Below are positions 1 through 64,000 of a stretch of 64,000 nucleotides of DNA, in pieces (within the stretch, counting starts at the first letter, position 1; the number at the start of each line of letters is the position of its first letter). A model generated the notes under the pieces. The model worked only from the letters and a program-made list of their open reading frames with translations, was not told the DNA's origin and ran no database searches. The stretch comes from Macrostomum hystrix (Eukaryota; Animalia; Platyhelminthes). The stretch is taken from NCBI GenBank assembly GCA_950097015.1, contig CATNEN010000002.1, forward strand, positions 1,860,001-1,924,000, given 5' to 3'. Both the position numbers and the translations under genes were made by a program.

Positions 1-544
1 TGATTGTAAAAACTATCCTATTTCAAGTAAATGTTATGTTACAGTAATCAGAAGTTACTTCGTTTTGAGTGTATATTTTTTGCCTGAAATGTTGCCCAGT
101 ATATATAACTTAGTATTGGGTGTTGCTTATTATTTGTTGATGTTAGGCTAGGCCTTGCTAATATTTGTATTTGTAGCTTGTAACTTTTATAGAATATCCA
201 GGCAAACCAGCTAAAATCGCCATATTTTAGATTACTGTAATCTAAATTGCAAAAGTAATATTGGTAGTGATGGGCACCAAAAAGTTTATTTTAGGGCCAC
301 TAAATAGGACTGTTGCTAACTGGTTGAAGGAAAAATTAAGCAATTGCTAAAAAGCAGGCGCTTTTCCCATTGCAAATTTAGCCTAATTAGTACTGCTAAC
401 TTTGAAATATGCTAAATTTAAAAGTGTAAATAAACTGTTACTAACATTAACAATAGGTGCATTTTTGCAAAAACACAATAGTCTAAATTTAATCAATTGA
501 AGGTTGTTATATATAGACATGTATATATAGTCATTTAAAACATA

Positions 545-1071
545 GGCAGTGCTTATCCCCACGGTACCGTAGAAATAATTTTTGTCTTATTCCTACGGTA
601 CCGTGGGAATAATTTCCTGCTTATCCGCACGGCACACTGACGAGATAGCTGTCCTATCATCTATCTTTTTATCATGACTGCAATTTTCCTTTTTTCTTCC
701 GGTTTTTAAAAGCAAGTAAACAAATTAAAGTTTTCTGCTTTTTTCGCAAGTAGTTACCCAATATGGTGGCTTTTTAAAGTATATAAAATATATATTTCTA
801 TTATTTATATATTCAAAAGAATACAACTGAAGTGTGTATTTTTCTAATCATATAGCTCAAGCCTTCTAAGTCTATAATCCAGTCTATTACTTTATTCTAG
901 GCCAAGTTAAAATAGGTCCATAAAAAATGTCTGACAGTGCCAACGGAATATGTTGAAGATAGGACAGCTATCTCGTCAGTGTGCCGTGCGGATAAGCAGG
1001 AAATTATTCCCACGGTACCGTAGGAATAAGACAAAAATTATTTCCACGGTACCGTAGGGATAAGCACTGCC
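545..1071. mobile_element. Non-autonomous Mutator-like DNA transposon (MITE), 527 bp, 114-bp terminal inverted repeats, 9-bp TSD
   Basis: 545-658 is the reverse complement of 958-1071 with 2 mismatches; ends are GGCAGTG...CACTGCC. TAAAACATA flanks both sides (536-544, 1072-1080). Long TIRs starting with G plus a 9-bp TSD are typical of MULEs. No transposase inside. Confidence 0.85.
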
Positions 1072-1934
1072 TAAAACATAATGCATGTATGGCATTGCAG
1101 TGATATTTTAATTGCATTAAATAAAAATAAGAATATAATGAGAACAGGATGAAAATAATTGAAACCCAAGATTCATAGTAACAAGGATTGATTTTAATGA
1201 CAATTGCAGTTTGCAAGTGAGTTGTGAGAACTAATTAATTACCCTAATGGAGTGAATTTAAAAAAGCTACGGACACCCCTGCTAGGCGCACAGGTGCGCA
1301 GTTGTTTTCAAGAAAAAGAGCGCAAATCGGCAATTGCTGTATATCTTCGATGTAGTAATTGATTTCACGAAAAAATGTCAAAAGATCTTTTTTTATCTCC
1401 GTAGTGTATTTCTAAAAATAGAACAGGTAGGCCCTACATGGTGCTTTTGCAAAAATACAGACGCATATACCAAATGACCTTTTTTCGATCTCCGTAGTGT
1501 ATTTCAACAACTTACGACAACGTTACACACACAAGGCGCGGCTGCACAGACAGGAATTTCTTTCTGCGCAGTCAATTTTTCATAAGCACGCCAGACGCTG
1601 TCCGCTAAAACCCCTATTAGCTCCATTAATTAGAGCCCTCCCTGTTACTTTGTATACTTCCGTAATTTTTGCATTATGTTACTGTTCATAAATGGTTTTA
1701 AACACAAATGTAAAGCAATGTATGTTCATTATTATTTTATTTTTTTATTTCTTTATTAAAAGTTGACTACTCTATTTTAAACATTATTTGATGCTAACCA
1801 CTGCATTCTTTTCTGAATTCTAGGCATCCTTTTCTGATTAGTGTAATTACTAGCAAGTTTTGCCCCCCTTCATTTTTAATTCATCTTGTATATACTTTTT
1901 AGCAGCTGTATTTTCAGCTTTTTTAAGCTACAAT

Positions 1935-2275
1935 GATCACCCAGTTGACAATGATAACCCAGTTGACAATGTTCCCCCAGTTGACAATAATCCCCAGTTG
2001 ACAATAATCCCCAGTTGACAATGTTCCCCCAGTTGACAATGATCCCCCAGTTGACAATTATCCACCAGTTGATGATGATCCCCCAGTTGACACTGATCCC
2101 CCAGTTGACAATGATCCCCCAATGTTCCCCCAGTTGACAATAATCCCCAGTTGACAATAATCCCCAGTTGACAATGTTCCCCCAGTTGACAATGATCCCC
2201 CAGTTGACAATTATCCACCAGTTGATGATGATCCCCCAGTTGACACTGATCCCCCAGTTGACAATGATCCCCCAG
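1935..2275. repeat. Minisatellite, ~18-bp unit (CCCCAGTTGACAATGATC), upstream of first visible clathrin exon
   Basis: Tandem units visible directly; includes an internal duplicated block of ~155 bp. Confidence 0.95.
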
Positions 2276-3653
2276 CTTATGGCCAGCATGATCTGGACCA
2301 AGGTTCACACATAACCTGAAATCAAGTTCTGGGTAAAACTAAATATACACACATATATAGAAATATATGTGTATACATGTATGTGTAATTAAGTGTGCAA
2401 TGTCATTTAAATAAAATTAAATATTATTAGATATGTTAACTTAAATTTATCTATGCATAAATTTTTAACACTAGTAAATCATTTTTTAGTTTATTCTTTT
2501 TAAAACTTTAAAACTTTTGAAGTGTATGATCTGCACAAGCTATTTGGCTAAAAATGTCCTTTATATTCCCATAGCACACTGTACATTTTTGCTAGTCAAT
2601 CTAATTCTAATGCACATTGCTGCTCTTCTTCACAATGGAGTAGTACCTTAGTTGATTCCTAATGGCTCATGAGCAAGACAAGCAATGTTCATTTGCCACA
2701 GCTATGACTGATTCCATTTAGTTTGTTATATTTTCTTTTCTAATATGCTATTATTAAGCAGTGCATTACTCATTACTAGTTGCAAATTAGGTAACAATTG
2801 TTACTTTTTTGCAACATAACTTTTTTACCTTACCATGGGCTAATAACCAAGATTATAACAACATTACTTTCCCAATGCCTATTTTTGTTACCATTTTCCA
2901 AAAATGTAATTGAAAATTAGCAGCAATGTAAATTATTTCTTTTTCTGCATGAAAAAACATTTAAGCTTGTCTGTTTTTTCAAATTAATAGTCAAATTTAT
3001 AAATTAGCCAAGTCTATATGTTAAAATTCTTTGTTTTACATTGTCATTTTGCATTCATTTTGATTATAAGTTTTTTGTTTTGTTACAAACATATTTTTTG
3101 CTATAGGCTCTTCATATTTAAATGACATGTTACAATAACAAAAAAGACAGAACATATTTATTAGACATTGTCATTAGTTAAGCATTTCAGTACACCGATT
3201 CAATGCTCATTCATAATTAAATTCAACTTTTTCATGTGCTTTTTTAAGTTAGCAATATATTAGACATGTTGAAATCCCTTGATCTGTATACGAAATTTGT
3301 CATAGGATTATACTTTTCTAGCTACTTAAACATATTTCTTTGTAATCAAATTAAAACATATAAAAATGTATATGAATAGTTTCACAGACTTCCTAGTTTG
3401 TGAAAAAAAGTCTTATAAATTAAATTTTTAATGCTGTTTCTAATTTTTTAGTCAGTCATACAAAATTATGAAATATAGTTCAACAAAGACACAAAAGATG
3501 TAAAAAAGCTCTACAGTAAATGTTTCTCAAATATTAGAAATATTTAAAGATCTTATCAGAATTTTTACATTTTGACATTTTTCAAGAATCTGTCTTTGCG
3601 CCAAGTCTTTAGCACTTAAGCATTTATCACTAATTTATTCCGCCACCAAACAG

Positions 3654-6600
3654 CTGCAAGCCGTCGGCATCAACAATGCCAGCATCGGTTTCTCCACCCT
3701 CACCATGGAATCGGACCGGTTTATCTGCGTCCGAGAAAAAGTTGGCGAAACTGCCCAGGTAGTGATTGTCGACATCAATGATCACAAGAATCCCACTAGG
3801 CGGCCAATCTCTGCCGACAGTGCCATCATGAATCCCGTCAGCAAGGTGATTGCACTCAAAGCTGGCAAAAGTCTGCAAATATTCAACATTGAACTCAAAT
3901 CCAAGATGAAGTCGCACGCAATGACAGAGGAGGTCACATTCTGGCGCTGGATTTCTGTCAACACAATCGGCATGGTGACGGAGACTGGCGTTTTTCATTG
4001 GAGCCTAGAGGGTGACTCCAGTCCAGTGAAGATGTTTGACAGGTAGTTGCAATTCGTGTTAGCTGTTTGGAATCCTGACTGTTTCTAAATGTTACCCGCA
4101 GAATTTCATTCTGTTTTGGTAGAAACACCACGGGGATATTTCAAATACCCACTGCCTACTTCACGATAGCTCCCAAACCTAGTGACCGACTTTCCTGAAA
4201 GTCCACCCACCATACGGATCTAAATTTTCCGCCCTTTACAATGAACCAACTTTCAAAGCCGCCCGATACTAACATTGCTCATTATAAACCCGTATGTATG
4301 GCTAATCCATGTTGGTTCAAAAAGGAAGAAATTAACAATATAATCAATATAATATGAGAGGATGTGAGTCGAAAAAGTATGCCTGTATTGGTGGTTCTTG
4401 CCAGCAAACACGCCGGCGAGAATCGTTGAACATCTCGACGATGCCGATGTTTTGTGATTCTGGAAATTGTTTTATCGGATAGAGCGGAAACTTTTAGCCC
4501 TGTGGTTCTGGATTTTCATGTCGATTAGTTTGGGAGACACAGAACAAAATGTGTTTTTGAAATACTCATACTCACTCATGTACAATTTCACTTGGCCCTC
4601 ATGCTCGTAAGTTGTTCAACAAGCTTTCCCCCAAGCCTTGACACATGATTATTAAACTGACGTCAACCTCTCGCCAGGCACGCCTCTCTGGCTGGCTGTC
4701 AGATCATCAACTATCGCAGCGATAGCAGCCAGAAATGGCTGCTCATCATTGGCATCATGGCGCAGCAGAATCGCGTAGCTGGCGCTATGCAACTCTATAG
4801 CGTCGAACGGCGCGTCTCTCAGCCAATTGAAGGCCACGTCGGTGTGTTTATTGACTTTAAAATGGAGGGAAATCTCCTGCCGTCCAATCTGTTCTGCTTT
4901 GCTAATCGCGGTGTGCAGGTAAAAACTATTTGCCCGATTCTAATACAGTAAGAGGTTGAGGTTGAGGTTAGGCAGAGGTTGTAGCCTAGTGGTTAGGGCG
5001 TCGGACTCACGACTTGAAGGTCGGGGGTTCGATTCCCGACTCCACTGGAACAACTTGCGTCCTTTAGCAAGACACTTAACTCTGCATTGCTTCAGTTCAC
5101 CCAGCTGTTAAATGGGTACCAGCATCAGCTGGGATAATTGAAGGTGGGTGTGGCGTCCCCCCAGTCCGTGGACTGAACAGCTGTACGCAGCCTTCAGATG
5201 CGCCGCGCATTAGCTGCGGCTGTGCTGTCGGCTGCACATCTGACCCAATTGGGGCAGGTGTAATCAATTATTATTATTAATATTTTTATTATTAATTAAA
5301 ACAGTAACCAGCGGGAGTAACTATGTTTAAATTCGACAAAAATTGTCACATAAAAATCAGTCTATTATTTTGCGGCTAGAGTTGCAACAAGATTGCGAGG
5401 CATTTGATGCTTAGCGAGAAGCCATAGTTACTCCCACCGTTTACTTAGTTTTACATGAGTTCTCTATTTCTCCAGGGCTCCAAGCTGCACGTGATCGAAG
5501 TTGGCCAGCCTCCAGCGGGAAATCAGCCCTACCCTAAGAAGCAGATTGATATGTTCTTCCCTCCGGAATCTGCCACTGATTTTCCCGTTGCTATGCAAGC
5601 TTCTGCTAAGCATGGCGTCGCCTACGTCGTGACTAAATCCGGTTGCATTCACCTGTACGACATAGAAACCGCCACCTGTCTGTACATGAACCGTATCACC
5701 ACCGAGACGATCTTTGTTACTGTTCCACATGAGGCCACCGGCGGTATAATGGGTGTCAACAGAAAGGGACAGGTGCTTAGCGTCTGTCTGGATGAGGATA
5801 ACGTTGTTGGTAAGCCATTAGTCGTATGCTGCGGTAACACTAAAACCTATTTGAGCTTGGCCTGAAAGTAGCTAGGTAGGAATGGCCTAGACGTATGTGA
5901 GTTAGGAAGGCCTGAAGGGAGGTGAGTTAGGAAGGCCTGAAGGGAAGCGGGTTAGGAAGGCCTGAAGGGAGGTGAGTTAGGAAGGCCTGAAGGGAAGCGG
6001 GTTAGGAAGGCCTGAAGGGAGGTGAGTTAGGAAGGCCTGAAGGGAAGCGGGTTAGGAAGGCCTGAAGGGAGGTGAGTTAGAAAGGCCTGAAGGGAGGTGG
6101 GTTAGGAAGGCCTGAAGGGAGGTGAGTTAGGAAGGCCTGAAGGGAGGTGGGTTAGCAGGATCTGAAGGTAGGTGGGTTAGGAAGGCCTGAAAGTAGGTGG
6201 GTTAGCAGGGCCTGAAGTTAGGTGGGTTAGGAAGGCCTGAAGGTTGATAAATAAGCAAGGTTGAAGGTAATTCGGTAAGAAAAGTCCTTAAGTATATAAG
6301 AAAGAAACAAGGAGAGGTAAGGGAGGAACAAAGTCCTCTTTAGGTAGGTGGTAGGAAGGTCTAAAAGGCTGTCTCTGTGAAGGATTTGAAGCAGATATTA
6401 AACGGAAATTATTCCTATCTAAACAGTCGTCCCTTTCTAATCCCTAATCTCTCAGGCTACGTGACGAACAACCTTCAGAACCCGGAGCTGGCACTGAAGC
6501 TGGCCTCTAGGATTAACCTGCCCGGAGCTGACGATCTGTTTGTGCGCAAATTCAACGCTCTATTCCAGCAGGGCAATTATTCTGAGGCTGCTAAGGTGGC

Positions 6601-9600
6601 TGCCAGCGCTCCCAACGGCATCCTGCGGACACCGCAGACTATTCAACGCTTCCAGCAGGTGCCAGTGCAGCCGGGCACAACCTCGCCAATGCTGCAGTAC
6701 TTCACCATCCTGCTAGACCAGGGCCAGTTGAACAAATACGAAAGCCTGGAGCTCTGCCGGCCAGTGCTGCAGCAGGGACGCAAACAGGTGGTTGAGAAGT
6801 GGCTCAAAGAGGATAAGTTAGAGTGCTCAGAGGAACTGGGCGACCTGGTGAAGCAGACAGATCCAACTCTCGCCCTTAGCGTCTACCTGCGGGCCAATGT
6901 GCCGCACAAGGTCATTCAGTGCTTCGCAGAGACTGGCCAGTTCCAGAAGATTGTGCTCTACGCTAAAAAGGTTAGCCATCTTGTTTGTCTTTTCTTCTCA
7001 ACTGATCGCCATGAAAATGCAGAACATGGCCTAAAATCGTCCTCTCTAGCCGATTAAACAACGTCACTTAACATTGGCCTCGTCGAGATATTCAACGATT
7101 CTCGTCCGGGTTGTCTGGTGGCAAAAACCATCGATATTGTTAATTCAATACTGTTCAGCCTATGGACTGGTTTCGAATGGTGTTACCATTGGCTTACCCG
7201 CTAAAAAATTGGGATGTTTCTTTGGGTGATTCCAGTTAGAATCTGCGGTGTTTCCAGAAAAAGAAACAGCCGAACGCTGGAAACAGACCAAACGGATGAT
7301 TTCATGCTTGGAATCTACCCAACTGGGCGGTTTCTCGGAGCTTCTTGGTGGCGAAATGGAATCACCCAAAGAATCCTCCAGTTCGTGAGATTCCATGCTC
7401 AGAAACCGCCGAGTTGGGAGTTGTGACTAGCGAGGGAGTGAAGTAGAAAATAGCAGAAATTGGGTAAATGTTTAGACAGTGTGGAAAGGATCAGAAAGAG
7501 TCGAAGGGGGTAGACAGATTCGGAGAGGTTAGAATAAGACAAAGGGGGTTGAAAGAATCAAAGGGTTAGAAAAAAGGGGAGTAGAATGAAAGAGGTAGAA
7601 AGAGTCGAATGGGGTAAAAAGAGTCAAAGGGTGTTAAAAAGAGTCGAATGGGGTAGAAAGAGTCGGAAGGGGGTAGAAAGAATCGAAGGGGGTAGAAAGA
7701 ATTAAATGGAGTAGAAAGAGTCGAATGGGGTAGAAAGGGAGGAAGGTATTATCTGTAGCTTTTACGGTTAAATCACTTTTAAGTTTCTTACGCCATGTCT
7801 AATGGTATAATTTGTAAATGATAATGGTTGCTATGCAGTTGCTACCCTAATCTGGCGCAACTCCTATTCTCAATGCTCAGGTGGGCTACTCTCCGGACTA
7901 CATCTTTCTGCTGCGCAATCTGATGCGGATCAATCACGAGCAGGGCCTGCAGTTCGCCCAGATGCTTGTCCAAGATGACGAGCCCCTAGCCGACATCGGG
8001 CAAATTGTGGACGTCTTCATGGAGCAGAATCTCGTGCAGCAGTGCACCAGCTTTCTGCTCGACGCTCTTAAAAATAATCGGCCTAACGAGGGCCACCTGC
8101 AGACCCGGCTGCTAGAGATGAACCTCCTGTCAGCGCCTCAGGTTGCCGATGCCATCCTTGGCAACCAGATGTTCTCCCATTACGACAAGGCTCACATTGC
8201 CAGCCTGTGCGAGAAGGCCGGCCTGCTGCAGCGAGCTCTTGAGCACTATACGGACCTGTACGACATTAAGCGGGCGGTGGTACACACCCACATGCTCAAC
8301 CCTGAATGGCTGGTCAACTATTTTGGCAATCTCAGTGTTGACGACTCCTTGGAATGCTTGAAGGCAATGCTGCAGGCCAATATTAGACAGAATCTACAGG
8401 TAAGTTGGTTGGTCAGATTTTTTCTAATGAAAAATGCGTTTCTCATTACCTATCTACATTCGCCTACTTATAGTAGCCGAGTAGACATTTAAAATACCGT
8501 TTTTTATTTTAACAAATTCAGGTCTGCGTCCAAATCGCTTCGAAGTATCACGAACAGCTTGGCGCCGCCGCTCTGATTGAAATCTTCGAACAATTCAAAA
8601 GCTACGAAGGCTTGTTCTATTTCCTTGGCAGCATCGTCAACTTCAGCCAAGATTCGGAGGTGCACTTTAAGTACATCCAGGCCGCCTGCAAGACCTCCCA
8701 GTTCAAGGAGGTTGAACGCATTGTACGCGAGTCTAGCGTCTACGAAGCTGAACGAGTCAAGAACTTCCTTAAGGAGGCCAAGCTAACCGACCAGCTGCCG
8801 TTGATCATAGTGTGCGACCGATTCGATTTTGTTCACGATCTAGTCCTCTATCTGTACCGGAATAACCTGCAGAAATACATCGAGATCTACGTGCAGAAGG
8901 TGCGTTGAGCTCCGCTTTTAAGTCCTTGTCACTCTAGCTCCTAATCCTTGTCACTCTAGCTCTTGATCCTTGTCACTCTAGCTCCTAATCCTTGTCACTC
9001 TAGCTCTTGATCCTTGTCACTCTAGCTCCTAATCCTTGTCACTCTAGCTCTTGATCCTTGTCACTCTAGCTCTTGATCCGTGTCACTCTAGCTGTTGATC
9101 CTTGTTACTCTAGCTCCTAATCCGTGTCACTCTAGCTGTTGATCCTTGTTACTCTAGCTCCTAATCCGTGTCACTCTAGCTGTTGATCCTTGTTACTCTA
9201 GCTCCTAATCCGTGTCACTCTAGCTCTTGATCCTTGTCACTCTAGCTCTTGATCCTTGTCACTCTAGCTCTTGATCCGTGTCACTCTAGCTCTTGATCCT
9301 TGTTACTCTAGCTCCTAATCCGTGTCACTCTAGCTCTTGATCCTTGTTACTCTAGCTCTTGATCCTTGTCACTCTAGGTCTTGATCCTTGTCACTCTAGC
9401 TCCTAATCCTTGTCACTCTATCTCCTAACACCTGTCAAGTCTTTATCGCTTGTCATTCATCCCCCAGGTGAACCCCAGCCGCCTGCCAGTCGTTATCGGC
9501 GGCCTCCTCGACGTCGACTGCGCCGAGGATGTCATCAAGCAGCTCATCCAGGTGGTGCGCGGCCAGTTTTCCACCGACGAACTCGTGGCCGAAGTTGAGA

Positions 9601-12600
9601 AGCGCAACCGACTCAAACTACTCCTCCCCTGGCTGGAGTACAGAGTTCACGAGGGCTTGGAGGAGCCGGCTACTCACAATGCCCTAGCCAAGATCTACAT
9701 CGACGCCAATAATAATCCGGAGCGATTCCTTAGGGAGAACCGATTCTACGACTCGCGAGTGATTGGCAGATACACAGAGAAGCGCGACCCCCATCTGTCC
9801 TGCATCGCCTACGAGCGGGGGCAGTGCGACGATGACCTGATCAGGGTGTGCAACGAGAACTCGCTGTTCAAATCGCAGGCCAGGTATTTGGTTAAGCGCA
9901 AGGATGAGGAACTATGGGCTCGCGTGCTGCAGGAGGATAATGCCTATAGGCGGCAGTTGATTGATCAGGTGAGTCTTTGTTTTTGTCTGCAACATTCTAG
10001 CAGTACAATTGCTTAACAAAAACGTGATAAAAGCTATAACTGCGGTCGGGATTTTGAGAACAGCTGAGTAGGGGTTAGATTTTGAGAACAGCTGAGTAGG
10101 GGTTAGATTTTGAGAACAGCTGAGTAGGGGTTAGATTTTGAGAACAGCTGAGTAGGGGTTAGATTTTGAGAACAGCTGAGTAGGGGTTAGATTTTGAGAA
10201 CAGCTGAGCAGGGGCTAGATTTTGAAAACAGCTGAGTAGGGGTTAGATTTTGAGAACAGCTGAGTAGGGGTTTGAATTTGAGAACAGATGACTAAGGGCT
10301 AGAATTTGAGAACAGATGACTAAGGGTGAGATTTTTAGAACAGCTGACTAAGGGTGAGATTTTGAGAACAGCTGACTAGAAATTAGATTTTGAGAACAGC
10401 TGAGTAGCGTTGAGATTTTGAGAACAGCTGACTAGGGGGGATTTTGAGAACAGCTGACTAGGGGGGAGAGATTTTGAGAACAGCTGACTAGGGGAGGGGA
10501 GATTTTGAGAACAGCTGACTAGGGGGGATTTTGAGAACAGCTGACTAGGGGGGATTTTGAGGACAGCTGACTAGGGGGGAGATTTTGAGAACAGCTGACT
10601 AAGGGGGGATTTTTAGAACAGCTGACTAAAGGGTGTAATTTTGAGAACAGCTGAGTAGAGGTGGATTTTTAGAACAGCTGAGTAGGGGTGAGATTTTTAG
10701 AACAGCTGAGAAGGGGTGAGATTTTTAGAACACTTAAGTAGGGTGAGATTTTGAGAGCAGCTGAGTAGGGGTGAGATTCTGAGAGTAGCTGTCTAGGGGT
10801 TATATTTATTAAACAGCTAATTTGGAATGGATTTCGAGAAGCTGAATGAGGCAGAGACATTGTTACCATCTAACTTAAACTACAGATACTAGAATACACT
10901 AGATATGTCACTCTGGTTCGTCAAATAGCAAAGTATTGACTACACCATTATATGTAGAACATATTTTAAAGGACCGATTTCAATAAGTAAAAGCTCGTTC
11001 TAACCTGAAAATCAATTTGCAGGTAGTTCAAACGGCCCTCTCCGAGACCAACGATCCGGAAGAGATCTCAGTCAGTGTCAAATCGTTCATGGCAGCTGAC
11101 TTGCCAAACGAGCTCATCGAACTGCTAGAGAAGATTGTACTGGACAACACGGTGTTCTCAGATCATCGCAACCTGCAGAATCTACTCATTCTCACTGCTA
11201 TCAAGGCCGACCGGACCAGAGTGATGGAGTACATCACCAAGCTGGAGAACTTTGACGCGCCCGAGATTGCCCAGATTGCCATCAGCAATCAGCTGTTCGA
11301 GGAGGCCTTCGCCGTGTTCAAGAAGTTCAGCGTCAACGAGAGCGCCATCAAGGTACATTGTTTATCTGATCCTATGTATTTATATTAGGGGATGTGAACT
11401 TTGTGGAACTTCAGGTTCAGGTAATGTAATAACTGTGGGATTTAAGGTTTAATAATAATAATAATGATAATCATAATTGCAGGAGGGCTGTGGGCGATGG
11501 CACATAATTTGGTGACACTAGACCTGCAGCCAGCGAGGAGGCAATTCTGCCCATTTCGCTGACTCCTGAGCACACACGCACTCAGATACCGTAAGCAGGC
11601 ACACGCTCACACAGGTGTGTACATCTGCCCTGACTTTCTCATCGTCAGGTAGTGTACACTTTCACTGTGCCTTGGAGGTTGGCCCTAAAATGGTTTAAAT
11701 AAATATGGCCTCGCTGCGGAATCGAACTCAGGGACCTCGGTGCGAGATGCAAAACGCTTTAACCGCTCTGCCACTCACCCCCGAGATGTTAGCTTTAGGG
11801 AATGCTAAATTGGTGGGATTTTGTGAATTAAAACTTTGTAATATGTTTTTATCAGTTTTTGAGCATGCAAATTTAAGTGACTTGATTACTTCCTTAAAGG
11901 TTTTCTTTGGTTAAACAACATTTTCATGTTACACTTTAACCTGGGCTTGACTAAATAAATTTTGCAATGATTCCAGGTGCTAATCGACAATATTCGCAAT
12001 CTGGATCGAGCTTACGAATTTGCTGAGAAATGCAACGAACCGGCTGTCTGGTCCCAGCTTGCCAGCGCTCAGCTAGAAGAGGGTTTCGTTAAGGAGGCCA
12101 TAGACAGCTTCATCAAGGCCAACGATCCCAGCTGCTATGTTGACGTTGTACGCGTTGCTAGCGACTCCGGTCACTGGGAGGATCTGGTGAAGTTTCTCCT
12201 GATGGCGCGCAAGAAGGCCAAGGAGTCCTTCATTGAGACCGAGCTGGTGTTCGCCTATGCGAAGACCGGCCGCCTAGCCGACATGGAGGAGTACATCAAC
12301 TCGCCTAATCACGCCAAGATTGCCGAGGTGGCCGACAGGTGCTTCGATCAGCAGATGTACGAGGCTGCCAAGATTCTCTATAGCAACGTGTCCAACTATG
12401 CCAGGCTGGCCATCACCCAGGTCAAACTGGGCGAGTTCCAGAACGCTGTTGAGTCCGCTAGGAAGGCCAACTCGACCAAGACTTGGAAGGAGGTGAGATC
12501 TTTTCTCTGAAAAATTAGCAGTTTCCTATCGCCTGAATAGTTTAGTCTCCTACGCCTGAATAGTTTAGTCTGCTACCCCCTGAATAGTTTAGTCTCCTAC

Positions 12601-15600
12601 CCCTGAATAGTCCAGTCTCCTACCCCCTGAATAGTCCAGTCTCCTACCCCTGAATAGTCCAGTCTCCTACCCCTGAATAGTCCAGTCTCCTACCCCTGAA
12701 TAGTTTAGTCTCCTACCCCTGAATAGTTTAGTCTCCTACGCCTGAATAGTTTAGTCTCCTACCCCTGAATAGTCCAGTCTCCTACCCCCTGAATAGTCCA
12801 GTCTCCTACCCCTGAATAGTCCAGTCTCCTACCCTCTGAATAGTCCAGTCTCCTACCCCTGAATAGTCCAGTCTCCTACCCCTGAATAGTCCAGTCTCCT
12901 ACCCCTGAATAGTCCAGTCTCCTACCCCTGAATAGTCCAGTCTCCTACCCCCTGAATAGTTCAGTCTCCTACCCCCTGAATAGTCCAGTCTCCTACTCCT
13001 GAATAGTCCAGTCTCCTACCCCTGAATAGTCCAGTCTCCTACCCTCTGAATAGTCCAGTCTCCTACCCTCTGAATATTCCAGTCTCCTACCCCTGAATAG
13101 TCCAGTCTCCTACCCCTGAATAGTCCAGTCTCCTACCCCTGAATAGTCCAGTCTCCTACCCCCTGAATAGTCCAGTCTCCTACCCCTGAATAGTCCAGTC
13201 TCCTACCCCTGAATAGTCCAGTCTCCTACCCCCTGAATAGTCCAGTCTCCTACCCTCTGAATAGTCCAGTCTCCTACCCTCTGAATAGTCCAGTCTCCTA
13301 CCCCTGAATAGTCCAGTCTCCTACCCCCTGAATAGTCCAGTCTCCTACCCCTGAATAGTCCAGTCTCCTACCCCCTGAATAGTTCAGTCTCCTACCCCCT
13401 GAATTGTCTAGTCTATTACCCTGAATAATTTAGTCTAGTCCACGCAACAGGTCCAGATTTCTTTTTGCTCCTTAAATCAGTTACCAAACTGCTATGCTTT
13501 CCTAGTAACAAAATTATCCCCATCTCGCTAAACTCAAGGTGTGCTTCTCCTGCCTGGAGAATGAGGAATACCGCTTGGCCCAGATCTGCGGCCTAAACAT
13601 CATCATCCACGCTGATGAACTAGACGAGCTGATCAACTTCTACCAGACCAGGGGCCTATTCAATGAGCTCATCTCGCTGTTCGAGGCCGGCCTAGGCTTA
13701 GACAGAGCTCACATGGGCCTATTCACTGAGCTGGCGATTCTCTACAGCAAATACCGAACCGCTAAGCTGAAGGAGCATCTGGAACTGTTCTGGTCTCGCA
13801 TCAACATACCCAAGGTGCTCCGCGCAGCCGAGCATGCTCACCTGTGGGCTGAGTTGGTCTTCCTCTATGACAAATATGAGGAGTTTGATAATGCCATTCT
13901 CACCATGATGAAGCATCCGACTGAGGCTTGGCGTGAGTCCTTCTTCAAGGAGATGATCTCCAAGTGCGCCAATATTGAGATCTACTACAAGGCTATTAAA
14001 TTCTACCTGGATTATAAGCCTCTGCTGCTTAACGACCTGCTGCAGGTAAGTTTAATTCCTCATTTTCGGGATTTCGGATTCGGATTTGACGTCATTGCGA
14101 TTTCCTTTATATAGACCTTTTAGGTGTTTAATCGAGTACTTAAAATTTCTGATTATCTATCTAATACCCTGAATAAACGAATGGATTATCTATCTAATAC
14201 CCTGAATAAACGAATGGATTATCTATCTAATACCCTGAATAAACGAATGGATTATCTAAATAATTCCCTGAATAAACGAATGGATTATCTATATAATACC
14301 CTGAATAAACGAATGGATTATCTATTGAATCACCTGAATAAACTAATCTATTATCTGTTTAACCCCTAGTTAAACTATTGGATTATCTGTTTAGCTCCTA
14401 TTTTAGCTATTGGATTATCAGTTTAATATCCTAGTTAAACTATTGGATTATCTGTTTAACCCCTAGTTAAACTATTGGATTATCAGTTTAATATCCTATT
14501 TAAACTATTGGATTATCTGTTTAACCCCTAGTTAAACTATTGGATTATCAGTTTAATATCCTAGTTAAACTATTGGATTATCTGTTTAGCTCCTAGTTTA
14601 GCTATTGGATTATCAGTTTAATATCCTAGTTAAACTATTGGATTATCTGTTTAACCCATAGTTAAACTATTGGATTATCAGTTTAATATCCTAGTTAAAC
14701 TATTGGATTATCTGTTTAGCTCCTAGTTTAACTATTGGATTATCTGTTAAATCTCGAAATAAACTATTTTATTATCTATCAAATCCATTCCACTATTAGA
14801 CTTATTATCTACCCTGTAATTCAAGTGTTAGATTATCAGCTGTTCAATCCTCCCAAATCACGCGCACCAATCAACAGGTGCTAATCCCTCGCCTTGATCA
14901 CACTCGCACTGTGAGCTTCTTCGCCAAGGAGGGCAAAGTGGCCATGGTCAAGCCGTACCTCAAGGCTGTGCAGCAGAATAACAACAAGCACATCAACGAG
15001 TCACTCAACGGCCTCTACATCGACGAGGAAGACTACCAGAGTCTGCGCGCCAGCATCGAGGCGTTCAACAACTTTGACAACATCGGCCTAGCCCAGCGCT
15101 GCGAGAAGCACGAACTGCTTGAATTCCGTCGCATCGCCGCCTTCCTGTACAAGGGCAACAACCGGTTCAGCCAGAGCATCGAGCTGTGCAAACGGGACCG
15201 CCTGTACAGGGACGCCATGCAGTTCGCTGCTGACTCGCGCGACTCCGAGCTGGCCGCCACCTTGTTGCAGTGGTTCCTAGACGAGCGCCTGACCGAGTGC
15301 TTCTGCGCCTGCCTCTACCAGTGCTACGACCTGCTCAAACCAGACCGGGTCATGGAGCTGGCCTGGCGCTACAATCTCATGGATTACACCATGCCCTACC
15401 TGGTACAGGTGATGGCCGAGTACCAGGCCAGGCTGGAGAGGCTTGAGCACGCAGAGTCTGTCCGAGCCGAGCACGATGATAAAGCTGACAGCGGCTCAAA
15501 TCCGATTGTCATGCATTGTGAGTCTTTGGTGTAAGGAATAGTAGCAGATTTAGGTATAAATACTGCCAGATATTCATAGTTAGGGATAACTGACTGTGCT

Positions 15601-16321
15601 TTTGGCATTTCTGATAGGGAATTTGGGATATCTGATAGGGAATTAGGGATATCTGATAGGGAATTTGGGATATCTGATAGGGAATTTGGGATATCTGATA
15701 GGGAATTTGGGATATCTGATAGGGAATTTGGGATATCTGATAGGGAATTTGGGATATCTGATAGGGAATTTGGGATATCTGATAGGGAATTTGGGATATC
15801 TGATAGGGAATTTGGGATATCTGATAGGGAATTTGGGATATCTGATAGGGAATTTGGGATATCTGATAGGGAATTTGGGATATCTGATAGGGAATTTGGG
15901 ATATCTGATAGGGAATTAGGGATATCTGATAGGGAATTAAGGATATCTGATAGGGAATTAGGGATATCTGATAGATAATTAGGGATATCTAATAGGTGTC
16001 GATAACTGATACACCAAGTGGGATAACTGATACATCCGTCAGGATAACTGATACACCAGTGGGGATAACTGATACATCCGTCAGGATAACTGATACACCA
16101 GTGGGGATAACTGATACATCCGTCAGGATAACTGATACACCAGTGGGGATAACTGATACAACACAGTGAAAACTGGTTAACTACTGACACTTAAAAATGG
16201 TCCCGCAGCCAATCCCATGCTGATGCTGACTGGAGTTCCTCATCACTCAATGATGGCGCCGCCGCCGCCGCCGCCTCCAGGTCCATTCTACGGAGCCGGC
16301 ATGCCGCCCCATCAGTTTTGA
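3654..16321 (+). CDS. CLTC: Clathrin heavy chain (5'-partial, first ~14 codons not found in window)
   Basis: Exons 3654-4042, 4678-4918, 5476-5809, 6456-6970, 7881-8399, 8522-8899, 9468-9968, 11023-11352, 11977-12492, 13539-14045, 14878-15517, 16209-16321. All introns GT-AG and phase-consistent; total 4983 nt = 1660 aa + stop. Hallmark sequences: [90 protein letters not shown]-terminal MLMLT. Confidence 0.98.
4971..5295 (+). mobile_element. tRNA-derived SINE in clathrin intron
   Basis: A-box-like TAGCCTAGTGG, B-box GGTTCGATTCC, non-tRNA body (CCTTTAGCAAGACACTTAAC...CACCCAGCTGTTAAATGGGTACC) and an (ATT)n tail; no complete tRNA cloverleaf. Confidence 0.75.
5890..6245. repeat. Intronic minisatellite, 25-bp unit (GTTAGGAAGGCCTGAAGGGAGGTGA)
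   Basis: Tandem units inside clathrin intron 5810-6455. Confidence 0.95.
7480..7745. repeat. Degenerate intronic minisatellite, ~19-20-bp unit (AGAAAGAGTCGAAGGGGGT)
   Basis: Imperfect purine-rich tandem units in clathrin intron 6971-7880. Confidence 0.75.
8920..9430. repeat. Intronic minisatellite, 22-bp unit (TCCTTGTCACTCTAGCTCTTGA)
   Basis: Tandem units fill most of clathrin intron 8900-9467. Confidence 0.95.
10050..10800. repeat. Intronic minisatellite, 28-bp unit (GATTTTGAGAACAGCTGAGTAGGGGTTA)
   Basis: Tandem units inside clathrin intron 9969-11022. Confidence 0.95.
11451..11775 (-). mobile_element. tRNA-derived SINE, antisense in clathrin intron
   Basis: Minus strand: A-box GTGGCAGAGCGG, B-box GAGTTCGATTCC, unique body, (TTA)n tail at 11451-11475. 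Confidence 0.7.
12525..13430. repeat. Intronic minisatellite, 23-24-bp unit (CCTGAATAGTCCAGTCTCCTACC)
   Basis: Tandem units fill most of clathrin intron 12493-13538. Confidence 0.95.
14150..14770. repeat. Intronic minisatellite, ~32-33-bp unit (TGGATTATCTATCTAATACCCTGAATAAACGAA grading to TGGATTATCTGTTTAACCCCTAGTTAAACTAT)
   Basis: Tandem units inside clathrin intron 14046-14877; two sub-types share TGGATTATC. Confidence 0.9.
15605..16160. repeat. Intronic minisatellite, 21-bp unit (GGGAATTTGGGATATCTGATA grading to GGATAACTGATACACCAGTGG)
   Basis: Tandem units inside the last clathrin intron 15518-16208. Confidence 0.95.
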
Positions 16322-17154
16322 GTAGCTGCGGCTGACTCTCTCAGCAACTGATTTTGACTAGTAAAAATATGCAAACAGCAAAACATTAACCACCTGTCTG
16401 TGATGACTGTCTGTCTACTTGTTACTCTTAGGTTAATAGTAATTCTGTCTAAGCAAGACCAAACTCTATTATTGGGTCCATTTGTGTCTTTTCCACGTAC
16501 CATACTTCAAATACTACCTTTTATAAATCATTTTTTTACTTTTCTGTCTAAAATATCACTTTGCCAGACCTACTAAAAGTAGGTAGTTGGGAATCTTTAT
16601 TTGTCGTTTTTCTGCCTCAAAATAATAAACAGCTACTTATAATTCTCATAAACTTTGTGATGCAGTGCCTACTTTATCCCAAATCCCATTTAAGTTCAAT
16701 GATCACCTAGCAAGACATGGTTGTCATTCTGTTTTTCTCTAATTCCAATCTCTATTCAGTGTTGTATATCCACTTTCTATGCAATTAGCTTTACTAGATC
16801 TTGTTTTGCATGCCTTCTTTGCTTTATAATAAGTGTGGCTAATTCACGAACAATTCATGCAGTCCTTGTCTTTTTTATTCGGTGTTTAATGCAGCCGTTT
16901 ATTTATATGATTTATCGGATGAAAAATGTCTTAACCATGTAGTCTTTGTTTCAGTTTGTTTTAATCTTTATACTTAGCGTACATTGTTTGATTGTACGAG
17001 TGTGATCTGAATTGAATTAATGCTACACACTTTTTGTTCGTTATACGTGTGTGAACAAGTTAGGAACCAAACTTACAATAATTGCTGTAGTTTTTTTTTC
17101 TTTTCGATTTTGCTAATTTAGTTTCAGTTCTTCTGGGGTATTAACTATTCTAGA

Positions 17155-17845
17155 CTATGTACATTCTCCCCCTCCAACCTCTACACCTCCAGAGAATGTT
17201 CATTCTCTCCACCTCCAACCTCTACCCCTCCAGAGAATGTAGATTCTCTCCCCCTCCAACCTCTACACCTCCAGAGAATGTTCATTCTCTCCCCCTCCAA
17301 CCTCTACCCCTCCAGAGAATGTTCATTCTCTCCCCCTCCAACCTCTACACCTCCAGAGAATGTTCATTCTCTCCCCCTCCAACCTCTACCCCTCCAGAGA
17401 ATGTAGATTCTCTCCCCCTCCAACCTCTACACCTCCAGAGAATGTTCATTCTCTCCCACTCCAACCTCTACCCCTCCAGAGAATGTACATTCTCTCCCCC
17501 TCCAACCTCTACACCTCCAGAGAATGTAGATTCTCTCCCCCTCCAACCTCTACACCTCCAGAGAATGTTCATTCTCTCCCACTCCAACCTCTACCCCTCC
17601 AGAGAATGTACATTCTCTCCCGGCTGAACCTCTACCCCTCTAGAGAATGTACATTCTCTCCCACTCCAACCTCTACCCCTCTAGAGAATGTACATTCTCT
17701 CCCCCTCCAACCTCTACCTCTCCAGAGAATGTACATTCTCTCCCGGCTGAACCTCTACCCCTCTAGAGAATGTACATTCTCTCCCACTCCAACCTCTACC
17801 CCTCTAGAGAATGTACATTCTCTCCCGGCTGAACCTCTACCCCAT
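17155..17845. repeat. Minisatellite, 41-bp unit (CCTCCAACCTCTACACCTCCAGAGAATGTTCATTCTCTCCC)
   Basis: Tandem units between the convergent clathrin and coiled-coil genes. Confidence 0.95.
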
Positions 17846-18309
17846 CAGTGAATGTACATTAACTTTCACCTTAATAATTGCCCCAAATTTTCAAGCACTT
17901 AGTTTTAAGCATCGCACTATGTTTAACAAGGTGACCAATAAAACTATTTTTATTCTGGCTGCTAAATTAATAAATAGCTTTCTCAATGCTAGTGCACGAT
18001 TTCGCACGAACCACAATGACAGCTTATTCCTGCTATTACACCTGCATATTATATTCGTACGAGTATTTATCTATGCTTTATCTATGCTTTGTCTTTTTTT
18101 AAAGCGCGATTCCTCTTTTAGTTTGTTGCGCCTGAATTTTTCTGTTTTTTTGCAGTAGAATGAGCTGCAAACGATTGATTGAATTCTTAATTAAAATTTA
18201 GTCGTTGATTTGTTTCTTGCTTGTTTCGAAAGAAAATACAGGCAAAAATTAACCAAAAGCCATACAATGCTTCTGTTTCTCATTGGATTATTCAGTTTTG
18301 ATAAATCAA

Positions 18310-19225
18310 TTCAATATGTTCATAAGCTACTGTCTAACAGGTTGATAAATCATTGGAACATGTTCATGTGCTACTGTCTAACAGGTTGATAAATCATTCG
18401 ATCATGTTTATAAGCTGCTGTCTAACAGGTTGATAAATCATTGGAACATGTTCATGTGCTACTGTCTAACAGGTTGATAAATCATTGGAACATGTTCATA
18501 AGCTACTGTCTAACAGGTTGATAAATCATTGGAACATGTTCATGTGCTACTGTCTAACAGGTTGATAAATCATTCGATCATGTTTATAAGCTGCTGTCTA
18601 ACAGGTTGATAAATCATTGGAACATGTTCATGTGCTACTGTCTAACAGGTTTTCCAAATCATTGGAACATGTTCATAAGCTACTGTCTAACAGGTTGATA
18701 AATTATTGGAACATGTTCATGTGCTACTGTCTAACAGGTTGACAAATCATTGGAACATGTTCATGTGCTACTGTCTAACAGGTTGACAAATCATTGGAAC
18801 ATGTTCATAAGCTACTGTCTAACAGGTTGATAAATCATTGGAACATGTTCATAAGCTACTGTCTAACAGGTTGATAAATCATTGGAACATTTTCATACGC
18901 TACTGTCTAACAGGTTGATAAATCATTGGAACATGTTCATAAGCTACTGTCTAACAGGTTGATAAATCATTGGAACATGTTCATAAGCTACTGTCTAACA
19001 GGTTGATAAATCATTGGAACATGTTCATAAGCTACTGTCTAACAGGTTGATAAATCATTGGAACATGTTCATAAGCTACTGTCTAACAGGTTGATAAATC
19101 ATTGGAACATGTTCATAAGCTACTGTCTAACAGGTTGACAAATCATTGGATCATGTTCATGTGCTACTGTCTAACAGGTTGATAAATCATTGGAACATGT
19201 TCATAAGCTACTGTCTAACAGGTTC
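18310..19225. repeat. Minisatellite, 44-bp unit (TGTCTAACAGGTTGATAAATCATTGGAACATGTTCATAAGCTAC)
   Basis: About 21 tandem units; most contain the palindrome GAACATGTTC. Confidence 0.95.
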
Positions 19226-19292
19226 ATAGATGAAGGATAAAATAAATTAAAATCAGAAGACTAGTCGCAGTGTTCTGATCGCGCATGCAGCA

Positions 19293-19512
19293 TCAGATGT
19301 GCTCGCTGTAACAGCAGCCCTCAGCGTTGGCCAGCTTGCCGCAGCAGTCCCACACAAAAAGTACATCCGCCAGGCGGCCCTGACTGCTGTGCTGCTCAAG
19401 GCGTTGTTTGCCTTTGGCGTGGAACTTGCAGGCGAATTTGTTGTTGTCAACCAGACGGTAGAGCTTCTGACAGCGCAGACAGCGGGTGACGGAGGTCTTG
19501 GCTGGCATCACT

Positions 19513-19545
<33 letters not shown>

Positions 19546-22500
19546 ATTGATCTCTTCTGTGAGTTCTTTGCCAGGTTCAGAACTGGCAAGCTGCTGTTTG
19601 CTGGGGTCGCAGCAGGCTGAGTGACCTGCTGCGATTCCGAGCTAGATTTTATCGGGTTAGCGGAGACGTCTGCGGCGAAGGTCGCCAGCGGCTGCCGGTA
19701 CGTGAAGGCGTGCTTCATTGAAGCCACCTGCAAACCAGAAGTTGGCCAAACTTCAGTGACTCGTGCGGATGAGAGCCAAGATGAAGACGAAAATTGAGAA
19801 ATTACGGACGAGAGGACAAGAAGAATCTGTGGGGCGTAATGGAGGAATCTGTGGGGCGTCAGGGATGAAGCTGCTGCCGCGGTTTCAGAGTGGGGGCAGA
19901 AGGGGAGGAATCTGTTGGGGCTGAAGGGAGGAATCTGTGGGGGCGGAAGGGAGGTAATATGTGGGGACGGAAGGGGAGTAATATGTGGGGGCGAAAGGGG
20001 AGTAATATGTGGGGGCGGAAGGGGATTAATATGTGGGGGCGGAAGGGAGGAATCTGTGGGGGCGGAAGGGATGAATCTGTGGGGCGGAAGGGAGGAATCT
20101 GATGGGGCTGAAGGGATGAATCTGTGGGGCGGAAGGGAGGAATCTGTGGGGCGGAATCGAGGAATCTGTGGGGCGGAATCGAGGAATCTGTGGGGCGGAA
20201 TCGAGGAATCTGTGGGGCGTCAGAGATGAAGCTGCTGCCGCGGTTTCAGAGTGGGGCAGAAGGGGAGGAATCTGTTGGGGCTGAAGGGAGGAATCTGTTG
20301 GGGCTGAAGGGAGGAATCTGAGGGGGCGGAAGGGGAGTAATATGTGGGGGCGGAAGGGAGGAATCTGTGGGGGCGGAAGGGGAGTAATATGTGGGGGCGG
20401 GAGGGAGGAATCTGTGGGGGCGGAAGGGAGGAATATGTGGGGCGGAAGGGAGGAATCTGTGGGGGTGGAAGGGGAATAATATGTGGGGGCTGGAGGGAGG
20501 AATCTGTGGGGGCGGAAGGGAGGAATCTGTGGGGGCGGAAGGGAGGAATATGTGGGGCGGAAGGGAGGAATCTGTGGGGGCGGAACGGGAGGAATCTTTG
20601 GAGGCGGAAGAGAGGAGAGGAAGACATGGCAGAGCTGAATGTTCAACCTGTTTTTCGTAGGCAGCCAGGCGGTTTGTTTTTTCTTTGGCGTCGTCCTCAG
20701 CAGTTCGCAGGGCTTTGGCCAACGCTTGAACATCTCGACGCAGTCGTGCGTTCTCCAGCTGAATCTCGGCTAGAGGTTCGGCCTCGGGCGGGTCTGTCTG
20801 GGTGGATTCTTCAGCTGGCTGCTGCTGCTGCTGCTGCTGCTGTTTCTGCACCTGAAGCTGCTGCCGCGGTCTCAGAGGCACAATGGCAATGTCACTTGGC
20901 TTCGAAGCTGCAAGCATTCTGCGACTTTTCTTCCAGCCTAGAACGGCTCCGGTCACAATTTGATCCCTGTAATTCGGCTGCTGCTGCTGCTGCTGCAAGT
21001 CGCCGGGCGCGGCTGTGTCTCCATCGGACATTGGACTTGAGCTGCTCATAGCTGAGCCGCACGCTGAGCAGTAGACTGGGGCTCGACTTGCAGCAGCTGG
21101 ATTTTGCTGCTGCTGCTGCTGCTGCTGCTCCCGACTGTGCTGCTCGCAGCGGTTTTGAAGTTCTCGAATTGCCTGGCAAAGGAAGAAGATACGGTTTGAA
21201 AAACAGCTGCGCAAAATCCACCCCAGTTACCAAATCCGCCCCCCCAAGTTACCGAATCCATTCCCCAGTTACCTAAACGCCCACCCGCTACTAATACGCC
21301 CCCAGTCACCAAATCCGCCCCCAGTCACCAAATCCGTCCCCAGTTACCAAATCCGTCCCCAGTCACCAAATCCGCCCCCAGTCACCAAATCCGTCCCCAG
21401 TTACCAAATCCGTCCCCAGTCACCAAATCCGCCCCAGCTACCAAATCCTCCCAAGCTACCAAATTCGCCCCAGCTACCAAATCCGCCCCAGCTACCAAAT
21501 CCTCCCAAGCTACCAAATTCGCCCCAGCTACCAAATCCGCCCCAGCTACCGAATCCGCCCCAGCTACCAAATCCGCCCCAGCTACCAAATCCGCCCCAGC
21601 TACCGAATCCGCCCCAGCTACCAAATCCGCCCCAGCTACGAAATCCGCCCCAGCTACCAAATCCGTCCCCAGTCACCAAATCCGCCCCAGCTACCAAATC
21701 CGCCCCAGCTACCAAATTCGCCCCAGCTACCAAAACCCCCCCAGCTACCAAATTCGCCCCAGCTACCAAATCCGCCCCAGCTACCAAATCCGCCCCAGCT
21801 ACCAAATCCTCCCCAGCTACCAAATCCGCCCCCAGTCACCAAATCCGTCCCCAGTTACCAAATCCGTCCCCAGTCACCAAATCCGCCCCAGCTACTAAAT
21901 CCGCCCAAGCTACCAAATTCGCCCCAGCTACCAAATCCGCCCCAGCTACCAAATCCGTCCCCAGTCACCAAATCCGCCCCAGCTACCAAATCCGCCCCAG
22001 CTACCAAATCCTCCCCAGCTACCAAAACCCCCCCAGCTACCAAATTCGCCCCAGCTACCAAATCCGCCCCAGCTACCAAATCCGCCCCAGCTACCAAATC
22101 CTCCCCAGCTACCAAATCCGCCCCCAGTCACCAAATCCGTCCCCAGTTACCAAATCCGTCCCCAGTCACCAAATCCGCCCCAGCTACTAAATCCGCCCAA
22201 GCTACCAAATTCGCCCCAGCTACCAAATCCGCCCCAGCTACTATATCCGCCCCAGCTACCAAATCCGCCCCAGCTACTAAATCCGTCTCTCATGAGCCAA
22301 CTGAGCTACCAAAGCTGCCCCCCCCCAGTTACCAAATCCGCCCCCAGTTACCAAATCCGCCCCCAGTTACCAAATCCGCCCCCAGTTACCAAATCCGCCA
22401 AAAGTTACCGAATCCTCCCCCAGTTACCAAACCCGTCCCCCATTTGTTAAACCCAGACCCACCTTGTACAGATCAACTCCTCCACTGACGTCGCCGCTGG

Positions 22501-23543
22501 CAGCAGACGAGCCGTTCAGCAGGCGGGCGCAGCGCCGTCTTTCATGAGCCAACTGAGTCAGCCGGGCCTCCAGCTTGCCATTGATGGCCTTCAGCTCCCG
22601 AATGAAATTCTCGTAGTGCCCGGCCAGCTCACTGGCTGCTACGGCTCGCTCGTTGGCTTCAACCAACTGGTGGCGCAGAAAAGCAACGTCAGGAACATCC
22701 TCCGGCGCTTCCGGCTTGACTTCCGGTGGCACACCCAGTTCCAGTTCCGGCTCAGATTCTTCTTCGTCCATAAAGTCGGTGAATTGGCGCCGCAGTTTGT
22801 ATTGTTCTTGGACGTTGGCATCGACTGGGCCGGAGCCGTTCTCGGAGGATCTCTGCATGGACAGCTTCCTGTGCCTCTCCAGCTCCTCCATGGCTTTCGC
22901 CAGCGTGCTCTGTGGATCGGTGAGTAGGGATCAACATCGGTGAGTAGGGATCAACATCGGTGAGTAGGGATCAACATCGGTGAGTAGGGATCAACATCGG
23001 TGTGTAGGGATCAACATCGGTGAGTAGGGATCAACATCGTTGAGTAGGGATCAACATCGGTGAGTAGGGATCAACATCGGTGAGTAGGGATCAACATCGG
23101 TGAGTAGGGATCAACATCGGTGAGTAGGGATCAACATCGGTGAGTAGGGATCAAGATCGGTGAGTAGGAATCAACATCGGTGAGTAGGGATCAACATCGG
23201 TGAGTAGGGATCAACATCGGTGAATAGGGATCAACATCGGTGAGTAGGGATCTAGAGTCGGCGAGTAGGGATCTGGAACCGGTGAGTAGGGATCTGCAAT
23301 GGTTGATTAGGTGTCTGGAATCGGTGAGTAATGATCTGGAGTCGGTGAGTAGGGATCAGTGATTCTCACTCTCCAGCCGTTTCTCTCCTGCTGCAGTTGA
23401 GTTTGCAGATAATTTCCCAGAAGCAGTTTGTCAAGGTCGTCCAGTTTCCTAGAAAGCGAAGGATTTGTCGCTAAAAATTCGTCAGTTTTTCGTCGAAAAT
23501 CTGCGTCGATTTCATGTCGCGACGACGTCAGCTGCGCTGTCAT
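19293..23543 (-). CDS. Uncharacterised coiled-coil / poly-Q protein with C-terminal Cys/His zinc-binding cluster (5' end uncertain)
   Basis: Exons (minus) ~23543-23370, 22909-22463, 21172-20648, 19727-19293; all three introns GT-AG, phase 0, in frame (526 aa from candidate ATG 23543). Heptad segments (EANERAVAASELAGHYENFIRELKAINGKLEARL; LENARLRRDVQALAKALR). C-terminus C-x2-C-x12-C-x2-H...W-x-CC-x7-GCC-x3-H. Confidence 0.8.
19825..20600. repeat. Intronic G-rich minisatellite, ~22-24-bp unit (GGAGGAATCTGTGGGGCGGAAG)
   Basis: Tandem units inside intron 19728-20647; interrupted twice by an exon-derived snippet. Confidence 0.95.
21225..22420. repeat. Intronic C-rich minisatellite, 18-bp unit (ACCAAATCCGCCCCAGCT)
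   Basis: Tandem units fill intron 21173-22462; a ~290-bp block is duplicated internally. Confidence 0.95.
22920..23360. repeat. Intronic minisatellite, 20-bp unit (GGTGAGTAGGGATCAACATC)
   Basis: Occupies nearly all of intron 22910-23369. Confidence 0.95.
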
Positions 23544-24239
23544 GACTGTCGAATTGAGCTCAGTGAGAAAATGCAGTGAGAACAGCACAGCTTGTCTGCC
23601 AGATACAAATTTATATAATTTAATGGAGTGCTAAGAATTGCAGATAAAGAGAGGTACAAGTATTAAATAGAGAGCGGGGCAGACAGACTGGCCTGAGTTA
23701 TGAGCACTGCTCACCATTTGGTTAGGCCACCAAAATAGTGCGAATGGCAATAAATAGCATTTTTACCGAGAAGCCTAATAGCACGAAGAACATTGTATTT
23801 TTTAGTTTCAGCAAGTGCCTGCGCATTGGACATCCATAGGCAGGCTGCGGTTGACAACAAACCCACCACATTGTGTCAATATTATTTCTCTATCCAGATT
23901 TAAACACAGAGTAGGCAATTTTGAATTTATCTGGTCAATGAGTAGACGCTGGTTTTGGCTACACAATTCAAGTCTTTAGTCCGTTGCACAGCTGCAATTA
24001 TAACTGCTCAGATAGTTAATTTTGTAAAGGCGAAACAAAGGCCCACAATAACTCACAGCTGCACTCAAACTGCAGAACACTCTCTTTTGTCTCAAGTTTT
24101 TTAATTCGAAATAAATTGCTTTCCTCTGACATGAATAGCTTCTCTTAAACATCGGTTTTATCTTCTTTTCCTGAGAAGATGCATCTAAAATGAGAGTGCA
24201 GAATGTTTTTTTCAAGAGGGTATAATTAAATATTTGTTG

Positions 24240-25005
24240 CGAGGCTGTGGAGGCAGGGGAGGCAGGGGAGGCAGGGGAGGCTGTGGAGGCAGGGGAGGCT
24301 GTGGAGGCAGGGGAGGCTGTGGAGGCAGGGGAGGCTGTGGAGGCAGGGGAGGCTGTGGATGCAGTGGAGGCTGTGGAGGCTGTGGAGGCAGGGGAGGCTG
24401 TGGAGGCAGGGGAGGCTGTGGAGGCAGGGGAGGCTGTGGAGGCAGGGGAGGCTGTGGAGGCAGTGGAGGCTGTGGAGCCAGGGGAGGTAGGGGAGGCAGG
24501 GGAGGCAGTGGAGGCAGTGGAGGCAGGGGAGGCAGGGGAGGCTGTGGAGGCTGTGGAGGCATGGGAGGCAGGGGAGGCAGGGGAGGCTGTGGAGGCTGTG
24601 GAGGCAGGGGAGGCTGTGGAGGCAGGGGAGGCTGTGGAGGCAGGGGAGGCTGTGGAGGCAGTGGAGGCTGTGGAGCCAGGGGAGGTAGGGGAGGCAGGGG
24701 AGGCAGTGGAGGCAGTGGAGGCAGGGGAGGCAGGGGAGGCTGTGGAGGCTGTGGAGGCATGGGAGGCAGGGGAGGCAGGGGAGGCAGTGGAGGCAGGGAG
24801 GCAGTGGAGGCAGGGGAGGCAGGGGAGGCAGGGGAGGCAGTGGAGGCATGGGAGGCAGTGGAGGCAGGGAGGCAGTGGAGGCAGGGGAGGCAGGGGAGGC
24901 AGTGGAGGCATGGGAGGCTGTGGAGGCATGGGAGGCAGTGGAGGCAGGGAGGCAGTGGAGGCAGGGGAGGCGGTGGAGGCAGGGGAGGCAGGGGAGGCAG
25001 TGAAG
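24240..25005. repeat. G-rich minisatellite, 9-bp subunits (GAGGCAGGG / GAGGCTGTG / GAGGCAGTG)
   Basis: Tandem 9-mers; explains the Pro-rich, Gly-Arg and Glu-Ala ORFs here. Confidence 0.95.
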
Positions 25006-25944
25006 GCACTCAGCTACACTCATCGAGACTCACTCTAGACTCTGAACTTGAGTCCAAAAATCGCATAAGTCCATAAGCTCTAACAGCATTGAGCTGTGCG
25101 CTAGCTGAATGAAGTGGCACATTTCATCTGTTGAGTATCAAAAAGTGGTCTTAAGGACTGAGTATACCGGAAAGTGAAAGAAGTCGACAACAAGCTAAAA
25201 GACACGGAAAGTACATTCCAGGCAGACTGACACTCGCTGTTGCATTTTAAGTAACAGTTGTATGACTTTAAAGAGGTTCACGTTGCTGCTTCTGCTGCTG
25301 TTGCTGTTGCTGCTGCTTTTGCTTTGACAAATAAATCAAGCTATCAGATCACGGATGCAATGCGATAGACAGATATGAGAGGGATGACAGATAGGATGCA
25401 TTAATTAGATTTTTCCCTCCCCTGTTGAGCAAATTCAATTCCATCCCAGTCCCTACTCCCCCACATCCCCAAAATGCTATTCTGAGACTCTCAGCAACAA
25501 CTCATCTTCTGGGGATTCTGGGGAGCAAGGTAAGGAATGGCACTCGACGCATCTGCTACAGCTCTCACATACGTGTTTGGTCGTGTGTCGCTCCACCATT
25601 CTCTCTCCATCTCCCCCTCTCTCTCTCTTTCTCCACCTGGATGCCAGACTGTTGGCTCAACCAATCCGCATTATCTGTAGCACTGCATAGTCCCAGCTAG
25701 TACTGTCCCCCAGCTCCTGTTGGGGATGTGGGATGATGAGTTGGTGCCTCCGCGGTACAGGGAAATAAAAGAAGAGAGACAAATATCACCCCTGTCGATT
25801 CTGAAGCAGAATTTTTTTCTACAGAGATTTCACAGTAGTAACAGCTCACTGACCAAACTAGACTCATCCGGTATACAGCTGAGCTTGAATTGGGCGGAAT
25901 TGAATTGACCGCATCAATCAACTGCAGGCGCTAAACATCTACAA

Positions 25945-26570
25945 GAGTGACCAGACATACATCCTTAAAGAGTGACCAGGCATCCTCCAAGAGTGACCAG
26001 ACATTCTACGAGAGTGACAGACATCCTTCAAGAGTGACCAGGCATCCTCCAAGAGTGACCAGACATTCTACGAGAGTGACCAGACATCCTCCGAGAGTGA
26101 CCAGACATCCTCCGAGAGTGACAGACATCCTTCAAGAGTGACAGACATCCTTCAAGAGTGACAGACATCCTTCCTTCAAGAGTGACAGACATCAAACAAG
26201 AGTGACAGACATCATCCGAGAGTGACCAGACATTCTCCGAGAGGAGAGTGACCAGACATCCTCCAAGAGTGACCAGACATCCTCCGAGAGTGACAGACAT
26301 CATCCGAGAGTGACCAGACATTCTCCGAGAGTGACCAGACATCCTCCAAGAGTGACCAGACATCCTCCGAGAGTGACAGACATCCTTCCTTCAAGGGTGA
26401 CAGACATCAAACAAGAGTGACCAGACATTAAACAAGAGTGACCAGACATTAAACAAGAGTGACCAGACATTAAACAAGAGTGACCAGACATTAAACAAGA
26501 GTGACCAGACATTAAACAAGAGTGACCAGACATTAAACAAGAGTGACCCGACATCCTCCAAGAGTGACCG
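25945..26570. repeat. Minisatellite, 21-bp unit (AGAGTGACCAGACATCCTCCA)
   Basis: Tandem units ending just before the ATG at 26576. Confidence 0.95.
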
Positions 26571-26575
26571 CAATC

Positions 26576-27226
26576 ATGACCAAGGCTCGTCCCGGAAGAC
26601 CTCGCATTCTGTGCTATGACCAGCGCTACTTCTGCCGCATGACCCTCTGGCTGGAGCTGATGGTGGGCATAATCATGACCATCCTTGGCCTGTTCATTCT
26701 CCTACTCAGTATCGAGTCCTTGAAGGCTGGCGACTACGCGGCGGTGTATTTCTGCTCCTCGTTCATCGTACTGGGAGTTGTCCTGCTGCTGGTGTACTAC
26801 ATCCACTACTACGCATTGAAGCTGTCAGTCAAGCGGCAGGTGCAGAAGCTTGACGCCAGCATCAAGTCCGACCAGGACGCTCTGGCGGCTCTGGCCAGGC
26901 GCGGCCTGCAGTTCTCGAAATTCGCCGCGGTACGTCAGAGCCAGCCGCAGCCGCAGCCGCAGCTCGCCAGCACATCCGTTGAAGTCGTTGCTCAGAACTT
27001 TGACAGCAGGGAGATTGAAGAAGCAGGAGCCGGTGCTACAACAGATGACATTGTTGAGCAGCCTGATGCAGATACATCCGCCAGACGCTGGAGTCGTCAG
27101 CAATCCGGGTTGAGCGCTCAACCGAGTCAGGCGCATCGGGACGACGTCGACGACAATGACGGAATGTCGAGAGTGAGCCTGACGGATTTGGACAATATCT
27201 GGGAGACCCGACAGACGACTGTATGA
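26576..27226 (+). CDS. Uncharacterised two-transmembrane protein (216 aa)
   Basis: ATG 26576 in CAATCATGA; exon-like GC-rich codon usage; two hydrophobic stretches (LWLELMVGIIMTILGLFILLLSI; AAVYFCSSFIVLGVVLLLVYYIHYY) then a polar low-complexity tail. Confidence 0.7.
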   Translation: MTKARPGRPRILCYDQRYFCRMTLWLELMVGIIMTILGLFILLLSIESLKAGDYAAVYFCSSFIVLGVVLLLVYYIHYYALKLSVKRQVQKLDASIKSDQDALAALARRGLQFSKFAAVRQSQPQPQPQLASTSVEVVAQNFDSREIEEAGAGATTDDIVEQPDADTSARRWSRQQSGLSAQPSQAHRDDVDDNDGMSRVSLTDLDNIWETRQTTV

Positions 27227-27644
27227 AGGAGGCTGCGATAAAGAAAGAGCGTTCTTTTCGTTTCTATGGCAACTGTATCGAAACAATTGTTTTCGAGGCT
27301 TTTCTAGTGACTAGAATGTACGTACAAAAACTGCAAATACTAATTTGTTTTACTCGAAATTAAACTTTATGATGAGTTCTAAATTCAATTTTTCCTCTTG
27401 TCACTTCACTTTGTCAGACAAAAATTTTAGATTTTTTTTACGAACGGAATCTAAACACAAGTTTTTTGTTATAATACGTCTGAGTTTTTTATAAACAGCT
27501 GTTGTATAAAGCCTTAAAAAATTATTTTAGATTATTACATATGTTTAACACACTGCCTTTTCGTTGTTAAGTATGCTATCCTTCATTGTAGCACGTATTA
27601 ATTAAAGCCACGAAATTCTCAATAGTGAGTCCGGGGAATAAAAA

Positions 27645-28395
27645 CTCAGAAATCCCAGGTATTGAACCTTCAAAATCACAGGTATTGAACCTTCAAAATC
27701 ACAGGTACTGAACCTTCAAAATCCCAGGTATTGAACCTTCAAAATCACAGGTATTGAACCTTCAAAATCCCAGGTATTGAACCTTCAAAATCACAGGTAT
27801 TGAACCTTCAAAATCACAGGTATTGAACCTTCAAAATCACAGGTATTGAACCTTCTAAATCCCAGGTATTGAACCTTCTAAATCCCAGGTACTGAACCTT
27901 CAAAATCCCAGGTATTGAACCTTCAAAATCACAGGTATTGAACCTTCTAAATCCCAGGTATTGAAACTTCAAAATCACAGGTATTGAACCTTCAAAATCA
28001 CAGGTATTGAACCTTCTAAATCCCAGGTATTGAACCTTCAAAATCACAGGTATTGAACCTTCAAAATCACAGGTATTGAACCTTCTAAATCCCAGGTATT
28101 GAACCTTCAAAATCACAGGTATTGAACCTTCAAAATCACAGGTATTGAACCTTCTAAATCCCAGGTATTGAAACTTCAAAATCACAGGTATTGAAACTTC
28201 AAAATCACAGGTATTGAACCTTCGAAATCCAAGGTATTGAACCTTCAAAATCACAGGTATTGAAACTTCAAAATCACAGGTATTGAACCTTCAAAAGCAC
28301 AGGTATTGAGCCTTCAAAATCACAGGTATTGAACCTTCAAAATCACAGGCATTGAACCTTCGAAATCCCAGGCATTGAACCTTCAAAATCACAGG
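27645..28395. repeat. Minisatellite, 23-bp unit (AGGTATTGAACCTTCAAAATCAC)
   Basis: Tandem units visible directly. Confidence 0.95.
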
Positions 28396-28987
28396 TAAGA
28401 GCGATAGAAAATTCCGTGATTTGTTAAAGATTGTCATTATGTCAAAATCATATACGGAAAACGACATGTTTAAATGCTTACGTGCACAACGTATTTGATC
28501 TGACTTAAAATTTGCACTTCTTGCCCACGTCTTGCCTAGAAACTGACCTCGTGGGAATTTAAATCCTGTCGCTGTCCAATTTGGCAGTTAAATCGAGCAT
28601 ACACTGCGAGTTAGTAGGCAGCTTTCGCCCACTTGTGTCTCCCAAGTGCTTCATCAGCTTCACTGGGCATTCCGAATGCAATCCATACGTATTGGAAAAT
28701 ACTGACAGACTAAAGAATAGGGAAAGATCGACGTCCAAAGTTGCTATGGCAACAGCGGCAAGTTAACACACTGGCCCATGGGATATCGAGCAGATAGGAA
28801 AAGTGGATAAAAAATCAGTGGACTGAGCTGAGCAGTCTGATTGATGGTGATTCGAATTTCTGCTTGAATTCTCTCCCTCTTGAGCTCTCTCTCCAGCTTG
28901 CTATTTCCCACCCTGGGTTGACACAGGAGGGCATATTAGTTGCTATGCTTATTGTACATATACACTCGAACATACAGTATGCTGTAT

Positions 28988-29073
28988 ACTTGAAGGTCGG
29001 GGGTTCGATTCCACGCTCAACTAAACCGTCATTTATTTAGCAAGACAATTAACGCTGCATTGCCTTCAGATGC
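28988..29073 (+). mobile_element. Truncated, internally deleted SINE fragment (family of 4971-5295)
   Basis: ACTTGAAGGTCGGGGGTTCGATTCC and TTTAGCAAGACA..TAAC.CTGCATTGC match the 4971 element; the sequence then jumps to CTTCAGATGC found further 3' in that element. Confidence 0.65.
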
Positions 29074-30107
29074 AATCAAAGTTTCAATGCAAATCTAACG
29101 AATCTGAATTTTTTGTTTACTGTTTTAGAATAATAAATTGTGTATTTATCATACCACACTACTTAAAAGTAGCGATGCCTGAAAGTCATCAAGTCAAAGT
29201 CAAAGTTTAATTATTGCTTCTGAGAGAAGAAACAAGTAATGCATTAAACAATATTAAATAAATTAAATAAAAAAACGACCTGACCTAGAACTAGAACAAG
29301 ACTGCCACTTTGCAAAAAATACTCCAATTAGTGAAAACATAGCCAAGAGAACAACAGAACAATAGCCAAAAGAACAATGCGTTTTTTGTTATAAATAAGT
29401 CCAATAGTATTTGTCAATTACTTTTGTATCTATTGGAAACATTGTGAAATTATAATATATAGTTTTGGTATTCTATTTAGTGTCATAAGAATAAGTTAAA
29501 AAAAATCGAATTCGAAAATACTACATTTAAAAAAGATAACCAAGACAATACGCAGGATTAACAGAAAGTATTTTTGATCTCAAATCCCTCTGTAATGATT
29601 TCACAATGTCAGTAGGAAAAAACCCGGCAAAGACAGATTTTGGATTCTAAAAATAGAAAGTTGATTCAATTGAAAAAAGCCATAGACTATAAACTATAAA
29701 ACAGTTTAATTGACTATATAATGTCAGTGAGATCGACTCAAGAATCTTAAATTTGGACGGAGATGGACGGGATGAGATGGAGCGCAGGTTTTTTCAAAAT
29801 ATACCAACTACACATGGCTATATTAACTACTATAATTAGTTTCAAGTAGTTTATTTATCCTGTTTTGCCCCAACAATCATATTCTCTCTATGCCGCGGGT
29901 GGCCCAGATGAAGGAGAAATCCGGGATCTGGATAAAAGATGGACGGGTGTGGGGCTGAGAAGCCGCGGACGAATAGAAATCGGAAGGAAACAGAGACGGC
30001 CGAAGCCAATATATGAGTGGGCAATGCATGCTGCTGTGCGAGCTAGCACCTCCTTTACTAAAAGCAGTAAAAAAAAGCAGCAGAAATTGTCACTGGCCGC
30101 TATAGAA

Positions 30108-31031
30108 ATGAACGATCCGGAATTCACCGAGGCGCTGTGGCATAGCGACCTGACTGCGATTCGCGCATACCTGCAGAATCAACTGCAACAGCTGGCTGAG
30201 CAGTCGGTTGAATTCGGCGAAGGACTTGACGCTGTGCTCGGTCGCGATTCGGACGGCAACTCGGCGTTGCACCTGTGCGTGAGGGCCAATGCTCAGCCTG
30301 AGCTGTTCGGCCTGTTGCTAAGGTCTGGCGGTTGCTGCCCAGCCGCTAGGAACCAGGACGGCCACCTGGCTGAGGATCTGTTTCAGGAATCGAAATTCGG
30401 CCCGCTGTACGCCGAGGAGTTGGACAACTGGATGGCGCAGCTACTGGCCGGCGGCAAGACGGCGGAGCTGGATTCGTGGATCCTGCGTGGATGGACAATT
30501 CCAGATTGGCGCGAGGAGGCCTTCCGCAACCTCGTGACCGAAGGCGTCATCGCTGAAACCGATTTGGCCGCGATGTTCGACCGTCTGGAACATCTGCAGG
30601 ACTCAGTGGACCGGCTGCACGAGTTGCCGTGGTCGGAAGCGGTGGAGCACTTTCGTCAAGAATCGATCCCGGGACTGCTGAGCAGTTTGGACCAATGCGG
30701 CCTGGGCCTGCTGCACAAGGCGGCTCTGGAAGGCGACTCAGCCGCGGCTAGGCGACTCCTGGAGCTCCAGCCGACGCTGGTCGATTCGAAAGATTTTCTA
30801 GACCGCCCAGCCGGCTTCTACTGCGACCCCGGCGACCAGGAGATCGGCGACCTGCTCCTGTTGCCATTGGCAACTGAGCTCAATCCCCTGGGCTGCTCTG
30901 GCGCCACGGCCGATCAGCTGCGGGCTCGATTGGCCGCTGGCTGCGCTCGAAGACAGCGACGACTCACCTCGGCTGACTGCGAAGCTCTGGCAGCGGCGAC
31001 TGCGGCTGCGGCTGCGGCTGCTCGAGATTAG
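30108..31031 (+). CDS. Ankyrin-repeat protein (start uncertain; frame open from 29865)
   Basis: Ankyrin motifs [26 protein letters not shown]...RNQDGHLA and [42 protein letters not shown]; GC-rich coding composition from ~30100. Confidence 0.75.
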
Positions 31032-31059
31032 CTGGCTGAAACTGATTCGGGGAATTCAG

Positions 31060-31680
31060 GACAGTGAATGGGTGAATGTGAGTGGGTGAATGTGAGTGGT
31101 GAAAGTGAGTGGGTGAATGTGAGTGGGTGAATGTGAGTGGGTGAATGTGGGTGGGTGAATGTGAATGAGTGAATATGAGTGGGTGAATGTGAATGAGTGA
31201 ATGTAAGTGAGTGAATGTGAATGAGTGAATGTGAGTGAGTGAATGTGACTGGGTGAATGTGAGTGGGTGAATGTGAGTAAGTGAATGTGAGTGGGTGAAT
31301 GTGAGTGAGTGAATGTGAGTGGTGAATGTCAGTGAGTGAATGTGAATGGGTGAATGTGACTGGGTGAATGTGACTGGGTGAATGTGAGTGGGTGAATGTG
31401 AGTGGGTGAATGTGAGTGGTGAATGTCAGTGAGTGAATGTGAATGGGTGAATGGGACTGGGTGAATGTGAGTGGGTGAATGTGAGTGGGTGAATGTGAGT
31501 GGGTGAATGTGAGTGGGTGAATGTGGGTGGGTGAATGTCAATGAGTGAATGTGAGTGAGTGAATGTGAATGAGTGAATGTGAGTGAGGGAGTGAATGTGA
31601 GTGAGTGAATTTGAAGACGTGAATGTGAGTGAGGGAGTGAATGTGAGTGAGTGAATTTGAAGACGTGAATGTGAAGCGTG
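31060..31680. repeat. Minisatellite, 14-bp unit (GTGAATGTGAGTGG)
   Basis: Tandem units visible directly. Confidence 0.95.
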
Positions 31681-32119
31681 TTGTTATTGATCTGACTCGT
31701 TTTAGATTTTTTTTTAAACATGGCTTATAAATGGTTGCTGACTTGTCTGTGAATGTACTCCAGGCAATAAGTCTGAATTAAAATACCCCTAACGGTGGTT
31801 GTTGCTTTCTTGTCCTCGTTAATTTTATGTCATATCGTAAGCTCCAACATTAGCATTACATTAATGTGAAGACAATGTGATTGTCACTCCACCAGCATCA
31901 AAGTCAAAAGTCCAACTCCACAACAAGCGTGATAAAAGCATTCCAGTTTACAGCGGTTTAAAAACAGCGGAATCTCATGTTTTAACCGGATTTATAAATT
32001 TATAACAAATTATTAAAGTTTTGTGTTGTTTGAATTTTGACCCTTGATACCCAAAAATACACTATTTGGGACTTGTTGTGAAAAGTATTTATTTTAACTA
32101 GAATTTTGTTATTATTGAG

Positions 32120-33440
32120 AAAAAGTGACAGTCTATTGAGGGAGAGTGACGGATACTGAGAGAGAGTGACAGATATTGAGGGAGAGTGACATATACTGAG
32201 AGAGAGTGACAGATATTGAGGGAGAGTGACAGATATTGAGGGGGAGTGACAGATATTGAGGGAGAGTGACAGATATTAAGGGACAGTGACATATATTAAG
32301 GGAGAGTGACAGATACTGAGGGAGGGTGACAGATAATGAGGGAGAGTGACATATATTGAGGAAGAGTGACAGATATTGAGGGAGAGTGACAGATATTGAG
32401 GGAGAGTGACATATATTGAGGGAGGGTGACAGATATTGAGGGAGGGTGACAGATATTGAGGGAGAGTGACAGATTATTGAGCGAAAGTGACAGATTATTG
32501 AGGGAAAGTGACAGATTATTGAGGGAGAGTGACAGATTATTGAGGGAAAGTGACAGATTATTGAGGGAAAGTGACAGATTATTGAGGGAAAGTGACAGAT
32601 TATTGAGGGAAAGTGACAGATTATTGAGGGAAAGTGACAGATTATTGAGGGAAAGTGACAGATTATTGAGGGAAAGTGACAGATTATTGAGGGAAAGTGA
32701 CAGATTATTGAGCGACAGATTATTGAGGGAGAGTGACAGATTATTGAGCCAAAGTGACAGATTATTGAGGGAGAGTGACAGATTATTGAGCGACAGATTA
32801 TTGAGCGAAAGTGACAGATTATTGAGCGAAAGTGACAGATTATTGAGGGAGAGTGACAGATTATTGAGCCAAAGTGACAGATTATTGAGCGAAAGATTAT
32901 TGAGCGAAAGTGACAGATTATTGAGCGAAAGATTATTGAGCGAAAGTGACAGATTATTGAGGGAGAGTGACAGATTATTGAGCCAAAGTGACAGATTATT
33001 GAGGGAAAGTGACAGATTATTGAGCGACAGATTATTGAGCGAAAGTGACAGATTATTGAGCGAAAGTGACAGATTATTGAGGGAGAGTGACAGATTATTG
33101 AGCCAAAGTGACAGATTATTGAGCGAAAGATTATTGAGCGAAAGTGACAGATTATTGAGCGAAAGATTATTGAGCGAAAGTGACAGATTATTGAGCCAAA
33201 GTGACAGATTATTGAGCGAAAGTGACAGATTATTGAGCGAAAGTGACAGATTATTGAGCGAAAGATTATTGAGGGAGAGTGACAGATTATTGAGCGAAAG
33301 ATTATTGAGGGAGAGTGACAGATTATTGAGCGACAGATTATTGAGGGAGAGTGACAGATTATTGAGCGACAGATTATTGAGGGAGAGTGACAGATTATTG
33401 AGCGAAAGTGACAGATTATTGAGTGACAAGTTATTGAGGG
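32120..33440. repeat. Composite minisatellite, 20-bp unit (GAGGGAGAGTGACAGATATT) switching to 21-bp unit (GAGGGAAAGTGACAGATTATT) with 15-bp deletion variants
   Basis: Unit change at ~32465; the 21-bp phase produces the long periodic ORFs. Confidence 0.95.
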
Positions 33441-34354
33441 AGGGGGTGAGAGGATCTGCTGATGAGTGGCAGATGATGTGGAGAAAAGTGACAGAATTGA
33501 CAAGCAGCTAACAGAGTGATAGCAAATAATTTCAATAATCATGCACTGTAATCAGCTAAAACAGGTTGAGCAGCACTGCCTAGACCTGATGTTAAACCCG
33601 ATCTATCGATTTTGAAAGCAGCCACCGCCACCAAACACCTCACTCCCTGCCACATTCGCCTTTTCTTTCTTCTGACGCATCGCCTTCCGCCTCGTCATCC
33701 CTGTCTCTCATGGGAATAATTTGCTCTCTCACACACTCACACTGTGTCTTGTGTATGAAGAGTTCGTGCTGTTTTCTTACCTAAAACAGCCGACACGTGT
33801 GTGCGTGTGTACCTGCGATTTCTCACCTCTGAAGCAAAAGAGCGGCAAACACCTGGGCCTACAAGCGATCTGTTTCTACGCACTCACACACACACGCACA
33901 CAGGAGACAGAGGAGAGAAACACACGACTATAATAAGGCTGGCCCTTAATTACGAATTGAGGCGGGGACTTGTTTTTCACATCGGACTCGAAACTGGATG
34001 AGAGAGAGAGAGAACCGGGATGCTTAGAAGGCCGATGGATTAGAGAAATAAGGGGAATTAGGAGGGGATTTCGAAGCTGCCGAGAAAATCCCCCTAGGAT
34101 AAGGACTGGGAGAGCGGGAACTGGGACGTAGCAGTTTTCATCGATAGAATTATTTCTGAATCGGTTTTTACAATTCGCCTTAAGTTTGTGGACAAAATAT
34201 TTGAAATAAAAATTCATTTCCCTAAATTAATTAGTTTAAGGCGCTGATCACAGCTTCCCGGCTGGCTAGGGGACACAGACGATCTGATTTATTAATTCCC
34301 AATCTAATCTGCGTTCTCTGCCGCCTCCGTCCTCTCAGGGGACCTTAAACTCTT

Positions 34355-35425
34355 CACCTACCCTTCACCTACCCTTCACCTACCCTTCACCTACCCTTCA
34401 CATATCCTTCATCTACCCTTCACATATCCTTCATCTACCCCTCATCTACCCTTCATCTACCCTTCCTCTACCCTTCACCTACCCTTCACCTACCCTTCAC
34501 ATATCCTTCACCTACCCTTCATCTACCCTTCACCTACCCTTCACCTACCCTTCACATATCCTTCACCTACCCTTCATCTACCCTTCACCTACCCTTCACC
34601 TACCCTTCACCTACCCTTCATCTACCCTTCACCTACCCTTCACCTACCCTTCACCTACCCTTCATCTACCCTTCACCTACCCTTCACCTACCCTTCACCT
34701 ACCCTTCATCTACCCTTCACCTACCCTTCACCTACCCTTCATCTACCCTTCACCTACCCTTCACCTACCCTTCACCTACCCTTCACCTACCCTTCATCTA
34801 CCCTTCACCTACCCTTCACCTACCCTTCACCTACCCTTCACCTACCCTTCATCTACCCTTCATCTACCCTTCCTCTACCCATCACCTACCCTTCACCTAC
34901 CCTTCACCTACCCTTCACCTATCCTTCATCTACCCCTCATCTACCCTTCATCTACCCTTCCTCTACCCATCACCAACCCTTCACCTACCCTTCACCTACC
35001 CATCACCTACCCTTCACCTACCCTTCACCTATCCTTCATCTACCCCTCATCTACCCTTCATCTACCCATCCTCTACCCTTCACCTACCCTTCACCTACCC
35101 TTCACCTATCCTTCATCTACCCTTCACCTATCCTTCATCTACCCCTCATCTACCCTTCATCTACCCTTCCTCTACCCATCACCAACCCTTCACCTACCCT
35201 TCCTCTACCCATCACCAACCCTTCACCTACCCTTCACCTATCCTTCATCTACCCCTCATCTACCCTTCATCTACCCATCCTCTACCCTTCACCTATCCAT
35301 CACCTACCCATCACCTACCTTTTATTTACCCTTCTCCTACCCATCACCTACCCTTCACCTATCCTTCACCTACCCATCACCTACCCATCATCTACCCTTC
35401 ATCTACCCTTCATCTACCCCTCAGT
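34355..35425. repeat. Minisatellite, 11-bp unit (CCTACCCTTCA)
   Basis: Tandem units visible directly. Confidence 0.95.
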
Positions 35426-35829
35426 CAACCCTGAAATCTAACGTTAAATCTATCCTTCAATAGATCGATCTTATCTATTTTATCTAATTAGACTACTTAG
35501 TCTATCATGATATATTAGCATCAACTCTTTTGTGTTAGATCTCTGGCCGAATCATTTTTGTGTCACCCTCTCCCACTCTCACTGGCTTATTTATGAGCTG
35601 TATGGCGCACCGACACAAATCAAGTCACAACTAATTTGGCCTCATGACAAGAGATGACACTGGGTGGCAATGCTTCACACGAAAACGCGTGATTGACTTG
35701 GACCGCCTAATTTGATTTCAGCTTTCACAATCCTCTTTCTATCTTTTTAGCTTGTCTGGCTGCTCTCATTTTCTGGTCAATCAAAGTCATTCGATTTCTA
35801 AAACATTCGAGTTGTTTTGTCTGTTCAAA

Positions 35830-36400
35830 ATATCCCACCCAGATGACAATTTATCCTATCCAGATGACAAATTATCCCACCCAGATAACAAATTATCCCA
35901 CCCAGATAACAAATTATCCCACCCAGATAACAAATTATCCCACCCAGATAACAAAATATCCCACCCAGATAACAAAATATCCCACCCAGATAACAAATTA
36001 TCCCACCCAGATAACAAATTATCCCACCCAGATAACAAATAATCCCACCCAGATAACAAATTATCCCACCCAGATGACAAATTATCCCACCCAGATGACA
36101 AATTATCCGCACAGATAACAAATTATCCCACCCAGACGACAAATTATCCCACCCAGATGACAAATTATCCGCACAGATGACAAATTATCCACCCAGATGA
36201 CAAATTATCCGCACAGATGACAAATTATCCACCCAGATGACAAATTATCCACCCAGATAACAAATTATCCCACCCAGATGACAAATTATCCGCACAGATG
36301 ACAAATTATCCACCCAGATGACAAATTATCCTCCAGAAGACAAATTATCCCCACATTTGAACATTATCCCTTCAGATAAGAAGTTATCCATCCAGATAGC
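35830..36400. repeat. Minisatellite, 21-bp unit (GATAACAAATTATCCCACCCA)
   Basis: Tandem units, degenerate at the 3' end. Confidence 0.95.
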
Positions 36401-36999
36401 AAATTATCCCAGCAGACGGAAATTTATCCCTCCTAATAACAAATTATTCCTCCAGATGACAAGTTATCCATTTAGATGGCAAATTATCCTCCAAAGATGT
36501 CTAATTATCCCTTTAGTGTTTGGAGGCAAAGTGTGTACTTCACTCAAAAAACAACTTCTTTGAGTAGGTCAACATGGCATTTAGTTACTTATTTGCCTCA
36601 TCTCTAGGGACCAAACTGAGTGCCTCCGATTTTTTTGTCTCCAGTCTTTAGCTTTTTTGCAGGCGGCCCAGGCAGTGAAAGAAAAAATATCACTAGGATT
36701 GATCTTCTATCAAGATTTGGCATTTTAATTTAGTCTCTAATGATTTGGCCAGGGGCGGGAACCACTGGCAGAAATTCATTAGACTCAGCTTGAAGCCACT
36801 GGGTGCCAATTCGTCATCACAGACGAGAACGAAGATTCGGCACTCTTAATTAGATTTCGTGCAGACAAGCAGAGCTAGCGTGGTTGCTGAGGCGTCCTTA
36901 GCAACCTGTCTATCAGCTCAACAGGTTTTCAGCTCCTATCCACTTCTATTTAATCCTATCTACTTTTTCTGATTTATCCTATCCTTTTCTCATTAATCT

Positions 37000-37730
37000 A
37001 ATCTACTTCTCATTAATCTTATCTACTTCTCATTAATCTTATCTACTTCTCATTAATCTTATCTACTTCTCATTAATCTTATCTACTTCTCATTAATCTT
37101 ATCTACTTCAATTAATCTTATCTACTTCTCATTTATCCTATCAACTTCTTATTAATCTTGTCCCCTTCCCATTTAACCTGTCTACTTCCAATTCATCGTG
37201 TCTACTTCTCATTCATTCTATCTACTTCTCATTCATTCTATCTACTTCTCATTCATTCTATCTACTTCTCATTCATTCTATCTACTTCTCATTCATCCTA
37301 TCTACTTCTCATTCCTCCTATCTACTTCTCATTCATCCTATCTACTTATCATTCATCCTATGCACTTCTCATTCATCCTATCTACTTCTCATTCATCATA
37401 TGTACTTCTCATTCATCCTATCTACTTCTCATTCATCATATGTACTTCTCATTCATCCTATGTACTTCTAATTCATCCTATGTACTTCTCACTCATCCTA
37501 TCTACTTCTCATTCATCCTATCTACTTCTCATTCATTCTATCTACTTCTCATTCATTCTATCTACTTCTCATTCATTCTATCTACTTCTCATTCATTCTA
37601 TCTACTTCTCATTCATCCTATCTACTTCTCATTCCTCCTATCTACTTCTCATTCATCCTATCTACTTCTCATTCATTCTATCTACTTCTCATTCATCCTA
37701 TCTACTTCTCATTCATTCTATCTACTTCAC
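37000..37730. repeat. Minisatellite, 20-bp unit (ATCTACTTCTCATTCATTCT)
   Basis: Tandem units visible directly. Confidence 0.95.
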
Positions 37731-38525
37731 TGCATATACTATACTGCTCTAATCCAGTCAATCTAACTTGACGTAGTTTCTCCGATTTCGTAATTTCCGA
37801 TGGCAATTTTTGCTTTTGTCGTACACTACTCAAAGTAATGCTATGAAACATTTATTTTATGAAAAGTGCTTGGCACCACTTGGTCATATAGCGTGACGAT
37901 CTATTTGATCATTACCGCCTCTTCTCGTTTTTTATCCACCTTCTCCAACAAAATCCGCCCCTTCTCCACCAAAATCCGCCCCTTCTTTACCTAAATTCCC
38001 CCCTCTTCTCCACCCAAATCCCATTTTATCTGTTTCCATTGCCACATCTTCCTGCTCCCCGTCCATGTCCACATTTCCTAGCAATGCTCCGATGGGGGGA
38101 AGGATGGGGGGAAGATGGATGGGACACGATTTCACAGATTGCGGGCAATCACTCGGCAACCAGCAGCCTCTATAGAAGAATCTTTGCCTCGAATTCCCAA
38201 ATAAAGAGAAATATAAAAAGTCGGTCTCCAAGCAAGTCAACCTGAGATAAGTGGATCGGGTTTCCGCTCTCAATGCAGCTCGCTAGTCTGTTGGAGCTAT
38301 AGGCAGAAGTAGAGTTTGCATAGGCGTATCATCCCCTCCAGAGTGCCTGCATGGTTGGCCAATGCGGGGGGATAGATATGGCAAACGGCGAGTGGAAGGA
38401 ACTTAGGGAGGCCATAAAATCTTGGGTCTTAATTATGCAAATCAGTGGGGTACATAATCCAGCTGATTAGAGTGGTGAGAAGGCAGTCTGAAAGCAACTA
38501 GCTTAGCACTGCGAAAGCAGCAATT

Positions 38526-40253
38526 ATGAACGAATTATTCCAACGAATCTCGGAACAGTTCAACGCACTTTATCGTCGAGCTGCCGAGCAGTTACGGAGT
38601 GCTGTTCTGCACAATGGAACTCGTCTAGCCGCCAGCTCAGCTGCCTGCAGTCTGGTCGATGGGCATGAAGCTGAGACGGACGATGACGTCCCAACCCAGT
38701 TGGAGTCGATTTCGTCAACTTTGTCTGCTTCTAGGCGACGTCAAATGATGCGCCGAAGGCAAAGCGTCAGTGCCGAGATGCCCGAGCCCGAAGAAGACAG
38801 CTTGGAATGGCGCGCAGTGAGTTTCATTCAGTTTGTTAGCTTGTGGGCTTGTATGCTTTTAGCGCAGTCGGTTTGTTGTGAATTGCGGTTGTCATGGAGT
38901 CTGGTTGTCGTTTTATAGGGTTGCCGCATAGTATGGTGGGCTTATCTGTGTGGGGTTGTCGCGGAGTGGTGCTGTCGAGGAGTGGGGATGTCGCGGAGTG
39001 GTGCTGTCGAGGAGTGGGGATGTCGCGGAGTGGGGATGTCGCGGAGTGGGGTTGTCACGGTGTGGGGTTGTCGCGGAGTGGGGTTCTCGCGGAGTGGGGT
39101 TGTCGCAGACTGAAGTTTTAATGCAGTGGGGTTGTCGCGGAGTGGGGTTGCCGCAAATTTAGGTCTTCGCGCTGGAGCGCTTTCACCCTGCTAGATTCTG
39201 GGGTTTTGTTGATACGAGCTAGAACAATTGCAACATAGTGTCGGGGAAAGTTGTCGGGACTAAAGCAGATATACAAATAAAGATATTTAATTCCAGCTGA
39301 CCTCTATTTTCAGCCGTTCTATCCCAAATCGGAAGAAGAGATGCGCGCCCTGACAAATTCTCTCAGGCAAATTGTTTTCCTTCGAGAATTGCAACCAGCA
39401 GATCTACGTCGAATCGCTCATGCGATGCACGAAAGAATGGCTGAGCCAAGTGAGTAGTATATGTTGCTAATCATCAGATAAGTATTCAAATGTTGCCTCA
39501 CTCTGTCTATTAACAAAATTCTTAGACGAAACTGTCATTCGCGAAGGCTCCGATGGCGACAATTTTTACGTGATTCGACGCGGTCGCTTTGTTGTCACCT
39601 GGCAGCGACCGGACGGCTCCGTTGAAGTCGTTCGCGAACTCGAAGTCAACAAGTTAGAAGGCGGCGAGTGTTGCGCCTACTTTGGTGAACTGGCGCTTCT
39701 GTACAATCGACCGAGATCGGCGAGCGTCACGGAGGCCGGTAGCTCGCAAGGAGGAGCGCTGTGGGTGCTTGACGGAGAAGCATTTCGGCGCCTGGTGATT
39801 CGGGCTGGGCGGCAGCGCCGAGCTGACCAGCTGCGGCTGCTCCGCGGAGCGCCCGCCTTGTCTTGCCTGTCGGCGAGCGATCTGGAACGCCTGTCCGACG
39901 CTCTGACTATTCAAGAGTTCGCCAACGGCGAGGCTGTCTTCAACAAAGGCGACTCAGCGGATGGCATGTACTTTGTGATTCGCGGCGGCGCCCGGGTTGT
40001 CGACTCCGGCGGCGTTGCCTTGGCAACCATCGGACCTGGCGGGTACTTCGGCGAAGCGGCGATTATTAACAACAAGCCGCGATCAGCCACGGTGTTCGCC
40101 ACTGCTCCCAAGGGTGACGATGAAAACGACGACGATAATGGCGAGGGCGAGCGGAAGGCTACAATGGCCTTTCTTGATGCGGCAGCTTTTGAAAGGCTTT
40201 TGGGATCCTGCGTTGAGCTGATGCGACACAGTATGAGGCAGTACAGAGCTTGA
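38526..40253 (+). CDS. cAMP-dependent protein kinase regulatory subunit-like protein (type II-like), 384 aa
   Basis: Exons 38526-38816, 39314-39449, 39526-40253 (phases 0, 1; 1155 nt in frame). Inhibitor site RRRQSVSAE, linker PFYPKSEEEM, CNB-A (VIREGSDGDNFYVI...YFGELALLYNRPRSASV), CNB-B (VFNKGDSADGMYFV...YFGEAAIINNKPRSATV...AFERLLGSC). Confidence 0.9.
38945..39160. repeat. Degenerate intronic minisatellite, ~16-bp unit (GTCGCGGAGTGGGGTT)
   Basis: Imperfect tandem units in intron 38817-39313. Confidence 0.8.
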
Positions 40254-40443
40254 CTGAGAATTGGGCAGCGGCCTAAACATGATTGTATTGCTTCATTACT
40301 TGTCTTGAGTTCCTGAAACCAAAGCCATTCGCATAAATGCCTGTCGATCATAATTGTCAGTTCTACAACGCTTTAAATACACATACAGAAATTCATATAA
40401 TAAATTCGAGGAGGGCTTCATTTCTTTAAGTGCACATGTTTAT

Positions 40444-42835
40444 CCTTAGTGACGTCTTCCATTTTCAGTGACGTCTTCCATTTTCAGTAACGTATTCTAT
40501 TTTTAGTGACGTCTTCAATCCATAGTGGTGTCATCCATCCTTAGTCACGTCTATCGTGCTTAGTGACGTCATCAATCTAAGTTAGTGGCGTCTTCCATTC
40601 TTAGCGATGTCTTCCAGCTTTAGCGACGTCTTTCATCATTAGTGACGTCTTCCATCCTTAGCATGTCTTTTATTTTTAGTGACGTCGTCCATCCTTAGTG
40701 ACGTCTTCCATCATTAGCGACGTCTTTCATCACTAGTGACGTCTTCCACCTTAGTGAAGTCTTCCATCCTTAGTGACGTCTAGCATTTTTAGTGTTGTGT
40801 TCCATCTAAGTTAGTGACGTCTTCCATCCTTAGTGGCGTCTTCTGTTTTTAGTGACGTCTTCCATCCTTAGTGAAGTCTTCCATCCTTAGTGACGTCTAG
40901 CATTTTTAGTGTTGTGTTCCATCTAAGTTAGTGACGTCTTCCATCTAAGTTAATGACGTCTTCCATCCTTAGTGGCGTCTTCCGTTTTTAGTGACTTCTT
41001 CCATCCTTAGTGGCGCCTTCCGTTTTTAGTGACTTCTTCCATCCTTAGCGGCGTCTTCCGTTTTTAGTGACTTCTTCCATCCTTAGCGAAGTCTTTTATC
41101 TTTAATGACGTCTTCCATCCTTAGCGATGTCTTTCATCTTTAGTGACGTCCTCCATCCTTAGTGACGTTTTCTATCCTTATGTAAGCCTTGCAAATAGGC
41201 TTCAGAACATCGTATTTGCATGGCTCACATGATTCGCGTACACGACGAGGCGTCCGTGGATCGATACGGCCCAGGAATGTGAGGAAGAAGTTCGGCGAGC
41301 GTTCGCTGGGGAGCGTGTGTGTGTGGGACAAAGAAACAGCTGCCCCTGTGTTAGCAATCTCCCAGCGTTTCTCCCTCTCTCCCCATTCTGCCTCTGTTGT
41401 GCGCGCTGCTTGAATTTAAATATACTGGAAGCGAGAGGCAGAGCTTCGCTGCCGCTTTTCATGTGACCCCGGAGTCCACACAGAAACGGGCCTCTGGCCC
41501 GTGGAGCGTTTATCTCTCTGTTGCTGTGGCAGAAGGTAACAGGAAGACAAAACTTTCCTGTTATACGTGGTTCCCTGAGAGAGAGAGTCACCCTTTTCGC
41601 CTTTGTCAACGATGGGTGATTGCCGAAAGGTTCCTACACCGCTAGACACCAGATTCCTGCAACGGCTTCAGAGAGAAACGAACAGAACGAACGTAACGTC
41701 ATCAGAAAAAGCTATGCGACGCAGTCAACGTACCAGCAACTGAGTAGCTATCTACAATTCAGTATTGGCAGTAACTATCTACAATTCACGACCATCAACC
41801 TGGACAAAAAACTGCAAATTAACCTCAAATGCTCTACTAGTTTTGGATTTGGTCAGACTACGGCAGCATGTGACAATGAAAAACAAAAGCGGTCGCAGTG
41901 GGCTCTAATCGTGTTTTGGCCTACGAGCCAGTTACTCACTGATACTAAATTTGCATGCACAAAAGACATGCCCTACGTGAAGTAGGTGTGAGCTTCACCG
42001 ATTAACCAACTCGACTGCAAATGCTCGAAGAGAAGCCTGAGCTGCAACCCAGCAAGTCCGAAGAGGCTGTGGACAGTGGGTGCAGGCCAGGACAATTGCT
42101 GCAATAAGAAGACCAAATCGGGATCGCACGGCTCATCTGAAGCAACTTGGAAGAAAACCTGGCCTAAACTGAACAGAAGCTGCTGACTAGAATTTTTATC
42201 TCCCTCAATTTTTCGGCAAGCGGACTGGCTGGTACGGATCTACGCGTCGTGTCACCCCGAGACAACGTCATCATCAGGACAATTCAAGAAGAACGCGATC
42301 CAGACTGCCAAAGCACTGACAGGAGTGTCAGATAGAAAAAACCGGGGTATATGTAAGCCTTGCAAATAGGCTTCAGAACATCGTATTTGCATGGCTCACA
42401 TGATTCGCGTACACGACGAGGCGTCCGTGGATCGATATGGCCCAGGAATGTGAGGAAGAAGTTCGGCGAGCGTTCGCTGGGGAGCGTGTGCGTGTGGGAC
42501 AAAGAAACAGCTGCCCCTGTGTTAGCGATCTCCCAGCGTTTCTCCCTCTCTCCCCATTCTGCCTCTGTTGTGCGCGCTGCTTGAATTTAAATACACTGGA
42601 AGCGAGAGGCAGAGCTTCGCTGCCGCTTTTCATGTTACTCCGGAGTCCACACAGAAACGGGCCTCTGGCCCGTGGAGCGTTTATCTCTCTGTTGCTGTGG
42701 CAGAAGGTAACAGGAAGACAAAACTTTCCTGTTATACCTTAGTGACGTCTTCAATTAGCGACGTCTTTCATCATTAGTGACGTCTTCCATCCTTAATGGC
42801 GTCTTTCATTCCCAGGGACATCCTCCATATTTAGC
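40444..42835. repeat. Minisatellite, ~19-bp unit (TTAGTGACGTCTTCCATCC), split by the LTR element at 41181-42736
   Basis: Units at 40444-41180 resume in register at 42737-~42835. Confidence 0.9.
41181..42736 (+). mobile_element. Non-autonomous LTR retroelement (TRIM-like), 1556 bp
   Basis: 385-bp direct repeats 41181-41565 and 42352-42736 (TGTAA...TTATA, 6 mismatches); 5-bp TSD CCTTA (41176-41180, 42737-42741); TGGTTCCCTGA at 41568-41578 matches the 3' end of eukaryotic tRNA-Glu (PBS); purine-rich GATAGAAAAAACCGGGG before the 3' LTR; no gag/pol recognisable in the 786-bp interior. Confidence 0.88.
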
Positions 42836-43212
42836 GGCGATGTTTTGCATTCGCATTTTTGCAAAAAAAATGGCGTCTAGAAGAAACTTTTCGGTTTTAT
42901 ATTATCGATCAGAATTTGGGCATAAAATTGTACTTTAATCTTTGTAAGAACAGGAGCAGCTCATTTCCTCTCCTATGTTGAGTACGTACAAAAACGTACA
43001 GCTCAACTCCTTCCCAAAATGTATTGCAGGCGATTTTTATTCCTTTAGTGCGATAAGCTCTTGCAACTATAAGATTTAGCCTCCATGCCATTTTTCTATC
43101 CGTCGGACAGTACAAAAGTCTGACAATACACGGCTAGCCCCTGAACCATTTTACACAGCAATCCGTGACAGTCTTTAAAGCAAAAGAACGGCGACTGATT
43201 CAAACTTCTGTA

Positions 43213-46200
43213 ATGTCGACCTGTAAACTCATCTCAGAAGATTTAAAAAAAGTAGGTGAAATTGCGAAACAGTTTCAACTTTTATGGTCTGACAGGAATT
43301 TTTCTCAAATTGGGATCAAGCCAGATCCAGTTGAAGAGAAACTGAAGTTGATACAAGCTTTCATGAGTTGCTTTGTCAATCAAAATCTGCGAGATTGGTT
43401 CTGCGGGTTGACCGTGATTTTCTTTGCCATAGAAGAAGACGTGGGATCATCTTTAATTTTCTTTGTGTATGCCATCGCTGATTTGCAAGTCCGTGACAGT
43501 TTCTGCGCTCAGGCAGCAGAAGACTCCGCTAGAAAAGGAAAATGGGACGTTGTCTGCTTTCTCACTGACGCAGTTACCGACAGCAGCCTAAGAACCAAAA
43601 TCTGTTTGAAACTAGCCAACTTCCTTTTTTCTGAAGCGGCCACTCAGCCTAATTGGATTGTATTCAAAGATCTGGTGCGTAAAATTTCAGATGAAAGCAT
43701 TAAGGAGCAGTTTTGTTTAACATGCACTGAAATTGCTGCGGGAAATATGGACGCAAAGACGCTTTCAGCCGTCGTCAACTCGACGCAAGCATCACCAGCT
43801 CCGTCAGCTGAGGGCGCAGCAATTCCACCCCGCTGGCTCATCAGGAAGTCCTGCTGTCAGAAACCCCTGCTTGCCCTGCTGTCACATCTCACCGTCTCTG
43901 GCGACAACTCAATCCTGCATTGCACTCTGGCTCAGATGCAGCCAGCTCAGGTCACGGAACTGCTCTGTCTCTTAATCACTCAAGGCCACGTTGCATTGGC
44001 TGCAGCACTGGTTGGTGATGAGAGCTTCAGCAAAGAATATGTCGACCAGCGAGATGACACTGGAGCCACAGCGCTTATGCTGGCGGCTGATGAAGGTCAT
44101 CACGAGCTGATCAAGCAGCTGCTGGATCTCGGAGCATTATCGGATGCTGCAGACAGTCAGGGTCGGACTGCACTGACACGAGCAAACAATGCAGACCAAA
44201 TGAGAGCTGTCAAAGCTCTGGAAGACAGAAGAAAAGATCATCGCGACCACGTTGATGATGAAGTTCGTACTTCGAAGCTGATGAATAAAAATCAACGACA
44301 ACAGCGAAAACTTAAAAAAAATATGGAGTCGAGTAGAAGTTGCAGAAAGAGCAAGTGAGTCTGAACTTTGAATTCTTACAAAGCTATAAAGTGTTATCTG
44401 TCCATCTTCAAATTAGTTTTTAACCTGTTTCTTAAATCAAATCCACGTTTTAGGACGCGAATCCAAGAGGAAAATCAGCTGAGCCTTGACCTCCACAATA
44501 TTCTTTGCCGTGCTGGGTTCACCCAACAAAGAGCACAGTGTCAGCAGGTGCTAGCTGACTCACTGGAAAGTTTCGCGAGTCAACTAATCAGTTTTGAACT
44601 CCGCCGAGAGATGACGGGCAGCTTCTCAGAGGGCTGGGCAAACAGCTTAGTACAAGTGAACGGCAGGACAGGGGCCGACTCTGACATTGACTGGACGATA
44701 TTCCTTGCCAGAGAGATGCTCCATCTTGAGGGCCAATGCAATTGCAGCAATGCGAAACTGCTTAAGGTCAAAGAGGGTCACGCCCTGGTGGATGTTGGAC
44801 AGGGTAAGGAATGTAGGTAACAAACCTTTCATTAAGTTCTACTTAACCAGAGCATGGATGTTATTAAGAACATAATATTCATGTCAAGCACCGGGTTTTG
44901 TCGATACTCCGATTGCCTGAGCTCTGGTCACGATAAGGCTTCTTATTACGAGTAATGCTCTCAGTCCTTAGGGTCGTCTTCCATCATTTAGCGTCGTCCT
45001 CTATCCTTAGCGACGTCTTCCACCTTAGCGACGTCTTCCCCCTTAGCGACATCTTCCACCTTAGCGACATCTTTCATCCTTAGTGATATCTTCCACCTTA
45101 GCGATGTCTTCCACCTTAGTGACGTCTTCCACATTAGCGACGTCTTCCACCTTAGCGACGTATTTCGTCATTAGCGACGTCTTCCACCCTTAGCGACGTC
45201 TTCCATCTAAGTTAGTGACGTTTTCAATTAAGGTTAGTGACGTCTTCTATCTAAGTTAGTGACTTCTTCCACCTTAGCGACGTCTTCCATCCTTTGCGAC
45301 GTCTTCCACCTTAGCGATATCTTTCATCCTTAGTGACGTCTTCCACCTTAGCGAAGTCTTCCACCTTAGCGACATCTTTCATCCTTAGCGACGTCTTCCA
45401 CCTTAGCGAAGTCTTCCATCCTTAGCGACGTCTTTCACCTTAGCGACATCTTTGGTCATTAGTGACATCCTCTATCTTTAGCGACATCTTTCATTCTTTG
45501 CACTGACCTCCATAATAAAAAGAAAAGTTAGTTTTTTGATGTTCTCGATGTGGATAGAAATACATTTTCTGGGGCTGTCAAAAGACAAGGGACAAGGGAT
45601 ATCGGTTTGCATTTTCTGTGCTTAGAAGTTGAGTATGCTACAAGTGACCTTGGCAAATCGGCCATTCACCATTTCAGGCAGCCAGCCGGCAGTAACTGCA
45701 GCCGCATGCGGGGTGCGACCGGCGCAGGACGAGTGCCATGCGATCCAGTGCTGCAGCGGGTTCGGCTCCGATCAGCAAAGGCTCCTGCAGGACAGTTGCC
45801 ACTTTCATGTTCACTTGGTGAAAGCAACCAGACCGAATTCAAAAAACGAACTTAGACTGAGTTTCAGCTTTCAAGAAAAACAAATCATGAGAAATCTGTG
45901 CATTATTCAAGGCCAACTCTTCACAATTATCAAGTTTATCTTTAAGAGGCACCTGCCAATTACCCTAGCAACGCCAGGACTCAAAACCTACCACGCCAAG
46001 ACTCTGCTCTTCCACATGCTTGACAAGCATAGGATGTATAACTTTGCACGCTGGAAACCAGAGAATCTGATCGCCCTGCTGGAGGAGTCTCTCGACATGA
46101 TGCTGGGCTTCATCGACTCCAACGACTCACCCGATGAGTGCATGCCGCATTTCTTCATTCCTAACGCTCGACTCTACTTCAAGAATGCTGGAATTGGAGG

Positions 46201-47068
46201 TGAATTCAAAAACACAAAGCAGAAGGTTCGAGACAGACTAAGAGAAATAAGAGACGATGTGAGAGTAGTGATAGGGCTCTTTAGAAAAGTATTGCGACAG
46301 CTGAGATCAGAAAACTATTACTTCCACCCGTTCACTCTGTTGCCACTGACCGAACCGTCTGTGCTTGTTAGTGAAAGAGACACACTTCATACTTCGTACA
46401 TAAGTGAAGTATACAAAACAGTTTATTTGTGGATGAAGGTGTCAGAGTCGACTTCAAATACTGATGATCTTCTCAACTTTTTATCATCTAAACGGTTCAA
46501 CATAATGATCGAGCTGCCACAGTGCAGGTGTGCAGCGCTGTGCATGGCCGCTGTGATTCACCTTGCACTAAGAGACTTAGAGGCGGCTCAAACGTGCGTG
46601 AGGCAGCTTCTTGGTCATCGAGTTCGATCAGCGTGGAAACCTGAAGAGATTTTGGATGCTTTTCTGGACGATGACTCTGACTGGGCCTGGAGGTTCTGCA
46701 TCCTGTGCGACAAACCGCCCAGCTATCAGTTCCTCCCCGAGTTTACGCGGACTCTGCTCACAGCCAGAATGTCTCAGCCTCGCTCCAACCACCTGTACGT
46801 GAACTTTCGCTGCCTGACCTGGAGTCTCCAAGCTGAGCTGCCTCACACTCGCTCAGCAATCGACTTCGAGGCTTGGCACGCAGAGCTGCAAGAGGACCCG
46901 GACATGGAGGAGCTGTACACTTTGGCTCACTACAGCGACCAACTCGAGCACGTGGATTTCTGCCTGCAGCAGATGGAGGCCATCAGAGATGAGAAACGCG
47001 TCGTTATGGACACGCAGGATGAAGAGAAGATCCGCTACGTCAGTAAAAAACTGGAGAGACTCAGATGA
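43213..47068 (+). CDS. Ankyrin-repeat + Mab-21/cGAS-like nucleotidyltransferase (cGLR-like) fusion, ~960 aa
   Basis: Exons 43213-44354, 44454-44803, 45678-47068; introns 44355-44453 (phase 2) and 44804-45677 (phase 1), GT-AG, in frame (2883 nt). Ankyrin: DQRDDTGATALMLAADEGHHELIKQLLDLGA..DSQGRTAL. NTase: TGSFSEG-x13-DSDID. Mab-21 motifs: HLVK..ELRLSFSFQEK, LKTYHAKTLLF, W.PENLIALL, CMPHFFIPN. A possible acceptor at 43158 means an upstream exon may exist. Confidence 0.85.
44965..45500. repeat. Intronic minisatellite, ~18-19-bp unit (TTAGCGACGTCTTCCACC), same family as 40444-42835
   Basis: Shares TTAGYGACGTCTTCCA core with the upstream array; lies in intron 44804-45677. Confidence 0.9.
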
Positions 47069-47559
47069 TGTCAAAGCAGCCGAAATTATTTTGTGATGGT
47101 CCTATCGGAACATAGGGAATCTAATGAGACATCTAAAAATAGATTAGTGCCTATCTTATGGAAAATTAATTGAGGAGATGGCTCATGTCAGTTTTTTGAC
47201 TCATCCTTTGATATTGCGACAACGAGGACGAGTAGCTCTAATAACTGAGTCACAATTTAACAAGCCTTGTTTTCTCTTTGAAATGTTCAGGTACGTTTTA
47301 TATTTTTTATGCTTTAAGTGGTATGTAAAGTTTCTCGCATCCCAATTATTCACACTATGGAACCAAAAATATAGAAGCTCGCGATGTTTTTTTCGGAATC
47401 TGGATTTTCCGGACCACAACAGGCTGACTGAGTTACGTTACGAGCGTAGAAAGCGAAATAACAAATCTACGTCTTTGCTGAAGCTTTTTTTGCCTACCTG
47501 TTTCAGCTAGTGAAAGTGCTTTAAGCAACTTTTTTACTTATTTTTCGGTTTTTACGCAA

Positions 47560-48880
47560 TGTTCCCGCTGACATTCCCGCTGACATTCCCACTGACATTC
47601 CCGCTGACACTCCTGCTGACATTCCCGCTGACATTCCCGCTGACATTCCCGCTGACACTCCTGCAGACATTCCCGCTGACACTCCTGCAGACATTCCCGC
47701 TGACACTCCTGCTGACATTCCCGCTGACATTCCCGCTGACATTCCCGCTGACACTCCTGCTGACATTCCCGCTGACACTCCTGCTGACATTCCCGCTGAC
47801 ACTCCTGCTGACATTCCCGCTGACACTCCTGCTGACATTCCCGCTGACATTCCCGCTGACATTCCCGCTGACATTCCCGCTGACACTCCTGCTGACATTC
47901 CTGCTGACATTCCCGCTGACATTCCCGCTGACACTCCTGCTGACATTCCCGCTGAAACTCCTGCAGACATTCCCGCTGACATTCCCGCTGACATTCCCGC
48001 TGACACTCCTGCTGACATTCCTGCTGACATTCCCGCTGTCATTCCCGCTGACACTCCTGCTGACATTCCCGCTGACACTCCTGCAGACATTCCCGCTAAC
48101 ATTCCCGCTGACATTCCCGCTGACACTCCTGCTGACATTCCCGCTGACACTCCTGCTGACATTCCCGCTGACATTCCCGCTGACATTCCCGCTGACACTC
48201 CTGCAGACATTCCCGCTGACACTCCTGCAGACATTCCCGCTAACATTCCCGCTGACATTCCCGCTGACACTCCTGCTGACATTCCCGCTGACACTCCTGC
48301 AGACATTCCCGCTAACATTCCCGCTGACATTCCCGCTGACACTCCTGCTGACATTCCCGCTGACACTCCTGCTGACATTCCCGCTGACATTCCCGCTGAC
48401 ATTCCCGCTGACACTCCTGCAGACATTCCCGCTGACACTCCTGCAGACATTCCCGCTGACATTCCCGCTGACATTCCCGCTGACACTCCTGCTGACATTC
48501 CCGCTGACACTCCTGCTGACATTCCCGCTGACACTCCTGCTGACATTCCCGCTGACATTCCCGCTGACATTCCCACTGACACTCCTGCTGACGTTCCCGC
48601 TGACACTCCTGCTGAAATTCCCGCTGACATTCTCGCTGACATTCCCGCTGACGATCCCGCTGACATTCTCGCTGACATTCCCGCTGACAATCCCGCTGAC
48701 ATTCCCGCTGACATTCTCGCTGACATTCTCGCTGGCATACCCGCTGACATTCTCGCTAACACTCCTGCTGACATTCCCGCTGACATTCCCGCTGCCAATC
48801 CCGCTGACATTCCGATTGATATTCCCGCTGACAATCCTCTGAAACTGATGACACTCCTGCTGACATTCCCGCTGACAATC
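47560..48880. repeat. Minisatellite, 12-bp unit (GCTGACATTCCC / GCTGACACTCCT)
   Basis: About 110 tandem units; source of three long artefactual ORFs. Confidence 0.95.
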
Positions 48881-49327
48881 CCACTGACATTTCCGTATTG
48901 AGTAAGAACCTTTACAACACAATTCAGCTCTGAAAGTTTATACACCCTCTAAGCACAATGTGCACTGAGCTAAGATAAGATTTTAGATAAATTTCAGCAC
49001 AGCCAACAACTAGCCTTCTGTGTCGATTTTGACCTTTTTAAGTGGTGGGCAACGCAAACTCTATGACTGCATTGTCTATTACTAAACTAAATAAAGCGAT
49101 GCGCAATTATTCACAGAGATTGCATTTCCGGTGAAAGGAAGACCGCCATTATGAAATGAAATTGCACTCGGCCTATAGCACAACAGCCAAACAGATTAAA
49201 AGCTTTGCACCGCAAACCTATAAATAGCGGGCAGAGTTTGCAGCCATAAAACTTTTACCAATAGCCACAAATCAGAAAGCTAGACCTTTTTATTTTGGAT
49301 TTCTAAAAAACTAAAAAACTAGCAAAA

Positions 49328-50486
49328 ATGCTGCGAACGATGTTAAACAGTTTCTGCTGTACAGGACTATTGCTCACGCTGGTCATTGTAGCATTTCACT
49401 GCCACGCAATGGTGCAAGCAGAAGCCGCAGATAACGACTGCGCCAATGTTGGTGAGTGAAATTATATTTTTATTTATCCTTTTAAATTAGAAAATTAATA
49501 TTGAAATGGCTTTTAACTTACACAGATACGTACTAAATAAAACTAACTTTAATTTTAAAGAGCACCCACCACCCCAATCTTAAAATGGGCAACCATGCAC
49601 CACCCCATTCTTACGAGCGTAGAAGGGCACCCAACACCCCATTCTTAGAAGGGCACCCACCATCCTATTCTTGGAAGAGCACCCACCACCCCATTCTTAG
49701 AAGGGCACCCACCATCCTATTCTTGGAAGAGCACCCACCACCCCATTCTTAGAAGGGCACCCACCACCCCATTCTTAGAAGGGCACCCACCACCCCATTC
49801 TTAGGAGTGCTCCCACCACCCGTTTCTTAGAAGAGCACCCACCACCCCATTCTTAGGAGGGCACCCACCACCCGTTTCTTAGAAGAGCATCCACCACTCC
49901 ATTCTTAGAAGAGCACCCACCACCCCATTCTTAGAAGAGCGACCCAACCCGTTTCTTAGAAGAGCACCCACCACCCCATTCCTAGAAGAGCATTCACAGT
50001 TTTCATATGCCTAAATGCAAATCTTCAGGCACCGACGATGACGATGGTGAGAGTGTCATCTGCGGCCGCGTGGCCTACGTGTCAGACGGCGACACACTCC
50101 GCCTGACTTCGGACGACAACGACGAAAACCGCGAAACTCTGCGCATCCGGCTGGTGCAGATCGACGCGCCGGAGTTGGCGCAGCCGCACGGCGAGGCGGC
50201 GAGAGACGCCCTGCGCCAGATGGCGCCAAACGGTGCTCGAGTTTGCATCCTTGCCGACAGCCGAGACATCTACGGCCGCACTCTGGGTCGGGTCTGCCGC
50301 GGCTCGGACGATTTGAATCGGCGCCTAGTAGCCGAGGGTCACGCCTGGTGTTACAGGGGCCGCTGCCAGCGCGACTACAGGGCGGCTGAGACTCAGGCGC
50401 GCGCGGCAAGGCGCGGACTGTGGGCTGCGCCAGCGATGGCGCCGTGGATCTATCGGCAGCAGCAGCGGCGTCCAAGATCTGCTTGA
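49328..50486 (+). CDS. Secreted single-domain staphylococcal nuclease-like (thermonuclease) protein, 193 aa
   Basis: Exon 1 49328-49451 (MLRTMLNSFCCTGLLLTLVIVAFHCHA, signal-peptide-like) joined by phase-1 GT-AG intron 49452-50028 to exon 2 50029-50486. SNase motifs VSDGDTL, IRLVQIDAPE, DIYGRTLG, LNRRLVAEGHAW, AETQARAARRGLW. Confidence 0.88.
49560..49990. repeat. Intronic minisatellite, 26-bp unit (GAAGGGCACCCACCACCCCATTCTTA)
   Basis: Tandem units in the nuclease gene intron. Confidence 0.9.
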
Positions 50487-51366
50487 CGAGTTGATTCATT
50501 GATTAGTTTTAACGATCTATTTTGCAACGCTTGTCTACTAGAAAATAACTATCTAGCTAATAAACAGTCGCATTTTATACTACTTTTTTGTCACGTGACT
50601 TAGTAGGCTGATGCGAATTTAAATAAAAGGAAACGAAAAAAATTTCAAATGAAAAATTCTTTTGTCAGCGGGAATGCCTGCAAAGTCCGAGGTCCTATAT
50701 ACCAGAGGGGATCAAATAGGCCGATTGTCAGTCGGCGATTTGTCTATGGGCAGTTTATTTACGCTCGTATGGGCAGTTTGTCTATGGGCGAGTTGTCTAT
50801 GGGTAATTTGTCGATGGGCAGTTTGTCTGTGGGCAGTTTGTGATTTTCAACAAAAAAGTTCGTGCACATGGACTCTATAATATAGTTAGTGTTATGCAAA
50901 AATGAAAATACTTTTCATTATAGAGCTAGATAATGCCTACGGAAAGGCATTAGTTAAACTAGTTAGTCACTGTGCAAAATTTGTGGTGGAAAACCGAAAT
51001 TTTCCACTATAACTGTTACACTAAACTGTCTGACCGAATGACCTTCTTGTGAACCCTGAATTATGAGACTGTGTTACAGAGATTGCACGCCTTTGATAAA
51101 CTACTGTATATAAACCAGTTTTGTATCATATTGGATCATAACAGGCTAGCAGCTGTGTGAAATTTAATTGAAGCTTATCTCATAGTTTGCACAGCTTAAA
51201 GCCAGGAGTTCCTGTTACAGCTGGTTCGCGATCCTCTTTAATTCAACGTTAAGATAGAAAGGTTCTGTGCGTTTTTCTAAATCATAGATTTTAGATAGTA
51301 CGTAATTATATTATTAATCTAGTATTTAAAGTGAATTATGAACTGCAATTAAGAAAATTTTTCATT

Positions 51367-51890
51367 TGGAGAGGAGGAGAGGAGGGTAGAAGAGAGGAGA
51401 AGAGAGGAGAGGAGGTAAGAGGAGAGGAGAGGAGAGGAGAGGAGAGGAGAGGAGAGGAGAGGAGAAGAGAGAAGAGGAGAGGAGGGGAGAGGCGAGGAGA
51501 GGAGAGGAGAGGAGAGGAGAGGAGAGGAGAGGCGAGGAGAAGAGAGGAGAGGAGAGGAGAGGAGAGGAGATGAGAGGCGAGGAGAGGAGAGGAGAGGAGA
51601 GGAGAGGAGAGGAGAAGAGAGCAGAGGAGAGGAGGGGAAAGGAGAGGAGAGGAGAGGAGAAGAGAGGAGAAGAGAGCAGAGGAGAGGAGGGGAGAGGCGA
51701 GGAGAGGAGAGGAGTGGAGAGGAGAGGCGAGGAGAAGAGAGGAGAGGAGAGGAGATGAGAGGAGAGGAGAGGAGAGGAGAGGAGAGGAGCGGAGAGGAGA
51801 GGAGAGGAGAGGAGAGGCGAAGAGAGGAGAGGAGAGGAGAGGAGAAGAGAGGAGAGGCGAGGAATGGAATAGGAGGGGAGATGAGAGGAT
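51367..51890. repeat. (GAGAG)n pentanucleotide microsatellite
   Basis: Polypurine run visible directly. Confidence 0.95.
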
Positions 51891-52582
51891 AAATAGGATA
51901 GATGAGGATTTCGCATTAACTTAAGGCTCTAAAATGCAGCCCGAGGTCAATTCTCAACCAAAGCAACTATTTACCCCCAGGGAAAATGTAAATATATCTG
52001 CTGTGCAGTTTGCATGAGTTCAATATATGCAATTGTAAATTGCAGCAACAAATTTATTAGTTGCAAATTCAGAGCTCCAAAATTTAATGTTTTTGTTTTT
52101 CCATGTGTATTAAGTCTGCATATTTCAATATTAAATCTATTTGATCAATTTCGATGCAAAAGATTAAATAAAAGACATTTTAGTTATTGAATGAATAAGT
52201 GGCTGTAAGGTGAAGGAAAATTGACATTATTGTGGACATACTTGTGAAAGGTCAGAAAATTCAAATCTAACAAATTCACACTTTGGTAAGAGCTAATAAA
52301 AAACATTAAAGTACATGTAACCAACTGACAAAGTGGAAAGACTAATGATGAAAATGAGCCAAGTGTGCTGAGAACGCCGACCAAGCAGGCCAAGAGAAGG
52401 TCATGATTAGCTTAATGACTTGCATCATATTAGCAAATTTAAGGAGTAAGGAAGAATTGATTCTTTTTGGAGGATTAAACTGTGAATCAACGCAAAGGAA
52501 AGGTTAAAATTAAACCTGAGCAAAACAAAAAACTAATAAAATGACCGTTAGTAAATGACGAAAAATATGACTCTATATAACT

Positions 52583-52975
52583 ATAATAATATAATAATAA
52601 TTGACACTAGACCCAAGGGCCAGTGCAGGTGTTGTGTGTCAAGCACACTAGCAGGTGGGGACTGCACACCTATTGTACTCCCCGGCTCTCTCGGACACCG
52701 GTTGACAGCCGCGTGTCAGCAATGGAATTTATTTTTTCCAAACATATCGGCAGAATATAAAACCCACTGAATTGCCGCACAGAAACTGCTTTATTCCACG
52801 CCAGCCGGAATTATTACCCGACGAAATGTCGGTACTCATTTGCAGCTGAGTAGACTGTGTGCACATCAGGGTAAAGCAGCTTGCCAAAGGCTGCACGAAT
52901 AGTTCTAGGTCGGGAGTCGAACCCAGGACCATCTGATCCAGAGTCTGACACCTTACTGACTGACCTATCCGCTCC
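52583..52975 (-). mobile_element. tRNA-derived SINE
   Basis: Minus strand: tRNA-like head (B-box GGTTCGACTCC), core CCTTTGGCAAG...TACTCAGCTGCAAATGAGTACC resembling the 4971 element core, (TTA)n tail. Confidence 0.7.
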
Positions 52976-53355
52976 TATATAACTATAAACGGTCACAAAC
53001 GTCATTTTTAGAAGATTCGCAAAAATTTTAAGTTAAATAGCCCATGCAGCATCTTCATGACCAATTTTTTGTATCAGTAGACAAGAACAATGCAATCCCA
53101 TCACCATTATTCAACGATGCGACAAATTAAAATTCACAACTTAAAAAGCCTAAAAATGCCTATATCTAAAATCTTGCAACACATTATCGACCTTAAATCT
53201 GACCTTATTCAGTAGCTATTGCACTGAATTTGCGATTCTAAGAAACTCAACTTTCTTAATAGATACTAGCTTCACTCAAAAACTTATTTTCTTTATTATC
53301 AGCCCTTAAGAACAGTTGCTACAAGAGTAACAGAGGTACTAAAAACTTTCGCTCT

Positions 53356-56300
53356 TCAGCGAGCAGCATCAGCGTAGTCCTGCAGGTAGGCGTAGGGCGC
53401 GGTCAGGTGGCCCTCCTCGGCGATGGTGGCATCCTGCAGGACTCGACTGCAGCCGCCGGGCGCCACGTGGGGCAGCAGCATCTCGGGCAGCACCCGGCGG
53501 AGGATCAACTCGCCGAAGGTGCTCGACGAATCGCGCGGCAGTTCAATCGGCAGATTGTCCACCGACATGACGTCGACTATCGTCTGGAAGTTGGCATCGT
53601 CAACCGGATGATTGGCTGAATCCAACAGCTCCGAGCCAGTCGCCGGATCGAAGCTGAAGATTGGATCAGCCACGGTGGTGGCACGCAGTGTCGAGGGCAA
53701 CGAGGACACCGGCGCAATGTCGCACGTGACGTCACCGATGAGGCGGACTCCGAAATCGCGACGGCGCATGTCCTCCAGGGTGAGGAGCGGCGCGCAGCGG
53801 TGGTCCCAGAAGATGCCGTTGATGAGGACGTTGCCAGCGGCGGCGAAGGGCCACAGGACGCTGTGGTAGCCGGACGGGTCGACAAAGAAGTCGACACTCC
53901 AGGCCGCGTCCGAGCCCTTGGTATCGATGGCGGGATGGGAGTTCGGGGAAATTTTTGCTGGGTGCTGAAAGTCATCGTTCCGCGTCTCAATATCAGGGAT
54001 TCTGTGGGGTCCGGCTTATATCCTCGTCACGTGACTGGCAGCGTCTAGGGCTTTGGGATAAGGATCATTGAGTCGTTGGGAAATGGGGATCTCAAAGTCA
54101 ATGGGAATGGGAATTTCAGAGTCATTAGGAATGGGGATCTTTGAGTCGTTGAGAATGGGATCTTCAAGTCATTTGGAATGGGGATCCTTGGGTATGCTGC
54201 TACGCTTCCAATCTCTACCTTTCGAAACAGCCAATCAGCGGGCAGCTGGGTGTACGCCCCTGCGTGACCGGGCAGCCAATTACGAGCGAGAAAATCCGGC
54301 GGCGCCAATCGCTCCAGACCCAGCAGGTCTAGCAGCTCGCAGGCGCCGTTGCCAACGCGACCGTCGCCAGTGACAACTATGCGCAGGTCTGGGATTGAAA
54401 AGGACATAAAAGGGGAGCGAATGGGGGATTAGGAGTGACGGAATCCTAAAATTAGGAGTGACAGATCATGTGATTAGGAGTGACGGAATCCAGAGTTTAG
54501 GAGTGACGGAATCCAGAGTTTAGGAGTGACGGAATCCAGAGTTTAGGAGTGACGGAATCCAGAGTTTAGGAGTGACGGAATCCAGAGATTAGGAGTGACG
54601 GAATCCAGAGTTTAGGAGTGACGGAATCCAGAGTTTAGGAGTGACGGAATCCAGAGTTTAGGAGTGACGGAATCCAGAGATTAGGAGTGACGGAATCCAG
54701 AGTTTAGGAGTGACGGAATCCAGAGTTTAGGAGTGACGGAATCCAGAATTTAGGAGTGACGGAATCCAGAGTTTAGGAGTGACGGAATCCAGAGTTTAGG
54801 AGTGACGGAATCCAGAGTTTAGGAGTGACGGAATCCAGAGTTTAGGAGTGACGGAATCCAGAATTTAGGAGTGACGGAATCCAGAGTTTAGGAGTGACGG
54901 AATCCAGAGTTTAGGAGTGACGGAATCCAGAGTTTAGGAGTGACGGAATCCAGAGTTTAGGAGTGACGGAATCCAGAGTTTAGGAGTGACGGAATCCAGA
55001 GATTAGGAGTGACGGAATCCAGAATTTAGGAGTGACGGAATCCAGAGTTTAGGAGTGACGGAATCCAGAGTTTAGGAGTGACGGAATCCAGAGTTTAGGA
55101 GTGACGGAATCCAGAGTTTAGGAGTGACGGAATCCAGAGTTTAGGAGTGACGGAATCCAGAGTTTAGGAGTGACGGAATTTAGAGTTTAGGAGTGACGGA
55201 ATCCAGAGTTTAGGAGTGACGGAATCCAGAGATTAGGAGTGACGGAATCCAGAATTTAGGAGTGACGGAATCCAGAGTTTAGGAGTGACGGAATCCAGAG
55301 TTTAGGAGTGACGGAATCCAGAGTTTAGGAGTGACGGAATCCAGAATTTAGGAGTGACGGAATCCAGAGTTTAGGAGTGACGGAATCCAGAGTTTAGGAG
55401 TGACGGAATCCAGAGTTTAGGAGTGACGGAATCCAGAGTTTAGGAGTGACGGAATCCAGAGTTTAGGAGTGACGGAATCCAGAGTTTAGGAGTGACGGAA
55501 TCCAGAGATTAGGAGTGACGGAATCCAGAATTTAGGAGTGACGGAATCCAGAGTTTAGGAGTGACGGAATCCAGAGTTTAGGAGTGACGGAATCCAGAGT
55601 TTAGGAGTGACGGAATCCAGAATTTAGGAGTGACGGAATCCAGAGTTTAGGAGTGACGGAATCCAGAGTTTAGGAGTGACGGAATCCAGAGTTTAGGAGT
55701 GACGGAATCCAGAGTTTAGGAGTGACGGAATCCAGAGTTTAGGAGTGACGGAATCCAGAGATTAGGAGTGACGGAATCCAGAATTTAGGAGTGACGGAAT
55801 CCAGAGTTTAGGAGTGACGGAATCCAGAGTTTAGGAGTGACGGAATCCAGAGTTTAGGAGTGACGGAATCCAGAATTTAGGAGTGACGGAATCCAGAGTT
55901 TAGGAGTGACGGAATCCAGAGTTTAGGAGTGACGGAATCCAGAGTTTAGGAGTGACGGAATCCAGAGTTTAGGAGTGACGGAATCCAGAATTTAGGAGTG
56001 ACGGAATCCAGAGTTTAGGAGTGACGGAATCCAGAGTTTAGGAGTGACGGAATCCAGAGTTTAGGAGTGACGGAATCCAGAGTTTAGGAGTGACGGAATC
56101 CAGAGTTTAGGAGTGACGGAATCCAGAGTTTAGGAGTGACGGAATCCAGAATTTAGGAGTGACGGAATCCAGAGTTTAGGAGTGACGGAATCCAGAGTTT
56201 AGGAGTGACGGAATCCAGAGTTTAGGAGTGACGGAATCCAGAGTTTAGGAGTGACGGAATCCAGAGATTAGGAGTGACGGAATCCAGAATTTAGGAGTGA

Positions 56301-57620
56301 CGGAATCCAGAGTTTAGGAGTGACGGAATCCAGAGTTTAGGAGTGACGGAATCCAGAGTTTAGGAGTGACGGAATCCAGAATTTAGGAGTGACGGAATCC
56401 AGAGTTTAGGAGTGACGGAATCCAGAGTTTAGGAGTGACGGAATCCAGAGTTTAGGAGTGACGGAATCCAGAGTTTAGGAGTGACGGAATCCAGAGTTTA
56501 GGAGTGACGGAATCCAGAGATTAGGAGTGACGGAATCCAGAATTTAGGAGTGACGGAATCCAGAGTTTAGGAGTGACGGAATCCAGAGTTTAGGAGTGAC
56601 GGAATCCAGAGTTTAGGAGTGACGGAATCCAGAATTTAGGAGTGACGGAATCCAGAGTTTAGGAGTGACGGAATCCAGAGTTTAGGAGTGACGGAATCCA
56701 GAGTTTAGGAGTGACGGAATCCAGAGTTTAGGAGTGACGGAATCCAGAATTTAGGAGTGACGGAATCCAGAGTTTAGGAGTGACGGAATCCAGAGTTTAG
56801 GAGTGACGGAATCCAGAGTTTAGGAGTGACGGAATCCAGAGTTTAGGAGTGACGGAATCCAGAGTTTAGGAGTGACGGAATCCAGAGTTTAGGAGTGACG
56901 GAATCCAGAATTTAGGAGTGACGGAATCCAGAGTTTAGGAGTGACGGAATCCAGAGTTTAGGAGTGACGGAATCCAGAGTTTAGGAGTGACAGATCCTAA
57001 GATTAGGAGAGCCGGGTGAAGAGAAGATTGTCCTCACCCCGCAGCATCTCAGGCTTGATTTCATTGGCGTAGCGCTGTTTCGCGGCCTCCCAATCCTGGG
57101 CCTCGTTTAGGCGGAACAGGCGGCAAGTGCCGGTGCGGCGGCCCCAGGCCATGACGGTGTTGTGGGCGCCAACAATGCCAGCCCAGCGGCCGAAGCCAAT
57201 CAATCGAATGCCCTGAGCGTCGCGCATGCACTCCCAGTCCATTAGGCGGATGCGTTTTTCTAGAACGGCGCACAGCAGGTCGCGATTGTGCGGCTGCTTC
57301 TTGATGGTGTGAGAGAACAGAGCGTAGGTAGCCCCCGGCTGCAGAGTTTCGATAGCTGGCGGCTTCACGCCCAGCAGAAAGTTGGCTCCCGTGGCCTTGT
57401 CCACAATGCTGGCTCCGGCAGCTGCGTACTCAGCGTCACTATAGCAACGAAACGGGCAGCTCTCAACTTGGATGGTGACGCGAGAGCCATACTGGGAGAG
57501 AATCTCGGCACAATGGGCTGGAGTCAGTGGCGTCCTAGTCTCGTGTGGGACCAGAGTTTCCCGAACAATGCCAATGGTGATTGGCTCTTGGTCTGATTGT
57601 GCTTCAGTTGTGGCAGACAT
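53356..57620 (-). CDS. Stand-alone lysine-ketoglutarate reductase / saccharopine dehydrogenase-like protein (AlaDh/PNT fold), copy A, 437 aa
   Basis: Exons (minus) 57620-57038, 54388-54219, 53916-53356 (phases 1, 0; 1314 nt; the AAG acceptor at 53917 restores gap-free alignment with copy B). Motifs GIVRE...ETRTPLTP, LGVK, FSHTIKKQPHN, RLIGFGRWAGIVGAHN, VTGDGRVGNG (Rossmann), GDVTCD, MSVDNLPIELPRD. Confidence 0.9.
54425..57010. repeat. Intronic minisatellite, 23-bp unit (GGAGTGACGGAATCCAGAGTTTA), ~110 units with higher-order structure
   Basis: Fills intron 54389-57037 of copy A; GATTA and ATTTA variants recur periodically. Confidence 0.97.
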
Positions 57621-60312
57621 GGCTTGCTCGGCTTAAAATTTTTTTGCACTTGCTTTCTGCAATTTTGTTATTTTCATTGTGATGGAATTGTCAACACAAT
57701 ATAAAGATTGCAAAAAAGAATTAACTAGCATTCATCATTTTATGAGCAAAAAAATCATAAAATCAAAAAAAGTTAAAAAATTCACCTGTCAACAGTATCA
57801 AGGTAAGAAAACATACTCAGATGAAGGTATCCTGAATATTAAATAAACTTTACAGGACTGCAAAAAAAGTTAGTTAGACCTCTGGATATATATCTAGTAA
57901 TATGTATCATTTTGTGCATTTGAGAAATAATATTTTTCACTTTTTTTGCTCTAAATGTGTAAATTGAGGTGATAGAAAGTGATGATTATTTATAGGGTAG
58001 TTGTTTTGCTGAAAAAAACTTTTATTAAGCTTTGAATGCCTCATTAGATAAATAAGTTTTTACACATAAATACAGTAACCCTAAGCAACATTCCAAGTAC
58101 TAAAAAACAACAGAAAAGTTAAACTTAGTGTAAAATAGTGTAAGTTTTGTATATCACAAATAAATATTAAAACAAACAGCTAATACAGTACCTTAATGAC
58201 TCCAATGGTTTCAATTACAGATAAGCTTTAGATATATATTTTTCAAGTTTACATTTTAGATACGATATTGGAAAAATGACTTTAAAATGTTTTAAAGTTT
58301 ATAATTGCCAATACTGTAATTTTCTTTCTAGCACAACATTTCTTCAAATTTCTGAATTGATATCTTGCTACAACAAAAAATATTCACATCACATTGCACA
58401 CAAAGAGTAAAACTAAAATAACTAAAGACAATAAGATTATATACATATTCTTCCTAATAATATACTTGCAATATACTAGCAAAATAAACTTGGCATATTG
58501 AGAAATACATAAGTGCATAGTATATTTACAGATACAATTTCTTTCAGTTAAAACAAAATGGTGACAGTGACGGAATACAGAAAACAATAGCAAAATGCAA
58601 GACATACGAGTAAGACATCTTTTAATTCCAAAAAGCGTTAGAATTACATAATCGATAATATGCAAATATAAATAAGCTAATTGTAATTTTAAGAGCACAA
58701 AAAATATTAAACTACAAGTTTCCGTATTTTATGTTATTCAATGCTGCCTTCCTTAGCGTTGACAATAAACGGTGATAGCAAATATAAATAAATATATTTT
58801 GGTGTTGTTTCGCAGAATAGGATAATCCAAAGCCATGCCAAAAGCAACAGAACATTTTAAGTAAAACTAATGTTTCAATATATATTTTACACGTAAAGTT
58901 GCTTGTCTAAATGAGTTAAAAAATGTATAAATAAAAAATGAGAAACAATAAAATTTATTAAATTAAAGTTTTCAGTCTGTTCAAAAACATCGAAGTTCAA
59001 ACGAGCGGCATCGTTATATTCCTTACAAGTGTACTTGTAAGGAATTTTAAATTTATTAATTAAAATATTGTATTTTTAATAGTTTTTGCTAAGTTGCTTT
59101 TGCAATTATCTAAAGGCTAAAATAAGCAGCTTTTAAGAGTTAGCGAAGAGCTAGCAATTCACTTAGAGCTTATGCGCCTAAAGTCTTAATCTTGTGTTAT
59201 TTCATTTTATCATTGAAGAATTGTATAGTATAATTATAAATGTGAAAGAAACATTTTAATTCTTTGTTACGCATGCTTTAAATCTGTTAATTTTAGTGCT
59301 GTTTCAAGCGGTCTTTTTAATAATTTTTAATAACATTTCAATAAAGTTCTTTCACCCAGAATTCTGAGCATCTAAAACAAATACTTTCAAGTAAAAACAA
59401 TATTTCGTCCCTGTAGGAAATTATACAAAAACTTATATGTGTGAAGCTCTTTCAATCTTCATTCGCAACTAGCTATTGGATTAAACTTTGATTAAAGACG
59501 TTTGCTGCACTTTACGGCTACTATAAGTAATGTATGTGGACTCATAGAGACACGTACTATTATTTTTCTTAGCTATATCTTCACGGTCTCAACCCATTTC
59601 AAGTCAGATAATAATGCTTTAGAAACACGATAAAAAGTGGATATTCTTGCAAGAGTACCTTACGTGCATGCGACCTTGACCTAGAAACTAAGTCAGAAAA
59701 GCTTCTATCTGTCAAAAGTTCAAACCTAAAGGTCCAAAAGTCGAGGACCTCAAAGTAAAGAATATAGTTCATTTTCTTAGCACAAAGCTGATATAATATA
59801 TTATATGCTGATTGGCCATGCAAAGCCTGTAATGCAAACTAACAAACTAGCTTTGATCGACTTTGCTCAAAAGAGCGCAAAAATAGCTATTGCAATATCT
59901 CGATAAGCGACTTATCAAACAGATGGTAAGAGATCTTGCAGAATAAAATTGTTCCACGGACCGGAGGCGGGCTGCAAAAAAGCCGTGAAGGTGCGAGACA
60001 AAAAAGAGGTGCGAAAAATACTGGGATTTCATAAATTTTCACATGACTTTGACGATAAATATTCGATTAAAAAACGAAACCTTAGAATATAGAAATCGGA
60101 AAGTTAATCATGGAGAAAAGAACACGACAATACTCACTCAGGCCCACGGGAGGCAAGATTTGATCTGCGTGTTTTGGAAACAAAAAAGTCGGAAAAAACA
60201 ACCCATCACCAAAAACTAAGGGAAGCGGATGAATTTTTAATGCTACAATATCAAGTGTTAAGTGAATAGTAGATAAATAAAACTGTTTAATCCGTTAATT
60301 CGCTGGCTGCAA

Positions 60313-62943
60313 TCATTCGTCTCCGTTAACAAAGTCGTTCAAATAGGCGAACACGTTCGTCAGTGAGCCGGCCTGAGTGATGGTGGCATTTTCTAGCACT
60401 CGACTAGCCCGGTGGCAGCCGTCCGCAGCGGCAACTTCAAGGAATTCCGGCAGCACTCGATTAAGAATCATGTCGCCAAAGTCGTAGGACGCGTCCCTGG
60501 GCAATTCGCTTGGCAGATTATCTACCGCCATCACGTCGATGGCCAGTGAAGAGCGAGCCTCGTCTGGCCGCAATTCGCGAGCCACAACTGGGTCGAATGT
60601 AAAAACCTGAATAAAAAAACCAGAGGACTTTTAGACCAATGTGTTTTATGGCTTCGCTTAAGGCAATATTTGAAAATAACAATTGTTTGCTTTTTCACTA
60701 AAACGGCCCTTTTATGGGCTACCAATAGCACGACACAACATAAAAATTCTGGTTAATGACCGATAGGTCGTGAGTTCGAATCTCAGCCTAAGGGGAAAAC
60801 GTGTCCTGAAAACACTCGTTTATCTTACTGGATCTTTTACAACGGTTGGCCGCACGGTGCAAGGCAGCGAAGCCACAGGAGCAATATCGCAGGTGATGTC
60901 ACCGATGAGGCGAACTCCCAATTCTGGCTTGAGCAAATCTTCGATGGTTAGCAGCGGGCCGCAGCGGTTATCCCAGTACATGCCGTTGATGAGTATGTTA
61001 GCCTTGGCCAGGTAGGGCCAGGCTACGCTGTGATAACCCGTGGGATTCGAATAATAGTCGGGACTCCAGCTGTTGTCCGGTCCGATCGCGAACAGGTGAT
61101 CGGCCGGCAGCTGGGTGTACACAGGCGGATGCTCGCCTGACCAATCGTGTTCCAGGAACTGCTTGGGTGGGATTTTTTCATAGCCGAGCAGATCGAGAAT
61201 CTCGCAGCAGCCCGTGCCGACACGACCGCTGCCTGTCAGTGCGATGCGCATTCCTGCAATGGGAGATATTGCGAGTTTTAGATCAACTGAAAATGAGAGT
61301 TTTAGAAACCTGCACTTTAAACTCATTTAGGGACTCATGAGGATTCTGATGATATTTAAGGATTATAGGGGATACTTAAGGACTCTAGGGATATTCAAGG
61401 AATCTAGGGGATACATGAGGACTCTAGGGATATTTAAGGACTCTAGGGGATACTTGAGGATTCTAGGGATATTTAAGGACTACTTGAGGATTCTAGCTAG
61501 GGGATATTCGAGGATTGATTGGTATATTTCAGAATTTTAGGGAATGTTTAGGTTTTTGGATATTTAATGACTCGATTAAATACAAAAAAACAAAAAATAT
61601 TTCTAGAACCGAGCTCAACACATAGCAGCAAAAATCCCAACTCACCCTTGAGCAGATCCACAGGCAGTTCTTTAATATACTTCTGTTTAGCAGCCTCCCA
61701 GTCTGCAATCTCGCACTGTCGAAACAGATCGAAGCGGCCAGTTCGCTGGCCCCAGGCGGCGATGGTGTTGTGAGCGCCAACAATGCCCGCCCAGCGACCG
61801 AAACCCAGCAGGCGAGCCTTGTTCTCGTCTCGCATAAACTCCCAGTCCATTAGGCGAATGCCCTTCTCTAGGATGGCACGCAGCAGAACACGATTGTGCG
61901 GCTGGCGTTTGGCAGTATGCGAGAACATCACGTAGGTTGCACCCGCCTGCAGCGACTCCAGCGATGCCGCCTTCACGCCTAGCAGCAGATCGGCCTGCTC
62001 TGCCTGCGAACGGCGTCAAGGAAGATAACATAAATTATAGTGTCAAAATCATATACTGACTACTCAAAGTAGGCACCTTTCAACATTTTCGCTTCCTTAT
62101 AGACTTCTAACCCCTCGATTGTTTATTGTTTCTCTCTTGTTCTCACCCTCGCTTCTCTATCTTGTTCTCACCCTCGCCTCTCTCTTGTTCTCACCCTCGC
62201 CTCTCTCTTGTTCTCACCCTCGCTTCTATCTCTTGTTCTCACCCTCGCTTCTCTCTCTTGTTCTCACCCTCGCTTCTCTATCTTGTTCTCACCCTCGCCT
62301 CTCTCTTGTTCTCACCCTCGCCTCTCTCTTGTTCTCACCCTCGCTTCTATCTCTTGTTCTCACCCTCGCTTCTCTCTCTTGTTCTCACCCTCGCTTCTCT
62401 ATCTTGTTCTCACCCTCGCCTCTCTCTTGTTCTCACCCTCGCTTCTCTCTCTTGTTCTCACCCTCGCTTCTATCTCTTGTTCTCACCCTCGCCTCTCTCT
62501 TGTTCTCACCCTCGCTTCTCTATCTTGTTCTCACCCTCGCCTCTCTCTTGTTCTCACCCTCGCTTCTATCTCTTGTTCTCACCCTCGCTTCTCTCTCTTG
62601 TTCTCACCCTCGCTTCTCTCTCTTGTTCTCACCCTCGCTTCTCTCTCTTGTTCTCACCCTCGCTTCTCTCTTGTTCTCGACCTCACTTCTTGCATTAATA
62701 AAAACAATTTGATAGTTAAAGCCACAAACGAACCTTCTCCACCAGTTTAATACCATGATCTTCGTACTCCTTGTCACTATAGCAACGAAATGAGCACTTC
62801 TCAACTACAATAGATACTTTGTCACCATAGTGAGCTATAATTTTGGCACACTGGCTAGGCGTCAGAGGTGTTCGTGTCTCATTTGGCACCATTGTTTCGC
62901 ACAGAACACCAATAGTGAATGTCTTTGATGTGTCACCATTCAT
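60313..62943 (-). CDS. Stand-alone lysine-ketoglutarate reductase / saccharopine dehydrogenase-like protein, copy B, 428 aa
   Basis: Exons (minus) 62943-62734, 62003-61646, 61253-60829, 60606-60313 (phases 0, 1, 0; 1287 nt). Motifs ETRTPLTP, LGVK, FSHTAKRQPHN, RLLGFGRWAGIVGAHN, LTGSGRVGTG, GDITCD, MAVDNLPSELPRDAS. Confidence 0.9.
61330..61520. repeat. Short degenerate intronic tandem repeat (GAGGACTCTAGGGATATTTAAGGAATCTAGGGGATACTT-like)
   Basis: Imperfect tandem units in intron 61254-61645. Confidence 0.75.
62130..62680. repeat. Intronic minisatellite, ~24-27-bp unit (TCTTGTTCTCACCCTCGCTTCTC)
   Basis: Tandem units in intron 62004-62733 of copy B. Confidence 0.95.
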
Positions 62944-64000
62944 TATAAATATATATGCTGGGAGTATTCGTTTTAACTGAGATCTGAAAGTTTATATATT
63001 TTGTGTTAAAAATAGCTACATAAACAAAGGAAAACAAGAAAACCATTATAGATATATACAAGGCAGTGCTCCCACTGGTTTTCAACATTATTTACATTTA
63101 GCATACAAGTAATGACTTTTACCAAAACTAGAAAAAGGTAAAAAGTAAAATATTCATTTGTATTTTAATTGTAGCCTTTTTACTATTATACTAAATGAAT
63201 TTTTGCATTGTGTTCATAACAGGTTAGGAAATAAATGAAATAAATGAAATGAAATTATGAATTATGAAATTATGAATTATTAAATGAAATAAAAAGGTAG
63301 CTAAATGTATGATAAGTGTTAGTTATATAGAAGATAAGGCACCTAAAGTTTATAATTTCCCTTTAAAGGGTAAGATGCTACAATTTTCTCTTCTGATTTG
63401 TAAGACAAAGGACAGATTAGGACAAATTATGAAATGTGTAAAACACTTGAATATAAAACACTAACATGTGAACAAACAAATAGTTTTAAAAAACTGTTTG
63501 CAAATAGCTGCGAATTTTTATCTATCTTTTTCACAGGCTGGATTGAGGACACAAGGACTACTAAAACAAAACTGCTGTTTAGTAGTCCCTGTGAGGACAA
63601 TTTAATAAATAGTGTAAGTTCTAAGTTGCACTACAGTGCAAAAAGTCGCTTTTGATAGAGTACTTTATTTAACAAACTAGTTAGAATAGCGATTATTTAT
63701 AAAAACAAAAACAAAAGACTTTGAACTTATAACACTAGCCAAAGACTGACTGATAAAAAAAATACCATCACTGTAATCAGCACTTCTGAGCATTATTGAC
63801 ATGTGTGTTTGTTTTTTAATAGCTAAGTGTCCATAATCAGATTTCAACGTCAAGTATTCTTATGCTGGCATATATAAATTCACTTCTTTCACGTGCTTGC
63901 AAAAAAATAAGCTCGCATACGTCGGAACGTTCACGCAAACAGAGCGTGCGCCGATCTAAAAATAGATCCCGGAGTGACCTAATTGAATTTTATTCTCAGT

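Follow-up and report, generated by a model that had tools for sequence, protein, structure and literature searches.

A three-exon gene of Macrostomum hystrix that probably belongs to a flatworm family of ankyrin-cGLR fusions

The closest described relatives of the gene reported here come from the work of Li et al. (2023, PMC9980059) on cGAS-like receptors (cGLRs), which lists ankyrin-cGLR fusions and for which five Macrostomum lignano proteins were cloned, two of them from the exact subfamily treated below: PAA93208.1 (BOX15_Mlig001946g3) and PAA68676.1 (BOX15_Mlig016402g1), entries 92 and 93 of their Table S3. The screen covered 140 proteins, and its 15 active enzymes came from insects, anemones, molluscs, hydras and corals, with no flatworm among them; cGLRs that sense nucleic acids had a pI above 8.5 (PMC9980059). 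For Drosophila cGLR1 (PDB 8gjy) and Crassostrea virginica Cv-cGLR1 (8gjw), activation by dsDNA or dsRNA and the products are known. Flatworms as a group are usually said to have lost both cGAS and STING, as in Wu et al. (2014, PMC4117786) and in a planarian survey (PMC13563047).

The window (64,000 nucleotides of M. hystrix DNA, in which every feature described here lies on the plus strand) contains three ORFs, 43165-44358, 44368-44820 and 45629-47068, which read as one spliced gene of three exons (43213-44354, 44454-44803 and 45678-47068), a splicing that homology supports. We are largely confident that the best explanation of this locus is a three-exon gene, from a free-living flatworm of the Macrostomum type, for a protein of about 960 aa, a member of a lineage-specific ankyrin-cGLR family. 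Exon 1 (43213..44354; 380 codons plus 2 nt) starts at the first ATG of ORF 43165-44358, exon 2 (44454..44803) encodes the spine helix and the first half of the nucleotidyltransferase lobe, and exon 3 (45678..47068; 462 full codons plus the stop) encodes the remainder of the core and a C-terminal domain. The coding sequence comprises 2880 nt, or 960 codons, with no stop or frameshift within. Exon 1 encodes a helical N-terminus, the ankyrin repeats and a linker that is basic and rich in K/R. A search of 41000-49500 against Rfam returned no match.

With exons rather than the joined protein as queries, a word search found 16 M. lignano homologues, the best of which (E 1.5e-164) carries both Ank and Mab-21_C; exon 3 aligns with this protein, P0001, over its full length at 59% identity, and exon 2 is 58-60% identical to the M. 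lignano homologues. Counted this way and by a profile search (524 matches, 76 of them at E <= 1e-30, with every two-lobe match that was looked up belonging to M. lignano), the paralogues form a large family. No protein identical to the window product occurs in the libraries searched, in which the best matches reach 59-65%. PAA93208.1 and PAA68676.1 share with it MTGS...DSDIDW, GVRPAQD[TE]CHAI, the shortened segment after the CC pair, the Mab-21_C motifs and the C-terminal domain, at an expected identity of about 55-60%, as for P0001. They differ in coming from another species and in having been published as constructs of core plus tail with the ankyrin part cut away, and in the window copy only two or three ankyrin repeats can be recognised, preceded by a probable degenerate array. 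The gene is thus a correct find of a known family, catalogued in Macrostomum since 2023, and not a new kind of protein, because both ankyrin-cGLR fusions and this same subfamily are already present in Li et al. (2023, PMC9980059).

In exon 3, the Mab-21_C (HhH/H2TH-like) domain at 45956..46174 (residues 110-182 of ORF 45629-47068) matches Pfam PF20266 at 8.4e-6, with 26.3 bits against a gathering threshold of 24.1; profile alignment and the fold of a homologue agree with this match, and the Mab-21 helices that had been read from the letters are borne out. LKTYHAKTLLF (45980-46012) and CMPHFFIP (46139-46162) lie within this region. Neither exon of the core nor any of seven M. lignano homologues matched the nucleotidyltransferase family PF03281 at E <= 1 (exons 2 and 3 were searched); the N-lobe has diverged beyond the reach of a single-family HMM, but profile-profile and fold comparisons recover it. 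When a family profile, to whose first row the window exons are 58-59% identical, was compared by hhalign with 12 canonical Mab-21 proteins (PF03281 present in 10 and PF20266 in all 12, one of them named cGAS of Mytilus), the alignment spanned both lobes (99.87%, E 1.7e-31, 292 columns) and brought the GS, DxD, third Asp, RxSxSxxE, YHxK and PxxF motifs into register. Against PDB sequences, a profile of 44 sequences was needed: all 40 of its matches were cGLR1, cGAS or MAB21L1, the best being Drosophila cGLR1 at 8.5e-8, while a profile of seven sequences gave weak Mab-21_C matches and single-exon phmmer searches yielded nothing for exon 2 and one chance myosin match for exon 3. To MAB21L1 (5eog/5eom), which has the same fold, the Mab-21_C sequence match ranged from 0.0046 to 4e-4.

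The structural comparison was made on a homologue, residues 175-520 of P0001 (59% identical), rather than on the joined protein of the window. Modelled by AlphaFold2 from the 44-sequence alignment, this segment reached a pLDDT of 91.3 and a pTM of 0.92, and the best 50 Foldseek matches to it were all cGAS or MAB21L1 (E 1.5e-9). In VIA, residues 6-319 of the model aligned with residues 162-521 of human cGAS (Z 20.1, 263 residues, rmsd 3.5 A) and the match to Cv-cGLR1 was its equal (Z 19.3), so that structure prediction, as carried out on this homologue, gives a cGAS fold. An origin from OAS or from bacterial CD-NTases was considered and rejected, every sequence and fold match being to cGAS, cGLR or MAB21L1.

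Conservation of the catalytic positions was counted in the 44-sequence family alignment, with residues numbered on the 960-aa model. MTGS (44611..44622), an h[QT]GS motif containing G436 and S437, aligns to the GS of canonical Mab-21 proteins and is nearly invariant (G in 44/44, S in 43/44). The Asp pair of DSDIDW (44677..44694), located 20 residues after GS, aligns to the canonical SDxD; D458 and D460 are conserved in 40 and 39 of the 44 sequences, and the pair opens a strand of the P0001 model. The third acid, D515, lies 52 residues after DIDW in the strand RPAQDECHAIQCC (45716..45754); it is kept in 38/44 and falls within strand 131-140 of the P0001 model. Its context here is RPAQDECHAI, and the same columns read RPAMDLVPAF or RPAVDxVxA in wider relatives, such that an equivalence first drawn by eye, between QDECHAI and the DxVPAI strand, is confirmed by the family alignment as well as by profile-profile alignment, and hhalign places the whole GS, DxD and third-Asp set in the columns that hold the catalytic residues of canonical Mab-21/cGLR proteins. 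The V-D-V of exon 2 (ALVDVGQ) was rejected as an alternative third acid, its Asp being unconserved in the family and only 31 residues after DIDW. Further along, LRLSFSFQEK (45851..45880) is the counterpart of the nucleotide-binding motif WRLSFSxxEK of cGAS, aligning to WRLSFSHTEK of mouse cGAS and to WRISFSxQER, with R conserved in 40/44, S in 42/44 and E in 43/44.

Li et al. (2023, PMC9980059) recognise cGLRs by h[QT]GS followed after 8-20 residues by [DE]h[DE]h, with h[DE]h another 50-90 residues on, and further by homology over the core and the bundle of C-terminal helices and by predicted structural homology to known cGLR/CD-NTase enzymes. The window protein has M-T-G-S and, at the published upper limit of 20 residues, D-I-D-W. 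Its third Asp, 52 residues on, occupies the canonical D-x-V-x-A column with the polar neighbours Q and E in place of hydrophobic ones, leaving the literal h[DE]h pattern unmatched; subfamily members with Q-D-T were accepted as cGLRs by the same authors (PMC9980059). Sequence homology covers both lobes over the 292 hhalign columns, and structural homology is seen on the P0001 segment, not on the window protein. Compared with human and mouse cGAS (PDB 7ftu, 6ct9, 4k9b), the protein is predicted to share the bilobal fold, the GS, the acidic triad, RxSxSxxE and YHxK, at an identity of only 17-22% in structural alignments. It differs in its spacing (20 residues from GS to DxD against 11 in cGAS, and about 52 to the third Asp against about 90), in the addition of ankyrin and TPR-like domains, and in a core that is not strongly basic (41 K+R to 37 D+E), unlike the cGLRs that sense nucleic acids. 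Basic surfaces for binding DNA and an inserted zinc thumb mark cGAS proper, the vertebrate dsDNA sensor. A cluster of His and Cys, HLEGQCNC (44722..44745) together with CC at 45749-45754, is well conserved (H 41/44; C 37/44, 39/44 and 42/44) and is a possible zinc site, at another place in the sequence than the zinc thumb of cGAS.

Retention of these residues bears on whether the protein is an enzyme at all. It might instead be a pseudo-enzyme or scaffold that makes no second messenger, its cGAS fold and acids being kept by inertia or for nucleotide binding, and would then act like Mab21L1/2 by binding proteins or nucleotides through its ankyrin and TPR-like modules. We consider this rather unlikely. 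It fits the fact that the screen of 140 proteins (Li et al., PMC9980059) names no M. lignano construct as active, an N-lobe that PF03281 does not recognise, and the remodelling of the third-Asp strand to Q-D-E-C, after which the segment is about 15 residues shorter than that of relatives: the shortening suspected from the sequence is genuine, with 27 residues between the third Asp and HLV as opposed to 41-43 both across the broader Macrostomum family and among canonical Mab-21 proteins. It fits, too, the clear loss of catalytic residues in P0013, P0105, P0026, P0029 and P0023, from which it follows that non-catalytic members of the family exist. All five catalytic positions are nonetheless retained in 37 of the 44 family representatives, along with the R/S/S/E and Y-H-K nucleotide contacts, which is the pattern predicted by purifying selection on catalysis; among the remaining seven, six have at least one catalytic residue replaced (more than one position in P0013, P0026 and P0105) and the gene model of P0020 is without the DxD stretch. 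The inactivity of many cGLRs in vitro is attributed by Li et al. to the want of the right ligand (PMC9980059). Mab21L1/2/3 are without a predicted functional active site (legend to Fig. 1 of Li et al., PMC9980059); in the window protein, GS, DxD and the third Asp are all retained.

Two phase-compatible introns had been proposed in the first-pass annotation, and their splice sites lie exactly where they were first placed. Intron 1 (44355..44453; 99 nt, phase 2, GT-AG) has the donor GTGAGT at 44355 and the acceptor TTTTAG ending at 44453, splits a Lys codon (AA|G) and contains two in-frame TGA codons; intron 2 (44804..45677; 874 nt, phase 1, GT-AG) runs from GTAAGG at 44804 to TTTCAG ending at 45677 and splits a Gly codon (G|GC). 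An 18-bp minisatellite occupies 44966-45452 of intron 2. The M. lignano gene that encodes P0001 has a phase-2 intron no more than two residues from the position of intron 1, and the counterpart of intron 2 interrupts the very same codon, for the Gly that precedes SQPAV, in phase 1; P0001, P0003, P0018 and other M. lignano proteins read through both junctions. It is highly improbable that the locus holds two genes, one for an ankyrin protein that stops at TGA 44356-44358 and another, cGAS-like, that starts further downstream: a retained intron 1 would stop translation, and some M. lignano models (e.g., the 659-aa P0002) are without ankyrin repeats, but the sole Met of exon 2 stands directly before the GS motif and leaves this exon no start codon to use, so a separate protein would miss the spine helix. 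Against two genes also stand the canonical, phase-matched intron 1 with its M. lignano counterpart and the presence of Ank and core in one chain in at least 10 paralogue models, which likewise bears out the ankyrin and Mab-21 fusion that had been read from the window. That the gene is a recently dead pseudogene copy, still intact in appearance, in an expanded family that is large and includes some fragmentary models, has a very slight chance of being true given 2880 nt free of stops and frameshifts, intact splice sites, and a full set of conserved catalytic and structural motifs, at 59% identity to the closest M. lignano protein.

The one-gene reading places two further modules on either side of the core. 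Ahead of it, two to three recognisable ankyrin repeats at 43990..44220 (residues 276-352 of ORF 43165-44358) match Pfam Ank_2 at 5.6e-10 and Ank at 6.7e-6, with scores that exceed the gathering thresholds (PF12796/PF00023 test: 40.1 bits against 27.3 for Ank_2, 26.6 against 21.1 for Ank). The N-terminal 259 aa (43213..43989) match no family in Pfam and are probably a degenerate ankyrin array, as suggested by 30-39% identity to the N-terminal regions of M. lignano P0018, P0019, P0006, P0017 and P0081, which Pfam calls Ank (in P0018, Ank_2 at 1e-49 in eight stretches). The match to P0018 occurs in several registers, as repeats do, and an Atlas search gave weak ankyrin leads with scores of at most 0.85. 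Behind the core, the helical C-terminal extension noticed in the sequence is upheld by homologues and by structure prediction as a family-specific, mostly helical, TPR-like domain of 232 aa (46370..47065), conserved in 27 of 29 aligned M. lignano tails, these 27 reaching through the domain, and modelled by AlphaFold with a pLDDT of 89.2 and a pTM of 0.87. Foldseek against the PDB gave no match to it (best E 0.29), the best VIA match was to RopB/Rgg TPR-like domains at Z 9.2, below the meaningful level for helical repeats, and the Atlas search reached a TM of 0.51 to a TPR protein; no specific structural relative emerged from these three comparisons. The ankyrin-cGLR fusions reported in corals (Stylophora pistillata) and counted in Fig. 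1C of Li et al. (PMC9980059) belong to the same architecture class, in which repeats for protein interaction are joined to a cGLR core, but the flatworm protein has the extra conserved TPR-like tail, and its fusion is probably independent of the coral one and part of a flatworm-specific clade.

On balance, we lean towards a protein that acts as a ligand-activated nucleotidyltransferase, making a nucleotide second messenger from two NTPs. Such an enzyme would be inactive at rest until switched on by its ligand, would then condense a pair of NTPs into a messenger, either cyclic or linear, to be read by a downstream receptor, and would carry the ankyrin array and TPR-like tail as protein-binding or regulatory modules. 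We assign the pathway to innate immunity only tentatively. Whether the protein differs from known cGLRs in function is a matter on which we can only infer that it could have another ligand or product, as the first-pass annotation had suggested. One version of this idea, which we find very doubtful, is that the Q-D-[TE]-C strand, the 15-residue deletion and the His/Cys cluster reflect another substrate pair or a non-nucleic-acid ligand, captured perhaps by the ankyrin and TPR-like modules, with a product that feeds STING proteins. If true, a phylum from which such signalling has long been said to be lost would have a full cGLR-STING-type pathway. Among flatworms, Macrostomum is the exception: its ankyrin-cGLR genes form a very large expansion private to it. 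To this the locus adds no new principle; what it contributes is one intact gene, its catalytic residues kept, from a second species, which shows that conservation of the subfamily extends between species, at about 59% identity. In practical terms, annotation gains a gene model with the splicing correct, and biochemical de-orphaning one more candidate.

The three-exon gene on the plus strand at 43213-47068 encodes an ankyrin-bearing protein with the homology, catalytic residues and predicted fold of a cGAS-like receptor (cGLR), and the first-pass annotation, which had proposed such an ankyrin-Mab-21 fusion hidden across three ORFs, proved correct overall in both observation and reading. Pfam PF03281 matched the N-lobe of no family member examined, and single exons had no matches in the PDB. 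A seven-sequence profile searched against 1.84 billion representatives returned 524 hits (76 at E <= 1e-30): all of the two-lobe hits that were looked up came from Macrostomum lignano, and hits beyond about 1e-12 covered the Mab-21_C part only. Against PDB sequences, the 44-sequence family profile retrieved cGLR1, cGAS or MAB21L1 in 40 of 40 hits, the best being Drosophila cGLR1 (8.5e-8). When aligned by hhalign to 12 canonical invertebrate Mab-21 proteins (PF03281 in 10, PF20266 in all 12, one named as a cGAS of Mytilus), the family profile scored 99.87% (E 1.7e-31) over 292 columns from both lobes, in a register that brings the GS, SDxD, third-Asp, RxSxSxxE, YHxK and CPxxF motifs all into line.

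The core fold was tested on the closest homologue, M. lignano P0001 (770 aa), whose residues 175-520 were modelled by AlphaFold2 from the 44-sequence alignment (pLDDT 91.3, pTM 0.92). Foldseek matched this model to cGAS or MAB21L1 throughout its first 50 hits (E from 1.5e-9), and VIA-align placed its residues 6-319 on human cGAS 162-521 at Z 20.1 (263 residues, rmsd 3.5 A) and gave Z 19.3 against Cv-cGLR1. In the model, a strand at 45-48 runs into G49-S50, D71 and D73 stand at the start of strand 71-85, and D133 lies within strand 131-140: the comparison with cGAS and cGLRs suggested at first pass yields a predicted cGAS-type fold with the canonical topology.

In the window copy, M-T-G-S (G436, S437) is followed after 20 residues by D-I-D-W (D458, D460) and after another 52 by Q-D-E (D515), spacings within the ranges of 8-20 and 50-90 residues published for the cGLR motif (Li et al., 2023, PMC9980059); the neighbours of the third acid are not hydrophobic, and the literal hydrophobic flanks of the published motif are absent. 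This third Asp had originally been assigned by eye (QDECHAI), and the assignment is confirmed because the wider family has D-x-V-x-A at the same columns: in the 44-sequence alignment, RPAQDECHAI of the window stands opposite RPA[VMF]D-x-V-x-A, even RPAMDLVPAF. The shortening described after this residue also holds, the window's subfamily being about 15 residues shorter after the CC pair, with 27 residues to HLV versus 41-43 in the wider family. Both LRLSFSFQEK and LKTYHAK correspond to nucleotide-contact motifs of cGAS. Conserved His and Cys residues (H-x4-C-x-C, 44722-44745; C-C, 45749-45754; 37-42 of 44 family members) suggest that the N-lobe may bind zinc, though not where the zinc thumb of cGAS lies.

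With all five catalytic positions kept in 37 of the 44 family representatives, the conservation pattern points to catalysis being under selection in most members, the window copy included. Six of the other seven have at least one catalytic residue replaced, the gene model of P0020 is simply missing the DxD stretch, and more than one position is gone in the paralogues P0013, P0026 and P0105. Most likely, the protein would act as a ligand-gated nucleotidyltransferase of cGLR type, and we lean slightly towards its having nucleotidyltransferase activity. The main rival, a non-catalytic scaffold, appears rather unlikely. In its favour, the third-Asp strand is remodelled, and the published screen (Li et al., 2023, PMC9980059), for which five M. 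lignano proteins were cloned (Table S3), was negative: these five are absent from the article text, and the sources of the 15 active enzymes were insects, anemones, molluscs, hydras and corals. The family-wide conservation of the catalytic positions speaks against a scaffold.

The gene model joins three plus-strand ORFs (43165-44358, 44368-44820 and 45629-47068) in DNA that is animal. Exon 1 ends at 44354 before the donor GTGAGT, splitting a Lys codon (AA/G, phase 2), and exon 2 starts at 44454 after the acceptor TTTTAG; exon 2 ends at 44803 before the donor GTAAGG, splitting a Gly codon (G/GC, phase 1), and the acceptor TTTCAG opens exon 3 at 45678. These junctions match the originally proposed ones exactly, as checked on the sequence itself and by script. 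Intron 1 (99 nt) contains two TGA codons, and ORFs 1 and 2 share a frame; more than half of intron 2 (874 nt) is taken up by a minisatellite with an 18-bp unit (CCTTAGCGACGTCTTCCA, about 26 copies, 44966-45452). Related 19-bp units (about 4 copies, 42739-42809) lie just upstream of the gene, and a 24-bp minisatellite directly downstream (about 56 copies, 88% matches, 47562-48895) accounts for three long ORFs, distributed over both strands and considered spurious (47521-48945, 47552-48922 and 47559-48842).

Support for this model is comparative and comes from M. lignano homologues, the exons having been searched one by one, never as a joined protein. Exon 3 retrieved 16 M. lignano proteins, the best being P0001 (59% identity across all of exon 3, E 1.5e-164; Pfam annotation Ank plus Mab-21_C); a protein identical to the window's product was not found in the libraries searched, where the best reached 59-65%, which marks the source species as related to, but distinct from, M. 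lignano. Both junctions are spanned unbroken by P0001, P0003, P0018 and other homologues, and the final intron of the P0001 gene interrupts, in phase 1, the very Gly codon before SQPAV that intron 2 interrupts here, while a phase 2 intron before the core lies at most 2 residues from the position of intron 1. No separate protein can begin in exon 2, because its sole candidate start is the Met directly before the GS motif, with no Met earlier; that the ORFs form two separate genes is very improbable. The model runs to 960 codons from the first ATG (43213), and a dead copy is just as hard to credit. Translated in antisense, exons 2-3 (44464-46270) resemble parts of the M. lignano model P0041 (3379 aa) at 46-56% identity, and P0041 itself is probably a chimera produced by faulty gene calling in that annotation. 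The window holds one copy of the gene. Elsewhere, residues 61-92 and 170-248 of M. lignano P0086 (1606 aa), from a part without a Pfam family, have counterparts of 59-62% identity in two stretches of the minus strand (26669-27225); the longer stretch contains two in-frame stops, and the locus may be a gene fragment.

Ankyrin repeats are recognized at 43990-44220 (plus strand; Pfam Ank_2, 5.6e-10), and a K/R-rich linker follows the ankyrin part. The 259 residues preceding these repeats matched no Pfam family and gave only weak leads in the Atlas, and their alignments, at 30-39% identity, are with the N-terminal parts of paralogues that have high Pfam scores for ankyrin arrays; one of these, P0018 (Ank_2 1e-49, eight stretches), aligns with the window in several registers. 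Judged from such alignments, this region would be a degenerate ankyrin array. At the other end, the last 232 residues are conserved among the M. lignano family (27 of 29 aligned tails reach through) and form a family hallmark: this domain, wholly within exon 3 and folded from the window's own sequence, is predicted to be mostly helical and TPR-like (pLDDT 89.2), with no specific structural relative in Foldseek (best E 0.29), VIA (Z 9.2 to RopB/Rgg) or the Atlas (TM 0.51). Two paralogues, P0010 (792 aa) and P0013 (713 aa; also without the DxD motif), have long hydrophobic C-terminal tails beyond this domain, by which they could be anchored in a membrane; the window copy lacks a tail of this kind.

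Flatworms have been described as being without cGAS and STING in older and planarian literature (PMC4117786, PMC13563047). Li et al. (2023, PMC9980059), who defined cGLRs by motif, two-lobe homology and predicted fold and found ankyrin or TPR modules in some, reported none beyond Mab21-like proteins for 'most platyhelminthes'; their Table S3 includes M. lignano PAA93208.1 (entry 92) and PAA68676.1 (entry 93), which carry the same subfamily signature as the window gene. This kind of gene, even its subfamily, is already catalogued, and the M. hystrix gene is an additional member, for which an immune role may tentatively be proposed.

What the first reader, a model, noticed from the sequence alone, without database searches (positions are those of the whole stretch)
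49328..50486. Intron-containing, signal-peptide-bearing bacterial-style thermonuclease in an animal genome
Animals typically carry the SN fold in multi-domain Tudor-SN. This is one domain with the S. aureus nuclease catalytic set apparently intact (D21 in DGDT, R35, D40 and E43 in IRLVQIDAPE, R87 in YGR). The whole catalytic domain is in one GC-rich exon and the signal peptide is on a separate AT-richer exon, as expected if a horizontally acquired gene recruited a host leader exon (inference). Host-type splice sites and an intronic minisatellite argue against contamination. Possible roles: digestion, mucus or biofilm DNA breakdown, defence.
Basis: partly seen in the sequence, partly recalled or inferred. 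Interest (0 to 1): 0.72.

Follow-up and report, generated by a model that had tools for sequence, protein, structure and literature searches.

The report
Bacterial-type secreted nuclease gene in flatworm
A free-living flatworm related to Macrostomum lignano carries, splices and conserves a small gene for a secreted DNA/RNA-cutting enzyme whose only close relatives outside this worm group are bacterial, so it was most probably captured from bacteria long ago and then multiplied into a small gene family.

Summary
Exon 1 (49328-49451) encodes a signal-peptide-like leader. A 577-nt GT..AG intron carries a 26-bp minisatellite. Exon 2 (50029-50486) encodes one complete staphylococcal-nuclease (SNase) domain (Pfam E 7.8e-18) with every catalytic and Ca2+-binding residue intact. 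A public run holds a contig joined precisely at the predicted splice sites.

The gene lies in a eukaryotic chromosome stretch beside clathrin heavy chain. Macrostomum lignano has a 67%-identical counterpart and two further paralogue subfamilies. All share the same phase-1 intron four residues after the first cysteine.

An exhaustive search of 1.84 billion representative proteins found no eukaryote other than Macrostomum among the hits I could identify. The next relatives are bacterial chromosomal and plasmid thermonucleases (45-52% identity). Animal Tudor-SN domains are only 18-21% identical.

The worm genes form one clade (100/98 support), and dN/dS is 0.23. An old bacterium-to-flatworm transfer followed by duplication is the best reading.

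Three points are not shown: the donor, formal nesting inside bacteria (no eukaryotic SNase outgroup was available), and whether exon 1 was recruited. The GC contrast is not evidence of transfer, because GC3 is within the host range.

The scan had already noted a paralogue on another piece of this genome (s1-300448).

The parts
49222..49327 (+). 5' untranslated part seen in the spliced contig, with no upstream ATG. ATG 49328 is the first AUG, in the context caaaaATGc.
   Evidence: Contig of run X2 starts at 49222; sequence read. The true transcript start is not determined, because contigs cannot show ends.
49328..49451 (+). Exon 1 coding part (41 codons + 1 base, phase 1). It encodes the leader and the first conserved cysteine (C38).
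   Evidence: The splice donor was confirmed by the joined contig.
49328..49420 (+). Predicted signal peptide, residues 1-31. The n-region has R3, the hydrophobic core is FCCTGLLLTLVIVAF, and the likely cleavage is after VQA.
   Evidence: Hydropathy scan peaks at 2.9 at residues 13-23. All M. lignano paralogues have an equivalent hydrophobic N-terminus. SignalP was not available, so the cleavage site is inferred.
49452..50028 (+). Spliceosomal intron, 577 nt, GT..AG, phase 1.
   Evidence: Joint 'skips 577, GT..AG' in run X2, absent from DNA run X6. The three M. lignano subfamilies have a homologous phase-1 intron.
49620..49992 (+). Intronic minisatellite, 26-bp unit, about 14 copies.
   Evidence: Tandem Repeats Finder. 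There are 14 matches to the unit, all inside the intron, with 0 expected by chance.
50029..50486 (+). Exon 2 coding part including the stop codon. It holds the whole SNase domain with catalytic D21/R40/D45/E48/R83 (exon-2 numbering) and five conserved cysteines.
   Evidence: Pfam; PDB sequence match; AlphaFold pLDDT 93; Foldseek and VIA matches to staphylococcal nuclease; residue conservation.
50487..50712 (+). 3' untranslated part seen in contigs. AATAAA motifs lie at 50559-50564 and 50622-50627.
   Evidence: Contigs of X1, X10 and X2 end at 50627, 50629 and 50712; sequence read. The poly(A) site is not determined.

Best explanation
This is a real, expressed, two-exon gene of a flatworm related to Macrostomum lignano. 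It encodes a 193-aa precursor made of an N-terminal signal peptide, a short acidic linker and one staphylococcal-nuclease (thermonuclease) domain. After co-translational entry into the ER and leader cleavage (inferred), the roughly 160-aa mature protein is secreted. There it should act as a Ca2+-dependent, sequence-non-specific nuclease on DNA and RNA, using the SNase mechanism. In that mechanism D21 and D40 hold Ca2+, E43 activates water, and R35 and R87 bind the phosphate. Function is inferred from intact residues and fold and has not been assayed. Six cysteines are conserved in the worm family and almost absent from bacterial relatives, which suggests three disulfides added for extracellular stability (inferred). 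The gene descends from a bacterial thermonuclease of the widespread 'IDAPE..Q' subfamily, found on chromosomes and on thousands of conjugative plasmids. It was acquired once by an ancestor of the sampled Macrostomum species and fitted with a phase-1 intron between the leader and the domain. It then duplicated into at least three subfamilies and has been kept under purifying selection. The most likely role is extracellular breakdown of nucleic acids, either in the gut lumen (feeding on microbes and diatoms) or in mucus (eDNA and biofilm). The tissue is unknown.
For: Gene model and splicing: and the joined contig. SNase identity: Pfam E 7.8e-18; PDB thermonuclease E 9e-7; AlphaFold pLDDT 93, pTM 0.87; Foldseek TM 0.8 to staphylococcal nuclease; VIA Z 16.8, rmsd 2.1. 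Catalytic set invariant. Host integration: clathrin heavy-chain exons, Mab-21, ankyrin and cNMP-binding genes lie in the same window, and DNA contigs run from the flanks into the exons. Family in M. lignano: P0001 at 67% identity, and P0121/P0122/P0123/P0197/P0268/P0273. Same phase-1 intron, C-x4-|, in all four genes. Distribution: of 19149 hits in 1.84 billion representatives, the only single-domain proteins above about 105 bits are Macrostomum. The next hits have bacterial or plasmid contexts or bacterial names. At least 5000 plasmid records carry relatives, the best at 44.7% identity. Tree: Macrostomum clade 100/98, window + P0001 99/84. The quick tree of 208 rows gives the same clade at 99. 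Purifying selection: dN/dS 0.23 over 145 codons. Worm-specific cysteines. Tudor-SN SN domains are only 18-21% identical.
Against: The tree contains no eukaryotic SNase (fungal LCL3, plant CAN, Tudor-SN) and no outgroup. The worm clade arises from an unresolved polytomy (support 0-79 at the nodes around it). Nesting inside bacteria and the donor lineage are therefore not demonstrated. Most of the top 150 representatives are unnamed metagenomic proteins whose bacterial origin I checked only for a sample. Run X2 is not labelled as RNA, and its RNA nature is inferred from the intron-less contig and zero depth over the intron and flanks. Secretion, Ca2+ dependence, substrate and tissue are all untested. 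The species of the window is coded in the run table, and the one host-gene search gave no hit, so 'Macrostomum relative' rests on the nuclease gene itself and on an earlier scan note.
Confidence: 0.78

Rival explanations
1. Vertical descent: an ancient eukaryotic single-domain SNase gene was retained in Macrostomum and lost, or not yet sampled, in other animals. Its similarity to bacterial enzymes would reflect slow evolution of the fold.
For: The tree does not resolve a bacterial sister group and has no outgroup. The gene is old in the lineage: paralogues are only about 50% identical and share an intron. Single-domain SNases exist in plants (PMC3505149) and, from general knowledge, in fungi (LCL3).
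Against: No eukaryote other than Macrostomum appeared among identified hits in three searches. Bacterial relatives reach 45-52% identity, while animal SN domains reach 18-21%. Vertical descent would need losses in essentially all other sampled animals. The nearest clusters by features and by shape are 80-100% bacterial.
Confidence: 0.12
2. The gene is bacterial in origin and transcribed, but it is no longer a working secreted nuclease. It could be a decaying relic or a nucleic-acid-binding protein without catalysis.
For: No activity data exist. One M. lignano copy (P0197) is frameshifted after the domain's first 88 residues, so copies do decay.
Against: The reading frame is intact and all catalytic and Ca2+-binding residues are kept. 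dN/dS is 0.23 against the M. lignano counterpart. The structure prediction is confident, a spliced transcript exists, and the cysteine set is conserved across paralogues.
Confidence: 0.07
3. Contamination or mis-assembly: a bacterial gene was wrongly joined to worm DNA.
For: The domain exon has the highest GC of any coding block in the window (0.67), and its best non-worm hits are bacterial.
Against: The GT..AG intron is removed in a transcript contig. The leader sits on a separate exon. DNA contigs from another run bridge the flanks and the exon. The M. lignano assembly has counterparts with the identical intron position and phase on contigs of 65-608 kb. Identity to any bacterium is at most 52%. 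GC3 is within the host range.
Confidence: 0.01

Closest known systems
Bacterial thermonuclease family proteins (YncB / micrococcal-nuclease type, PF00565) of Pseudomonadota, PVC bacteria, Planctomycetota and Cyanobacteria/Melainabacteria, and their plasmid-borne copies
   Same: Single SNase domain of about 135 residues behind an N-terminal export signal. It shares the motifs V.DGDT, R..IDAPE..Q, D.YGR and ARRGLW. Identity is 45-52% and E-values go down to 1e-24.
   Different: The worm gene has a spliceosomal phase-1 intron, a eukaryote-type leader on its own exon, six conserved cysteines that bacteria lack, and host-like GC3. It lacks the Excalibur or ArfC-like tails seen in many bacterial relatives.
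Staphylococcus aureus nuclease A (micrococcal nuclease, EC 3.1.31.1)
   Same: Same fold (Z 16.8, rmsd 2.1 over 121 residues; TM 0.8) and the same catalytic and Ca2+ residues D21, R35, D40, E43 and R87. Both are secreted.
   Different: Only about 25% identity. S. aureus nuclease has no disulfides (general knowledge), whereas the worm protein has six conserved Cys.
Animal Tudor-SN (SND1/p100)
   Same: SN domains share the fold (Z 14.6-16.9).
   Different: Tudor-SN is a roughly 900-aa intracellular protein with four SN domains plus a Tudor-SN5 module. Identity is 18-21%. The worm protein has one domain, is 193 aa and carries a leader.
Plant CAN1/CAN2 staphylococcal-like nucleases and fungal LCL3
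   Same: Eukaryotic proteins with a single SNase domain and Ca2+-dependent activity (PMC3505149; LCL3 from general knowledge).
   Different: CAN proteins are anchored to the plasma membrane by N-myristoylation and palmitoylation (PMC3505149). The worm protein starts MLRT and has a cleavable-looking leader instead. The sequence relationship was not tested here because no sequences were available to the tools.
Macrostomum lignano 'TNase-like domain-containing proteins' (BOX15_Mlig018861g1, Mlig022653g1-4, Mlig008456g1, Mlig013652g1/g3)
   Same: Same family, same two-exon build, same cysteines. Identity is 67% (Mlig018861) or about 51% (the others).
   Different: These database entries are automatic annotations only. 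I found no paper that discusses them. The window's copy comes from a different genome or locus: there is no flank similarity, and dS is about 1.1.

Membership tests
SNase / thermonuclease family (Pfam PF00565) | Sequence match to the family profile above the curated threshold | tested here: met
   65.3 bits against a cut-off of 21, E 7.8e-18, profile positions 1-106 of 107.
SNase / thermonuclease family (Pfam PF00565) | OB-fold barrel plus three helices of staphylococcal nuclease | tested here: met
   AlphaFold model with pLDDT 93. Foldseek E 1.7e-10 and TM 0.80 to 4kta. VIA Z 16.8 to 1sta. This rests on a predicted structure, not a solved one.
SNase / thermonuclease family (Pfam PF00565) | Ca2+ ligands D21 and D40 and catalytic R35, E43, R87 (S. 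aureus numbering) | tested here: met
   All are present in the pairwise alignment. They are invariant in 6 of 6 worm rows and in at least 198 of 201 bacterial rows.
SNase / thermonuclease family (Pfam PF00565) | Ca2+-dependent hydrolysis of DNA and RNA to 3'-phosphates | not testable with these tools
   Needs an enzyme assay.
Secreted protein with a cleavable signal peptide | N-terminal n-, h- and c-regions with small residues at -3 and -1 | tested here: inconclusive
   Hydropathy and inspection show R3, a 15-residue hydrophobic core and VQA|E. The paralogues share the same build. No signal-peptide predictor and no experiment were available.
Horizontally acquired, domesticated bacterial gene in an animal | Physically part of the host chromosome and processed like a host gene | tested here: met
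   The gene sits beside intron-bearing clathrin and other eukaryotic genes. The GT..AG intron is spliced out in a transcript contig, and the M. lignano counterparts have the same intron.
Horizontally acquired, domesticated bacterial gene in an animal | Closest relatives outside the recipient lineage are bacterial, and the gene is absent from other animals | tested here: met
   Searches show only Macrostomum among identified eukaryotes, and bacterial hits at 45-52% identity. The limit is that many top hits are unnamed metagenomic proteins.
Horizontally acquired, domesticated bacterial gene in an animal | Supported nesting of the recipient clade within donor diversity on a rooted tree | tested here: inconclusive
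   The worm clade is monophyletic (100/98) but sits in an unresolved polytomy, and no eukaryotic or distant outgroup was available.
Tudor-SN (SND1) | Four tandem SN domains followed by a Tudor domain inserted in a fifth SN domain | tested here: not met
   One SNase stretch only in a 193-aa product. Identity to Tudor-SN SN domains is 18-21%.
Plant CAN-type membrane-bound SNase | N-terminal myristoylation/palmitoylation motif (MG...C) anchoring the protein to the plasma membrane (PMC3505149) | tested here: not met
   The N-terminus is MLRTMLNS with no Gly2. The sequence relationship to CAN was not tested.

The most novel reading that the evidence does not exclude
A nuclease gene of a kind that travels on bacterial conjugative plasmids was captured once by an ancestor of Macrostomum. 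It was rebuilt for eukaryotic secretion with its own leader exon, a phase-1 intron and three new disulfides, and it expanded into a multigene family. That family gives these microbe- and diatom-eating worms an extracellular DNase/RNase that other animals lack, for feeding, for clearing eDNA biofilm or for defence. This would be a clear case of a functional bacterium-to-flatworm transfer creating a lineage-specific secreted enzyme family.
Probability: 0.5. Interest if true: 0.62.

Novelty: new member of a known kind. Interest (0 to 1): 0.5.

Why it matters
Well-documented, expressed bacterium-to-animal gene transfers are still few outside rotifers, nematodes and arthropods, and I found none described for flatworms of this group. 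This case is unusually clean. The enzyme's mechanism is textbook, every catalytic residue is intact, and the gene has gained an intron, a leader and a set of cysteines. It has also duplicated into subfamilies that can be dated on the Macrostomum species tree. M. lignano is a transgenic and RNAi-tractable model, so function (gut digestion, mucus or biofilm clearing, or reproduction) is directly testable. Other candidate transfers noted in the same genome suggest the lineage may be a useful system for studying how foreign genes are domesticated. The kind of event is known, however, and the protein family is ordinary.

Tried and rejected
1. The search for related loci in genome contigs with the single protein found no relative. 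The 18-row alignment was too diverse to give a search pattern. A 6-row alignment worked.
2. The host-identity check with the single-exon ankyrin ORF 29865-31028 gave no hit at E <= 1e-5. The host is therefore called a Macrostomum relative only from the nuclease counterpart and the earlier scan note. Clathrin pieces could not be used because of the length filter.
3. An exact look-up of the 159-aa ORF 50007-50483 found nothing on record.
4. Synteny: no window ORF from 36-64 kb other than the nuclease exon matches the M. lignano loci L001, L087, L088, L090 or L092. Orthology with P0001 therefore rests on the tree only.
5. P0270 and P0271, listed in the cluster of P0123, are not nucleases. They appear to be a clustering artefact through a 1918-aa fusion model, and I dropped them.
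6. GC content as a sign of foreign origin was rejected. The GC3 of exon 2 (0.74) is inside the host range of 0.45-0.81. All worm copies show the same exon 1 / exon 2 contrast despite dS of about 1.1.
7. A phage vector has little support: only 4 phage records match, against at least 5000 plasmid records. Neither identifies a donor.
8. Six literature searches found no paper on these genes.
9. Eukaryotic SNase sequences (LCL3, CAN, Tudor-SN) could not be fetched with the tools. I did not type them from memory, so they are missing from the tree.
10. Multi-domain hits P0124-P0136 and others, proteins over 280 aa, and loci L021 and L081 (stop codon in the match) were left out of the trees.

Full report
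**1. What is in the sequence**

The coordinates given are exactly the coding span of a two-exon gene on the + strand.
- Exon 1 runs from the ATG at 49328 to 49451 and ends in phase 1 at a consensus donor (TTG|GTGAGT).
- The intron is 49452-50028 (577 nt, GT..AG).
- Exon 2 runs from 50029 to the TGA at 50484-50486.

The joined frame gives 193 residues. The intron holds a 26-bp minisatellite of about 14 copies at 49620-49992. Its unit occurs nowhere else in the window.

**2. The domain**

The exon-2 translation matches Pfam SNase (PF00565) at E 7.8e-18. The score is 65.3 bits against a gathering score of 21, and the match covers the whole profile. It also matches S. aureus thermonuclease chains in the PDB (best E 9e-7). 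In that alignment DGDT, R-x4-DAPE and YGR fall on D21, R35, D40, E43 and R87 of the staphylococcal enzyme.

In an alignment with 201 bacterial relatives and the M. lignano copies, these positions are invariant or nearly so. An AlphaFold model built on 18 sequences has mean pLDDT 93 and pTM 0.87.
- Foldseek puts staphylococcal nuclease variants first (E about 1e-10, TM by target 0.8).
- VIA-align gives Z 16.8, rmsd 2.1 Å over 121 residues and 25% identity to 1sta.

**3. It is a host gene and it is spliced**

The same 64-kb window carries intron-split clathrin heavy-chain exons (3.7-15.5 kb) and ankyrin, cNMP-binding, Mab-21-like and AlaDh/saccharopine-dehydrogenase-like genes. It also holds many minisatellites.

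Thirteen public runs from six studies hold the exon-2 stretch or part of it. Laying four of them on 49100-50750 gave these results:
- Run X2 has a 914-nt contig that joins 49222-49450 directly to 50028-50712. This is reported as 'skips 577, GT..AG (cut +1)', which is exactly the predicted junction.
- Runs X1 and X2 have no depth over the intron or the flanks.
- DNA run X6 covers the intron and both flanks.

X1 and X2 are not labelled as RNA. Their behaviour is that of transcriptome runs, and I treat the joined contig as a spliced transcript (inference). There is no ATG between 49222 and 49328.

**4. The leader**

Residues 1-31 have a basic n-region (R3), a 15-residue hydrophobic core (peak Kyte-Doolittle mean 2.9) and a VQA|E site. 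No predictor was available, so cleavage and secretion are inferred. All M. lignano relatives have an equivalent N-terminus.

**5. Relatives**

A word-index search of 5.8 billion proteins gave one close hit. This is M. lignano BOX15_Mlig018861g1 (P0001), at 67% identity over 95% of the query. After it come bacterial or metagenomic thermonucleases at 38-50% identity.

The exhaustive HMMER search of 1.84 billion representatives found 19149 hits at E <= 1e-3 but only six at E <= 1e-30.
- Four of the six are M. lignano proteins (P0001, P0121, P0122, P0123).
- The other two are multi-domain proteins whose scores are sums over repeats. The one I looked up (P0125) lies in a bacterial gene neighbourhood.

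P0197, which grouped with the worm proteins in the first tree, is also M. lignano and is a frameshifted copy. Contexts of the next single-domain hits are bacterial or plasmid-like:
- P0004 lies beside TonB-receptor, TetR and DinB genes.
- P0002 lies beside ArdA and KlcB genes.

Of the species-representative bacterial and archaeal genomes scanned, 504 stretches encode a relative. The best 80 come from Pseudomonadota, Verrucomicrobiota/Lentisphaerota, Planctomycetota, Cyanobacteriota/Melainabacteria and others, at 32-46% identity. At least 5000 plasmid records carry a relative, 3671 of them conjugative plasmids, with the best at 44.7% identity. Only four phage records do.

A second word search with the paralogue P0121 again returned only M. 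lignano among eukaryotes. The nearest ESM-Atlas clusters by features and by shape are 80-100% bacterial. Animal Tudor-SN SN domains share the fold (Z 14.6-16.9) but only 18-21% identity.

**6. Gene structure across the family**

I mapped the M. lignano genes on their contigs. The junctions are:

| Gene | Junction | Intron length |
|---|---|---|
| Mlig018861 (L001) | NCDNI\|R\|ADDENG | about 3.5 kb |
| Mlig022653 (L087/L088) | NCTTD\|P\|KYLCGRV | about 0.7 kb |
| Mlig013652 (L090) | DCATA\|E\|KYLCGSV | about 2.2 kb |
| Window gene | DCANV\|G\|TDDDDGES | 577 nt |

In all four the intron is phase 1 and lies exactly four residues after the first cysteine. The exon 1 / exon 2 build therefore predates the split of the three subfamilies.

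**7. Tree**

- A 208-row quick tree gave a clade of the six worm rows plus P0197 at SH-aLRT 99.
- An 85-row careful tree (LG+C20+F+G4, 138 columns) gave the seven Macrostomum rows as one clade at 100/98.
- In the careful tree the window gene pairs with P0001 (99/84), and the other two subfamilies are sisters (99/93).

The clade arises from a polytomy of bacterial lineages, and the nodes around it have support 0-79. One origin for the worm family is well supported. The donor is unresolved. Because no eukaryotic SNase or distant outgroup could be included, nesting inside bacteria is not formally shown.

**8. Selection and adaptation**

Against the M. lignano counterpart, over 145 codons, dN is 0.26, dS is 1.14 and dN/dS is 0.23. 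This indicates purifying selection.

Five cysteines in exon 2 and one in exon 1 are conserved in the worm proteins. They occur in at most 6% of bacterial rows at the same columns. From their positions I infer three disulfides:
- an N-terminal pair;
- a pair on neighbouring strands (residues 70-78 and 84-90 of the model);
- a CxxxxC loop.

**9. The GC argument**

Exon 2 has GC 0.67 and GC3 0.74, and exon 1 has GC 0.49 and GC3 0.54. Host exons in the same window have GC3 0.45-0.81. All M. lignano copies show the same exon contrast. With dS near saturation, the GC3 is maintained by the host and is not a bacterial relic. The high GC at codon positions 1 and 2 reflects an Ala/Arg/Gly/Asp-rich protein.

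The contrast therefore says nothing about whether exon 1 was recruited from host DNA. The alternative is that an intron entered an inherited leader. Similarity to bacterial proteins begins about 6-13 residues into exon 2, which fits either route.

**10. Mechanism (committed reading)**

The protein is a secreted, disulfide-stabilised, Ca2+-dependent non-specific nuclease acting outside cells.
- Shown: the gene, the splice, the fold prediction, the residue set, conservation, family expansion and bacterial affinity.
- Inferred: secretion, activity, disulfides, role and a single ancient transfer.

The most likely role is digestion of microbial or diatom nucleic acids in the gut, or degradation of eDNA in mucus.

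**11. Comparison with what is known, and novelty**

The protein is a member of the SNase family. It is not Tudor-SN and not a CAN-type membrane nuclease. The M. lignano relatives exist in databases only as automatic 'TNase-like domain-containing' or hypothetical proteins. Six full-text searches found no paper on them.

I rate it a new member of a known kind (a domesticated bacterium-to-animal transfer), of moderate interest.

**12. Limits**

- The species names of the runs are coded.
- The one host-gene search gave no hit.
- The 159-aa ORF is not on record.
- No synteny with the M. lignano loci was detected.

Noticed in passing
window 53356-62943 (- strand): There are two tandem AlaDh/saccharopine-dehydrogenase-like genes 3-12 kb downstream of the nuclease gene. 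AlaDh_PNT_N matches at E 4e-21 on 57003-57617. Other first-stage notes (s1-388046, s1-384993) flag them as Bacteroidetes-like transfer candidates. Two candidate foreign genes so close together may be worth a joint look.
   Followed up: partly
window 43165-47068 (+): Ankyrin-repeat ORFs are followed by a Mab-21_C-like ORF (E 8e-6), just upstream of the nuclease gene. Another first-stage note (s1-388044) reads this as an ankyrin-Mab-21 (cGAS-like) fusion.
   Followed up: partly
window 47562-48895, 51374-51889 and many other places: The window is unusually dense in long minisatellites. Examples are a 24-bp unit with 56 copies directly upstream of the nuclease gene and GAGGA with 103 copies downstream. 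Many others create long spurious ORFs in all frames.
   Followed up: partly
L092:1797-2297 (M. lignano NIVC01001516.1): P0197 is a copy of the Mlig022653 nuclease. Its frame departs from the family after residue 88, and an unrelated tail follows. It is either a decaying paralogue or an assembly error.
   Followed up: partly
window 29865-31031 (+): This is a 388-aa GC-rich single ORF with one ankyrin repeat. It has no relative at E <= 1e-5 among the 8000 best word-sharing candidates, so it is apparently a lineage-restricted gene.
   Followed up: partly
cluster of P0123: The 90% cluster of the nuclease P0123 also lists P0270 and P0271, which are unrelated proteins. They seem to be linked through a 1918-aa fused gene model (P0274). 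This is a database clustering artefact to keep in mind.
   Followed up: yes
run X9: A run labelled 'marine metagenome' holds 22% of the sampled words of the exon 2 / 3'UTR stretch. This suggests DNA of this worm or a close relative in an environmental sample.
   Followed up: no
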